From positions 25,544,001-25,608,000 of the forward strand of contig CATNEN010000038.1 in assembly GCA_950097015.1 (NCBI GenBank): a DNA stretch of 64,000 nt. The letters are read 5' to 3'. A program made the translations under genes and the position numbers. Positions 1 through 64,000 of the stretch are shown piece after piece (the stretch's first letter is position 1; each line of letters starts with the position of its first letter). The notes under the pieces were generated by a model. It worked only from the letters and a program-made list of their open reading frames with translations. It was not told the origin of the DNA and ran no database searches. This stretch comes from Macrostomum hystrix (Eukaryota; Animalia; Platyhelminthes).

Positions 1-3000
1 TGTCAGTGGGCAGCGGCAGCACCTCCGGCAGCGCCCGCAGCAGGTAGGTGAGGGTGCCGAAGCGGCCGCTGGGTGCTGTGTCATAGAAGTAGCCGCAGAG
101 GCCGCAGGCTCCGCAGCCATCGCCGCCACCGATACGACAGCCGCAGTTGCCGAAGCCACCGCTGTCAGACTGGTTAGCGCCAGCCAGATGGTCCTCCAAG
201 AAGATGCGATTGGCAGCGTGGACCAGCTGTTCCACTGGAAGAATGCGGCCCTGGCGGTTCGACAAGCGAATCTGACTTTAGTGACATTTTCACTGCTAGA
301 CGTGAAATGCTTCCCACCAGAAGCCACTTTTCTTAATTAAATATCCCAGTAGATCTCCCTGAGTTCATCTAGTAGATCTCCCTGAGTTTATCTAGTAGAT
401 CTCCGTGAGTTCATCTAGTAGATCTCCCTGAGTTTATCTAGTAGATCTCCGTGAGTTCATCTAGTAGATCTCCGTGAGTTCATCTAGTAGATCTCCCTGA
501 GTTCATCTAGTAGATCTCCGTGAGTTCATCTAGTAGATCTCCCTGAGTTCATCTAGTAGATCTCCCTGAGTTTATCTAGTAGATCTCCGTGAGTTCATCT
601 AGTAGATCTCCCTGAGTTTATCTAGTAGATCTCCGTGAGTTCATCTAGTAGATCTCCGTGAGTTTATCTAGTAGATCTCCGTGAGTTCATCTAGTAGATC
701 TCCGTGAGTTCATCTAGTAGATCTCCGTGAGTTCATCTAGTAGATCTCCGTGAGTTCATCTAGTAGATATCCCTGAGTTCATCTAGTAGATATCCCTGAG
801 TTCATCTAGTAGATATCCCTGAGTTCATCTAGTAGATCTCCGTGAGTTTATCTAGTAGATCTCCGTGAGTTCATCTAGTAGATCTCCGTGAGTTCATCTA
901 GTAGATCTCCGTGAGTTCATCTAGTAGATCTCCCTGAGTTTATCTAGTAGATCTCCGTGAGTTCATCTAGTAGATCTCCGTGAGTTCATCTAGTAGATCT
1001 CCGTGAGTTCATCTAGTAGATCTCCGTGAGTTCATCTAGTAGATCTCCCTGAGTTCATCTAGTAGATCTCCGTGAGTTCATCTAGTAGATCTCCCTGAGT
1101 TCATCTAGTAGATCTCCCTGAGTTTATCTAGTAGATCTCCGTGAGTTCATCTAGTAGATCTCCCTGAGTTTATCTAGTAGATCTCCGTGAGTTCATCTAG
1201 TAGATCTCCGTGAGTTTATCTAGTAGATCTCCGTGAGTTCATCTAGTAGATCTCCGTGAGTTCATCTAGTAGATCTCCGTGAGTTCATCTAGTAGATCTC
1301 CGTGAGTTCATCTAGTAGATATCCCTGAGTTCATCTAGTAGATATCCCTGAGTTCATCTAGTAGATATCCCTGAGTTCATCTAGTAGATCTCCGTGAGTT
1401 TATCTAGTAGATCTCCGTGAGTTCATCTAGTAGATCTCCGTGAGTTCATCTAGTAGATCTCCGTGAGTTCATCTAGTAGATCTCCCTGAGTTTATCTAGT
1501 AGATCTCCGTGAGTTCATCTAGTAGATCTCCGTGAGTTCATCTAGTAGATCTCCGTGAGTTCATCTAGTAGATCTCCGTGAGTTCATCTAGTAGATCTCC
1601 GTGAGTTCATCTAGTAGATCTCCTTGAGTTCATCTAGTAGATCTCCCTGAGCTCATCTAGTAGATCTCCGTGAGCTCATCTAGTAGATATCCCTGAGCTC
1701 ATCTAGTAGATCTCCGTGAGTTCATCTAGTAGATCTCCGTGAGTTCATCTAGTAGATCTCCCTGAGTTTATCTAGTAGATCTCCGTGAGTTCATCTAGTA
1801 GATCTCCGTGAGTTCATCTAGTAGATCTCCGTGAGTTTATCTAGTAGATCTCCGTGAGTTCATCTAGTAGATCTCCTTGAGTTCATCTAGTAGATCTCCC
1901 TGAGCTCATCTAGTAGATCTCCCTGAGCTCATCTAGTAGATATCCCTGAGCTCATCTAGTAGATCTCCGTGAGTTCATCTAGTAGATCTCCGTGAGTTCA
2001 TCTAGTAGATCTCCCTGAGTTCATCTAGTAGATCTCCGTGAGTTCATCTAGTAGATCTCCGTGAGTTCATCTAGTAGATATCCCTGAGTTCATCTAGTAG
2101 ATATCCCTGAGTTCATCTAGTAGATCTCCGTGAGTTTATCTAGTAGATCTCCGTGAGTTCATCTGGTAGATATCCCTGAGTTCATCTAGTAGATCTCCGT
2201 GAGTTCATCTGGTAGATATCCTTGAGTTCATCTAGTAGATATCCCTGAGTTCATCCGTATGTATGTGTATGTGTATGTGGTATCTGTGTGTGTGCTCAGG
2301 AGTCAGCAGAATGTGCAGAGTTGCTGTGCACACAGCTCTCCTCCAATTATTATTATTGCTTATACTCTCTCACCTGTAAGCTGACAATGTGATTGCCGGG
2401 ATCCACATCAGGCAGACGAACCAGGAGGCTGAGAGCTTCAACAACTAGCTGCCTGTATTCTGGTACCGGCACTGACGTGATTATTGATTCCACCTGATTT
2501 TCAAATGCAACGCAGGCTTTAAATAAATCGCAAACCATTTTTAAACTGTTTCCGCGATTTCTAAATTTCTTTTGTAAATAATGACATTGCTTCTTTCTTT
2601 CTCAAAGAAAGCTTTCCCAAAGATTTCCCAAATTGTTTCTATAGTTCTAATACTGTAATCACAATTCCGAAATTGCTTGCACAGTTCCAATATTGCTTCC
2701 CAAGCAATCAAAGAGCACTAGCAGCAAACCTGGAGCGCGAATTTCGCTTCCCCAGCCGTCATCTCTCTAGTCAAATGTTGGCCAATGATCTGGCCGTGAA
2801 TGCTCAGACCGTCGACTCGTTCAAGCAGTCGCCACATTTGGCGATAAAATCCGGCCGGCACTCGACTTAGGGCGCCGTCGATTTTACGCCGACGCAGCCA
2901 TTGGCCTCGCCTGTCCGAGCTCATCGTCTGGTTGAGCCGGCTCTCCGCAGCTTCCGCCGACAGCGGCCTGAAGTCGATCAGGCGACTGTCCGACTAGGAT

Positions 3001-6000
3001 GAGTTGGACACGGCATGGGTGTCTGTTGCTTCATATTTTGGTGTCTGGGTGATAGGGAATTTTTTTCTGCGTCTTGTCTGATGTCTGACGTCTTGTGTCT
3101 TGGTGTCTGATGTCTTGGTGTCTGATGCCTTGGTGTCTGATGTCTTGGTGTCTGATGTCTTGGTGTCTGATGTCTTGGTGTCTGATGTCTTGGTGTCTGA
3201 TGTCTTGGTGTCTAATGCCTTGGTGTCTGATGTCTTGGTGTCTGATGCCTTGGTGTCTGATGTCTGACGTCTTGTGTCTTGGTGTCTGATGTCTTGGTGT
3301 CTGATGCCTTGGTGTCTGATGTCTTGGTGTCTGATGTCTTGGTGTCTGATGTCTTGGTGTCTGATGTCTTGGTGTCTGATGTCTTGGTGTCTAATGCCTT
3401 GGTGTCTGATGTCTTGGTGTCTGATGTCTTGGTGTCTGATGCCTTGGTGTCTGATGTCTTGGTGTCTGATGTCTTGGTGTCTGATGTCTTGGTGTCTGAT
3501 GTCTTGGTGTCTGATGTCTTGGTGTCTAATGCCTTGGTGTCTGATGTCTTGGTGTCTGATGTCTTGGTGCCTGATGTCTTGGTGTCTGATGTCTTGGTGT
3601 CTGATGTCTTGGTGTCTGATGTCTTGGTGTCTGATGTCTTGGTGTCTGATGTCTTGGTGTCTGATGCCCTGTGTCTATGGTGACTGGCACGTAGTAACTG
3701 AGGTGTCTGGTGTCTAATGTATTGTGCCTGATGCTTTGTGTCTTGGTTCTGACGCCTCGTGTCTTGTGTCTAGACCTCAGTGTCTGGTTGTCTTGTATTT
3801 TGCCCTTTTTAGTGTGTCTGCAGTGAAGTCGTCTACTCTTAGGCGTGAAAAAGATCAGACAAACAGTCAAGTGTCAGAAAAAAAGTACATAAAATAATAA
3901 ACCTACCTCAAGCGTTACTTTTTCATCTTCAGCTAAAAAGTAAGTGAAAAATACAACAAACTTAAGATCGATATTTAGAGCAACCTTGCCAAAATAATAT
4001 TACAGCATGCCAAGGAGAAAGTTTACTCACTGTACTCAGCTCTAAACTCCTTTCCGCTCAGAATGTGATGCAGCAGTGTTTTCATCTCGTACGGACTCAG
4101 GCCAAGCAGATGCTCTGTGGCCTCTTCGGCTTAAAGAGGAATGAGCACGACAAGCCTTCATGTCAATCGTTAAAATGAAGACAATAAGCATAGCTTTTTT
4201 GGTCGATTGACCAGTGCAAACGCTAGAATAGGTAATAAATGGTTTTAAAGAGCTCACCGTTCAGACCCAAAGCTCGACCCATCTCGGACCCCATGACTCG
4301 CACAATGAGTCCAACCCGAACCCGGCAGGTGCTGGCAAACAGTTGGGGCTCGGTGCGGGCTAGCATGCTCAGATAGACTAGCAGCTCCTGGGTGAGCACG
4401 CTGAGGGTGAGATCGCCGGCGCAGGCTGAACGAATGCTAGCTGCCAGAGCCGCGGATGCCAGCGGGGAACTGATGACAGCGCTGGGCGGCTCAGGCGGAA
4501 GGCCCACTGTCACCTATCATTGGTCGATAGTGATTTATTTTTCTCTCGCCAGAGTGGGGTAAAACTTGCTAGTCCACTCTACTAAAATGAAAAAGTTGCT
4601 GGCTTGCTTGTTTGCAATCGTTTATCTCTCAAACGGGTCAACAGATTTTCACCGTTCCTTCACCAATATATACCGAACGGCCCAACCAATTTTCTCCGTT
4701 CCTTCACCAAAAGATGTATAATGGGCCCGAATCGGTACGCGTACTCTTATTTTTAATAAACTTAACTTCATTGCTAGGGGGATTAAGGCCACAAGGAGCG
4801 TGGCTAAATGGATAGTTATATAAACAAAAATATTCTGCAACAGTTCTGTGACAACCTGCAGAGTTTCCATTTAAAGATTTAAAAGTCTTAAAAACACAAA
4901 TAGCTAAATCACACCTGCTTCTGCCGTACTAGCAGATCCGTCAGAAACATTGGCAAGTTTTCCACTCTCTTGTCAAGCATACCGGCTGTGAATCGAACCA
5001 GCCACCACTGACGCAGCGAGCCGGCACGCTCGTACAGTTCTTTGACAAGGTCGCGAACGGTAATTGACCCGCCCGACTCAGCTGAGCTGCCGTTCTCCCG
5101 CCAGCCAGTGTCAAAGTCCAGCCCCCTGGATGTCCAGTTCAAATTGATGCATTGAGAATAATCAAATTTGACTAATTAAATTATGTGCCAAGGGCTTTTA
5201 TGTCGATTACCCGAAATGTCATGACGGATAAATAGCTTAATCTCTGGATAGAAGATACGCTCCCGTACGCTGTGTACAGCTATTCAGTCCGTGGACGTGG
5301 GAAGCCGCATAAAAACCCAAATTTCAAGTAATTGAGGATCCTATGGGCCACTCTGATATACCATGAGTCAGTGAGGAAATCTCATTAGTTAGTGGTGATG
5401 TCCCATTAGTCTGCCGTGGGGATTTCTCATGGTTTAATCAGGATACCCCATGGATCAAGGAGGATCGGTGGTTCAGAGGAGGAGTGGGTCAGGTAAAATT
5501 CCTAGTCGATTGACCTGTTCAAGTAGAGCTGATACAGCAGATCAAACTGCTCATAAAGCTGATCGGACATCTCCAATTTTCTCAACAATTCCTGATCAGC
5601 TAAATCAACCAGTCGGTGACCGGAAGCTGACCGACTGTCGTTGCTGCTTTTGCTGCCGGCGAAGAGGTCGCCGCCTCGATCTCGGCCGTGCCGAAGCACC
5701 CGTTTCATGTTTTCGCTGCTGTCAACGTGCTCCACAGCTGTTGGCTGCCGCAGCTTGTGTGTCACTTCAGTGAAGGTGTGGGTTGTTAGATGCGGTGTGA
5801 AACGCGTGGCAGTTAAAGTGCACTTGAGTTTCATTACTAATTTTCTATTCTCATGTCTGGTCTCAATCTAGTTCTGTATTCTCATTACTATCATGCAGCA
5901 TCTAATGGTAGTTAAAAAACGTTAAAAAAGAGTTTTAACAAAGCATTCATACAAATAGAAGTGACATGCTGTTAATATCAAGCCCATATGAATATAGACC

Positions 6001-9000
6001 GGTTTCAAGGACTGCGTACAGTTTGCTCTGTCCATGGACTGCGGAGGCCGCCTCACGAACGCTAATTTCTACCTCAGCTGATGCTCGATACACATTCCAC
6101 AGCTGGGGTGAACTGAAGCAGTTAGCAATTAGGGTGTAATTATTGCTGAAGAACACTATTTGTTTACCTACGGGCTAGATATTGTGACAAAAAAAACAAA
6201 ACATGGCTGTGTTAGTCCAGTGGAATAAAATTGACTCTATTTTAAACAACTACAAGTAGTCTCATGTACTATTATTCTGAATCTTCTCTTCGGCCAGTTC
6301 CTCGCAGTCTTCAATAACTGCGCGCCACGATGGCGTTCGTCTCAATCCTGATCCGTCGCAAACTGAATTTAATCGCTGATAGGCCAATAGCAAAGGCGAG
6401 GAGTGATCTGTGAAAGCGAAATCGATTTTTAAGCTTCATTTTTAGCAACTACATTATCGCAAGTCACTCGGGTAATGAAAATTTTAATAGCGAAAACGTA
6501 GGAATCGATAAGTTCAAAATAATTGAATCAGTTTTACACAAGATTTTGCGATATGATTGTTTAGATCAACAATTAAGCACCATATTATAATTTTTGAATA
6601 TGTAATCTGTATAATCTGTGATTATATTCGTAAAGTGCGCCAAAATTGAAATACTAAGAATTACTAGAATCATCTTCATGCGAGTGCCTAACTTCAGCCA
6701 GTATCTGACTGAGATTTGGCAGAATGCCAAGTGCGGAGAAGCCGGAACTTCGACGACGAGAATGCCTGTAGCTGCTGTCACCCATGCTGTCAGAACTGGG
6801 ACCTGACATAGTGCAATGAGGACAAAACAAATCTATTGAAATATACTCGTACATATATGCAGAAAGTCACGGATTCGAGCTCAAGGACTTAAGTGCGACA
6901 GTCGGGCGCGCTACCGCTCTGCCAATAGGCCTCCAACTTCGTAGTAATTACATGACGAGGCATTCGGTTCAGTTATTACTCCCGACGTTTACATCATACC
7001 TGATGTTTCTAGAGCCACCGAACTCACCAATACTGTGCCTCTCTTCTTCGAAAGATGCCGAAGCTGCTGCTGCTGTAGTCGTGGCGGCAGCTGCGGCAGC
7101 CGCGGCGGCAGCGAAGACGTCCAAGCTGGCGACACCATCTGCAACGTCGAGATCTTCGCCGAGCTCCTCGGAGACGGCGCTGCTCAGGATCACGGATTTT
7201 CTTCGTCGCGAAGCGGCAGCGGCCAAACGGACGACACGCACGCGGGCTGTGTCTCCGCTGTCGCCAGTTGATTCGGTGTCGTCAGCGCTGAAATCGTCGA
7301 AATAGCTCGTCGTCGGAGTTTTCGACGGCGTCGGCGGCGCGGCGGAGCCGAGGCGGCAGCGGCCGCGGCTTCGTCGAGAGGATTCGTTCGCGGCGCTGGC
7401 CCGGGCCTTCGCCAGCAGGTCATCTGGTGGAGGATTAGTTGATGAGTTGACGATCTGAGAAGAAGCTGAGATTCAAACTCCAGACACTTCGTTAAAAGTT
7501 CCAAACCCTTGATCGATTGAGCTTCGCTTTATATTTGACTTGTTGATGAAATAAATATCGACGCAGACGATTTGAAGTTATACAAAGAAAAGTTCAAGAA
7601 AAACTTTAAAAATTTAACGAGGGTATTTTGCTAAACGATAAAAAGTTACATTTTGTCTTGAACCCGCGGTCGATACAGAGAACGATGCAGACGATAAATT
7701 TTATAGAGAGATAGAGAGAGAGACGACCGATAAACAAAAACGCAGGCCGAGTAAAAAATACGATATACTCGTAGTTTCCTAGCTTAAGTACAGCGAGAGA
7801 GTCTATTTCTTTTTTATCTTGAACTGAGCTGAGAGGGTTGGCGTATCTTGAACTGAGCGGAGAGGGTTGGCGTATCTTGAACTGAGCGGAGAGGGGTTGG
7901 CGTATCTTGAACTGAGCGGAGAGGGGTTGGCGTTTCTTGAACTGAGCGGAGAGGGGTTGGCGTTTCTTGAACTGAGCGGAGATGGGTTGGCGTATCTTGA
8001 ACTGAGCGGAGAGGGGTTGGCGTATCTTTAACTGAGCGGAGAGGGGTTGGCGTTTCTTGAACTGAGCGGAGAGGGGTTGGCGTATCTTGAACTGAGCGGA
8101 GAGGGGTTGGCGTATCTTTAACTGAGCTGAGAGGGGTTGGCGTTTCTTGAACTGAGCGGAGAGGGGTTGGCGTTTCTTGAACTGAGCGGAGAGGGGTTGG
8201 CGTTTCTTGAACTGAGCTGAGAGGGTTGGCGTATCTTGAACTGAGCGGAGAGGGGTTGGCGTATCTTGTCTTAGCGGAGAGGGTTGGCGTATCTTGAACT
8301 GAGCGGAGAGGGGTTGGCGTATCTTGTCTTAGCGGAGAGGGGTTGGCGTATCTTGAACTGAGCGGAGAGGGTTGGCGTATCTTGAACTGAGCGGAGAGGG
8401 TTGGCGTATCTTGAACTGAGCTGAGAGGGTTGGCGTATCTTGAACTGAGCTGAGAGGGTTGGCGTATCTTGAACTGAGCGGAGAGGGGTTGGCGTATCTT
8501 GTCTTAGCGGAGAGGGGTTGGCGTATCTTGTCTTAGCGGAGAGGGGTTGGCGTATCTTGAACTGAGCGGAGAGGGTTGGCGTATCTTGAACTGAGCGGAG
8601 AGGGGTTGGCGTTTCTTGAACTGAGCGGAGAGGGGTTGGCGTATCTTGAACTTAGCGGAGAGGGGTTGGCGTATCTTGAACTGAGCGGAGAGGGGTTAGT
8701 AAGACTGGGTTGGGGAGCACGAATGGGGTAAGAGAAAGTGGAAAGAGATCAAAGGTAGGGGTTTAGAACCAGACAGAATTAAAGCGAGGTGAGAACTGAC
8801 AATAAAGAATCGGATTTATTACTAAAAATTTTCCTTCTTTAAATAATCGAGAAAACCATGCCATTTATCGGTGCAAGTCAATCGGTTTTGTTTTCCTAGA
8901 AGCATCTTTAAACTAATAAAGAGCGACGAGCAACGGTAAGATTGACAGAAGAAGTAAGAACCGATTGAGTCAGTTTATTCATTAGTACCTAGTAACAAGC

Positions 9001-12000
9001 GACTTGTAAATTACAAGTTTAGAGGTATGTAAGGAACTCACCGCCTTGGCTAGTATTTAAAAACGACATTTGAGTGACGCAGCTGGTATCCACAAAGTCC
9101 GCTAGATTGCCAAGAGTCACCCTGCAATGATGCGTGTTTGATGCTTAGAAATGACACTAGGGGGCTAGATGTACAGTCATGTGGCACAACCGCAGCTACT
9201 GCTCGGCGCATACAGAGGCCATGAAGAACTGGTAATAACGATAAAAGATAATTGAGGTGCTTTCCGTGGGAGAAGTCGTTAAAGAGGCATTTGAGACGAT
9301 CGAGAAGCGTTTGAGTCGTTAGAGAAGCTTTTGAGTCGTTAGAGAAGCGTTAGAGTTGTTAGAGAAGCATTATAGCGCTCGTTGTTATAAGATGGTTTTG
9401 AGTCGTTCGTTGTTTTAGTCGTTAACAGAAGCGTTTAAGACGACAGAGAAGCGTGTTTGAGTCTCTAGAGTAGCGTTTCAGTTGTTAGAGATGCGTTTGA
9501 GACGATAAGGAAGTGGTTGAGACGATAGAGAGACATTTCAGTAGTTAGACAAGCATCTTAGTAGTTTTAAGAGCTCGTATTTAGCCTACACGATGAAAAC
9601 TAGGAGATAACGTGACAAGCATCACTGACTCATTGTAGAGTCTATGCTGGAGCTGCTGCCACATCCAGTCGAAGAGCAAGAAACATACTAAAAAATGCAA
9701 ATAGTACAAACCTGGTTCCATTAATATAGCCACTCTGCAATTTCTTAATAGTCGTTAGCAAAGCGGACTGCGATGCGTCGACAATGTCGGGGTTAAAGTA
9801 CCAGTGATAGACTGGAATGACAAAAAGCGGCCTGCCCACAGCCGACCAGGCGCTGCGCAAATATGCAACATCGGTGCGGAACAGATCCAACAGGAAGTTG
9901 ACATCCAGACTCAGATAAAACGAATGGTGATCGAGAAACTGCGGCGTGAATGCCACCGTCCTAGAGCCGACAACGTACAGCCGGCTGGTGGCCATGATGC
10001 CAACATCGCTGACAGGACGGCCGCTGAGGCCAAGCTTAGGACAACGGCCCAGGTGGCGATAGAAATGGCCTAATACTTTGGCAGGGAAAACGCGAATCTT
10101 TGTTGCCGAGTGAACCTCGCTGAAGTCTTGAACCTTGGAGATTTTAGGAGCCGAAAGGTTGTGATGTAGAAATATTATTACCCTAACAGCTGACAGTGTC
10201 AGAACTAGTGTTAGCTGACAGTTTCTGAATCATTCTCAGCTGACAATGTCTGCATTATTATACTGTTTACAATAACAGTCTGTATTAGCGTCAGCTGACA
10301 GTGTCAGTACTAGTGTCAACTGACAGTGTCAGTACTTGTGTCAGCTGACAGTGTCAGTACTAGTGTCAACTGTCAGTGTCAGTACTAGTGTCAACTGACA
10401 GTGTCAGTACTTGTGTCAACTGTCAGTGTCAGTACTAGTGTCAGCTGACAGTGTCAGTACTAGTGTCAGCTGACAGTGTCAGTACTAGTGTCAGCTGACA
10501 GTGTCAGAATTATTATCGGCTGACAGTTTCAGTACTAGTGTCAGCTGACAGTGTCTTAACTAACCTGCTTGAGTCCAAACCGAGTCTGCAGGGTCCGCTT
10601 AATCTTGGCATCCTCGGCAATGACAACCACCTGTACCACCAGATCCGGTTTGGGTTCGAGCGCCAGACGCCTACCGATGGGATCGAGCTCCTGGGGTCGG
10701 AGGAAGCCGTCGCGAAGTAGGCAGCAGATGGCGTACACTGACTGGGTCCACAGGTGCGGCAGCGGTCCGACTGGGACTCGGTCCTGACTGCCCGGCTGCA
10801 ACCGTTCGACCGACACCTTGGGGATCAAATTGTGGGGATTCTGATGAAGGATTACAATAGACAATCGGAGCTGGAAGATTATCAAATATTATTTGGATTA
10901 TTGTTAAAGATTTGATCTCTAACTTAACCACTCAAGACTATGCTATCCCTAATTTAACCTACAAAGACCATATAATAATAACTATTATTATAGCAGGAGG
11001 GCTGCGGGCAATGGCACATCATTTGGTGACACTAGACCCGCAGCCAGCGAGGAGGCAATTCTGCCCATTCCGCTGACTCCTGAGCACACACGCACACAGG
11101 TACTGTACACAGGCATACGCTCCCTCAGGCGTGTACATCTGCCCTGACTTTCTCATCGTCAGGCTGTGTACACTCTCACTGTGCCTTGGAGGTTGGCCCT
11201 CAATTGTGTAAATTGCCACTACAAGCCCCAAGCCTTCTCTCCGCGACTGCGCCCCAAATGAATGTGGCCTCGCCGCGGAATCGAGCTTAGGGACATTGGA
11301 GCGAGAGGCAAACGCTTTAACGAGGCAAACTCAGCCACTCAACGTACCCTACCAAGGCAATAAGATCCCTATTTAACTTACATGTAGAAAGGCAAATGAT
11401 AACCCTAATTTAACATAAAAAACACCTTTAGACTGAAAATTTAACTGCAAAAGCGAACAATGGGATGAAACCTTATCGGCAGGCACCGCGAATGACTCAG
11501 GGAGCTCAGGAAAGCCAGTCGCTGACTTGCTGGCCAAGCTGTCCAACAGAGCAGCGTATTTATCAGCTTTGACGGAGTCTTCAGCAAACAAAGCCTCCAA
11601 AAGCAGATAGCAGAAAAACATGGGCCATTCACATTCGATATTTTCAAATTGCTTCAATTCCCAAGGTTCGTAGTAGAGTCTGGTGGAATCCTCCACGGCT
11701 GTCCTGTAGCCGTCTCGAAGGAATCGACAACAGCCGTACCTATGGGAAGACGGATATTTTGGGATTGGCAAGCACAGCTTATAGTGATTCGGGTAGTATT
11801 TTAACAAAGATTTGGAGGAAAATAATTATAATTCTGGGAGGGCTGTGGGCCCAGTAGCTGATCCCTTGAGCCCCCCACACACGAACACAGGTGCGTACAT
11901 CTACCCCGAAGTTTTCGTTGTCAGGCAGTGTACAGTCTCACTCCTCAATGGCGTAAATTGCACTACAAGCCTCCAAGCCTGATTTTGAGGATAATAAATA

Positions 12001-14006
12001 GAAATACCAACGTGGTACTTTTGGGGATAAAAATAGGCAGCGCCACAGACCTGCCTTCCAGCATTCCCACGATGCAACTTCTGGTGCCAGAGATGACCTC
12101 TTCATTGTCAAGAGCGAAAGCCGGGAAACCGATCACGGACAGAAGGCCCGCGTCAGTCTCCTTGGAGCAACTCTCCCTAGGCAGCATGCTGTGGAGCACA
12201 GCTGAGCAGTTTTGCGAATCGTCGGCCATCACGTGGACAACGGACCTGCTGCCGCCGCAGCTGCCGAACAGGTCGAGCTCAGAGACAGCTTCCAGAGCAG
12301 CTTTGGCCATGCCTATTGAGGTGGAGTTGAGCTCAGGAAGGCCGTGATTCGTCTTGTCGCCTCTCTCCCAGATTCCGTAGTCGCAAACTGTGTAGGCCGA
12401 GTCGATGTAGAATACCAGATTCTGGACGAAAGCCACTTCCTCTGTGGTGTAGACTAGCACTAGGCCTGATGCTGTCATCTGAGCCAGGGCTAAGAGAAAC
12501 AGCGCGACAGCGTCCAGCTGCAGATGGCCGTAGCTGGTGTCGCCAGTCACTGGACTCAGATTGCTGGCAGAGAACTTGCAGTGCAAAGCGTCACTCGGTT
12601 GACGGCTGTGCTTGAATCGCTCGAGCCTGTTGATTTGGGGAGGAATTAAGCTGCTGCCTGCTCCTAGCAACCAAAACAAACCTATTCCATTAGACACTGC
12701 CTCAAGAAATTTAAATTCCTGCTCAGAAAATAGCACAAATAACTAATCATAAATACTTTGACACAGAATCTCCCAGCCACTAGCCTCGAGTCCCTTCCCC
12801 TAGAATCTCCTAGCAACTGGTCTCGAATCCCTTCCCTAGAATCTCCTAGCAACTGGTCTCGAATCCCTTCCCTAGAATCTCCTAGCAACTGGTCTCGAAT
12901 CCCTTCCCCTAGAATCTCTTAGCAACTGGTCTCGAATCCCTTCCCCTAGAATCTCCTAGCAACTAGCTTGAAATCCCTTCCCTTAGAGTCTCGCAACAAT
13001 AGCCTCGAATCCATTCCCTTAGAATCTCCTAGCAACTGTTCTCGAATTCCTTTCCCTAGAATCTCCACGAATCTCCTAGCAACTGTTCTCGAATCCCTTC
13101 CCCTAGAATCTCTTAGCAACTGGTCTCGAATCCCTTCCCCTAGAATATCTTAGCAACTGGTCTCGAATCCCTTCCCCTAGAATCTCTTAGCAACTGGTCT
13201 CGAATCCCTTCCCCTAGAATCTCCTAGCAACTAGCTTGAAATCCCTTCCCTTAGAGTCTCGCAACAATAGCCTCGAATCAATTCCCTTAGAATCTCCTAG
13301 CAACTGTTCTCGAATTCCTTTCCCTAGAATCTCCACGAATCTCCTAGCAACTGTTCTCGAATCCCTTCCCCTAGAATCTCTTAGCAACTGGTCTCGAATC
13401 CCTTCCCCTAGAATATCTTAGCAACTGGTCTCGAATCCCTTCCCCTAGAATCTCTTAGCAACTGGTCTCGAATCCCTTCCCCTAGAATCTCCTAGCAACT
13501 AGCTTGAAATCCCTTCCCTTAGAGTCTCGCAACAATAGCCTCGAATCCATTCCCTTAGAATCTCCTAGCAACTGTTCTCGAATTCCTTTCCCTAGAATCT
13601 CCACGAATCTCCTAGCAACTGTTCTCGAATCCCTTCCCCTAGAATCTCCACGAATCTCCACGAATCTCCTAGCAACTAGCCTCAAATACCTTCGCTTAGA
13701 GTCTCTTAACAATAGCACTAACCTGTCGGACTGTCGCATCATACAGGCCAGCAGGCTGCGCATACATTTGACTGTTCGGCCCTCAATATCGCGCAGTCGT
13801 GCTCGATCCTGATCAGAATCGGCCACTTTTTTATAAGCCAGGGCTAGCGACCAACTACAGATTGCAGCATATGTGTTGTCACGAATGTAAGCATGATCGC
13901 TGCCTGGTGTAGATGGGACTAGACCAGTCAAGGGGTTCTGTCTCTGCAGTACTGTGTTAAGTACCAGCTGATAGTGATATTCCAGCTGTCTTGGTTTTGG
14001 CTGATC
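1..14006 (-). CDS. PHKA: Phosphorylase b kinase regulatory subunit alpha, multi-exon. The C-terminus runs off the window start and the initiator exon was not located.
   Basis: Phase-consistent GT-AG exons in transcript order: 13723-14006, 12051-12626, 11472-11739, 10565-10816, 9712-10133, 9042-9121, 7028-7423, (6665-6802 and 6270-6407 optional), 5515-5764, 4915-5125, 4258-4513, 4031-4129, 3907-3932, 2730-2993, 2374-2493, 1-271. Family motifs: [107 protein letters not shown]. Confidence 0.93.
347..2255. repeat. 23-bp minisatellite (GAGTTCATCTAGTAGATCTCCGT)n, about 83 copies, in a PHKA intron
   Basis: Directly visible tandem array. The variant block of three GATATCCCT units recurs 552 bp apart (24 units), indicating a higher-order duplication. 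Confidence 0.97.
3070..3670. repeat. 15-bp minisatellite (TGTCTTGGTGTCTGA)n, intronic
   Basis: Direct tandem array. It generates the spurious MSWCL and VSDVL ORFs. Confidence 0.97.
6867..6930 (-). mobile_element. Solo tRNA-like SINE head, similar to family A
   Basis: Minus strand reads TGGCAGAGCGG (A-box-like) then GAGCTCGAATCC (B-box-like). It resembles the heads of the fuller SINE copies at about 11340 and 17280 and lacks a proper cloverleaf. Confidence 0.55.
7815..8698. repeat. 29-30-bp minisatellite (TATCTTGAACTGAGCGGAGAGGGGTTGGCG)n, intronic
   Basis: Direct tandem array with a variable G-run length. Confidence 0.96.
9283..9560. repeat. Degenerate 20-bp tandem repeat (AGAGAAGCGTTTGAGTCGTT)n
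   Basis: Diverged array whose reverse complement matches the 20-bp array at 37575-38760. Confidence 0.8.
10188..10556. repeat. 25-bp palindrome-containing minisatellite (TCAGCTGACAGTGTCAGTACTAGTG)n
   Basis: Direct tandem array containing the perfect palindrome TGTCAGCTGACA. Confidence 0.93.
10975..11340 (-). mobile_element. tRNA-derived SINE, family A, near full length
   Basis: Pol III B-box-like AGCTCGATTCC near the head, a body shared with the copies at 16965, 25470, 56660, 58520 and 61622 (core CCTGACGATGAGAAAGTCAGGGCAGATGTACAC), and a TAA/TAT-rich tail. Confidence 0.8.
11820..11980 (-). mobile_element. SINE family A fragment
   Basis: Degenerate match to the family core (CAGGTGCGTACATCT...GTCAGGCAGTGTACA...CACTACAAGCCTCCAAGCC) plus tail. 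Confidence 0.6.
12766..13715. repeat. About 37-bp minisatellite (CTAGAATCTCCTAGCAACTGGTCTCGAATCCCTTCCC)n with a 268-bp higher-order repeat
   Basis: Near-identical blocks start at 12968, 13236 and 13504. Confidence 0.93.
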
Positions 14007-15469
14007 CTGAAATTTTTTTTTGTTTTTTTCAATATTAAAAGTTATTTCTAAGTTGATTTTAAGTCTTACATAGCTGATTGAATTTTGCCCAACATTTCCT
14101 CTAAATAGAAGTTTTGTTCAATAAAATTTGTAATCAACAATGGCAAGTTTGATAAATTAAAATAAAACCTTTAGTCCTAAGTTTCTAAAAGGCAAAATAA
14201 GCAAAACTTTCAGAAGCTAATCATGAATCTCAGATTTTTTGAAACAATTTTTTACTAATTATACAAAATAGTTAAAATTAGTGTTGTGTATAGCAAAATA
14301 TTTTGTTTAATTCAAACTTCAAAAAAAATTCGTTTGTAAATTAGGAAATAGCTATAAAAAGGAAAAAATTGACAAATGATCTACAAATGATCAATTTATA
14401 AACAATTTTATAAATACAATTTTAACAGTAGATATATATATATCTAAAGTACCAATAGATATATATATATATGACTGTATATATACATTTACTGGGTATT
14501 TACACTAGAATCCAAATCTCAAAACTAAATAAAGAAAAATAAGACAATCAGATAACAAAAAACACACTGAACCTATACTTTGAAAGATTTATAATTATTT
14601 TATTTAAAACTATGCTTAAACACTTAAAAGGTTTTGACCTATTTAGCTGTCTCTTGCTAATCCCTTTGAAGCTTGCTAACTAACCTCCAAAAGTAAAAAA
14701 GCAAAAGGTTTTTGTTTCGAGAACTTTTTTTTCAAACGATTATAGCACTGTTTATTTTATTTTGACTTAGACACAATATATAGTAATTTTATACACATCT
14801 TGTTTGATGGAAATGCTATTCGAACTGGTTATGGCTATTCGAATGGTTAGGCCCTATTCGATTTTTTGATTAGAATAACAATTCTTCGAGTAAATTTGCG
14901 ATTACTAATGTGGGGATTCACTACTAAAAGAGAAGCTGGGCATATAAACATGAATGGAACTAAATCTGTGTGAACACTGCCAGTGATTGATGATAGACAC
15001 TCGAGAACAAATTCTTGAAGTAAAATAGAAAAAAAAGAGGAAAAAACTAATCCTGTTCCTGACATAAACTGACTGTTTAAGAATACTTGATTGCCATTTG
15101 TCGGCATTAGAGTCCTAACTTAGCATTCTATTTCTATTGCTTCCAATGCAAATATTGACGATTAAAAAGCACATGCTGCCGTTCTGTTCATTCATTTGTT
15201 TCGTAGAAACACGGAAACAATCGAGCACGTGGTTTTTAATTAAAAGAGGTAGTATAACAAAAGTTTACTACGGCGCAGGAAGAAAACTATTTATTAATGC
15301 TGATTTTACACGTCATATAGACAACAACAAAAAGCGGCAATAATCCTTGTGAAGATTTTCACATTTCTGAGGTTTTCGACACATTCAATTTATACGTCTT
15401 AGTCATATAGCACCAATAAAAATAGCCGTTGTTCAGACAAGGACTACTGTAGTACTGTGAGATAATGAG

Positions 15470-15895
15470 GGAGATGATGAGGATGAGAGATAAAGAGATG
15501 AGAGAGGGAAGAGATGAGGCAGCGGAGAGATGAGACTTAGAAGAGATGAGACAACATTGGACAGATGAGACGGGAGAAATGAGAGAGGGAAGAGATAAGA
15601 CAGGGAAGCGATGCGGCAGGGGAGAGATGAGACAGGGAAGAGATGAGAGAGGGAAGGGATGAGACAGGGGAGAGATGAGACATGGGAGAGATGAGACACA
15701 GGACAGATGAGACAGGGGAGAGATGAGACAGGAAAGAGATGATGAGACAGGAAAGAGATGAGAGAGGGAAGAGATAAAACCCGGGATGGACGGGACTGAG
15801 ACAGAGATGAGATGAGACGGGAGAGAGACGGGGGATGAAAGAGTCTATAGCTCCATCTCCAGATGAGAGAGAGATAGACAGGGAAAATATGAGAC
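15470..15895. repeat. Purine-rich degenerate repeat of about 18 bp (GAGATGAGACAGGGAAGA)
   Basis: Visible low-complexity array. Confidence 0.85.
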
Positions 15896-16329
15896 TATGA
15901 GGTTGGAAGGGGCAACGAGCCGTAGTTGGGAGCTTCGAGGGCTGGAGTTTGCCGACCCATGAACTATACGATCTTTCGAATCTTCGCGGCGACGCAAAAT
16001 TACATGGCAACCATTTGGAATGTCACTTATAAAAATAAACTTAAATCTTCTAAACGAGCGAGCAAAAAACTCGGCACATGCAAATATACGGAGTCTTTCC
16101 GTACGGTGCAGTGCAATTTTTTTCTCATTCGATTCATTCGAACTTCTCTTAAACCAATCGTTGCGAGACTCGTTGGGCTAAATTGAAGAATGCAATTGAT
16201 TCGAAATCACAACCAAAATTATAATGTAGACTAATTATAGAGTTCAGGATTAAAAGCTAACATTTTTCTGACTTCAACAGTTTCGGTCATGCTTGATTAT
16301 AAATTTATATTTTTAGAATCAGATATAGA

Positions 16330-16957
16330 ATGTCCTGTCCTGTGTCACTGTCACTCCTGTTTGTCAAAGGATGTTCTGTCCTGTACGTGTCACTGTCACT
16401 CCTGTTTTTCATAGGATGTTCTGTCCTGTGTCACCATCACTCCTGTTTGTCAAAGGATGTTCTGTCCTGTGTCACCATCACTCCTGTTTGTCAAAGGATG
16501 TTCTGTCCTGTGTCAGTGTCACTCCTGTTAGGCATAGAATATCCTATCCTGTCTCAGTGTCACTCATGTTAGTCATAGGATGTCCTGTCCTGTCTCAGTG
16601 TCACTCATGTTAGTCAAAGAATATCCCGTCCTGTGTCACTGTCACTCATGTTAGTCAAAGAATATCCCGTCCTGTCTCAGTGTCACTCATTAGTCAAAGA
16701 ATATCCCGTCCTGTCTCAGTGTCACTCATTAGTCAAAGAATATCCCGTCCTGTCTCAGTGTCACTCATGTTAGTCAAAGAATATCCCGTCCTGTCTCAAT
16801 GTCACTCATGTTAGTCATGGAATATCCCGTCCTGTGTCACTGTCACTCCTATTAGTCATAGGATGTCCTGTACTGTTTCAGTGTCACTCCTATTAGTCAT
16901 AGGATGTCCTGTCCTGTCTCAGTGTCACTCATGTTAGTCAAAGAATATCCCGTCCTG
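16330..16957. repeat. About 39-bp minisatellite (CTGTCTCAGTGTCACTCATGTTAGTCAAAGAATATCCCGTC-like)
   Basis: Direct tandem array. Confidence 0.9.
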
Positions 16958-16964
16958 GCACAAC

Positions 16965-17280
16965 ATTTAATGACACTAGACCCGCAGCCAGCGAGGAGGC
17001 AATTCTGCCCATTTCGCTGACTCCTGAGCACACACGCACACAGGTACTGTACGCAGGCTCCCTCAGGCGTGTACATCTGCCCTGACTTTCTTAATTGTCA
17101 GGCAGTGTACACTCTCACTGTACAGCTCGGAGGTTGGCCCTCAAGGACGTAAATGGCACGAAAGCCTCCAAGCTTTTTCTCCGCGGCTGCGTGGTCTCCG
17201 CGATATGGCCTCACCGCGGAATCGAGCTCAGGGACCTTGGTGCGAGTGACAAACGCTTTAGACCCTCTGCCACTCAGCTA
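16965..17280 (-). mobile_element. tRNA-derived SINE, family A
   Basis: Minus-strand head TAGCTGAGTGG (A box) ... GAGCTCGATTCC (B box). The body is highly similar to 10975-11340. Confidence 0.82.
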
Positions 17281-19327
17281 TGCGGTTTAATCAGAATATG
17301 TTTTATCAAAACCAACAAATGTGCCCTAAAAATGATTGGATTTATTGGATTTCAGGAAGCAAACTATTTTTTTGTATTTCTTTCTTAGTGAATTCCCCAA
17401 AATTTTTTAGATTCGATTCACTAATGCATACAGACTAATAAGTATGAAGTTTAAAAATTGAAGCAGCAAAATTAGATCAACATTATTTAAAATCGTATCC
17501 TTATGGCCTAAATAATGTCAGTTAAGCAAATAAGATGACTGTGCAGGGCTGTCATGCTGTACCTGATTTTACTGATTTTGCAGGAAGCATTTGATGCCCA
17601 ACAAGCCTGTTAACAAATTCACAATCACTGACTTGACAACGGGCTATTGTGTTGAGAGTTTAATTTGATTGTTTACAGACATATCTCGATGACCTTTTTA
17701 AAGTAAAGTATTGTTTAATTTATTTAAATAATGAAACACTGAATAATTAGGACACTTTTTTATTTTGAATTCCCGCCACTTTTTCTCACGCGCTAGCTAT
17801 TTGTCGTAACCTCACGCAGCGCTCGTTGTTCGTTGTATGCGCACCCAAGCCGGACATGCACCCACCCCAATTTTGGTATATATATACAGAGAATAATATA
17901 ATGCGATTTGGACCCGTTAACACTGGTTAACCCCGTTAACACTGGTTAACCCTGTTACCCCTGTTGGACCTGCTTTACGTTCTATACGTTCTCAACGTTT
18001 TGCTCTACGAAATATAAGCGATTCCACTTCCTACCTCTTTCCCTGTTTCGATATTAAAATAAACCGAGTTCCTTAGTTATTTTCCTATTAAGAGAAAACA
18101 ATTAGATACCTTTGCCTTCCCAATCATCTCCCAAAGATATCTCGTCGGCCTTCTTTACCCGAAGTCACCCTATTATATGATCCCTTTGAAATCCCAAATA
18201 TAAAGTCGTAAAATCCCATCTAAAGTCTATCTGAAGTCCACCTAAAGTTCCCTAAATACCCCCTGAAGTCTCAAAACTCCGCCTTTATCCCCCTATTGAA
18301 ACTGTACTAATTCCGGACCCCATAGAAGAAAGTGAGATTGCGAAGGACGTTCACCAGGCAACTTCGATCCATCCTGATACGCCCCACGGACTGTGTGCCC
18401 CAGATCAGTGACCTTAGCCCTCGTGCCAGCAGCAGTAAATTCCGCTCCCATTGTGTGGAAAATACCTATTCTCACGCTCATAACTTACGCTACCATCCCC
18501 CCCAAATACTCAGCTAACCAATCCCAAATCCAACAAATAGAGAGAGCGAGCTGAGAGGTCTGCTACAATAATAATGTGAAAATTAATCTAGAGCTTATCT
18601 GACCCTGGATGGCCGTGTAGAAACTACTGAGCTACGTGAAATACAGTTTAACAAAAAAAAACAAAAAAATATTAACAAACGTTATCAGCATTATCAATGC
18701 ATCTTACGCATTCAATGAGCACTAAATGTAGGCTCGTTTGTACATATCTGAAACCAAGGAAAGAAATAATATAGTGTTCTATTTTACTGTCACTCCGCGA
18801 ACGTTCTAGATACGAATATTACAGTAAAACTATTACGTCTGTGAATCATAAGTAGTGCTGTTTCTAAGATTACCAAAATATGAAAGTAGGATTTAATGGC
18901 GTAAGATACACACGGGAAACAGCAAAACCTACAATTAATGGGAAAAAGGCACAAAAATAACTCAAACGGTTTACACAATCAGAAAATTAAACTAAAAAAC
19001 TAAACCTAAAGTCGTTTCTAAATCTTAACTAAATCAGTTGAACGTGCATGTTATTCATTGGAAAAATTATTTATTAGCAACTTGTGGACGGAACAAAAGT
19101 AAGAAAAGCAATAATAAGGCCTCGAAAAAGCAACAAAAGAAATAAATACATACGAGTAAGAAAAAGCATTAAAATTGGAGCAAAACAATTATAAATTATT
19201 CTTTTGAAATCTGTGCGTTTGTGACATTATCTAAGAAGCAACTGTTCTCAAACGACTTTGAGCTGCTGCTTAAATAGTACTGGACCAGAACAGCGAATGC
19301 AAACAGCTTTGGAATGGATCAATGACC

Positions 19328-19630
19328 TGACTCTCACCCTGAGACAATGTGACTCCCTCCATGAGACAATCTGACTCTCACCCTCAGACAATCTGACTCT
19401 CACCATGAGACAATCTGACTCTCACCTTGAGACAATCTGACTCTCAGCATGAGACAATCTGACTCTCACCATGAGACAATCTGACTCTCACCCTCAGACA
19501 ATCAGACTTTCACAATGAGACAATCTGACTCTCACCATGAGACAATCTGACTCTCAGCATGAGACAAGCTGACTCTCACCATGAGACAATCTGACTCTCA
19601 CCATGAGACAATCTGACTCTCAGCATGAGA
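19328..19630. repeat. 22-bp minisatellite (GAGACAATCTGACTCTCACCAT)n just downstream of the TTLL5 stop codon
   Basis: Direct tandem array. Confidence 0.93.
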
Positions 19631-19757
19631 CGATTAGAGAAGCTACAAATGGCTGAACTCTGACCAGCCTGTTCTGGTCCAATGTCAAGTAGAGCACAGT
19701 GCAGAGTGAAGCTAGTGTATCAGATGAAATCCGAGTAATTAAGATCCGACAATACAA

Positions 19758-22700
19758 TCATCTAGTCGCCTTCAGACTGAGAAAATCGTCGCCACCGCCG
19801 AGTATTTGACGATTGGCCGCGTTGTCAGCACTGCCTGGACGTGGGCCTCCGCCTCCGCCACCGCTGCCTCCGCCTCCGCCACTCTGATTGGCCAGAGCGG
19901 CGCTGACTCGGTACGCAGCAAACTGGCGACTCTGCTGCCGCATCGCCAGGCGCTGAAGAGCTTCGTTCAATGCCGCCTCATCGTAGGCCGTCAGCGAGCG
20001 AATATTGCCACCGGAGCCTACCGTCGAGAACGAGGACATGGCAGCGCTGCCGACGCCACCACCGCCACCACCGCCGTTAACGCCAACTCGACTAGCAGAT
20101 GGTCGACTAAGATGGCCGCCTACAGTACGTGGAACCGTGGAACGATGCCGAGAGAGTGAGTAATCAGGAGAGAGTGAGCAATCAGGAGTGGGTGAGCAAT
20201 CAGGAGTGAGTGAGCAATCAGGAGAGAGTGAGCCATCAGGAGAGAGTGAGCAATCAGGAGAGAGTGAGCAATCAGGAGTGAGTGAGCAATCAGGAGAGAG
20301 TGAGCCATCAGGAGAGAGTGAGCAATCAGGAGAGAGTGAGCAATCAGGAGAGAGTGAGCAATCAGGAGAGAGTGAGCAATCAGGTAAGAGTGAGCAATCA
20401 GGAGAGAGTGAGCAATCAGGAGAGAGTGAGCAATCAGGAGAGAGTGAGCAATCAGGAGAGAGTGAGCAATCAGGAGAGAGTGAGCAATCAGGAGAGAGTA
20501 AGCAATCAGGAGAGAGTGAGCAATCAGGAGAGAGTGGGCAATCAGGAGAGAGTGAGCAATCAGGAGAGAGTAAGCAATCAGGAGAGAGTGAGCAATCAGG
20601 AGAGAGTGAGCAATCAGGTAAGAGTAAGCAATCAGGAGAGAGTGAGCAATCAGGAGAGAGTGAGCAATCAGGAGAGAGTGAGCAATCAGGAGAGAGTGAG
20701 CAATCAGGAGTGGGTGAGCAATCAGGAGAGAGTAAGCAATCAGGAGAGAGTGAGCAATCAGGAGAGAGTGAGCAATCAGGAGAGAGTAAGCAATCAGGAG
20801 AGAGTGAGCAATCAGGAGAGAGTAAGCAATCAGGAGAGAGTGAGCAATCAGGAGAGAGTGAGCAATCAGGAGAGAGTGAGCAATCAGGTAAGAGTAAGCA
20901 ATCAGGAGAGAGTGAGCAGTCAGGAGAGAGTAAGCAATCAGGAGAGAGTGAGCAATCAGGAGAGAGTGAGCAATCAGGAGAGAGTGAGCAATCAGGTAAG
21001 AGTAAGCAATCAGGAGAGAGTGAGCAATCAGGAGAGAGTGAGCAATCAGGTAAGAGTAAGCAATCAGGAGAGAGTGAGCAATCAGGAGAGAGTGAGCAAT
21101 CAGGAGAGAGTGAGCAATCAGGAGAGAGTGAGCCATCAGGAGAGAGTGAGCAATCAGGAGTGAGTGAGCAATCAGGAGAGAGTGAGCAATCAGGAGAGAG
21201 TGAGCAATCAGGAGAGAGTGAGCAATCAGGAGAGAGTGAGCAATCAGGAGAGAGTGAGCAATCAGGAGAGAGTGAGCAATCAGGTAAGAGTGAGCAATCA
21301 GGAGAGAGTGAGCAATCAGGAGAGAGTGAGCAATCAGGAGAGAGTGAGCAATCAGGAGAGAGTGAGCAATCAGGAGAGAGTGAGCAATCAGGAGAGAGTG
21401 AGCAATCAGGAGAGAGTGGGCAATCAGGAGAGAGTGAGCAATCAGGAGAGAGTGAGCAATCAGGAGAGAGTGGGCAATCAGGAGAGAGTGAGCAATCAGG
21501 AGAGAGTGAGCAATCAGGAGAGAGTGGGCAATCAGGAGAGAGTGAGCAATCAGGAGAGAGTGAGCAATCAGGAGAGAGTGGGCAATCAGGAGAGAGTGAG
21601 CAATCAGGAGAGAGTGAGCAATCAGGAGAGAGTGAGCAATCAGGAGAGAGTGAGCAATCAGGAGAGAGTGAGCAATCAGGAGAGAGTGAATAAAGCCGAG
21701 TCTCACCTGAAGCGCTGGACGGCCTTTTGAGTCCAGGCGAAGCTGAGTAGACCTGAACAGCTGTGCGAAACGAGCTGCCAATTAAGTCGGAGCCCGATGG
21801 TCCGATTCCGGTTCCGCCACCGCTGTCTCGCCTCTCCCGCGGCGCCCGGTTGTGATTAGAAGAGGCTCCGGAAACTGAACCGGATCCGGATGCAGCCGCG
21901 GTGGCAGCGGCGGCAGCTGCTGGCGAAGCGATGAAAACACCCGCCGACTTGTTCACTCTCGTGTAAGAGGTGAGCAGTGATTCCAGTTGGGCCTCCTCGG
22001 CTAGTCGCAGGAAACTGGTGAACTGCGGCTCAGTCACCCCAGCTGGTCCGTCAGCTGTGAACATAGGTTGCAGTCATATTACATTTTCTGCATGCTGAGC
22101 TACTTTAAGTAGGTAGACAAAAAATCGAAAAAGTGAAATAGATGCTGACAGGCATTGTCTCACCATCCTGCTGCACCCGCATGGCTTCAGTGTCCTTGGC
22201 GTAGGATCGCACAAAGTCTGCCAGCATATTGGCCAATATTCGCTGCCTCTGTCGAAGGCCCAGCCGACGACTCGGGCCGGCAATTTTGGCTCCGGCGGCG
22301 CGACGCAGAAATCGAAGCACCAAATCTAGCTGCTCGTTGGCCAGTCGCTCGGCAGAATCGGCCGCGTTTTCATCGTCCGGCGTTGCCACTGGGGGTGGCA
22401 GTTGATGATCAGCCAGCAGGCGGCGTTGAACCCTCGTCAGATAGGCTGCGAATGCTTGACGAGCCTGAAGATGGTCCAGATCACTCAGAAGATGTCAATC
22501 GTATTACTAATTACGAGCAAGTAGTACATGACGTACGCCAAAATGTACTAAAATAAAAGACACTGAAGCACTGGAAGACACTGAAGCACTGGAAGACACT
22601 GAAGCACTGGAAGACACTGAAGCACTGGAAGACACTGAAGGACTGGAAGACACTGAAGGACTGGAAGACACTGAAGCACTGGAAGACACTGAAGGACTGG

Positions 22701-25700
22701 AAGACACTGAAGGACTGGAAGACACTGAAGGACTGGAAGACACTGAAGCACTGGAAGACACTGAAGGACTGGAAGACACTGAAGGACTGGAAGACACTGA
22801 AGGACTGGAAGACACTGAAGCACTGGAAGACACTGAAGGACTGGAAGACACTGAAGCACTGGAAGACACTGAAGCACTGGAAGACACTGAAGGACTGGAA
22901 GACACTGAAGCACTGGAAGACACTGAAGCACTGGAAGACACTGAAGGACTGGAAGCAGCTGACCCTGAAGTCCAGAATACGTCGCTCACCTGAACTTTAG
23001 TCATCTCGCCGCCTTGCCTAAGCACAGTGTCGGGGTCAAACACTGGCGGCTTAACAGCAGGAACAGCAGCCGCTGAAGCTGATGCGGAAGCATGTCGAGA
23101 CTGAGTCAGCTGCTTCGTTGGCGCTGGAGGTGGCTTTTCAGCAGCAGCAGCAGCAGCAGCTGCAGCTGGTTCAGATGCCTCAGCTCCTGCAGAGCCGTCG
23201 AAGTCGGACAGATTCGGTGGCTCGTCCTCTGTGGGCGTCTCCGGTTTGATCATCTCACCGCCGCGGTAGTCGCCGCGCGCTTGAGCGTGCGGCCCAAACA
23301 CCGGCGGGCGCTTCGGCGGCAGGCTTTGCGATCTGGGCAGCCGGCCGGCACCGCCAGTCGCAGCCGAGGCGGCAGAACTGCGGCTGCGATTTGGGCCAGT
23401 CGCCTGGGCGCCGAGTTTCCTCTCGTAGAAGAGCGTCCGCTGCGATGCGGAGCGGTACATCCGGTGCACTTTGCGATGATGCTCCGAGTGCGAATCCAGC
23501 ATGCTAGTCAGACTGTCACTCGAGAGGCTGTGCAGCGGCACCTGCGAGCACAGAAACAGACAGTTTGGTACATTTTGTTGAACAGCTAGTTGTTCAGTCC
23601 TTGGACAAGACTATCCCAATTTGCTAGTCCATAATTGATAAACCTTAACAGAAAATTTCAGCACTTTCAGCCCTCCCTCGAGACTAAAACGCACCATTTA
23701 ATCATCCCTTCAATATGTACTAAGAATCCCAACAATAATTTTTCAGTAAAATATCAATAACTAACTATTCCACACGAAACCATTTGCTCCAATACCATAA
23801 TCCCGTCTGAAGTGAAAACCTTAGCAGACAAAAAATGTCTCCCCCAAGCGGCAGAGAACCAATGTCCCCCAAGCGGCAGAGAACCAATGTCCCCCAAGCG
23901 GCAGAGAACCAATGTCCCCCAAGCGGCAGAGAACCAATGTCCCCCAAGCGGCAGAGAACCAATGTCCCCCAAGCGGCAGAGAACCAATGTCCCCCAAGCG
24001 GCAGAGAACCAATGTCCCCCAAGCGGCAGAGAACCAATGTCCCCCAAGCGGCAGAGAACCAATATCCCCCAAGCGGCAGAGAACCAATGTCCCCCAAGCG
24101 GCAGAGAACCAATATCCCCCAAGCAGCAGAGAACCAATATCCCCCAAGCAGCAGAGAACCAATGTTGAGAGGAATAGTTTACAGACTGGAGAGGATAATT
24201 AGCTAATTGAGGGGAATAGTTTACTACCTGGCTGCATAAATAAGTTTTTGTCAAGTCGGGTTCTAAAAATCTGCTAACAGTTAAACTTCAGTAAATCTAG
24301 ATTATAAAGTTAATTCATTTCCTAGCTTTTTTTCAAACCTCAGTGCGGAATTATAAAGTTGCTATTAAACTCCCGCTAATCAATCATTCTCACCTTGCAC
24401 TTTGCGCCGGCAGCCTGTGGCGTAGCCTTGGTCTGTCGCCAGACGTTAGGAAACAGGCGCTGGTGCAGCAGCAGATTATTTGGACTCTGAGTCTGCAGGA
24501 AACCGCTGTAGGCCTCCCAGCTATCTGGCGTTGGAAATATCCTTAGCCACCCGCCGCGACGGTGAAATTCCTCCCTGGATCGGCGAATCATGCGCGCCTC
24601 CTCAGCGCTGAGCGGCGGCGCCGCGACCGACGCTGCCGACGCACCGTGGCGCTGCTGCTGCTGCTGCCAGCCTGCGCCCATGCGACTCGCTGATAGGGAG
24701 CGAAGGGAACTGGCTGAGCCTGGCCGACCGTGCTGGGATAATCGACTCCTGATGGTATTATAATGTAGTGCCTGTGTTTCTCAGGTCGTCTGCTCGCCAA
24801 GGACGTTGTGTTTGAGGCCAGTTTGTTTGGCTCGGCCTTGGCCTCGCCCTTTCTCTCCCTCCTCCCCCCGGGCCCTGCTCAGGATGCCCTGTGCCGCCAT
24901 CTGATTGGCTGGGCGCGGGTATTGTCTGTCAACCCTTACCCCAGCCCTGCTTGGCTTTGCCCCTCCCGCCAATCAGCTCTGCGTTGCTTTGCCCGTCCAC
25001 CCGGCCAGCGCATACAACCCTTCCCCTCCCTGCGCGCTGGTGGCTTGACTCTGTGCACGGCCTCCCCTATCTGCCCCCCTTGCTGTCAATATCTGCCCGT
25101 GCCGGGGCAACCGCGCTCGCGCCGGCGAACTTTAAGATTCCATCGGTGAAGACGGTCTCTTACTGCGAAGTCTCAAGTTATTTAATACTCGTACAAATAA
25201 ACGAAATCGAAGTCTACTGTCATCCTGCGTTCCGACCGGTAAGCGCTGCATTTGTGTCTTTCCTTTCGGGGTGCTAGGCCTGTACGGAGTATTGTATATT
25301 ACTTAGTACTGTAACTGTGTGATTTTAGTGATTATTCGTATTATACTTAATAGTACTGTAGGCCGGGGAGCACAAACCGACCACAGTCACTACAATAATA
25401 TTAATAATAAGTTTGCCATGGTGTGCGCTGACGCCAACTCTCACAGGGCCGTCTTTCCGGTGTCGATTAGAGCCTGGTCTAACGTGTTTGCCTCTTGCAC
25501 CAAGGTCCTTGTGCTCGATTCCGATTCCGAGGCAGGGCCAAATTTATTTGAGTGTAAAGTGCCTGACGCTGAGAAAGTCAAGGCAGATGTACACACCTGC
25601 CTGTGTGAGAGTGTGTGCTCAGGAGTCAGCGGAATGGACTGAATTGCCTCCTCGCTGGCTGTTGCTCTAGTGTCTCCAAATGGTGTTCCCATTGCCCGCA

Positions 25701-28700
25701 GCCTTCCTGCAGATACTACAATATTTATTAGTTACTCCCATAGCCCCTGTTGTGTCAGTGCGAGTGAACGTTCTAACAAGCATTGATAACAGCCCTTTAA
25801 GAGATAATTCATCAAGTTTCACCTGGCAGCCGACTGTGGACTATGGACGCCGCCCCTCGAGCCGCCACCAGCGGCTGCGGACCTAGGCGCTCCTCCGTGT
25901 AACTGTCGCAGCATCGGGTCGTGGCACACAAAGCCAACGAGAGACAATAGGTCGCTGAGCATGTGACATTTGATCTTGAAATCCAGAGGCGAATCACAGG
26001 CCAGAGAAGGACTGAGATTCACTTCGAGTAGCCAGGGCCGCAATGCATCATCGATGATGATGTCGAAGCCGTATAGTTCGAAACAGTTTCCTTTGTGCGG
26101 CTGAAACATCTTGCACGCCGTTGCTATGGGCATTTCAACGCTAACAATGGCTTTCACAATCACGTCTTCCAGGCGCATCATCAGCGCCGAAGTGTCATGA
26201 CCCTCCGACTTTAGGTACCTTGGTTCAATTACGGAAAAGGTAATGACTAGCTAGGATAGCCATTAGAGGAGCTACGATAGTCATTAGAGGAGCTACGATA
26301 GTCATTAGAGGGGCTATGATAGTCATTAATGGAGCTACGATAGTCATTAGAGAAGCTACGATAGTCATTAGTGGAGCTACGGTGGTCGTTAGAGGAGCTA
26401 CGGTGGTCATTAATGGAGCTACGATAGTCATTAGAGAAGCTACGATAGTCATTAGTGGAGCTACGATAGCCATTAGAGGAGCTACGGTGGTCATTAGAGG
26501 AGCTACGGTGGTCGTTAGAGGAGCTACGATAGCCATTAGAGGAGCTACGATAGCCATTAGAGGAGCTACGATAGCCATTAGAGGAGCTACGATAGCCACT
26601 AGAGGAGCTACGATAGCCATTAGAGGAGCTACGATAGCCATTAGAGGAGCTACGATAGTCATTAGAGGAGCTACGGTGGTCATTAGAGGAGCTACGGTGG
26701 TCATTAGAGGAGCTACGGTGGTCGTTAGAGGAGCTACGATAGCCATTAGAGGAGCTACGATAGCCATTAGAGGAGCTACGGTGGTCGTTAGAGGAGCTAC
26801 GGTGGTCGTTAGAGGAGCTACGATAGCCATTAGAGGAGCTACGATAGCCATTAGAGGAGCTACGATAGCCATTAGAGGAGCTACGATAGCCACTAGAGGA
26901 GCTACGATAGCCATTAGAGGAGCTACGATAGCCATTAGAGGAGCTACGATAGTCATTAGAGGAGCTACGATAGTCATTAGAGGAGCTACGATAATCATTA
27001 GAGGAGCTACGATAGGCATTAGTGGAGCTACGGTGGTCATTATAGAAGCTACGGTGGTCGTTAGAGGAGCTACGATAGCCATTAAAGGAGCTACGGTGGT
27101 CATTAGAGGAGCTACGGTGGTCGTTAGAGGAGCTACGATAGCCATTAGAGGAGCTACGATAGCCATTAGAGGAGCTAAGGTGGTCATTAGAGGAGCTACG
27201 ATAGTCATAAGAGGGGCTACGATAGGCATTAGAGGAGCTACGATAGTCATTAGAGGGGCTACGATAGTCATTAGAGGAGCTACGATAGTCATTAAAGAAG
27301 CTACGATAGTCATTAGTGTGCTACGGTGGTCGTTAGAGGAGCTACGGTGGTCGTTAGAGGAGCTACGGTGGTCGTTAGAGGAGCTACGGTGGTCGTTAGA
27401 GGAGCTACGGTGGTCATTAGAGGAGCTACGGTGGTCGTTAGAGGAGCTACGATAGTCATTAGAGGAGCTACGGTGGTCATTAGAGGAGCTACGGTGGTCG
27501 TTAGAGGAGCTACGATAGCCATTAGAGGAGCTACGATAGCCATTAGAGGAGCTACGATAGCCATTAGAGGAGCTACGATAGCCATTAGAGGAGCTACGAT
27601 AGCCATTAGAGGAGCTACGGTGGTCATTAGAGGAGCTACGGTGGTCGTTAGAGGAGCTACGATAGCCATTAGAGGAGCTACGATAGCCATTAGAGGAGCT
27701 ACGGTGGTCATTAGAGAAGCTACGGTGGTCGTTAGAGGAGCTACGATAGCCATTAGAGGAGCTACGATAGCCATTAGAGGAGCTACGATAGCCATTAAAG
27801 GAGCTACGACAGTCATTAGAGGAGCTACGATAGCCATTAGAGGAGCTACTGCAGTCGTTAGAGGAGCTACGATAGTGTAAGAGGAGCTACGGCAGTCATT
27901 AGAGGAGCTACGATAGCCATTAGAGGAGCTACGATAGCCATTAGAGGAGCTACGGTGGTCATTAGAGGAGCTACGATAGCCATTAGAGGAGCTACGATAG
28001 CCATTAGAGGAGCTACGATAGCCATTAGAGGAGCTACGATAGCCATTAGAGGAGCTACGATAGCCATTAGAGGAGCTACGATAGCCATTAGAGGAGCTAC
28101 GATAGCCATTAAAGGAGCTACGATAGCCATTAGAGGAGCTACGGTGGTCATTAGAGGAGCTACGATAGCCATTAGAGGAGCTACGGCAGTCGTTAGAGGA
28201 GCTACGATAGTGTAAGAGGAGCTACGGCAGTCATTAGAGGAGCTACGATAGCCATTAGAGGAGCTACGGTGGTCATTAGAGGAGCTACGATAGCCATTAG
28301 AGGAGCTACGATAGCCATTAGAGGAGCTACGATAGCCATTAGAGGAGCTACGATAGCCACTAGAGGAGCTACGATAGCCATTAGAGGAGCTACGATAGCC
28401 ATTAGAGGAGCTACGATAGCCATTAGAGGAGCTACGATAGTCATTAGAGGAGCTACGATAGTCATTAGTGGAGCTACTACGGTGGTCATTATAGAAGCTA
28501 CGGTGGTCGTTAGGGGAGCTACGATAGCCATTAAAGGAGCTACGGTGGTCATTAGAGGAGCTACGGTGGTCGTTAGAGGAGCTACGATAGCCATTAGAGG
28601 AGCTACGATAGCCATTAGAGGAGCTACGGTGGTCATTAGAGGAGCTACGGTGGTCGTTAGAGGAGCTACGATAGCCATTAGAGGAGCTACGATAGCCATT

Positions 28701-31198
28701 AGAGGAGCTACGGTGGTCATTAGAGAAGCTACGGTGGTCGTTAGAGGAGCTACGATAGCCATTAGAGGAGCTACGATAGCCATTAGAGGAGCTACGATAG
28801 CCATTAAAGGAGCTACGACAGTCATTAGAGGAGCTACGATAGCCATTAGAGGAGCTACTGCAGTCGTTAGAGGAGCTACGATAGCCATTAGAGGAGCTAC
28901 GATAGCCATTAGAGGAGCTACGGTGGTCATTAGAGGAGCTACGATAGCCATTAGAGGAGCTACGATAGCCATTAGAGGAGCTACGATAGCCATTAGAGGA
29001 GCTACGATAGCCATTAGAGGAGCTACGATAGCCATTAGAGGAGCTACGATAGCCATTAGAGGAGCTACGATAGCCATTAAAGGAGCTACGATAGCCATTA
29101 GAGGAGCTACGGTGGTCATTAGAGGAGCTACGATAGCCATTAGAGAAGCTACGATAGCCATTAGAGGAGCTACGATAGCCATTAGAGGAGCTACGATAGC
29201 CATTAGAGGAGCTACGATAGTGTAAGAGGAGCTACGGCAGTCATTAGAGGAGCTACGATAGCCATTAGAGGAGCTACGATAGCCATTAGAGGAGCTACGA
29301 TAGCCATTAAAGGAGCTACGATAGCCATTAGAGGAGCTACGGTGGTCATTAGAGGAGCTACGATAGCCATTAGAGAAGCTACGATAGCCATTAGAGGAGC
29401 TACGATAGCCATTAAAGGAGCTACGACAGTCATTAGAGGAGCTACGATAGCCATTAGAGGAGCTACTGCAGTCGTTAGAGGAGCTACGATAGTGTAAGAG
29501 GAGCTACGGCAGTCATTAGAGGAGCTACGATAGCCATTAGAGGAGCTACGATAGCCATTAGAGGAGCTACGGTGGTCGTTAGAGGAGCTACGATAGCCAT
29601 TAGAGGAGCTACGATAGCCATTAGAGGAGCTACGGTGGTCATTAGAGGAGCTACGGTGGTCGTTAGAGGAGCTACGATAGCCATTAGAGGAGCTACGATA
29701 GCCATTAGAGGAGCTACGATAGCCATTAGAGGAGCTACGATAGTGTAAGAGGAGCTACGGCAGTCATTAGAGGAGCTACGATAGCCATTAGAGGAGCTAC
29801 GGTGGTCATTAGAGGAGCTACGATAGCCATTAGAGGAGCTACGATAGCCATTAGAGGAGCTACGATAGCCATTAGAGGAGCTACGATAGCCATTAGAGGA
29901 GCTACGATAGCCATTAAAGGAGCTACGATAGCCATTAGAGGAGCTACGGTGGTCATTAGAGGAGCTACGATAGCCATTAGAGGAGCTACGGTGGTCATTA
30001 GAGGAGCTACGATAGCCATTAGAGGAGCTACGGTGGTCATTAGAGGAGCTACGATAGCCATTAGAGGAGCTACGATAGCCATTAGAGGAGCTACGATAGC
30101 CATTAGAGGAGCTACGGTGGTCATTAGAGGAGCTACGGTGGTCATTAGAGGAGCAAGGATATCACGAGTATATGCAATCTAGATTTTACTCGCAGTACGA
30201 GTATCATTCTGGGAAAGGACAGAAAAATGAAGAAAACGTTTATTAACTCACCTGAGTAGTGCACCAAGAGACCATTTATTGCCATAGTCTTCTACATCAG
30301 CGTCGTCATTTTGAACGTATTCGTGGTTTTTCTTGTTCACGCTGTAGTTAGTGAGGTGCATGCATTGGTTGCGAGTGTACTTCAGAGACGTCTGGTACTT
30401 GACGGTGGCAAATCTAGCCAGGCCCTCTTCGTACATGTAGATTATGAGCGGATCGTATGACGTGACGGCCACGTAGATGCGCAGGTCAAACTTGAAGCCG
30501 TCGACAACAAGCGGATTACCAATGTACTTGCAAACCACAAGCTGATCGTCCAACGGAATTTGATCCGGGTGCGTCACAATGAAAATGCCTCGACCCCGAC
30601 TAGAGGCTATCGGTTTCACAATGAACGGCCCCTTGTCTTTCAAATAGTAGGTGCAGAATTCTTGAAACTCAGCCGGAAATATAAACGTTGGCGGCACAAA
30701 GTCAAAGTGTTTGACACCTTTGAGCTGCTGGAGGCGTTGAACATTTTTATAGAGCCGATCTTTGCGTGTGAGTTCGTAGGATCTTGGAAAATGGTTGACC
30801 TTCTGAAACTCCAATAAGCTTCGCAATACGTAGGGCTTCAGGTGGCTTCCCGTCCACATCAGGTTGAAGTCGGAACTGTTAGGATGAGTCTCGTGGAAAC
30901 CGTGCGACACTAGGATGGTCTTGAGAAGTTTGCAGTCGGTCTTGATGATTTTGAACGCCATGTGATATTTTTCTCCAACGCCGCGAATCTGAGGATCTCG
31001 ACGCTCTACGGCCTGTGGCGAGAAGATGAATATGGGATATTTCTTGTTCGGCCCACACCAAGCAATGCAGGGAGTGTCGGCGTCTTTCACAAACAACGCA
31101 TCCTCCGTGCTGTCACCCGCTTCCTCAGCCTCCTCAGCTTCCTCATCTGGGACCAGCTCGCTTAGCTCCTCGGAGGATTCGTCAGCAGTAACAGACAT
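19758..31198 (-). CDS. TTLL5: Tubulin polyglutamylase, TTLL5-like
   Basis: Exons: 30252-31198 (probable ATG of MSVTADE; acceptor at 31229), 25823-26218, 24394-24748, 22990-23541, 22164-22464, 21707-22054, 19758-20119, all phase-consistent. TTL motifs: [92 protein letters not shown]5-type C-terminal blocks: [37 protein letters not shown]. Confidence 0.92.
20151..21690. repeat. 18-bp minisatellite (GAGCAATCAGGAGAGAGT)n, about 85 copies, inside TTLL5 intron 20120-21706
   Basis: Direct tandem array. It is open in the TTLL5 frame as (SLSPDC)n. Confidence 0.97.
22558..22955. repeat. 18-bp minisatellite (GACACTGAAGCACTGGAA)n in TTLL5 intron 22465-22989
   Basis: Direct tandem array. Confidence 0.96.
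23836..24165. repeat. 25-bp minisatellite (AATGTCCCCCAAGCGGCAGAGAACC)n, intronic
   Basis: Direct tandem array. Confidence 0.96.
25470..25735 (+). mobile_element. SINE family A copy with an internal deletion
   Basis: CAAGGTCCTTGTGCTCGATTCC head, CCTGACGCTGAGAAAGTCAAGGCAGATGTACAC core, and CCATTGCCCGCAGCC 3' end. Confidence 0.75.
26256..30153. repeat. 21-bp minisatellite (AGAGGAGCTACGATAGCCATT)n, about 3.9 kb, filling TTLL5 intron 26219-30251
   Basis: Direct tandem array. Occasional shorter units (GATAGTGTA) break the frame. Confidence 0.98.
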
Positions 31199-33049
31199 TT
31201 CGACTGGTGGACCTGCAGCACCCAATAGCTGTAGTTTGCTGCAGATTGTTAATTAGATTGCAAACATTTCTCGAATATAATAATAGAAAATGAGTTCATG
31301 TACATTACTTACATTACAGTCAAAGACATATACTTAAGAAAACTTAATCGTACAAGTCTTTAAATTTTCTTCCTAATTAGTAGTGAAACACTTCTTATGA
31401 CTTACATCAAAAGAAAAACCTGAAAGTCTCATCTCAATGACCCTCAATTCTTTTCATAATTTCTATAAAAATCTAGTTAAAACAATCAATTAAAACAGCA
31501 TTCAAATCCAAATCAAACAATCGTTTATTGCAAGATTTAAAGCGTTAAAAGATCCACATGGTGGTTAATGGGGATATATGGAAAGTAAGAACTTTAAATT
31601 GAATTTGTAAAATGAACCTAAAATGTTTGAAAGTCTAGACAAAATAGACAACTAATATCTAATAGCTAATCTAATAGCAAATATCAAATAGACTAATAGC
31701 CTAAAAATAAAATATTTTCTTTGTTATTTGATTCTTTTTACCTTTTTCATATTTTTATCGATAAGAAATATTTAATAAGTATTTTAACAGTCCAAATTAT
31801 TTATAACTTATAGTTTTCTTCAAGAAACTAATTTATAGAAGATGGTGAACTTGAAAACTATGGAATAATCTAAGGTTTTAACAAAAATTGCGTGGAATGG
31901 GCAGCCAATTTACGCGAATGTCCACATTTACTCGTCTAAAAAGGTTTTAACAGAATGATATTTTGAGCTACTGTAGCCTTATGCATAGTGTATGCTATGC
32001 GTAGGTGTATGTGATGCAGTTGTACGATAATTTAATAGTTATTACACTCATAAAGGTAAAATAAAAAAATTACATCTTTGTCCATAACAAAGTTATAAAT
32101 ATATATATAATATTGTAAAAGCTTAGCTGCAGCTTTTGAAAACCAGCAAGGTCGAAAATTGGGTCGTTTCGTAGGCCTTAAATGGTAGCTCGATATTTGC
32201 GTTGCTTTAAAGTGATAGAGTACTATAATAGGACTCTTTTATAAACAAGCGAATGTACTATATGATTACAATTTCTGCAGTTTTATGCGAAAATATAACG
32301 TGGAAAATTCTAGTCTCGATTTCCATAAAAGAACTCTCATTACTGTAACTGAATATTGGTTATGCCATCAAGTTTTACAAGAAGAAAGCGTATTACAGTG
32401 TCTTATTACTATATATCTATTTATAATTCTAACATCTGTGAAATGAAAGCGATAGTTTTGATTTTTGCTCTGTGTTTAAAATAGAATATTTGTTTAAAAT
32501 GTAAAAATTAAAACGCGTAAATTTGAAATTATGTCCTTAAGTCTAAATTCGAAACAAAATAAATAAAACCAGTGTAATTCACTTGAGTAGTTTTTTAGGG
32601 GAAGCGAAACATAAAAGAAATTAAATCGGAAGAAAAATAGAATATTCTAACCGCTATAATAGTAATAGCAGTCTGCTTATCCCAGATAATCATCGTTATA
32701 AATACACAAGTCACGACACTAGCTAGTCTAGCAGCTGTAGCCTGTAGCACTAGCTATCTCTGACTCCCATTCAGATTCGAATCGGACAGCATAGCTAGGC
32801 CTAGACACTTAGCTTTACTAGGGCTACCTGTAAAATTTATTTTTCCGATTGCCAGCTCACAATTTTAACATTTGAAATATCTTTACTCTTAAGTACTCTT
32901 TTTAAAAAGATTATTTAATATTTATTTATTTGCTAGTAATTAGGCTTTGGTTTCGGTCTTGTTCTGTTATATACTAAAGAGCAATATTGCACAATATATA
33001 TATTAATTTAATTGCAATAGACCCTTGCAATAATTTTCTTAATATTCTA

Positions 33050-36000
33050 ATGACTCAAGCTTCAAGTACTACACCTTTGAATCTTCCATGTGATGATATC
33101 TTTCAGTTCAAGGTAGGCCTATGTAATGTAATAAATTGCAAATATGAACTAAAAAACATATAAGGCCTTGATAAAACTGCCTAATAAATCCTATAATACA
33201 AAATAAAATAAGATACTAGCTAGGCCTATGCCCTATACAAAGCCTAGCTAGATAAAGCTAGGCCCAATGGCTAGCAAACCATTGGCTATTAGGGGACATG
33301 GGGGACATATAATCATACTTTTAAACAATTTTAGCAATATGATTGGGAAAGTTACAACATTGTTTGGGAATAGCATTATTAAGTTAATAACATTGGTGAA
33401 GATGGTGGCCAGTTTGTCATAGTGATATATTGGTTTGACCTTGAGGTATGCCCTAATCGGTTTAAATATTTGTATCTTTTACTTTAGTATAAATGGTCCA
33501 ATGGAATATTCTATTAACTACCCCACTCTCTATCCCCACTCTCCATCCCCACTAGCCTTGCTCCCACCCCACTCTAAAGTATAGGCCTATATATTTAATG
33601 TTAGCCTTTGCGTCAGTAAAAACCAATTGGCAGAATTATTTTACATATCTAGCCCACTAGGCCTATTAAAATGGACTACAACATACTGAATGGGCTATAG
33701 TAGTGTTTAGACAGTGGTTAAGTGGCAATAGTTATTTTCATCCTTATAATATGTTTTTAATAGCTTTGCTGATTTCTAGTCAATATTTGATTTAATTAAA
33801 GTCTATTTAAAAAACTTATAATGTTATAAGTGTAACAATTAAATATGCAAGATGCAGAAACATGTAAATTTTATTTGCAAACAAATTCTATTATCAATAA
33901 GCAATAGATTTTTATTTAATAAGTTAATAGTCTCTTATTGTATTTATTATTTTTAATTATATTTTTAGCTTGCAGTTGACTAAGGTAAAATTCTTTGGTT
34001 GTCCTTTAATTCCATTATTTGATTATCACTGTCAAGTTTTTTTGGTTTTAATTATTTATGTTTAACAACTAATTAAGTATAACATCTAAACATACTTTTT
34101 TAAGTAAACTATAAAGCAAAACATATATTGTTGATTTCACTTTTGAGATTTTCAGCTCTCATCTTCAGCTTTTAGAGAAGTTTAAGTCATTTTATCTATA
34201 AATTAAATTAAAAAAACAAGGGCCTTGGTCCCACTGTAGTCCATTGTGGTCCAGTGTTTACACAGACCCTCTCAAGACCTTTTATAATAACTCGTACTGT
34301 TTACTAGGTCTAGGTTTGTAATTGGTGTTGGTATTGGGTGGCTTGGTTTGATGTGAGGTTTGTGGGAGTCTAGGACAAATTTGGATTTGACATTGCATAT
34401 GAGTAATTAGCTACCATTTCAAAATTGAATTGATGCAAGGTATAGTTTTTCTGGTTCTTTATTATGCCTTTATTACTTTATTACCTACTTTAAAACTCTA
34501 TTCTAAATCCATACTCCTAATCTTACCTATTAGAAAGTTAACAAGTTAGAGCTTTGGCAGTCTTGTTCATACACTAGTATAAGTTCCAATAATAAAATTT
34601 TCATTTTTGATTTGTTAAACATAATTAGCATAGGTAGGATTAGGTACATATCTATGTGATATTTTAAAATATACAGAAGAAGTATTTTATTATTTGGAAC
34701 TTTATAACTTTTTTGATAGGCTAAACTCAATTGCCATTTTATGGGTTTTGAAGCTATGTTAGGTAATTATAGCCATTTTATTGCCATTTTAGGTCATTTT
34801 TAGTAGGCAGCAATAATAATAGAGGTAATTTATGCCTTTCATCAGCTGAAGTATTTCATGCAAACCAAAGACTGGCATGTAAATATGCAGGGTAGCTAGC
34901 TAGTGGGGCATGAAATGACACATTATGTCCATGTCAGATCCATCTAGCACATAAAAATTCTCTCCTTAAACACAGAAACAATTGGAATCTGCCAGAAGAG
35001 TTGACGATCGTATCCAGAATGAGCTGAACACTCGCCTGCCAGTCTCGGCATATTTTCGCTCCAAAGTTGATCCGCGTCGAGTCTGTCAGGAATTATTCGA
35101 CTCGCTGCATTGCGCTTATTCTAATAGAGAATCGGCTATTAAACGATGCGTTGGACTAACAGAGCAGGAGGTGCGCAATCTGCTAGCTGAATCCGGCGCC
35201 GATAACAAGACTGAACAAGTTGGTTCTGGACTTGGAAAGGCACATTCTAGGTAAATTCTTCCTGATTTTTAGAACATTCTTTAGAACCTCTTCGAAGGTT
35301 TAGGAAAGCTGGATCTCTTCGAAGGTTTAAGAAAGCTGGATCTCTTTGAACGTTTAAGAAAGCTGTGATCTCTTCGAAGGTTTAAGACAGCTGGATCTCT
35401 TGAAAGGTTTAAGAAAGCTGGATCTCTTCGAAGGTTTAAGAAAGCTGGATCTCTTCGAAGTTTTAAGAAAGCTGGATCTCTTCGAAGTTTTAAGAAAGCT
35501 GGATCTCTTCGAAGTTTTAAGAAAGCTGGATCTCTTCGAAGTTTTAAGAAAGCTGGATCTCTTCGAAGGTTTAAGAAAGCTGGATCTACTCAAAGGTTTA
35601 AGAAAGCTGGATGCCCTCGAAGGTTTAAGAAAGCTGCCAGATCTCTTCGAAGGTTTAAGAAAGCTGGATCTCTTCGAAGGTTTAAGAAAGCTGGATCTCT
35701 TCAAAGTTTTAAGAAAGCTGGATCTTTTCGAAGGTTTAAGAAAGCTGGATCTACTCAAAGGTTTAAGAAAGCCGGATCTCTTCGAAGTTTTAAGAAAGCT
35801 GGACCTCTTCAAAGGTTAAAGAAAGCTAGGCTTCCTCGAAGGTTTAAGAAAGCTGGATCTCTTCTAAGGTTTTAGAAATCAGGGACCATTAAAACTGTTT
35901 TATAATTCTGAGACCTTTAGAACGTTTCAGAAATCTTCAAAATGTTTACAAAACCTCTTCAAAGTTTAAAATATCAGGGTTACTTAAGTCATTTGTTTGA

Positions 36001-36198
36001 TCTAAAACTCTGAAAACTAGTTTTCGGACGCATTTTCTGTTCACCTAACTTAAAAAAATCTATTGCAGATTGCGGCAGCTAAAAAACGAACTATACGAAG
36101 AGGAAATTATTCAACGCAATACTTACAAGTTTCTTTACGAAAGATGCCGGGACATTTATGTGCCAACTGACTTGCCAGCACAATTCAAATTTACCTAA
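33050..36198 (+). CDS. MIX23: Mitochondrial intermembrane space protein MIX23 (CCDC58/Cid2 family)
   Basis: Exons 33050-33112 (MTQASSTTPLNLPCDDIFQFK), 34976-35250 (KQLESARRVDDRIQNELNTRLP...CQELFDSL...RESAIKRC) and 36069-36198 (LRQLKNELYEEEII...YERCR...TAA). This matches the CCDC58 pattern C..F.F / R.DD.I..ELN / C / C / EL..EE / ERC. Confidence 0.88.
35285..35875. repeat. 27-bp minisatellite (AAGAAAGCTGGATCTCTTCGAAGGTTT)n in MIX23 intron 2
   Basis: Direct tandem array. Confidence 0.95.
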
Positions 36199-36682
36199 TC
36201 AAGTATCGTGAAGAATGACTAAAGTAATTAGATAGATGTTAATTTGTCTATGCGTACTGGATTTTTTCAAGTGCTTTTTCCAACTAATGGTACTGTTAGT
36301 TTAATATGTTCTAGATATTGAAAACTTGCACAATTTTAATGCGTCTTTGAAGTTTCCTAGTTTCAACCTCGGATTTGATCAGTTTAATATGTTTGGCCTA
36401 TCATGCACTGATAACTGTAGTAAAAACTTGCTATGTTAGTTGTTAGCTTGTTAAAAAATTCAGTTCTTTTGCAAAATTGTTCCTTATTGATAAATTGTGC
36501 CATTATTACCTTTTTATATGAGAAATAGTTGCGTCACCTATGTGCACTCACAAGTAAATAATTACTCCAGTGTGTGGTCACTTTTACCGACCTTGACTTA
36601 ACTTTCGAATTAAAATTCATCCTGTTGTTAACTTGACCGTTTTGGTCTTTTTTCTAAGCTTTTTGCAAAAGCTACATAGTAT

Positions 36683-36910
36683 CTGTCTCTCTATGTGCCT
36701 GCCTGTCTTCCTGTCTGTCTGTCTGTCTGTCTGTCTGTCCGACTGGTTGTCTCTCTGTCTTTCTGTCTGTCTGTCTCTCTGTCTGTCCGACTGTCTTTCA
36801 GTCAGTCTGCACGTCTTCCTGTCTATCTGTCTGTCATTGTGTCTGCGTGCCTGTCTCTTTGTCTGCCTTTCTGTCTGTCTGTCTGTCTGTCATTGTGCCT
36901 GTCTGTCTAT
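36683..36910. repeat. Imperfect (CTGT)n microsatellite
   Basis: Directly visible. Confidence 0.9.
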
Positions 36911-37141
36911 CAGACCGACACATTGTTTAGTTTAGCTAACTAACAAGTCTGATAAGAAAGTGTAGCTTATTCAGCTTGACATCGCTATTACCAAGTTAGC
37001 TTGTTATGTATAAATATTACGGAATAAATAAAACCATATTTCCAGGCCACCAAGCAAGTACCAAGTACTCCTCGCGCTCGAGGTGACGGCGGCCGTCCGT
37101 CTAGCAGTCCCCGCGTCACTGGCGCCAGCCGGTTTATCGAT

Positions 37142-40100
37142 ATGGTAGGCCATCTTCACATTGCGGATGTTTCTATCGTCATCAAATAGCTACATTCTTA
37201 TCTAACTATGTTACATTTTTCATGATAATTTTTTCAGGATTGCGAGAAACGTCTTTCGATGCCTACTAAGTAAGTAGAAATCTGCGTATATTTGTGTATT
37301 TTTTATCAATGTAAAGCAAAAAAATAAACAGTGACATAAATGTTCCCTTAAGAACCGGCTTTGTTTACGACGAGCGAATGGCACTGCACAAGAACGATTG
37401 GAATCCGAAATTTAACGAGAAACCGGAAAGAATAACGACAACATTTGCTAGGCTAACTGAACTGGGTTTAGTTCAACGGTGCGAACGCATTGCGGTGAGT
37501 GGCTTACTCACCTCCCATGAATAAGTACCGCGATGCTGTTACAACTAGTACTTATTGAGTCGCTTCAATTGCATTTCTAACAACCCAAGCGGTTCTCTAA
37601 CTATTCAAATGCCTCTCTAACAAATCAAACGGTTCTCTAACTACTCAAATGCCTCTCTGACAACTCAAACGGTTCTCTAACTACTCAAATGCCTCTGACA
37701 ACTCAAATGCCTCTCTAACAAATCAAACGGTTCTCTAACTACTCAAATGCCTCTCTGACAACTGAAATGCCTCTCTAACAAATCAAACGGTTCTCTAACT
37801 ACTCAAATGCCTCTCTAACTATTCAAATGCCTCTCTAACAACTCAAACGGTTCTCTAACTACTCAAATGCCTCTCTAACAACTCAAATGCCTCTCTAACA
37901 ACTCAAATGCCTCTCTAACTACTCAAATGCCTCTCTAACAACTCAAATGCCTCTCTAACAACTCAAACGGTTCTCTAACTACTCAAATGCCTCTCTAACA
38001 ACTCAAACGGTTCTCTAACTACTCAAATGCCTCTCTAACAACTCAAATGCCTCTCTAACAACTCAAATGCCTCTCTAACTACTCAAATGCCTCTCTAACA
38101 ACTCAAATGCCTCTCTAACAACTCAAACGGTTCTCTAACTACTCAAATGCCTCTCTAACAACTCAAATGCCTCTCTAACAACTCAAATGCCTCTCTAACT
38201 ACTCAAATGCCTCTCTAACAACTCAAATGCCTCTCTAACTACTCAAATGCCTCTCTAACAAATCAAACGGTTCTCTAACTACTCAAATGCCTCTCTAACT
38301 ACTTAAATGCCTCTCTAACAACTCAAATGCCTCTCTAACAACTCAAATGCCTCTCTAACTACTCAAATGCCTCTCTAACAAATCAAACGGTTCTCTAACT
38401 ACTCAAATGCCTCTCTAACTACTTAAATGCCTCTCTAACAACTCAAATGCCTCTCTAACTACTCAAATGCCTCTCTAACTACTCAAATGCCTCTCTAACT
38501 ACTCAAATGCCTCTCTAACAACTCAAATGCCTCTCTAACAACTCAAATGCCTCTCTAACTACTCAAATGCCTCTCTAACAAATCAAACGGTTCTCTAACT
38601 ACTCGAATGCCTCTCTAACTACTTAAATGCCTCTCTAACAAATCAAACGGTTCTCTAACTACTCAAATGCCTCTCTAACTACTTAAATGCCTCTCTAACA
38701 ACTCAAATGCCTCTCTAACTACTCAAATGCCTCTTTTACGACTCTAACGCTTCTCTAACAAATCAAGCACTACATCAACGAAGGCTTCTAGGGCGCATTC
38801 AGTCGCTGGTTTATATATATTTGTTTGTTCTCTTAACGGAATTCAACATTGCGCCTAAATTAAGCATTTAAACATTCCCTAAATACATTTTAGGCCGAGC
38901 CAATCAGTGACGAGTCTATCCTGATGAGTCACTCGCCGGAGTTGCTCAAATTATTAAAAGACAGTGCCAGCATGAGCGACGAGGAGCGAAAAAAGTGGCG
39001 AACCGAATTTGACGAGGCTCCGCTTAGTGTGGTAGGGTGCCGCCATTTTTTCGTTTGATCATATATCGATACCAATGTTCTATAGTTACTACTGATATAT
39101 ATTGTATTGCCAGTAGTAATACACATTGATTTCTCGACTCTTAGCCTAGTGGTTAGATCGTCGAACTCACCACCTGAAGGTCGGGGGTTCGATTCTCGAC
39201 CCAACAAAACAATTTGTGTCGTTTAATCATGACAATTATACGTGTATTGCTTCAGTTCAGTGGGCACAATGTCAGCATGTGGCTCTTTTGAAACTAAATT
39301 TACTAGTGCTATCGTAGATTTAGCGGGTTACAAGGTGTAATTATTTTTAGTTATAATGCAAATGAATATCTGGTACAATGTGTCAAACGCGTCCGTCGCA
39401 GCACACTCACGAAGCGGCTCGCCTATCTGCCGGCGGACTTCAGCGCCTAACCCGAGCCGTTCTAGATGGCCAATTGTTGAACGGATTCGCTCTAATTCGC
39501 CCGCCTGGCCATCACGCTATGCGTAACGATTTTAACGGTTTCTGCTATCTGAATAATGTTTGCTTGGCTGCGCTGACTGCTCTGGCTGCTGACTCCGCTG
39601 GCAAGAGGTTGCTGACTAATTTGCTACACGATATTCAAGTATTCTGTCCCAATGTTTTAAGAGTCACAAAGCTCCTTAGTGGAATTTCCTGTTAAATGAA
39701 TTCTTTTAGTAGGATTCTCCATGGATCGATAGAAATTTATATTGCGATTTATAACAATATCCTTATCAGATTCCCTGTTTAGACGATTTGTATTTCATTT
39801 TGGTAATGCCAGATTAGAATTTGAGGTTAGATTATAAGATTATTTCTTAGTGGGATTTTCCTTTTGGAATTCCCTAGTGGGATTCCCCGTCTTTGGAATT
39901 CCCTAGTGGGATTCTCCGTTTTTTTAATTCCATAGTTTGATTCCCCGTTTTTTAATTACCTAGTGGGATTGCCCATCTTTGGAATTCCCTAGTGGGATTC
40001 TCCGTTTTTTTACTTCCCTAGTGGGATTCCCCGTTTTTTTGATTCTCTAGTTGGATTTCCCGTTTTTTCTAATTCCCTAGTGGGATTCCCCGTCTTTGGA

Positions 40101-43100
40101 ATTCCCTAGTGGGATTCCCCGGTCTTTTAATTCTCTAGTGGGATTTCTATTTTTTATAATTTAACAAGTTGGATTCTTTTTTTATAAAGTTCTAAAGTAG
40201 AATTCCCCTTTAAAAATACCAAATTCGATTTCTTGAGGGAAAAACTGTAGTGCGTTTAGGCGATTCCCTTGCTATATTTACCGCTTTTAGAATTCTCTAG
40301 TGGGAATTCCAATTTAAGGAGTACGCAGATCCTTCCCTTTAGGAATACCTTTTCGGAATATTCATAGTGTGAATCCCCCAGATAATTCCTTTGCGGGATT
40401 CAGCGTCTACGAAGCTTTTGTCAGTAGGAGATTACTTTTTGAATTTGTTTGCAGCATTTCCCATTAAGGGATTTCTTTTTTTATGGTCCACTTTTTAGGG
40501 AAATTCTCACATGATTCCTCATTTATGAAAATCCTTGACACTAGGTCGATCTGTATTACTCAATGCAAAATCTCCGCTTTCATCCCAAACAGAATCCTCA
40601 TTGTTGACTGGGATGTTCATCACGGCCAGGGTATTCAGCAGGCATTCTACGACAGATCTGACATTCTGTACATCAGCATTCACCGCTACGAGCGGGGCCA
40701 GCACTGGCCTAACCTGCGCGAGGGCGACTACGATTTTGTTGGTATTGGCAACGGCCTTGGTTACAATATAAATGTGCCGCTAAATGAAATTGGCCTATCT
40801 AATACCGATTATTTGGCCATATTTCATAATTTAATAATGCCGATCGCTACTGAGGTGAGTCTTTCAGAGTTTTCCCATTATCGATTTTGGGATTCTCAAA
40901 ATTGTTTAATTTTACTATTATTGATTTCAGGATTCTCCTAATTTTTGGATTTACTGATTATTGATTTTTGGATTATCCTAACTTTTGGATTTTCCCATTA
41001 TCGATTTTGAGATTCTCCTAATTTTGGATTTTCCCATTATCGATTTTGCGATTCTCCTAATTTTGGATTTTCCCATTATCAATTTTGGGATTCTCCTAAT
41101 TTTGGATTTTCCCATTATCGATTTTAGGATTCTCACAATTTTTGGATTTTCCAGTTATCGATTTTGGGATTCTCCCATTTTTTGGATTTTCCCATTATCG
41201 ATTTTAGGATTCTCACAATTTTGGGTTTTTCCATTATCGATTTTGGGATTGTCACATTTTTTGGATTTTCCCATTATCGATTTTGGGATTCTCCCAGTGT
41301 TGGGCATCGTTAACTTTTTTTTAACGGATTAAACATCGATCCGTTAAAGTTAAAATTACAAAAAAGTTAACGTTTTACAACATAAGCCGTTAATTTCAGA
41401 AAAAGTTAACGTTTCAGCGTTAAAAAGCGTTAATTTCAAAGCGTTAAACAATAAAATTAATAAAGGGCACGAGAAACCAACACGGCAGCACATGATTTCC
41501 AAAGTAATTTTCATGAGACACCAGGGCATAGCCGCATTTTCATACATACTACATAGATAGACATAGACATAGGCATATGGAACAAATTATGAAAAGCCCT
41601 ACGTAAGAAAGGCTAAGTTAGGTAGAAGAAAGCCAAAAGCTAATTGGGCAAAAGCGGCGGAAACTACTAAACCACACCACACTACCAGGCAGTGCAGGCA
41701 CTAGTCACAATCACAACCGCACTACCAGTCTACCACTATACTAAGGTATACACTGATAGAACGACTCTAATATTGTAGAGACTTTTAACCAGTCAGCAGA
41801 TTCATTGGAGAACTCGAAACAAATTCAGAGTATATTGCACACCTCATCTATCTCAACTATCTCAATTTGACGTGAATTTTGTGCAAAATTCGTAATTAAC
41901 GGAAGTTAACTGCAGTTAAATCGTCAAAAAAGTAATGGAAAATCATGAATCCGTTAAGAGAAAAAAAATTAACTGAGATCCGTTAAAGTTTAAAAAACGT
42001 TAGCGGACTTTAACGGACTTTAACGGTTAACGGACATTAACGGACTTGTGCCCAACACTGGATTCTCCCACCTTTTGGATTTTTTTAACTTTCCCATTAG
42101 CAATTACGGGATTGTCCCAATAACCTTTTTAAAACTTATATATATTTTTAATAATTTAATCCTTGCGGGGTTTCCTATTTGATTATAATCGTGACATTAT
42201 GACAGTAATATCCCAACGACAATAATGAATTGCAGTTCTCCCCAGATCTGGTGTTTGTCTCAGCTGGCTACGATTGTGCAATCGGCTGTCCATTGGTGAG
42301 GCAGCTATTTATAATCTCCAAAATAATTTAGAATCGATCTCTCATTCCTTTTATTGCGCAATGCGATTAGATTAGCAAATTTCAATTGAATTTGCAGGGC
42401 GAAATGAATGTACACCCGGCTTGCTTCGCTCACTTCACGCACTATCTGATGTCCCTAGCCAATGGACGAGTTGTTGTGGCTCTCGAGGTAAATGGGACAA
42501 CCTTTGGCGTGTTGTTTGTGCTTCAGTCGTTCAAATACAGAAATGTAACACAGCTCTAAACACACTGATTTCACATACAGGGCGGCTATTGTCTATCTTC
42601 CCTAAGCGAAGGCGTTGCCATGACAATTCGAACGTTGCTAGGCGATGCACCGCCACGCCTAGAAACCATTGGTGAACCAGCTGATAGTGTCAAGGAGACT
42701 CTGTTGAACTGCATCATGGCTCTGAGACCCTATTGGAAATGCCTGCGAATGCAGGGCTCAACTGGCAATGTACTCATACCGGATATATCCCATTTGAGTC
42801 TGAACTCAACGTGAGTATTGCTTTCAGGCTGAATCTCAGATCCCTATTCTAAAACCCCAGATCCCCATTCAATAACTTTCAGATCCTTATCTAAACTTCC
42901 AAACGCATTACTGAAACTCACAGATCCCCATTCTAAAACTCCCAGATCCCCATTCTAGATCTTCAGATTCCCAGATCTAAAACTGTCCAACCCCCTGACA
43001 CCGCAGACACGAGGTGAAGCTGATCTATCCCTGGGTTGAGTATACTCCCAGTCTGTCGCCTGAGAAGCAGGCCTGGGCCGATGCCGAAGTGAAACGTCTA

Positions 43101-46100
43101 ACGGATCTGGCGGACCTTCGCCCTGTTGACGCCGACGCCAATTCAGCTCGCACCTGCCTAGCCTACGATGCCGAAATGTGCCGGCACGAGAACCTGCTGG
43201 ATCGAAGCCACCCGGAAATGCCTAGGCGCATTGTGCACATCTACGATCAGCTGTGCTCCAAGGGCTTGGCTAGCCAGTGCCGCTTCGCCGCATCTCGGCG
43301 TTGCACGGACGAGGAGGCGCTGCTGTTTCACACACCGGATTCGCTGAACCTAATGGCCAGCTGGAGAAATCTGGACACGGATACAGAGGAATTCGCTAAG
43401 CTACAGATTCGATTCGATTCGCTATATGTCCATCCGGTAAGTGCGTGTTAGTTTTCTGCATAGCAACTAACTAAACCTACATAGCAACTGAGTAAACCAA
43501 CATAGCAACTGTCTAAACCTACATAGCAACTGACTAAACCAACATAGCAACTGACTAATACAACATAGCAACCGACTAAACCTACATAGCAACTGACTAA
43601 TCCAATATAGCAACTGACTAAACCAACATAGCAACTGACTAAACCAACATAGCAACTGACTAAACCTACATAGCAACTGACTAATCCAATATAGCAACTG
43701 ACTAAACCAACATAGCAACTGACTAAACCTAAATAGCAACTGACTAATCCAACATAGCAACTGACTAAACCAACATAGCAACTGACTAAACCTACATAGC
43801 AACTGACTAAACCAACATAGCAACTGACTAAACCAACATAGCAACTGACTAAACCAACATAGCAACTGACTAAACCTACATAGCAACTGACTAAACCAAC
43901 ATAGCAACTGACTAAACCTACATAGCAACTGACTAAACCTACATAGCAACTGACTAAACCTACATAGCAACTGACTAAACCTACATAGCAACTGACTAAA
44001 CCTACATAGCAACTGACTAATCCAACATAGCAACTGACTAAACCTACATAGCAACTGACTAAACCTACATAGCAACTGACTAAACCTACATAGCAACTGA
44101 CTAATCCTACATAGCAACTGACTAAACCAGCATAGCAACTGACTAATCCAACATAGCAACTGACTAAACCTACATAGCAACTGACTAAACCTACATAGCA
44201 ACTGACTAAACCTACATAGCAACTGACTAAACCAGCATAGCAACTGACTAATCCAACATAGCAACTGACTAAACCTACATAGCAACTGACTAAACCTACA
44301 TAGCAACTGACTAATCCAACATAGCAACTGACTAAACCAACATAGCAACTGACTAAACCTAAATAGCAACTGACTAAACCTACATAGCAACTGACTAATC
44401 CAACATAGCAACTGACTAAACCTACATAGCAACTGACTAAACCTACATAGCAACTGACTAATCCAACATAGCAACTGACTAAACCTAAATAGCAACTGAC
44501 AGAACTTACCTAGCAACTGCTTACAAAACTCAAGTAATAATATAGCACAGAATAGAGTAGCAACAAGCGAGTTTGTTTTCTAATTTCTCACTAAAAACGT
44601 TTCCCCAGTTGTCCTACGACGCCGCCCAGTTAAGCTGCGGGACCCTGCTATCCGTAGTGGAGGAAGTGTGTTCCGGACGCAGTCGCAATGGTTACGCAAT
44701 AGTCCGACCGCCTGGGCATCATGCAGAGGCTAGTCAACCCAGGGGCTTCTGTTTCATCAACAATGTCGTTGTAGCTGCCCGCTACGCACTGAATCGCCAC
44801 TCAAAAAAGTTTAGACGAGTTCTAATCCTAGACTGGGACGTGCATCATGGCAACGGTGTGCAGGACGCATTCTATGCCGATAACACCGTCCTGTACATCA
44901 GCCTGCATCGGCACGACTATGGCCGTTTCTATCCTGGGCCCAGCGGGGCCAAAGAAAATGTCGGCTGCGACGCCGGCCTTGGTTTCAACATCAACATACC
45001 GTGGAATGTGAGTTCACTTTCGATTTGGGCATCTTGCTTTGTTATCTGGGTAATCCATTTCCATCTCAGACAGATTCATTTTCTTGATAGTCTCTTCAGG
45101 ATTATCCAGATTAGGAGTTTGTCAATCCCATTCTAGATTATCTCTGACAGATTAGGAGTTTGTCAATCCCATTCTAGATTATCTCTGACAGATTAGGAGT
45201 TTGTTAATCCCATTCTAGATTATCTCTGACAGATTAGGAGTTTGTTCATCCCATTCTAGATTATCTCTGACAGATTAGGAGTTTGTTCATCCCATTCTAG
45301 ATTATCTCTGACAGATTAGGAGTTTGTTAATCCTATTCTAGATTATCTCTGACAGATTAGGAGTTTGTTAATCCCATTCTAGATTATCTCTGACAGATTT
45401 AGAGTTTGTTAATCCCATTCTAGATTATCTCTGACAGATTAGGAGTTTGTTAATCCCATTCTAGATTATCTCTGACAGATTTAGAGTTTGTTAATCCCAT
45501 TCTAGATTATCTCTGACATATTAGGAGTTGGCTAATCCCATTCTAGATTATCTCTGACAGATTTAGAGTTTGTTCATCCCATTCTAGATTATCTCTGACA
45601 GATTAGGAGTTTGTTAATCCCATTCTAGATTATCTCTGACAGATTAGGAGTTGGCTAATCCCATTCTAGATTATCTCTGACAGATTTAGAGTTTGTTCAT
45701 CCCATTCTACATTATCTCTGACAGATTAGGAGTTTGTTCATCCCATTCTAGATTATCTCTGACAGATTTGGAGTTTGTTAATCCCATTCTAGATTATCTC
45801 TGACAGATTAGGAGTTTGTTAATCCCATTCTAGATTATCTCTGACAGATTAGGAGTTTGTTAATCCCATTCTAGATTATCTCTGACAGATTAGGAGTTTG
45901 TTAATCCCATTCTAGATTATCTCTGACAGATTAGGAGTTTGTTAATCCCATTCTAGATTATCTCTGACAGATTAGGAGTTTGTTCATCCCATTCTAGATT
46001 ATCTCTGACAGATTAGGAGTTTGTTCATCCCATTCTAGATTATCTCTGACAGATTAGGAGTTTGTTAATCCTATTCTAAATTATCTCTGACAGATTAGGA

Positions 46101-49100
46101 GTTTGTTAATCCCATTCTAGATTATCTCTGACAGATTTAGAGTTTGTTAATCCCATTCTAGATTATCTCTGACAGATTAGGAGTTTGTTAATCCCATTCT
46201 AGATTATCTCTGACAGATTTAGAGTTTGTTAATCCCATTCTAGATTATCTCTGACATATTAGGAGTTGGCTAATCCCATTCTAGATTATCTCTGACAGAT
46301 TTAGAGTTTGTTCATCCCATTCTAGATTATCTCTGACAGATTAGGAGTTTGTTAATCCCATTCTAGATTATCTCTGACAGATTAGGAGTTGGCTAATCCC
46401 ATTCTAGATTATCTCTGACAGATTTAGAGTTTGTTCATCCCATTCTACATTATCTCTGACAGATTAGGAGTTTGTTCATCCCATTCTAGATTATCTCTGA
46501 CAGATTTGGAGTTTGTTAATCCCATTCTAGATTATCTCTGACAGATTAGGAGTTTGTTAATCCCATTCTAGATTATCTCTGACAGATTAGGAGTTTGTTA
46601 ATCCCATTCTAGATTATCTCTGACAGATTAGGAGTTTGTTAATCCCATTCTAGATTATCTCTGACAGATTAGGAGTTTGTTAATCCCATTCTAGATTATC
46701 TCTGACAGATTTAGAGTTTGTTAATCCCATTCTAGATTATCTCTGACAGATTTGGAGTTTGTTAATCCCATTCTAGATTATCTCTGACAGATTAGGAGTT
46801 TGTTAATCCCATTCTAGATTATCTCTGACAGATTTGGAGTTTGTTAATCCCATTGTAGATTATCGTTGACAGATTAGGAGTTTGTTCATCACATTCTAGA
46901 TTATCTCTGACAGATTATGAGTTTGTTCATCCCATTCTAGATTATCTCTGACAGATTTGGAGTTTGTTCATCCCATTCTAGATTATCTCTGACAGATTTG
47001 AGTTTGGTAATCCCATTCTAGATTATCTCTGACAGATTAGGAGTTTGTTCATCCCATTCTAGATTATCTCTGACAGATTAGGAGTTTGTTCATCCCATTC
47101 TAGATTATCTCTGACAGATTTGGAGTTTGTTAATCCCATTCTAGATTATCTCTGACAGATTTGAGTTTGGTAATCCCATTCTAGATTATCTCTGACAGAT
47201 TAGGAGTTTGTTCATCCCATTCTAGATTATCTCTGACAGATTAGGAGTTTGTTCATCCCATTCTAGATTATCTCTGACAGATTTGGAGTTTGTTAATCCC
47301 ATTCTAGATTATCTCTGACAGATTAGGAGTTTGTTAATCCCATTCTAGATTATCTCTGACAGATTAGGAGTTTGTTAATCCCATTCTAGATTATCTCTGA
47401 CAGATTTAGAGTTTGTTCATCCCATTCTAGATTATCTCTGACAGATTTAGAGTTTGTTAATCCCATTCTAGATTATCTCTGACAGATTAGGAGTTTGTTA
47501 ATCCCATTCTAGATTATCTCTGACAGATTTAGAGTTTGTTAATCCCATTCTAGATTATCTCTGACAGATTAGGAGTTTGTTAATCCCATTCTAGATTATC
47601 TCTGACATATTAGGAGTTGGCTAATCCCATTCTAGATTATCTCTGACAGATTTGGAGGTAATCCCATTCTAGATTATCTCTGACAGATTTGGAGTTAATC
47701 CCATTGTAGATTATCGTTGACAGATTTGGAGTCAAGATATTAGGATTATCTGTATTTGATTTTAGTGAATCTGCTTACCAGCATCATTTATAATAAATTG
47801 CCAAATTTCGCTACCTCAGGGTCGCGTTGGTGATGCAGAGTATCTGGCTGCCTTTCACAACATCGTCCTGCCAGTCGGGCATTCGTTCGACCCAGATCTA
47901 GTCCTTGTATCAGCCGGCTTCGATGCTGCCCTTGGGGATCCTCTCGGCGGATTGAAGGTCACTCCAGCCTGCTACGGTCACCTGACTCACCTGTTAGGCG
48001 GTCTGGCCGGCGGTCGGGTTGTTCTAGCCTTGGAGGGCGGCTACAATTTGACGTCCATTGGCGAGGCGTCTTGTCACTGCGTTGCTTCTCTGCTGGGCCG
48101 ACCAAATCTGCAGCTGCAGCCGGGACTGGCGCCTAACGACCAGTGAGTTTAGACACTGTTTCAGGCTGAATTCAGACACTGTTTCAGGCTGTATTCAGAC
48201 ACTGTTTCAGGCTGTATTCAAGCACTGTTTCAGGCTGTATTCAGACACTGTTTCAGGCTGTATTCAGACACTGTTTCAGGTTGTATTCAGACACTGTTTC
48301 AGGCTGTATTCAAACACTGTTTCAGGCTGTATTCAGACACTGTTTCAGGCTGAATTCAGACACTGTTTCAGGCTGAATTCAGACACTGTTTCAGGCTGTA
48401 TTCAGACACTGTTTCAGGCTGTATTTAGACACTGTTTCAGGCTGTATTCAGACACTGTTTCAGGCTAAATTTAGACACTGTTTCAGGCTGTATTCAGACA
48501 CTGTTTCAGGCTAAATTTAGACACTGGTTTAGACTGTAGTTTAGGATGTATAAATAAACATTTCATTGCAGTGGCGTCAAGACCATTAGAGAAGTGATTG
48601 ATATTCACAAGGCTTACTGGCCACAGTTGAAATTCTCTGGTAAGATGCCTGTAAAATTTTGTAGACATATCGAGACTAAATGGACTTGTGGACTAACCTG
48701 CTTTTTGCTTTGTTTTAGGCGACATTCCTAACTGGGTGGCCACCTCGCCACAGGAGCCCGAGCTGTAAGTAGATTTTTGTTTCCTTGGTCAGCTTATCCG
48801 CGCACCAAATCCCATCATTTGCCATCCTGAGATCCCATCTTCCCAATCCCTTCAGCTCCCATCCTGAGATCTCATCTTCCCAATCCCTTCAGCTCCCATC
48901 CTGAGATCCCATCTTCCCAATCCCTTAAGCTCCCATCCTGAGATCCCATCTTCCCAGTGACTCCCAGCCGCGTCATAACACACTCCTGGCCTGTTGCAGG
49001 ACTAGTGATGGCGCTGCCTCGGTTGACAAGCTCGCCAAGGACCTCCTCAATCTTGGTTTGGTGTCTGGTGCTTCGACCTCGGCCAGCAATGTGGAAGCCT

Positions 49101-49483
49101 CAGTCGGCGCAGCTACAGGAGGCTTCAGTCCCAGCCAGCAGCAGCCGCAGTTTTTCGCAGTCCATCCTCGCACCGACTGTCCGCACGTGATCCAACCCGA
49201 TAGCGTCACTCGCATCGCAGACGGCCGCGGCATTGACGCCGGCGCAGCCTGTCAGAGTTGCTCGGACTGTAGCGAGAACTGGATCTGTCTGGCCTGCTTG
49301 GAGACACACTGCGGTCGCTACGTGTCTGGCCACATGCTGTGCCACAGCAAGACTAGCGGTCACCCGATAGCTCTGTCTTTTAGCGACCTGTCAGTGTGGT
49401 GCTATCACTGCGACTCCTACATTATTTCGTCTGCGCTGGAACCAGCTCTGGCCGCTGCTGCCAATTCCAAATTTGGCGAGTGA
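37142..49483 (+). CDS. HDAC6: Histone deacetylase 6 (two deacetylase domains plus ZnF-UBP)
   Basis: Exons: 37142-37144 (ATG only, tentative), 37238-37269, 37353-37494, 38894-39031, 39402-39607, 40593-40854, 42236-42295, 42398-42487, 42581-42810, 43007-43436, 44609-45007, 47820-48142, 48572-48639, 48719-48764, 49000-49483. Two sets of RPPGHHA / GFC / DWDVHHG / SAG(Y/F)D / LEGGY motifs, and a C-terminal CPH..Cxx[19 protein letters not shown]...[10 protein letters not shown] zinc finger. Confidence 0.95.
37575..38760. repeat. 20-bp minisatellite (ACTCAAATGCCTCTCTAACA/T)n in an HDAC6 intron
   Basis: Direct tandem array. Confidence 0.97.
39140..39265 (+). mobile_element. tRNA-like SINE head, family B (CORE-like)
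   Basis: A box TAGCCTAGTGG and B box GGTTCGATTCT, followed by TTGCTTCAGTTCA, which resembles the minus strand of 56450-56600. No acceptor stem or anticodon arm consistent with a true tRNA. Confidence 0.55.
39845..40145. repeat. Degenerate repeat of about 30 bp (GGAATTCCCTAGTGGGATTCCCCGTCTTT)
   Basis: Tandem array with an internal quasi-palindrome. Confidence 0.85.
40865..41294. repeat. 39-bp minisatellite (TTTTGGATTTTCCCATTATCGATTTTGGGATTCTCCTAA)n, interrupted by a MITE
   Basis: Tandem array. The repeat resumes at 42061-42120 after the insertion. Confidence 0.9.
41295..42060. mobile_element. Non-autonomous hAT-type DNA transposon (MITE), 766 bp
   Basis: 12-bp TIRs CAGTGTTGGGCA...TGCCCAACACTG. 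Perfect 8-bp TSD GATTCTCC at 41287-41294 and 42061-42068. Multiple subterminal CCGTTAA/TTAACGG motifs. No transposase ORF. Confidence 0.92.
43457..44518. repeat. 21-bp minisatellite (CATAGCAACTGACTAAACCTA)n in an HDAC6 intron
   Basis: Direct tandem array. Confidence 0.97.
45107..47735. repeat. 41-bp minisatellite (GATTAGGAGTTTGTTAATCCCATTCTAGATTATCTCTGACA)n, about 64 copies, in an HDAC6 intron
   Basis: Direct tandem array. Confidence 0.97.
48147..48535. repeat. 23-bp minisatellite (TTCAGACACTGTTTCAGGCTGTA)n, copy 1
   Basis: Direct tandem array with the same unit as 51126-51742. Confidence 0.96.
48822..48956. repeat. 37-bp tandem repeat (CCCATCCTGAGATCCCATCTTCCCAATCCCTTCAGCT), about 3.5 copies
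   Basis: Direct tandem array in the last HDAC6 intron. Confidence 0.88.
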
Positions 49484-49589
49484 AATTACAGTACATTAAC
49501 AGTTCATTGCTACCTGTGATGCCATTAATTTCTTAAACAGTTAAATGAGCTGCTCAACTGTCGTTATCTCAGATACTAAGATTGTGTGA

Positions 49590-50706
49590 GATTGAGCAGC
49601 CATCCTCCCAGATCCCCAGACTGAGCTGCCAATCTTCCAGATCCTCAGATTGAGAACTCCCAGATCCTCAGATTGAGAACTCCCAGATCCTCAGATTGAG
49701 AACTCCCAGATCCTCAGATTGAGAACTCCCAGATCCTTAGACTTAGCTGCTATTCTCACTGATCCTCAGACTGAGCAGCCATTCTCCCAGATCCTCAGAC
49801 TGAGCAGCCATTCTCTCAGATCCTCAGACTGAGCAGCCATTCTCTCAGATCCTCAGACTGAGCAGCCATTCTCTCAGATCCTCAGACTGAGCAGCCATTC
49901 TCTCAGATCCTCAGACTGAGCAGCCATTCTCTCAGATCCTCAGACTGAGCAGCCATTCTCTCAGATCCTCAGACTGAGCAGCCATTCTCTCAGATCCTCA
50001 GACTGAGCAACCATTCTCCCAGTTCCCTAGACTAAGCAGCCATTCTCCCAGATCCTCAGTTTAAGCAGCCATTCTCCCAGATCCTCAGTTTAAGCAGCCA
50101 TTCTCCCAGATCCTCAGTTTAAGCAGCCATTCTCCCAGCTCCCCAGACTAAGCAGCCATTCTCTCAGATCCTCAGTTTAAGCAGCCATTCTCCCAGATCC
50201 TCAGTTTAAGCAGCCATTCTCCCAGATCCTCAGTTTAAGCAGCCATTCTCCCAGATCCTCAGTTTAAGCAGCCATTCTCCCAGATCCTCAGTTTAAGCAG
50301 CCATTCTCCCAGATCCTCAGTTTAAGCAGCCATTCTCCCAGATCCTCAGTTTAAGCAGCCATTCTACCAGATCCTCAGTTTAAGCAGCCATTCTCCCAGA
50401 TCCTCAGTTTAAGCAGCCATTCTCCCAGCTCCCCAGACTAAGCAGCCATTCTCTCAGATCCTCAGTTTAAGCAGCCATTCTCCCAGATCCCCAGACTAAG
50501 CAGCCATTCTCTCAGATCCTCAGTTTAAGCAGCCATTCTCCCAGATCCTCAGTTTAAGCAGCCATTCTCCCAGATCCTCAGTTTAAGCAGCCATTCTCCC
50601 AGATCCTCAGTTTAAGCAGCCATTCTCCCAGATCCTCAGTTTAAGCAGCCATTCTCCCAGATCCTCAGTTTAAGCAGCCATTCTCCCAGATCCTCAGTTT
50701 AAGCAG
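49590..50706. repeat. Compound 21/29-bp minisatellite (CAGATCCTCAGTTTAAGCAGCCATTCTCC)n about 100 bp after the HDAC6 stop codon
   Basis: Direct tandem array with graded unit variants. Confidence 0.95.
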
Positions 50707-51125
50707 CAATCCTCTTATTCAACAATTTTTAGATTATAGCCTCTGTGCTCTTGCTAGCTTTGCTGTAAAATCATACCAGTTGATTAACAATAAAACATAC
50801 TTTTTAATACTACTTTTAAATTATCTGTACTGTTTGCATATTTAAAATGATTGTTCTTATTTTGTTTTGAACATTCTGTGTGTGATTTTTTTAATCACTT
50901 CCTATAATAGCTAATTTCTTTTATTGATTTTTTTGTTTTCATTCTCTAAATAATTTACTTAATTAAATATACGATGAAAACGGCTTCATGTAATGGTTTG
51001 CATGTTACAATTCGCTTAATTGAATTAAAACCGAAATCAAAGGCTTTTAATTTATCATCTGTAGTTGTCTTTTTACATTCTATTTTTCATCTCATATGAA
51101 GACATTTTAAATACTGATACTGCTT

Positions 51126-51742
51126 CATGCTGTATTCAGACACTGTTTCAGGCTGTATTCAGACACTGTTTCAGGCTGTATTCAGACACTGTTTCAGGCT
51201 GTATTCAGACACTGTTTCAGGCTGTATTCAGACACTGTTTCAGGCTGAATTCAGACACTGTTTCAGGCTGTATTCAGACACTGTTTCAGGCTGTATTCAG
51301 ACACTGTTTCAGGCTGTATTCAGACACTGTTTCATGCTGTATTCAGACACTGTTTCAGGCTGAATTCAGACACTGTTTCAGGCTGAATTCAGACACGGTT
51401 TCAGGCTGAATTCAGACACTGCTTCAGGCTGTATTCAGACACTGCTGCAGGCTGTATTCAGACACTGTTTCAGGCTGAATTCAGACACTGTTTCAGGCTG
51501 AATTCAGACACTGCTTCAGGCTGAATTCAGACACTGTTTCAGGCTGAATTCAGACACTGTTTCAGGCTGTATTCAGACACTGCTTCAGGCTGTATTCAGA
51601 CACTGTTTCAGGCTGTATTCAAACACTGTTTCAGGCTGAATTCAGACACTGCTTCAGGCTGTATTCAGACACTGTTTCAGGCTGAATTCAGACACTGTTT
51701 CAGGCTGTATTCAGACACTGCTTCAGGCTGTATTCAGACACT
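51126..51742. repeat. 23-bp minisatellite (TTCAGACACTGTTTCAGGCTGTA)n, copy 2
   Basis: Same unit and orientation as 48147-48535. Confidence 0.96.
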
Positions 51743-51981
51743 TTAAGCTCTGCTAAAGGGGGTCATTGGTTCTCTGCTGTATCAGGAGCCACCTTAGGCG
51801 CTTGATGTCAAGTAAAGTGAGCTAGTTCTAATTTACTTGTCTCTTCTGTTGTGTTCGATCAATATGTTTTAAGTCGTCACTGTCCTACCAGGGTCTTCAA
51901 ATAATAAAAATTGATAGAGACTATTCCACAGCGCTGCCTGATATTTGTCGAACTATTTTCAAGTTGCTAAAGTCGATCAAG

Positions 51982-51996
51982 TTTATTTTTTTTATT
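51982..51996 (-). terminator. Candidate polyadenylation signals (AATAAA twice) for the neuropeptide precursor gene
   Basis: TTTATT at 51982-51987 and 51991-51996 on the plus strand, about 150 nt downstream of the TAA at 52143. Confidence 0.45.
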
Positions 51997-52142
51997 AGTT
52001 GGTGTCATAAAAATTTTCTTGTTAATGCACAGTCATATACCAGTGCGTCGTTTTTCAGATGCTTTTGCTAACACTTTTAACACTTCTTCTGATTAAAGTA
52101 CCGTTCGAAAGTTTCCCCTGTATCAGAAGTATATACTGTACT

Positions 52143-53405
52143 TTACTCTCCATTGACGAGTAGTTCCTTGTCTAGGTCATGGGTAACCAATCTCTTGTTC
52201 CTGAAGGCTCCGGACAGCCATCTCTTGTTCCTGAAGGCTCCGGACAGCCATCTCTTGTTCCTGAAGGCTCCGGACAGCCATCTCTTGTTCCTGAAGGATC
52301 CGGACAGCCATCTCTTGTTCCTGAAGACTCCGGACAGCCATCTCTTGTTCCTGAAGGCTCCGGACAGCCATCTCTTGTTCCTGAAGGCTCCGGACAGCCA
52401 TCTCTTGTTCCTGAAGGCTCCGAACAGCCATCTCTTGTTCCTGAAGGCTCCGGACAGCCATCTCTTGTTCCTGAAGGATCCGGACAGCCATCTCTTGTTC
52501 CTGAAGGCTCCGGACAGCCATCTCTTGTTCCTGAAGGCTCCGGACAGCCATCTCTTGTTCCTGAAGGCTCCGGACAGCCATATCTTGTTCCTGAAGGCTC
52601 CGGACAGCCATCTCTTGTTCCTGAAGGCTCCGGACAGCCATCTCTTGTTCCTGAAGGCTCCGGACAGCCATCTTTTGTTCCTGAAGGCTCCAGACAGCCA
52701 TCTCTTGTTCCTGAAGGCTCCGGACAGCCATCTCTTGTTCCTGAAGGCTCCGGACAACCATCTCTTATTCCTGAAGGCTCCGGACAACCATCTCTTATTC
52801 CTGAAGGCTCCGGACAACCATCTCTTATTCCTGAAGGCTCCGGACAGCCATCTCTTGTTCCTGAAGGCTTCGGACAGCCATCTCTTATTCCTGAAGGCTC
52901 CGGACAGCCATCTCTTGTTCCTGAAGGCTCCGGACAGCCATCTCTTGTTCCTGAAGGCTCCGGACAGCCATCTCTTGTTCCTGAAGGCTTCGGACAGCCA
53001 TCTCTTGTTCCTGAAGGCTCCGGACAACCATCTCTTGTTCCTGAAGGCTCCGGACAGCCATCTTTTGTACATAGTTTCGTCGGGTAGCAAATTATTGAAC
53101 TCGTTGGACATCATGTCTTTGCCATCTTCCTACAATTGCAAGTCACCTTTATCTTAAAAAACTACCAGCTCTCAATACCAGACAGAGTATAGTTTGTTCT
53201 CTGTGGCATGGAGATCACTCACCTTGTCGTCATCAACAGATTCCGCGTATAAGTTTGTCACTAGAACTGAAAGAGATAGTTTTTCGCGAGTAATTCAAAT
53301 TTCTAAGAAACAAAAAATCAAGTAGTCTCTTGTTGGATGGATGCAGAGGGGTTGTAGTAACAATAACTTACCGCTAGCAACAATAAGCCACACGACGGCC
53401 CGCAT
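52143..53405 (-). CDS. Putative multi-copy neuropeptide precursor, about 354 aa: signal peptide plus 29 WLSGAFRN-type peptides separated by KR
   Basis: Exons 53372-53405 (AAAAATG...AGC G|gtaag), 53223-53266 (tttcag|...AAG|gtgag) and 52143-53129 (ttgtag|GAA) join in frame: MRAVVWLIVASVLVTNLYA-ESVDDDKEDGKDMMSNEFNNLLPDETMY-KR-(WLSGAFRN-KR)x29-LVTHDLDKELLVNGE*. Several repeat variants are synonymous in this frame. Confidence 0.82.
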
Positions 53406-53476
53406 TTTTCGAATGTTCTACAATTCAGAGGTCCTTCAGAATCTGTGAGAGTGGCTGGGACACTTCCGTGTCCCAC

Positions 53477-53482
53477 TTTATA
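53477..53482 (-). promoter_or_regulatory. TATA box of the neuropeptide precursor gene
   Basis: TATAAA on the minus strand, about 70 nt upstream of the ATG at 53405. Confidence 0.6.
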
Positions 53483-54109
53483 TGCCATTTGGCGTTCTCA
53501 CGGTCAGCCAGCAACTATAGAGCTCCTCAGTGTTAGCCGCCTTTTTTCATTCGACCAATCCAAAATCGATTGGCAGATCTAGCTCATTGGACAATTTTGC
53601 ATTGTAGAACATATGGCAACATCCCGATGGCTCATCATGGCTTATAGTGTAGTGTGTTCTGTCAGAGTGATTCTGCAAATACAAAAACTGCAGTTGTCCA
53701 TTTCCAACCACCTGTTTGTTCCGGCAATTTGCTGCATCAGCAAAATTGGCTCTAATATACTCGTATTTGCTGTTGACCATATTATGGTGCCAAAAATAAT
53801 AAGCGCCACAGTTTTTAAGCCTTTCTGCAATGTTCTATTTTAAAAAAATGTCGCTACTCAAGATTCAAAGTCGATGACTTGATGAGAAGATGAGCAAGAT
53901 GAGCTTCAAGAGCACTTTCGCAAAACCATTTCGGCCCTTGCTACTTTCTGATTAAGCAACCCCAGCTAATGTAGTTATTTCATCGGCCTAAACCTTCAAT
54001 GATTAGATAAATTTCGAAAAGTTGACACTGTAGCTGATCCATGCGAAAATTCTGTGAAGTTACATCGGGCGCTTATGGCACGATACATGCCTTTAAAAGC
54101 TCAATCATC

Positions 54110-54620
54110 TGAAACTGTCTGACAGTAAAATGTTGTTCCTGAAACTGTCTGACGGTAAAATGTTGTTCCTGAAACTGTCTGACAGTAAAATGTTGTTCCT
54201 GAAGCTGTCTGACAGTGAAATGTTGTTCCTGAAACTCTCTAACAGTAAAATGTTGTTCCTGAAACTTTCTGACAGTGAAATGTTGTTCCTGAAACTGTCT
54301 GACAGTAAAATGTTGTTCCTGAAACTGTCTGACAGAAAACTGTTGTTCCTGAAACTGTCTGACAGTGAAATGTTGTTCCTGAAACTGTCTTACAGCGAAA
54401 TGTTGTTCCTGAAACTGGCTGACAGCGAAATGTTGTTCCTGAAAATGGCTGACAGTAAAATGTTGTTCCTGAAAATGGCTGACTGTAAATTGTTGTTCTT
54501 GAAACTGTCTGGCAGTAAAATGTTGTTCCTAAAACTGTGTGACAGTGGAAAGTTGTCACTGAACCGGCGGACAGTGAAATGTTGTTCTTGTTACTATCTG
54601 ACAGTTGAATGTTGTCACTG
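54110..54620. repeat. 30-bp minisatellite (AATGTTGTTCCTGAAACTGTCTGACAGTAA)n, about 17 copies, related to the neuropeptide repeat
   Basis: Direct tandem array with 19/30 ungapped identity to the coding unit at 52190-53065. Confidence 0.93.
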
Positions 54621-56029
54621 AATCAGTTACTCTTGAATTCGTCCATGTATTTTATACTTCAAGAAGACGTTTTTTTGCTTTCAAAAATATTTTTTAGACT
54701 CTCATTTACGAGAAAATTGAAAAATAGTGAAAAAGATATATTAATTTAACTTCAGTCCACCTTAATTCACTCGGATATTTTTACTGATTGGTCAGTCGTG
54801 CATTTATCTATCTATGGTAGGCACTATCGTATCGAAACTTAGCTTGAAGTAAAAGCTTTAGTCGCATGTACTTAAAATTTATTTTTTCTTACTTTCTTGT
54901 GTTTCAATTTAAATAGAAGCGAATATATGACTTTGGTTTTATCCCTGTGGATTAATGGACAGAGATTGGCTATAGAAAGAAATGACAATTTAGCCTAGCT
55001 GGGCAACCTGTACAGTCCAGTGGCTACAAAAGGCTGCGTACAGCTGTTCAGTCTGTGGACTGCAGGGGGTCCATATCTACCCCAGCAGATGCTGGGATAC
55101 AGAAACTATAGCTTCGGAGGCTCTAGTCATTGTCTATAAGTCGTAAAAATTCGCTAAGGACTCAATTTAAATTAAAAATGTGAGTTATAAAACTTATTCA
55201 GCCTGTCATATTGGCACTTATATTGTTTGAACATCTTTGGCTTTTTGTGTCTGGACAAAGCTTTTAAAATGTCAGGTCTGATAAGTTTTGAGTTTTAATG
55301 ATAATGTGCTGCTTGATTGCTGGACATTCGACAAGACAATGCGCTTGTCGGAAACGCTCTCTGGCCATTGTTTAGAGATAAAACATTCTAAAGATTTTTT
55401 ATTTCATTTTTTGCGACCAAGATAATGCATCAAAGTACAGTTGTGTTTTAATTTGCCAATTGTCACAGTACCTGCGTCACTATGAGTAGTCAGTTAGAAT
55501 ATCGAACATAAAATAAGAAAAAAAATTATTAACTTAAATTACTCTGCACGTGTATGCAATTTTGAGTTCGTTGCAATGTCCTTAAAAATAACACTACCAT
55601 ATAAAAAATACGATTTTTATGTAATCCCCAATGACTGTCTCGTTAAAAGTACTCTTGCAGAACGGAATCCCGATTCAATTAATCAAATTCAAAAGGTATT
55701 TGCCGTGTGACATTCAGGCTATGCAAATGGGAACTTATCAAGGATGCAATGCGAAACCTCACGCAAAAGTACTCATTGAGTGAAGAAATCGTCAAATTGA
55801 TTCAGAAACTGATTCGATAAAATTATTGGCTTCTAAAGCTTTTAATAATTAAATTCAGTTAAGCTAGATGACAGCCGACGTATCTAACAACGAGTTGTTT
55901 GATCATGTTTTATACCAACTATGTACGTACGGAACGAAAAATGATGCGATAAAAATAGGAGATAATTAATAAAAACAACACAAAAGCAATGTACGCTGTA
56001 CAATGTACGTCCTGACGACAACATACTCC

Positions 56030-56450
56030 TTTCTTTACCGTCCAGCACAGGCTGCAACCGCGATAACAGCATCCACGGTTGAACAGCTTCATAGCGCAGG
56101 ATTGTATAGGCAGATGCCTCGGTACTCCATCCAGCAAAGTGATTGGCTGCTTTGGGATAGCGACCATATTCATTCGGTACGCATCGTCATCGAAAAGCAA
56201 GCGGTTCATCACTCTGGCGACCTCACTCCGTCACCCGGCAGTCTTAGGTTGTTCGGCAGCCGGGGTCGAACTGCAGACGTTCGTCTGAAGGTTTGAAGCA
56301 GAAGTCCCAGGTATATAGGCGCCGCTTTAGCCACCGTCAAAGCGTTGATAGCGGAGCGGACCAGGCCACTGCCACTCGACCTCTGCCGTCGGGTACAGCG
56401 GCAGATACAGCGCTGATGGCTTCATCCACAGCAGCTTGCTGTCGCACGAC
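56030..56450 (-). mobile_element. Degenerate non-LTR retrotransposon fragment (N-terminal reverse transcriptase region)
   Basis: Two frameshifted ORF pieces join as ...VAIPKQ...RHLPIQSCAMKLFNR/MLLSRLQPVLD, resembling the LINE RT motif IPK...RPI.L.S...KLF.R.LL.RL. Confidence 0.65.
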
Positions 56451-56451
56451 T

Positions 56452-56600
56452 GACTGTTCAGTCCATGTACTGGGGGGGGGGGGGAACACCACACCCACCC
56501 TCAATTACCCCAGATAATGCTGGTACTTAACTTAACAGCTTGATGAACCGAAGCAAGTCAGCTTTCATGTGTCTTTCTAACGGACAGTGGAGTCCAGAGA
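56452..56600 (-). mobile_element. SINE family B (CORE-like) fragment
   Basis: Minus strand GAAAGACACATGAAAGCTGACTTGCTTCGGTTCATCAAGCTGTTAAGTTAAGTACCAGC resembles invertebrate CORE-type domains (from memory). It ends in the dispersed motif ATGGACTGAACAG. Confidence 0.5.
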
Positions 56601-56659
56601 AAATACTGAGATTTAAGAAAATTTGAGACAGCGCATACACATTAACTTAGGCCTCAGAA

Positions 56660-56843
56660 TGAGTGGCAGACGTGTTTGCCTAGGTCGCACCAAGGTCCTG
56701 AGCTCGATTCTGTGGTGAGGCCACATTCATTTGGGGCGCAGCCGCTGAGAGAAGGCTTGAAGGCTTGTCTTGCAATTCAAAACCTTGAGGGCCAACCTCC
56801 GAGGCAAAGTGAAAGTGTGCACTGCCTGACGATGAGTAAGTCA
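56660..56843 (+). mobile_element. SINE family A, 5' half
   Basis: GAGTGGCAGA...CAAGGTCCTGAGCTCGATTCTGTGGTGAGGCCACATTCATTTGGGGCGCAG...ACTGCCTGACGATGAG. Confidence 0.75.
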
Positions 56844-58116
56844 GTAACTGTAGAGAACATAAAGTTTAAAAAAATTCGTTGTTATTGCACAACAGAATTA
56901 GTCCATTAATCTACCACTTTTGCCTGTCCTAAGAAGAGTTGCATTGGGAAGACTGCTTGAGGACGGAGTGTAACTAAAAAAATCGATAATCCTAAGCTGG
57001 AGTTGGGTCGCTTCGTTGCTAAGTGGTCTAATTAGCACACCATGTACTCTCCCGCAGTGTACTTGCTGCAATACAGTATGCATGTATTTACCAGATTAAA
57101 CAAGTTTCGTATGGGTCTTATTTAGTGGCAATCAATACCCAACAGTATTTCTGAGAGTGAGCTTGTAGAGCTTGTAAATTTTCTATGCAGTATTTTTACT
57201 TTTTGAACATTGAAGATTATTCCATAACATTAGACTTATTACGAGCTCGTAGTCGCTTCATAAGCTTTTCTTTCAGTCAAATTACTCGAAAGCAATGCAA
57301 ATAAATAACATGCAGAAATATAAAACTAAGAGAATGGGCTCACAGAGAGAGAGAGAGAGAGAGAAATAGCAGAAGTAGAAATGTACAGTAAAGCTTTCAG
57401 ACCGCTGCCATTGGCGACCAGTTTGTATGGGTAGCTTGGTCTGACAGCTAGCTTGTGTGTATAGTCAGCGCGAAAATTTTCTGGGATAGAAAAATGAGCA
57501 GGACGAGAAGACTGGCTGCGGTCTACCACCAAACTGCTTGCTTGCTTTTAGCAAATTGAAGCCATTGCTGCGGGGTATTTCAGGGTATTTGGGGTCTATT
57601 CGAGACCTGTCTACCTGGCTCCATATAATCTAAAAATTGCAGTCTATTTTAGTTTTTATCAATTTATCTAACGTTCACAGTTGACCAATTCTGAACAATA
57701 ACACTCCGCCAACAGATAGGACAATCAATCTCGGGCTTGCTCTGATAAATAATAATTCAGTAATTCAGTAAACTAGGTGAGTAACTATAAGCAGCTAGTC
57801 TGAAATGATTTAATGCTAATTTTTGCCCTGCTTTGTAGCCTTCTAAACCGAGAGACGTCGGGAGTTCGATTCTTACCGCAAGGTCAAAGAATTTGCGTCC
57901 CCGAGGAAGGAAAATGAATTTCTGATTAATTCCTAACTTATAAATTATTACCAGCATCAGTCCTAGCTGTCCATGGACTGAACAGCTGTACACAGGCGCG
58001 TCCAGCGCCGCAAATTTATCCCAAAATGACTAGCTGTTATTTCTATCCAGCATAACAATTAAATTATAATAAAATGTCCCAACGAATTGTGTTAAAAATT
58101 CTTTTGAAGATTGAAA

Positions 58117-60658
58117 ATGACAGCTGAAGATGCGGAATGGCTGGAGGATATGCGCGAAACATTCAAGATGTTTGACAAGAATGGCAACGGAGAGATTGAA
58201 GTCAACGAGCTTCGGACTGTAATACAGTGCCTGGGTCAGAACCCAACGGAGAAGGATGTACAGGTCAGAAGGACGCTGAACCATTCGATTATTGACTTTC
58301 AATAATAATAATCAAGGACTGCGAAATATTCTAGCGAAAACATAATTTTCAGTTAATGATCAAAGAGTACGACTTGAACAAGGACGGCACGATTAATTTC
58401 GACGAATTCTGTCAGGTAAGCAAGCATTGTTCTTGTCGTCATCTAATTAAATCACGATTCTATTGATTTAGTAATTAGTTAATAAGTTTTACCTGGGCTG
58501 TTTGCAGTTCGCTATAGAGAGGGGGCGATTCTGCCCATTCCGCTGACTCCTGAGCACACACACACAGGTGTGTACATCTGCCCTGACTTTCTCATCGTCA
58601 GGCAGTGTACACTCTCACTGTGCCTTGGAGGTTGGCCCTAAATGGCGTCCCAAATTAATTTGGCTTCACCACAGAATCGAGCTCAGGACCTTGGTGCGAG
58701 AGGCAAACCTGTTTTAACCGCGCTGTGCCACTGAAACCCAAATAATAATAAAATATTCATTATTAAAATTCCATTTTCAGATGATGAAAAATCGAATCAA
58801 GACTGCCGAATCGAAGCAGAACGAGCTGAAAGTAGCGTTTCAAATGTTTGACAAGAACGGAGACGGGTGAGTCTTATTATTATTTTTTGACAGGGTGAAA
58901 AGTAAAGACTTTAATAATAGTAAAGGGTTACTAGTTCTATTATTATTAGTTACTAGTACTATTATTACTGAATAGTCAGACAGTAGTGTTCGTGTGTTGT
59001 TAGATATTGTTGTGAACCTGTTATATAGGGTTTTTAATCTGTTAGATAGGGTTGTTAACCTGTTAGATAGGGTTGTTAACCTGTTAGATATGGCTGTTAA
59101 TCTGTTATATAGGGTTGTTAACCTGTTAGATATGGCTGTTAATCTGTTATATAGGGTTGTTAACCTGTTAGATATGGCTGTTAATCTGTTAGATAGGGTT
59201 GTTAACCTGTTAGATAGGGTTGTTAACCTGTTAGATATGGCTGTTAATCTGTTATATAGGGTTGTTAACCTGTTAGATATGGCTGTTAATCTGTTATATA
59301 GGGTTGTTAACCTGTTAGATATGGCTGTTAATCTGTTAGATAGGGTTGTTAACCTGTTAGATAGGGTTGTTAACCTGTTAGATATGGCTGTTAATCTGTT
59401 ATATAGGGTTGTTAACCTGTTAGATATGGCTGTTAATCTGTTATATAGGGTTGTTAACCTGTTAGATATGGCTGTTAATCTGTTAGATAGGGTTGTTAAC
59501 CTGTTAGATATGGCTGTTAATCTGTTATATAGGGTTGTTAACCTGTTAGATATGGCTGTTAATCTGTTAGATAGGGTTGTTAACCTGTTAGATATGGCTG
59601 TTAATCTGTTATATAGGGTTGTTAACCTGTTAGATATGGCTGTTAATCTGTTAGATAGGGTTGTTAAACTGTTAGATATGGCTGTTTATCTGTTAGATAT
59701 GGCTGTTAATCTGTTAGATAGGGTTGTTAATCTGTTAGATAGGGCTGTTAATCTGTTAGATAGGGTTGTTAATCTATTAGATAGGGCTGTTAATCTGTTA
59801 GATAGGGTTGTTAATCTCTTAGATATGGCTGTTAATCTGTTAGATAGGGTTGTTAATCTGTTAGATAGGGCTGTTAATCTCTTAGATATGGCTGTTAATC
59901 TCTTAGATATGGCTGTTAATCTGTTAGATAGGGTTGTTAATCTGTTAGATAGGGCTGTTAATCTGTTAGAAATGGCTGTTAACCTGTTAGATAGGGCTGT
60001 TAATCTCTTAGATATGGCTGTTAATCTGTTAGATAGGGTTGTTAATCTGTTAGATAGGGCTGTTAATCTGTTAGATAGGGTTGTTAATCTCTTAGATATG
60101 GCTGTTAATCTGTTAGATAGGGTTGTTAATCTGTTAGATAGGGCTGTTAATCTCTTAGATATGGCTGTTAATCTCTTAGATATGGCTGTTAATCTGTTAG
60201 ATAGGGTTGTTAATCTGTTAGATATGGCTGTTAATCTGTTAGATAGGGTTGTTAATCTGTTAGATAGGGCTGTTAATCTGTTAGATAGGGCTGTTAACCT
60301 CTTAGATATGGCTGTTAATCTGTTAGATAGGGTTGTTAATCTGTTAGATAGGGCTGGCAATCTGTTAGATATGGCTGTTAACCTGTTAGATAGGGCTGTT
60401 AATCTGTTAGATAGGGTTGTTAACCTGTTAGATAGGGCTGTTAATCTGTTAGATAGGGTTATTAACCTGTTGAACAAAGCTTTTGAAACGTGACACATTT
60501 CCAGAAGGATCAGCAGCAACGAGCTCATGGAGGTCATGACTAAGCTAGGCGAAAAGCTGACAATGGAGGAAGCCAAGGAAATGATCAACGAAGTCGACGT
60601 TAATCACGATGGCTTCATCGACTACAACGAGTTTGTGCAGATGTACACGGCCAATTGA
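58117..60658 (+). CDS. Calmodulin-like protein, about 149 aa, four EF-hands
   Basis: Exons 58117-58263, 58353-58415, 58781-58866 and 60505-60658. EF loops [36 protein letters not shown] and [12 protein letters not shown], with LGQNPTE and LGEKLT motifs. An additional upstream exon cannot be excluded (acceptor-like site near 58109). Confidence 0.92.
58520..58735 (-). mobile_element. SINE family A copy in intron 2 of the calmodulin-like gene
   Basis: Matches the core and head of the 10975 and 16965 copies. Confidence 0.78.
58995..60475. repeat. 21-bp minisatellite (CTGTTAGATAGGGTTGTTAAT/C)n in intron 3 of the calmodulin-like gene
   Basis: Direct tandem array. It is the source of the spurious 499-aa ORF. 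Confidence 0.97.
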
Positions 60659-61621
60659 GAAGGGCGACTTCGTCAATTAGTTTTGAATCTGGAATAGGAA
60701 ATCCGACACGCGTATACTGTCGATGTGATGTTAATGTATTATTTTCAAACACGAAAATGTTTGAAAATAATCTGTTGCTATGCCAAAAATTTTTTATCAA
60801 CAAATGTAATTAACACTTTCTATCTTTTTCTTTTACTTTGCCTCTATAAAACAAATATTATTAAAACCATCTTTCTATATTTCTTTAGCGCTTAAATAAA
60901 ATACAAAATGCATCTAATTGGATTGCTGACCTGTTTATAATTAAAACGGTGTGACTAAGTGGTGCTGAGCATATGCACTCGGAACTTATTCAATGTTAAT
61001 TATTAAATCGAGTACAATTGATGCATCGAAAATTTGATAGTGTTGTGCCGCAGCCCTCACCTCTGCCCTATCATTTTTCATCTCTTTCTCGTTCCCTCCC
61101 CCTGCCAGCAGGCTAGCGTGCCCCACCCCAGTTAATATTTATCGATAGTCAGTTTGACACGGTGGCGAAGCCGCGATTTTGTTACTAGGTTTACAAGATT
61201 TATTACTAGGCTAGAGTGGACACGAGTGCCGCAGTACAAGACGCTGCGAAACAAGCGGTACCAGTCTGGCAAGACGACTCCACGATTCAGCAAGTGAGGC
61301 GGAGAGGCCCTGGCGACATTTTATCTGCAGCGGCGGCAGGTCATCGACTAGTCTGACATCAATTCTCTGACGGGGCTGAAGCCGAGTATCAGTCTATACG
61401 TAGTTCTTCGCTGCTATTGTCAGCGCGCTACTGACACTCACATACTGACACTGCCGCCGAACCTGGCGTGGCGCTAACGGGCAGGCAACGTAGCTTCCGT
61501 GCTGTCAGCAGTTCGTCTACCTCGTTGGTCTGGTATCTGACGTCCGCGAAGATCTGGGAAGCGTCGCCGCGGGCTCGGCTGGGCTGCCTTTGGTTCTGTG
61601 AGGGTGGTCCTGGCGGTCAGA

Positions 61622-61850
61622 GGCGCAGCCGCGGAGAGAAGGCCTATAGGGGCTTGTCTTGCAATTTACGCCCTTGAGGCCAACCTACAAGGCACAGTGA
61701 GAGTGTACACTGCCTGACGATGAGAAAGTCAGGGCAGATGTACACACCTGTGTGAGTGTGAGTGTGTACCTGCTGCGTACAGTATTTGTGTGCGTGTGTG
61801 CTCAGGAATGGGTAGAATTGTCTAATCGCTGGCTGCAGGTCTAGTGTCAT
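61622..61850 (+). mobile_element. SINE family A, 5'-truncated
   Basis: GGCGCAGCCGCGGAGAGAAGGC...ACTGCCTGACGATGAGAAAGTCAGGGCAGATGTACAC...TCTAGTGTCA. Confidence 0.78.
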
Positions 61851-61899
61851 GCGAGTGCTATTAGAGTTATTAGACACCTAGAAGGTGGTGCTGTGTGCA

Positions 61900-62090
61900 G
61901 GCGGTGGTCGAGACCGTCCAAATGACGGACTTGCTCGAACAGCAAGTAATCGCAGCGCACGCCGGCCTGACCCGTCCGACTGGACTACTGGGTCGTCAAC
62001 GACTCCGGCTGGCAGGTCACATCATCCGCGCCGAGTCCTGCGCTGCCCAAAGCCGGTGCAGGAGGTGCTGCTGCTCACACTGCAGGCACC
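61900..62090 (+). mobile_element. Non-LTR retrotransposon 3' fragment (RTE-like)
   Basis: The translation RQRLRLAGHIIR resembles the R.RLRW.GHV.R motif found downstream of the RT domain in RTE-clade LINEs. Confidence 0.55.
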
Positions 62091-62864
62091 CACTCCGGTG
62101 TTTTCTTACAGCCGTTAAATTAAATCAATAGGAATGAAGACAATTGTAGTTCCTGCTTTGAAAGCTTGATAATTTATTTGAGATACCAGTAAATGTAAAA
62201 TTAAAATGTAAAAAAGAGCATAACAATGAACTTGGTAATCGAATAAAACTAGCAGCCAAGTAGAAGTAGTAAAACTTATCCGAAATATATATGCTCGCCA
62301 ATTATAATATTGGTATTCAATACTTCTGTATTTTTTAATGGCTAAAAAAAGTGCGACAAGAGCTTTTTCTAAACTAAATGTTCATGGAAACTGATATGAA
62401 GTATCATAGGACAGTGCGGGCCAGTATAACCAGTCGGAAATATTTGTTTAAGTGCAGGATGAGAACCTTGCAGTTATCAAATGTGCCACGTACCACGTAG
62501 TTATTTAAAACGCTAGTTAGAAAATAAGATTGAGTGAATATGATAGTAATGCAAAGCAAAGGATAATATCGATTCGGATGATAATTAGATTGATTTGGTT
62601 ATAACGATGTGTTATGTTATTCCGCTTGAAAAGTTAGTTTCAAATCTGTGTAGTATGTTAGCAGATAAACAAAAGAGAATGAATTCTGAAAATTTTGTCG
62701 AAGCGTTAAAAATATTGACAGTTTTGGTTAGTCAGGTAGTACGAGAAGTAGTAAGGCTGCAAATTAAACGAAAACTGGAAGTCGACATCGAAAGTAAAAA
62801 ACTAGGAAATTCAAAGTAGTCTGCCACAAACCGCAAGTGTTATGCTCTGTGGGTAGCTGACAGC

Positions 62865-64000
62865 TCAGATGTACATCATCAGCTTGAGAAAGTTGTCCTG
62901 CTTCATAGCCTCCTTGGTCTTGATCATGGCTTCGTAGGTTGTAAAGGCGGTCCTCATTCGCACCGCCAGCAGGATGAAGTCCTCGAAGCACACGCTGCCC
63001 TTTACAGGGTCGGTATAGCGCATAGCAACCGTTTCAAACACCTTGTTGCAGAGATTGTATCCGGCTGCCTTCAGGGCGTCGCGCAGCTCAAAGGAGTCAA
63101 AAGAACCGTTGCAGTCTGCGTCCTTCTCTTTGAAAATGGTCTTCAGGAGGCGGATCTGGTTCCACAGCATCTTAAATTCGTCAAACTCCATGTAGCCAGA
63201 CATGTTCAGATCCATAAGGGCGAGCATGCTGCGACAGGCTTCAGCGCTGAAGCCGGTGAAATCTTTCACCTCGCGACCGAACGACCGGTTGAGAATCTGC
63301 TGCAGCTGGAAGGCGTGAATGCGACCTGCCCCGCCAGAGAAACCATGAAAAGCCTGGCGCAGAGGCTCCTCGTTCTCCGCGGTGCTGACAGGCGCTGTGA
63401 TTGCCGACCTCACCTCCTCCATCTTGTTCTCCGTGTCCAGCACGCTAGACAGGTTGGGCTTCTCTGAGAAGATGCGCAGTATGAACCTAGCCTCTTCATT
63501 CGGATTGAACGTCGATGGTATGATCGCGTAGTGTCCCGGGGGCAGTTTGTGCCGACCGCTGACTTCTCTCTGGTTGACGAAAGCAGACTTGTCTGTCTGA
63601 CGATTGTAACGGAAGAATTTCTGATCCAATGGACCGTCACTCTGCTCCCGTAGCTGATAAATGGCGTAACCAATAGTAAAGTACTCGCCACCGACTGTTA
63701 GTTTTCGCACATCCTTCTGCATCAGGCCGACAATTATAGTGCCAAGGTTCTCGTCGTCCGAATCGTCTGGGTCAACAATCTCTACGCGGAACTGCTGGTT
63801 CGTGTGAAAGCTGTCGATAAAGTTTCTGCAGCCGCCGGCGCTCACGTTTCGCTTCCACTCGCCCTTCTCCAGGCACATTTCCCAACGGCGTTTCTTGGCA
63901 GCTGCGCCAGTTAAGCTGCTGGACATGGACTCTGGACTGAGATGGCAGATCTCTAGCTTAGTGAACTCTTGCACAAAGTCCATGTAGGCCATCCAGAACT
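62865..64000 (-). CDS. Classical calpain large subunit, 3' part (end of protease core, C2-like domain III and penta-EF domain); 5' end lies outside the window
   Basis: FWMAYMDF..LEICHL, GEWKRNVSAGGCRN, NQQFRV, IIVGLMQK, FVNQREVSGRHKLPPGHYAIIPSTFNPNEEARFILRIFSE, ACRSMLALMD and ELRDALKAAG. Continuous ORF to TGA at 62865. Confidence 0.93.
   Translation of the reverse strand, partial: FWMAYMDFVQEFTKLEICHLSPESMSSSLTGAAAKKRRWEMCLEKGEWKRNVSAGGCRNFIDSFHTNQQFRVEIVDPDDSDDENLGTIIVGLMQKDVRKLTVGGEYFTIGYAIYQLREQSDGPLDQKFFRYNRQTDKSAFVNQREVSGRHKLPPGHYAIIPSTFNPNEEARFILRIFSEKPNLSSVLDTENKMEEVRSAITAPVSTAENEEPLRQAFHGFSGGAGRIHAFQLQQILNRSFGREVKDFTGFSAEACRSMLALMDLNMSGYMEFDEFKMLWNQIRLLKTIFKEKDADCNGSFDSFELRDALKAAGYNLCNKVFETVAMRYTDPVKGSVCFEDFILLAVRMRTAFTTYEAMIKTKEAMKQDNFLKLMMYI

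What the first reader, a model, noticed from the sequence alone, without database searches (positions are those of the whole stretch)
52143..53482. Hidden neuropeptide prohormone encoding 29 copies of an unrecognised WLSGAFRN-type peptide
Seen: the apparent 30-bp minisatellite is in frame with two small upstream exons that have canonical splice sites. They encode a hydrophobic signal peptide (MRAVVWLIVASVLVTNLYA) and an acidic spacer, and a TATA box and AATAAA signals bracket the gene. The repeat gives 29 octapeptides flanked by KR: 23 WLSGAFRN, 2 WLSEAFRN, 2 WLSGSFRN, 1 WLFGAFRN and 1 WLSGVFRN. One site is KI instead of KR, which would give a fused double peptide. Recurrent unit variants (AAC/AAT, CTG/TTG, AAG/AAA, TCC/TCT) are synonymous in this frame. 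Established: signal peptide plus dibasic-flanked repeats is the standard prohormone-convertase substrate layout, and no Gly before KR means no amidation. Inference: a secreted peptide signal of a family I do not recognise, which repeat masking and the ORF track (no signal peptide) would miss.
Basis: partly seen in the sequence, partly recalled or inferred. Interest (0 to 1): 0.92.

Follow-up and report, generated by a model that had tools for sequence, protein, structure and literature searches.

The report
Flatworm gene for 29 secreted octapeptides
What looks like one more 30-base satellite in this Macrostomum flatworm genome is the main exon of a real, spliced gene for a secreted protein built to be cut into 29 copies of the peptide WLSGAFRN; this is probably an undescribed signalling peptide found only in this genus, but its cleavage and its cell type are not yet shown.

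Summary
A 30-bp x 29 array (52191-53060, minus strand) reads 29 octapeptides: 23 WLSGAFRN and 6 variants. There are 28 KR sites and one KI.

They join exon 1 (MRAVVWLIVAS) and exon 2 (V-LVTNLYAESVDDDK) to the repeat exon and run on into the array. So the three-exon, 354-codon gene is real and transcribed.

The genome matches the published Macrostomum hystrix assembly. It holds four more arrays of the same type (WLGDGFRS, WLGDGIRS, WLSDGIRS, flanked by KK or KR). M. lignano has uncharacterised UniProt relatives (WLSDGFRN, W[IL]GDGFRS). Across the five arrays, variants are 20 synonymous to 11 non-synonymous in the peptide frame only (p about 4e-6). A neighbouring sister array has lost W, the basic pairs and the open frame.

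Convertase and 7B2 genes are present. No paper holds these peptide strings.

Best reading: a lineage-specific multi-copy propeptide, probably a neuropeptide or hormone. Cleavage, cell type and receptor are untested.

The scan found a similar but unrelated 30-bp-encoded octapeptide gene elsewhere in this genome (s1-366052).

The parts
53477..53482 (-). TATAAA box, about 40 nt upstream of the furthest point reached by RNA contigs
   Evidence: Read directly. The X2 contig reaches 53438. Function as a promoter is inferred.
53372..53438 (-). Exon 1: 5'UTR (at least 53406-53438, no upstream ATG) and the first 34 nt of CDS (ATG at 53403-53405). It encodes MRAVVWLIVAS plus the first base of a split Val codon.
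   Evidence: Translation. Contigs of X1 and X2 cover 53372-53428/53438 and join 53372 to 53266.
53267..53371 (-). Intron 1, 105 nt, GTAAGT...CAG, phase 1
   Evidence: Skipped in one contig each of X1 and X2, ends CT..AC on the + strand. No contig depth inside it.
53223..53266 (-). Exon 2, 44 nt. It encodes the rest of the signal peptide and the start of the acidic spacer: (V)LVTNLYA/ESVDDDK.
   Evidence: Translation. Covered by both runs with 0 mismatches.
53130..53222 (-). Intron 2, 93 nt, GTGAGT...TAG, phase 0
   Evidence: Skipped in one contig each of X1 and X2 ('skips 93', CT..AC with the cut +1).
53061..53129 (-). Start of exon 3: acidic spacer EDGKDMMSNEFNNLLPDETMY followed by the first KR
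   Evidence: Translation. Covered by contigs contiguous with the exon 2 junction.
52191..53060 (-). 29 in-frame units of 30 bp, each W-L-S-G-A-F-R-N-K-R. There are 28 KR sites. The KI site of unit 16 is at 52581-52586.
   Evidence: TRF. Unit-by-unit listing. The first units are covered by RNA contigs, and collapsed repeat words are about ten times deeper than the unique exons in X2.
52143..52190 (-). C-terminal tail LVTHDLDKELLVNGE and TAA stop (52143-52145)
   Evidence: Translation.
51982..51996 (-). Two overlapping-region AATAAA signals about 150 nt after the stop (presumed poly(A) signals)
   Evidence: Read. Not tested with reads.
54109..54622 (-). Sister 30-bp array about 0.65 kb upstream of the TATA box, on the same strand. 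Its units read [LS]LSDSFRNNI and match the coding unit at 20 of 30 bases. It has no W, no basic pair and one in-frame TAA. It is a decayed or non-coding relative and not part of the transcript.
   Evidence: TRF. Matched by the M. lignano protein P0074 at 59-62%. Unit listing and unrelated flanks. 3 of 14 variant types are synonymous.

Best explanation
A three-exon gene on the minus strand (about 53450 to 51975) of Macrostomum hystrix encodes a 354-residue secreted precursor.

**Proposed mechanism.**
1. Two micro-exons supply a split signal peptide (MRAVVWLIVAS-V-LVTNLYA).
2. An acidic spacer follows.
3. The large exon, which is a 30-bp minisatellite at the DNA level, supplies 29 octapeptides, each followed by Lys-Arg.
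4. In the regulated secretory pathway, a subtilisin-like proprotein convertase cuts after each KR.
5. A carboxypeptidase trims the two basic residues.
6. This releases about 27 free, non-amidated octapeptides (WLSGAFRN and five single-residue variants) and one fused 18-mer (the KI site).
7. These peptides act outside the cell as a signalling peptide, most likely a neuropeptide or peptide hormone.

The gene is one of a Macrostomum-restricted family of precursors with the peptide motif W-[LI]-[SG]-[GD]-[AG]-[FI]-R-[NS] flanked by K-[KR].

**Shown:** the transcript, the splice pattern, the reading frame, the family, and selection on the peptide frame at family level.

**Inferred:** signal-peptide cleavage, convertase cleavage, trimming, secretion, the signalling role and the neuronal source.
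For: **Transcript and gene model.**
- Both introns are removed exactly as predicted, with GT..AG on the minus strand, in contigs of two runs from two studies.
- There is no coverage of the introns or of upstream DNA, so these are cDNA-type data.
- The contigs run from exon 2 into the array.

**Precursor layout.**
- Exon 1 has a hydrophobic core (mean Kyte-Doolittle 2.95 over 8 residues) after M-R.
- An acidic spacer then leads to KR.
- There is A at -3 and no upstream ATG.
- All 29 units are in frame with 0% indels. 28 of 29 sites are KR.

**Family within the genome.** Four further arrays in the same genome keep W, L, R and the basic pair while other positions and codons differ, for example Arg AGA against CGT and AGG against CGG.

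**Selection.**
- Pooled within-array variant types are 20 synonymous to 11 non-synonymous in the peptide frame. 25% synonymous is expected; binomial p = 3.7e-6.
- The other two frames give 4/31 and 7/31.
- Control arrays of the window give 0-40% in most frames.

**Conservation in M. lignano.**
- It has KK-WLSDGFRN and KK-W[IL]GDGFRS repeat proteins (UniProt A0A1I8FXQ2 'Secreted protein', A0A1I8FF56, A0A1I8IJ38).
- In one of them the peptide is identical to the M. hystrix C7 locus, while the spacer has diverged.

**Contrast with the sister array.** It has lost W, the basic pair and the open frame.

**Processing machinery.** P-domain convertase genes lie at six or more loci, and there is a 7B2 gene.

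**No stable fold.** pLDDT 55, pTM 0.17.
Against: - No peptide has been detected, and no cell type is known.
- The own array alone shows no significant synonymous excess (4 of 9 types).
- The peptides have no amidation, pyroglutamate or disulfide. Many, though not all, neuropeptides carry one of these.
- The intact protein would be extremely basic and repetitive (three basic residues per ten), so an uncleaved structural role is possible.
- The 5' exons and signal peptides of the four paralogues could not be resolved.
- No formal signal-peptide or cleavage predictor was run.
- RNA coverage through the whole array and the 3' end was not tested.
- In this genome many 30-bp arrays resemble each other by chance.
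Confidence: 0.6

Rival explanations
1. Same gene and same dibasic processing, but the peptides are a product of non-neuronal gland cells (epidermal, pharyngeal, prostate or other). They would be released to the outside or into a partner as a pheromone, allohormone, defence or mucus-associated peptide, not as a neuropeptide.
For: - The architecture alone cannot tell neurons from glands.
- The family is restricted to one genus and is diversifying, as is common for reproductive and external secretions.
- In the small run X2 (50 million letters) the unique exons have word depth 33, against 2.1 in X1 (206 million letters). This hints at very high and variable expression, more typical of gland products. 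The tool warns that depth is a poor measure.
- The peptides have no protective end modification.
Against: Nothing positive points to any gland. Multi-copy precursors of short peptides flanked by KR are the classic neuropeptide layout, and 7B2 and convertase genes are present.
Confidence: 0.22
2. The protein is secreted but not cleaved. It would be an intact, very basic, aromatic-containing repeat protein (WLSGAFRNKR x 29) that works as a material, such as an adhesive, coacervate, rhabdite, eggshell or sperm-associated component.
For: - There are three basic residues plus W and F in every ten, reminiscent of cation-pi materials. This rests on my own knowledge, not on a test.
- Paralogues use KK, a weaker convertase site.
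- A neighbouring locus just beyond the window was noted by the scan as another repetitive secreted polyprotein (s1-854585, unchecked).
Against: - The basic pair is the most strictly kept feature across paralogues, with synonymous or conservative codon turnover.
- The first copy is preceded by its own basic pair after an acidic spacer, and a non-repeat tail follows the last pair. That is the layout of a cleaved precursor.
- No fold is predicted.
Confidence: 0.13
3. A non-coding minisatellite that happens to be transcribed. Under this reading the open frame, the KR periodicity and the upstream 'signal peptide' are chance in a genome packed with 30-bp arrays.
For: - The window has about 35 minisatellites.
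- Four of the six frames of this array are open.
- Many unrelated 10-residue-period arrays match it by chance.
- The own array alone has no significant synonymous excess.
Against: - Precise GT..AG splicing joins an ATG-initiated hydrophobic exon in frame to the array, in two studies.
- The synonymous excess is specific to the peptide frame across five arrays.
- The peptide is conserved, with a diverged spacer, in M. lignano.
- The sister array shows what decay looks like.
Confidence: 0.04

Closest known systems
Multi-copy neuropeptide prohormones (e.g. molluscan FMRFamide, cnidarian RFamide/LWamide precursors, planarian npp/spp genes of Collins et al. 2010, PMC2953531)
   Same: A signal peptide, an acidic spacer, many near-identical short peptides each bounded by a basic pair, and a short non-repeat tail. 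A high copy number is encoded by a tandem DNA repeat. Convertase and 7B2 genes are present in the genome.
   Different: There is no Gly before the basic pair, hence no C-terminal amide. The peptide motif W-L-[SG]-x-x-[FI]-R-[NS] occurs in none of the flatworm peptide lists I could search. Processing and neuronal expression are not shown.
Orcokinin / pedal-peptide type precursors (non-amidated, many copies, KR-flanked; nematode NLP-14/15; planarian ppp-1/2)
   Same: They are non-amidated, multi-copy, flanked by basic pairs, and have a Gly-x-Gly-Phe-like core (WLGDGFRS in the paralogues). The comparison comes from my memory of those families; it is a lead, not a test.
   Different: Those peptides have 12-20 residues, with an N-terminal x-F-D-x-I and a C-terminal G-F-x-F signature. 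These have 8 residues, start with W-L and end in R-[NS]. No statistical similarity could be tested on so short a unit.
Macrostomum lignano predicted proteins A0A1I8FXQ2 ('Secreted protein'), A0A1I8FF56 and A0A1I8IJ38 (UniProt, uncharacterised)
   Same: They are true relatives, with KK-WLSDGFRN and KK-W[IL]GDGFRS arrays after an acidic spacer ending in a basic pair. They were the only true relatives among the best 150 of 1.84 billion representative proteins.
   Different: They come from another species and are automatic gene models (two are fused to unrelated read-through sequence). The basic pair is KK rather than KR, and the peptide differs at two positions. No function is assigned.
15 x MLRDPMLD precursor of the same genome (scan note s1-366052)
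   Same: According to that note, it is another 30-bp minisatellite that is the main exon of a spliced gene for KR-flanked octapeptides in M. hystrix.
   Different: The peptide sequence is unrelated. I did not examine that locus.

Membership tests
Convertase-processed multi-copy propeptide (prohormone/neuropeptide precursor) | N-terminal signal peptide | tested here: met
   Exon 1 and exon 2 read M-R, then a 12-residue hydrophobic core, then TNLYA/ES. Mean hydropathy is 2.95 over 8 residues. No formal predictor (SignalP) was available, and the joined protein was not built.
Convertase-processed multi-copy propeptide (prohormone/neuropeptide precursor) | Each peptide copy bounded by basic pairs (KR/KK/RR) | tested here: met
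   KR precedes the first copy and follows 28 of 29 copies, with one KI. The paralogues use KK or KR.
Convertase-processed multi-copy propeptide (prohormone/neuropeptide precursor) | Expressed as an mRNA that joins the signal peptide to the repeats in frame | tested here: met
   Both junctions are present in contigs of two runs from two studies, and the contigs are contiguous into the array.
Convertase-processed multi-copy propeptide (prohormone/neuropeptide precursor) | Selection on the peptide sequence and the cleavage sites rather than on the spacers | tested here: met
   20 synonymous to 11 non-synonymous variant types in the peptide frame over five arrays, p = 3.7e-6, with no excess in the other frames. 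The peptide WLGDGFRS is identical in M. hystrix and M. lignano while the spacer differs. The own array alone is not significant.
Convertase-processed multi-copy propeptide (prohormone/neuropeptide precursor) | Processing machinery in the organism | tested here: met
   PF01483 P-domain matches above cut-off at six or more loci. Secretogranin V/7B2 scores 71.7 bits.
Convertase-processed multi-copy propeptide (prohormone/neuropeptide precursor) | Mature peptides detectable; expression in neurons or endocrine cells; a receptor | not testable with these tools
   This needs peptidomics, in situ hybridisation or single-cell data, and GPCR assays.
RFamide/FMRFamide-like peptides | C-terminal Arg-Phe followed by Gly as amide donor | tested here: not met
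   The units end F-R-N-K-R. There is no Gly before the basic pair, and the order is F-R, not R-F.
Orcokinin / pedal peptide family | 12-20 residue peptides with conserved N-terminal F-D-x-I and C-terminal G-F-x-F motifs (from my knowledge of the family) | tested here: not met
   The peptides have 8 residues and carry neither motif.
Described flatworm NPP/SPP families | Peptide motif listed in the published flatworm peptide sets | tested here: inconclusive
   No hit for the peptide strings in 8.4 million full texts, in Collins 2010 text and supplements, or in PMC9495596. The main comparative paper on flatworm NPP families is not in the searchable library, and sequences often sit in unsearched supplements.
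Non-coding minisatellite | No frame-specific constraint, not part of a spliced coding transcript | tested here: not met
   It is spliced in frame to a signal-peptide exon, and there is frame-specific constraint at family level.

The most novel reading that the evidence does not exclude
In Macrostomum, 30-bp minisatellites act as a birth-and-death source of signalling-peptide genes. The W-L-x-x-x-[FI]-R-x family would be a genus-specific neuropeptide system with its own receptors. It comprises five coding arrays and several decayed ones, including the sister array 1 kb away. Unrelated octapeptide arrays such as MLRDPMLD x 15 would have arisen the same way. That would make this genome a place where the origin and turnover of new neuropeptides from satellite DNA can be followed step by step.
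Probability: 0.25. Interest if true: 0.7.

Novelty: new member of a known kind. Interest (0 to 1): 0.5.

Why it matters
**For flatworm signalling.** Free-living Macrostomum species are models for regeneration, stem cells and sexual conflict, yet their peptide signalling is barely charted. This gene adds a highly repeated peptide, restricted to the genus, that can be tested directly by peptidomics, in situ hybridisation, RNAi and receptor pairing.

**For genome annotation.** In this very satellite-rich genome, repeat masking can hide real genes whose main exon is itself a minisatellite. The decayed sister array and the dispersed paralogues give a small natural series for studying how multi-copy peptide precursors expand, diverge and die.

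Tried and rejected
**Searches that came back blank or could not be run.**
- The search for homologous proteins with the whole repeat exon and with its first 70 residues found nothing. The known M. lignano relatives lie outside the tool's length window, so these blanks mean little.
I could not see the genomic context of the M. lignano relatives.
- Paper searches for the peptide strings found nothing. Macrostomum neuropeptide literature gave only background.

**Matches rejected as spurious or uninformative.**
- The Pfam hit to 'BTK motif' on the repeat exon has no passing stretch and is a repeat artefact.
- Most of the 101 own-genome matches and 147 of the 150 listed library matches are unrelated proteins or arrays with a 10-residue period. 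I rejected them as relatives.
- BLAST of the gene's 5' and 3' flanks against the paralogue loci and against the sister array's flanks found no similarity.

**Unresolved.**
- I tried to find the signal-peptide exons of the paralogues by ATG, donor and phase scanning. Only the C7 locus shows an in-frame hydrophobic stretch (ILFFLVALSGTIALS) before its spacer, and its start codon is unclear.
- AlphaFold on the repeat exon gave no confident fold, so no fold search was made.
- The bacterial promoter/terminator scan is irrelevant to this eukaryote.

- The spliced protein was never joined for a search. Exons were handled apart by reference, so SignalP- or NeuroPred-type analysis of the joined 354-residue protein was left out.
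- The long repeat was not sent to read laying, because that tool states it turns long repeats away.
Full report
**1. The observation**

The 30-bp array is real. TRF gives 52190-53068, 29.3 copies, 96% matches and no indels.

On the minus strand, 52143-53129 translates without a stop. It reads EDGKDMMSNEFNNLLPDETMY, then KR, then 29 units of eight residues each followed by a basic pair, then LVTHDLDKELLVNGE and TAA.

There are 28 KR sites and one KI (unit 16, ATA at 52581-52583).

Features upstream and downstream, all read unless noted:
- Exon 1 (ATG at 53403-53405, to 53372) reads MRAVVWLIVAS and ends one base into a codon, before GTAAGT.
- Exon 2 (53266-53223) completes that codon as Val and reads LVTNLYAESVDDDK before GTGAGT.
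- Exon 3 starts at 53129, after TAG.
- The CDS adds up to 354 codons.
- TATAAA lies at 53477-53482. There is no ATG between it and the start codon, and an A stands at -3.
- Two AATAAA signals lie about 150 nt after the stop.

**2. Is it more than chance?**

Caution is needed. The window holds about 35 separate minisatellites, and four of the six frames of this very array are open. An open frame therefore means nothing here.

The decisive test was RNA. The run search returned only two runs, from two studies, each holding a small share of the words. The reads tool states that it turns long repeats away, so I laid them on 53010-53700 only.

What the contigs show:
- In each run one contig skips 53267-53371 (105 nt) and 53130-53222 (93 nt, cut +1). 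The ends are CT..AC on the + strand, that is GT..AG on the minus strand.
- The X2 contig covers 53074-53128, 53222-53266 and 53372-53438 with no mismatch.
- The X1 contig runs on to 53010, inside the array.
- There is no depth in either intron or upstream of 53438. These are therefore cDNA-type data, although neither run is on record as RNA.
- Collapsed repeat words are about ten times deeper than the unique exons in X2, as expected if the array is in the transcript.

Contigs can miss rare isoforms. Coverage of the middle and end of the array, and the 3' end, remains untested.

**3. The organism**

- The window is contig 38 of a genome of 220,453,370 bases in 42 contigs.
- The published Macrostomum hystrix assembly is described as about 220 Mb in 42 contigs (PMC10468722). 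Another scan note names the same species (s1-846790).
- A calpain fragment at the window's end finds flatworm calpains first, at 44-47% identity.
- The neighbouring genes are ordinary. An HDAC6-like gene lies on the + strand (deacetylase and zf-UBP exons at 40483-40938 and 49058-49480), and a calpain lies on the minus strand (62868-63992).
- The peptide gene sits between them, convergent with HDAC6.

**4. The family**

Searching the whole genome with the repeat exon gave 101 matches. Most are unrelated arrays with a 10-residue period.

Four are clear relatives:

| Locus | Position | Unit | Copies |
|---|---|---|---|
| C25 | 0.99 Mb | KR-WLGDGIRS | 27, natural stop after the last degenerate unit |
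| C7 | 1.09 Mb | KK-WLGDGFRS | 22, preceded by an AG acceptor and the acidic spacer EGSGDITGFDDDLMTKR |
| C38 | 25.09 Mb, 0.5 Mb from our gene | KK-WLSDGIRS | 19, spacer LASEVDDLL...HRR |
| C1 | 8.27 Mb | KK-WLGDGFRS | 17, no clear spacer, possibly a dead copy |

W, L, R and the basic pair are invariant between loci while the codons turn over: Leu CTG/CTC, Arg AGG/CGG, the second basic residue AGA/CGT/AAG.

A scan of 1.84 billion representative proteins gave many repeat-against-repeat matches. Only three of the best 150 carry the motif. All three are Macrostomum lignano UniProt entries:
- A0A1I8FXQ2, named 'Secreted protein' (KK-WLSDGFRN);
- A0A1I8FF56 (the same peptide);
- A0A1I8IJ38 (MALSGTLVFSEKLESSSHEVSGYDDDERLTKK followed by 11 x W[IL]GDGFRS-KK).

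The last one matches the C7 locus of M. hystrix, which reads (V)ALSGTIALSETV / EGSGDITGFDDDLMTKR / WLGDGFRS. The peptide is identical and the spacer is roughly half conserved. So the family is shared by two Macrostomum species and was seen nowhere else.

**5. Selection**

Identity between units proves nothing, because arrays homogenise. I therefore classed the distinct within-array variants of the five arrays, leaving out degenerate end units.

| Frame | Synonymous | Non-synonymous | Expected synonymous | Binomial p |
|---|---|---|---|---|
| Peptide frame | 20 | 11 | 25% | 3.7e-6 |
| +1 | 4 | 27 | about 25-28% | no excess |
| +2 | 7 | 24 | about 25-28% | no excess |

Seven other arrays of the window serve as controls. 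They give 0-40% in most frames, with higher values only where few variant types exist. The sister array gives 3 of 14.

For the finding's own array alone the count is 4 of 9, which is not significant.

**6. The sister array**

The sister array at 54109-54622 lies on the same strand and shares 20 of 30 bases per unit (CTGTC and TTCAGGAACAA blocks). It reads [LS]LSDSFRNNI, with no Trp, no basic pair, one in-frame TAA and unrelated flanks.

It lies upstream of the TATA box and is not part of the transcript. It shows what such an array looks like without coding constraint. This agrees with scan note s1-854401.

**7. Mechanism**

The layout is that of a precursor processed in the regulated secretory pathway (established knowledge of subtilisin-like proprotein convertases and carboxypeptidase E-type trimming). 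It has a signal peptide, an acidic spacer, short identical peptides each bounded by a basic pair, and a non-repeat tail.

- The genome has P-domain convertase genes at six or more loci and a 7B2 gene.
- There is no Gly before KR, so the products would be free-acid octapeptides. The KI unit would give one 18-residue double peptide.
- AlphaFold predicts no stable fold for the repeat exon (pLDDT 55, pTM 0.17).

I therefore hold that the gene gives about 27 free octapeptides and one fused 18-mer that act as an extracellular signal, most likely a neuropeptide or hormone (0.6).

The rivals are:
- the same processing in a non-neuronal gland (0.22);
- an uncleaved, very basic material protein (0.13);
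- a transcribed non-coding satellite (0.04).

Cleavage, secretion, cell type and receptor are all inferred.

**8. Comparison with what is known**

It works like classic multi-copy neuropeptide precursors. It is not an RFamide: there is no Gly and the order is F-R-N. It does not meet the orcokinin/pedal-peptide signature as I know it.

The peptide strings occur in none of these sources:
- the 8.4 million searchable full texts;
- Collins et al. 2010 and its supplements;
- a schistosome peptide survey.

The main comparative paper on flatworm NPP families is not in the library, so that comparison stays open.

The closest relatives are the three uncharacterised M. lignano entries. The scan has also reported an unrelated octapeptide precursor (15 x MLRDPMLD) encoded by another 30-bp array in this genome (s1-366052, not checked by me). 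This suggests that satellite-encoded peptide genes recur in this species.

**9. Limits and omissions**

- The joined spliced protein was not built or searched. Exons were handled apart, by reference.
- The 5' exons of the paralogues are unresolved.

**10. Verdict**

It is a new, genus-restricted member of a well-known kind of gene. It is of moderate interest to flatworm neurobiology and to genome annotation, and the 'neuro' part is still to be shown.

Noticed in passing
window 1-64000: The minisatellite density is extraordinary: about 35 separate arrays with periods of 10-42 bp and up to 186 copies. Many lie inside the introns of the HDAC6-like gene (40-49.5 kb). Several have periods divisible by three and open frames.
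   Followed up: partly
window 53456-53475: A perfect 8-bp inverted repeat with a 4-nt loop (TGGGACAC TTCC GTGTCCCA) lies between the TATA box and the furthest 5' point of the RNA contigs. It could be a palindromic transcription-factor site at the promoter of the peptide gene.
   Followed up: no
window 7815-8697: A second 30-bp array has almost the same copy number (29.9). Its unit is TATCTTGAACTGAGCGGAGAGGGGTTGGCG. By eye no frame shows basic pairs. I did not check it for splicing or expression.
   Followed up: no
window 19758-22064 (minus): A 768-residue ATG-started open frame runs through an 18-bp x 85 array (20150-21689). It could be a hexapeptide-repeat protein or just an open satellite frame.
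   Followed up: no
L003 (G000:C7:1089975-1093637), L002 (C25:989718-993554), L005 (C38:25086980-25090564), L008 (C1:8271253-8274750): These are four paralogous arrays (WLGDGFRS, WLGDGIRS, WLSDGIRS with KK or KR). Three have an acceptor site and an acidic spacer. Their signal-peptide exons are unresolved. The C1 copy runs into another repeat and may be dead.
   Followed up: partly
L031 (G000:C33:828300-833600), L004 (C34:3105744-3109469): These are degenerate relatives of the same 30-bp unit (GLSDGFKGRN / GLSDGLEFRD; WMGEAFEEQR). They lack basic pairs and carry stops, and look like decayed copies of the peptide array family.
   Followed up: partly
about 1.8 kb beyond the window's end (scan note s1-854585): Another first-stage note reports a hidden secreted Ser/Tyr-rich polyprotein with KKR sites next to this window. 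I did not examine it.
   Followed up: no
runs X1 and X2: The two runs that hold the spliced form carry different organism labels (A and B) and differ about 16-fold in contig depth, despite X2 being four times smaller. The gene may be very strongly expressed in some samples or stages.
   Followed up: no
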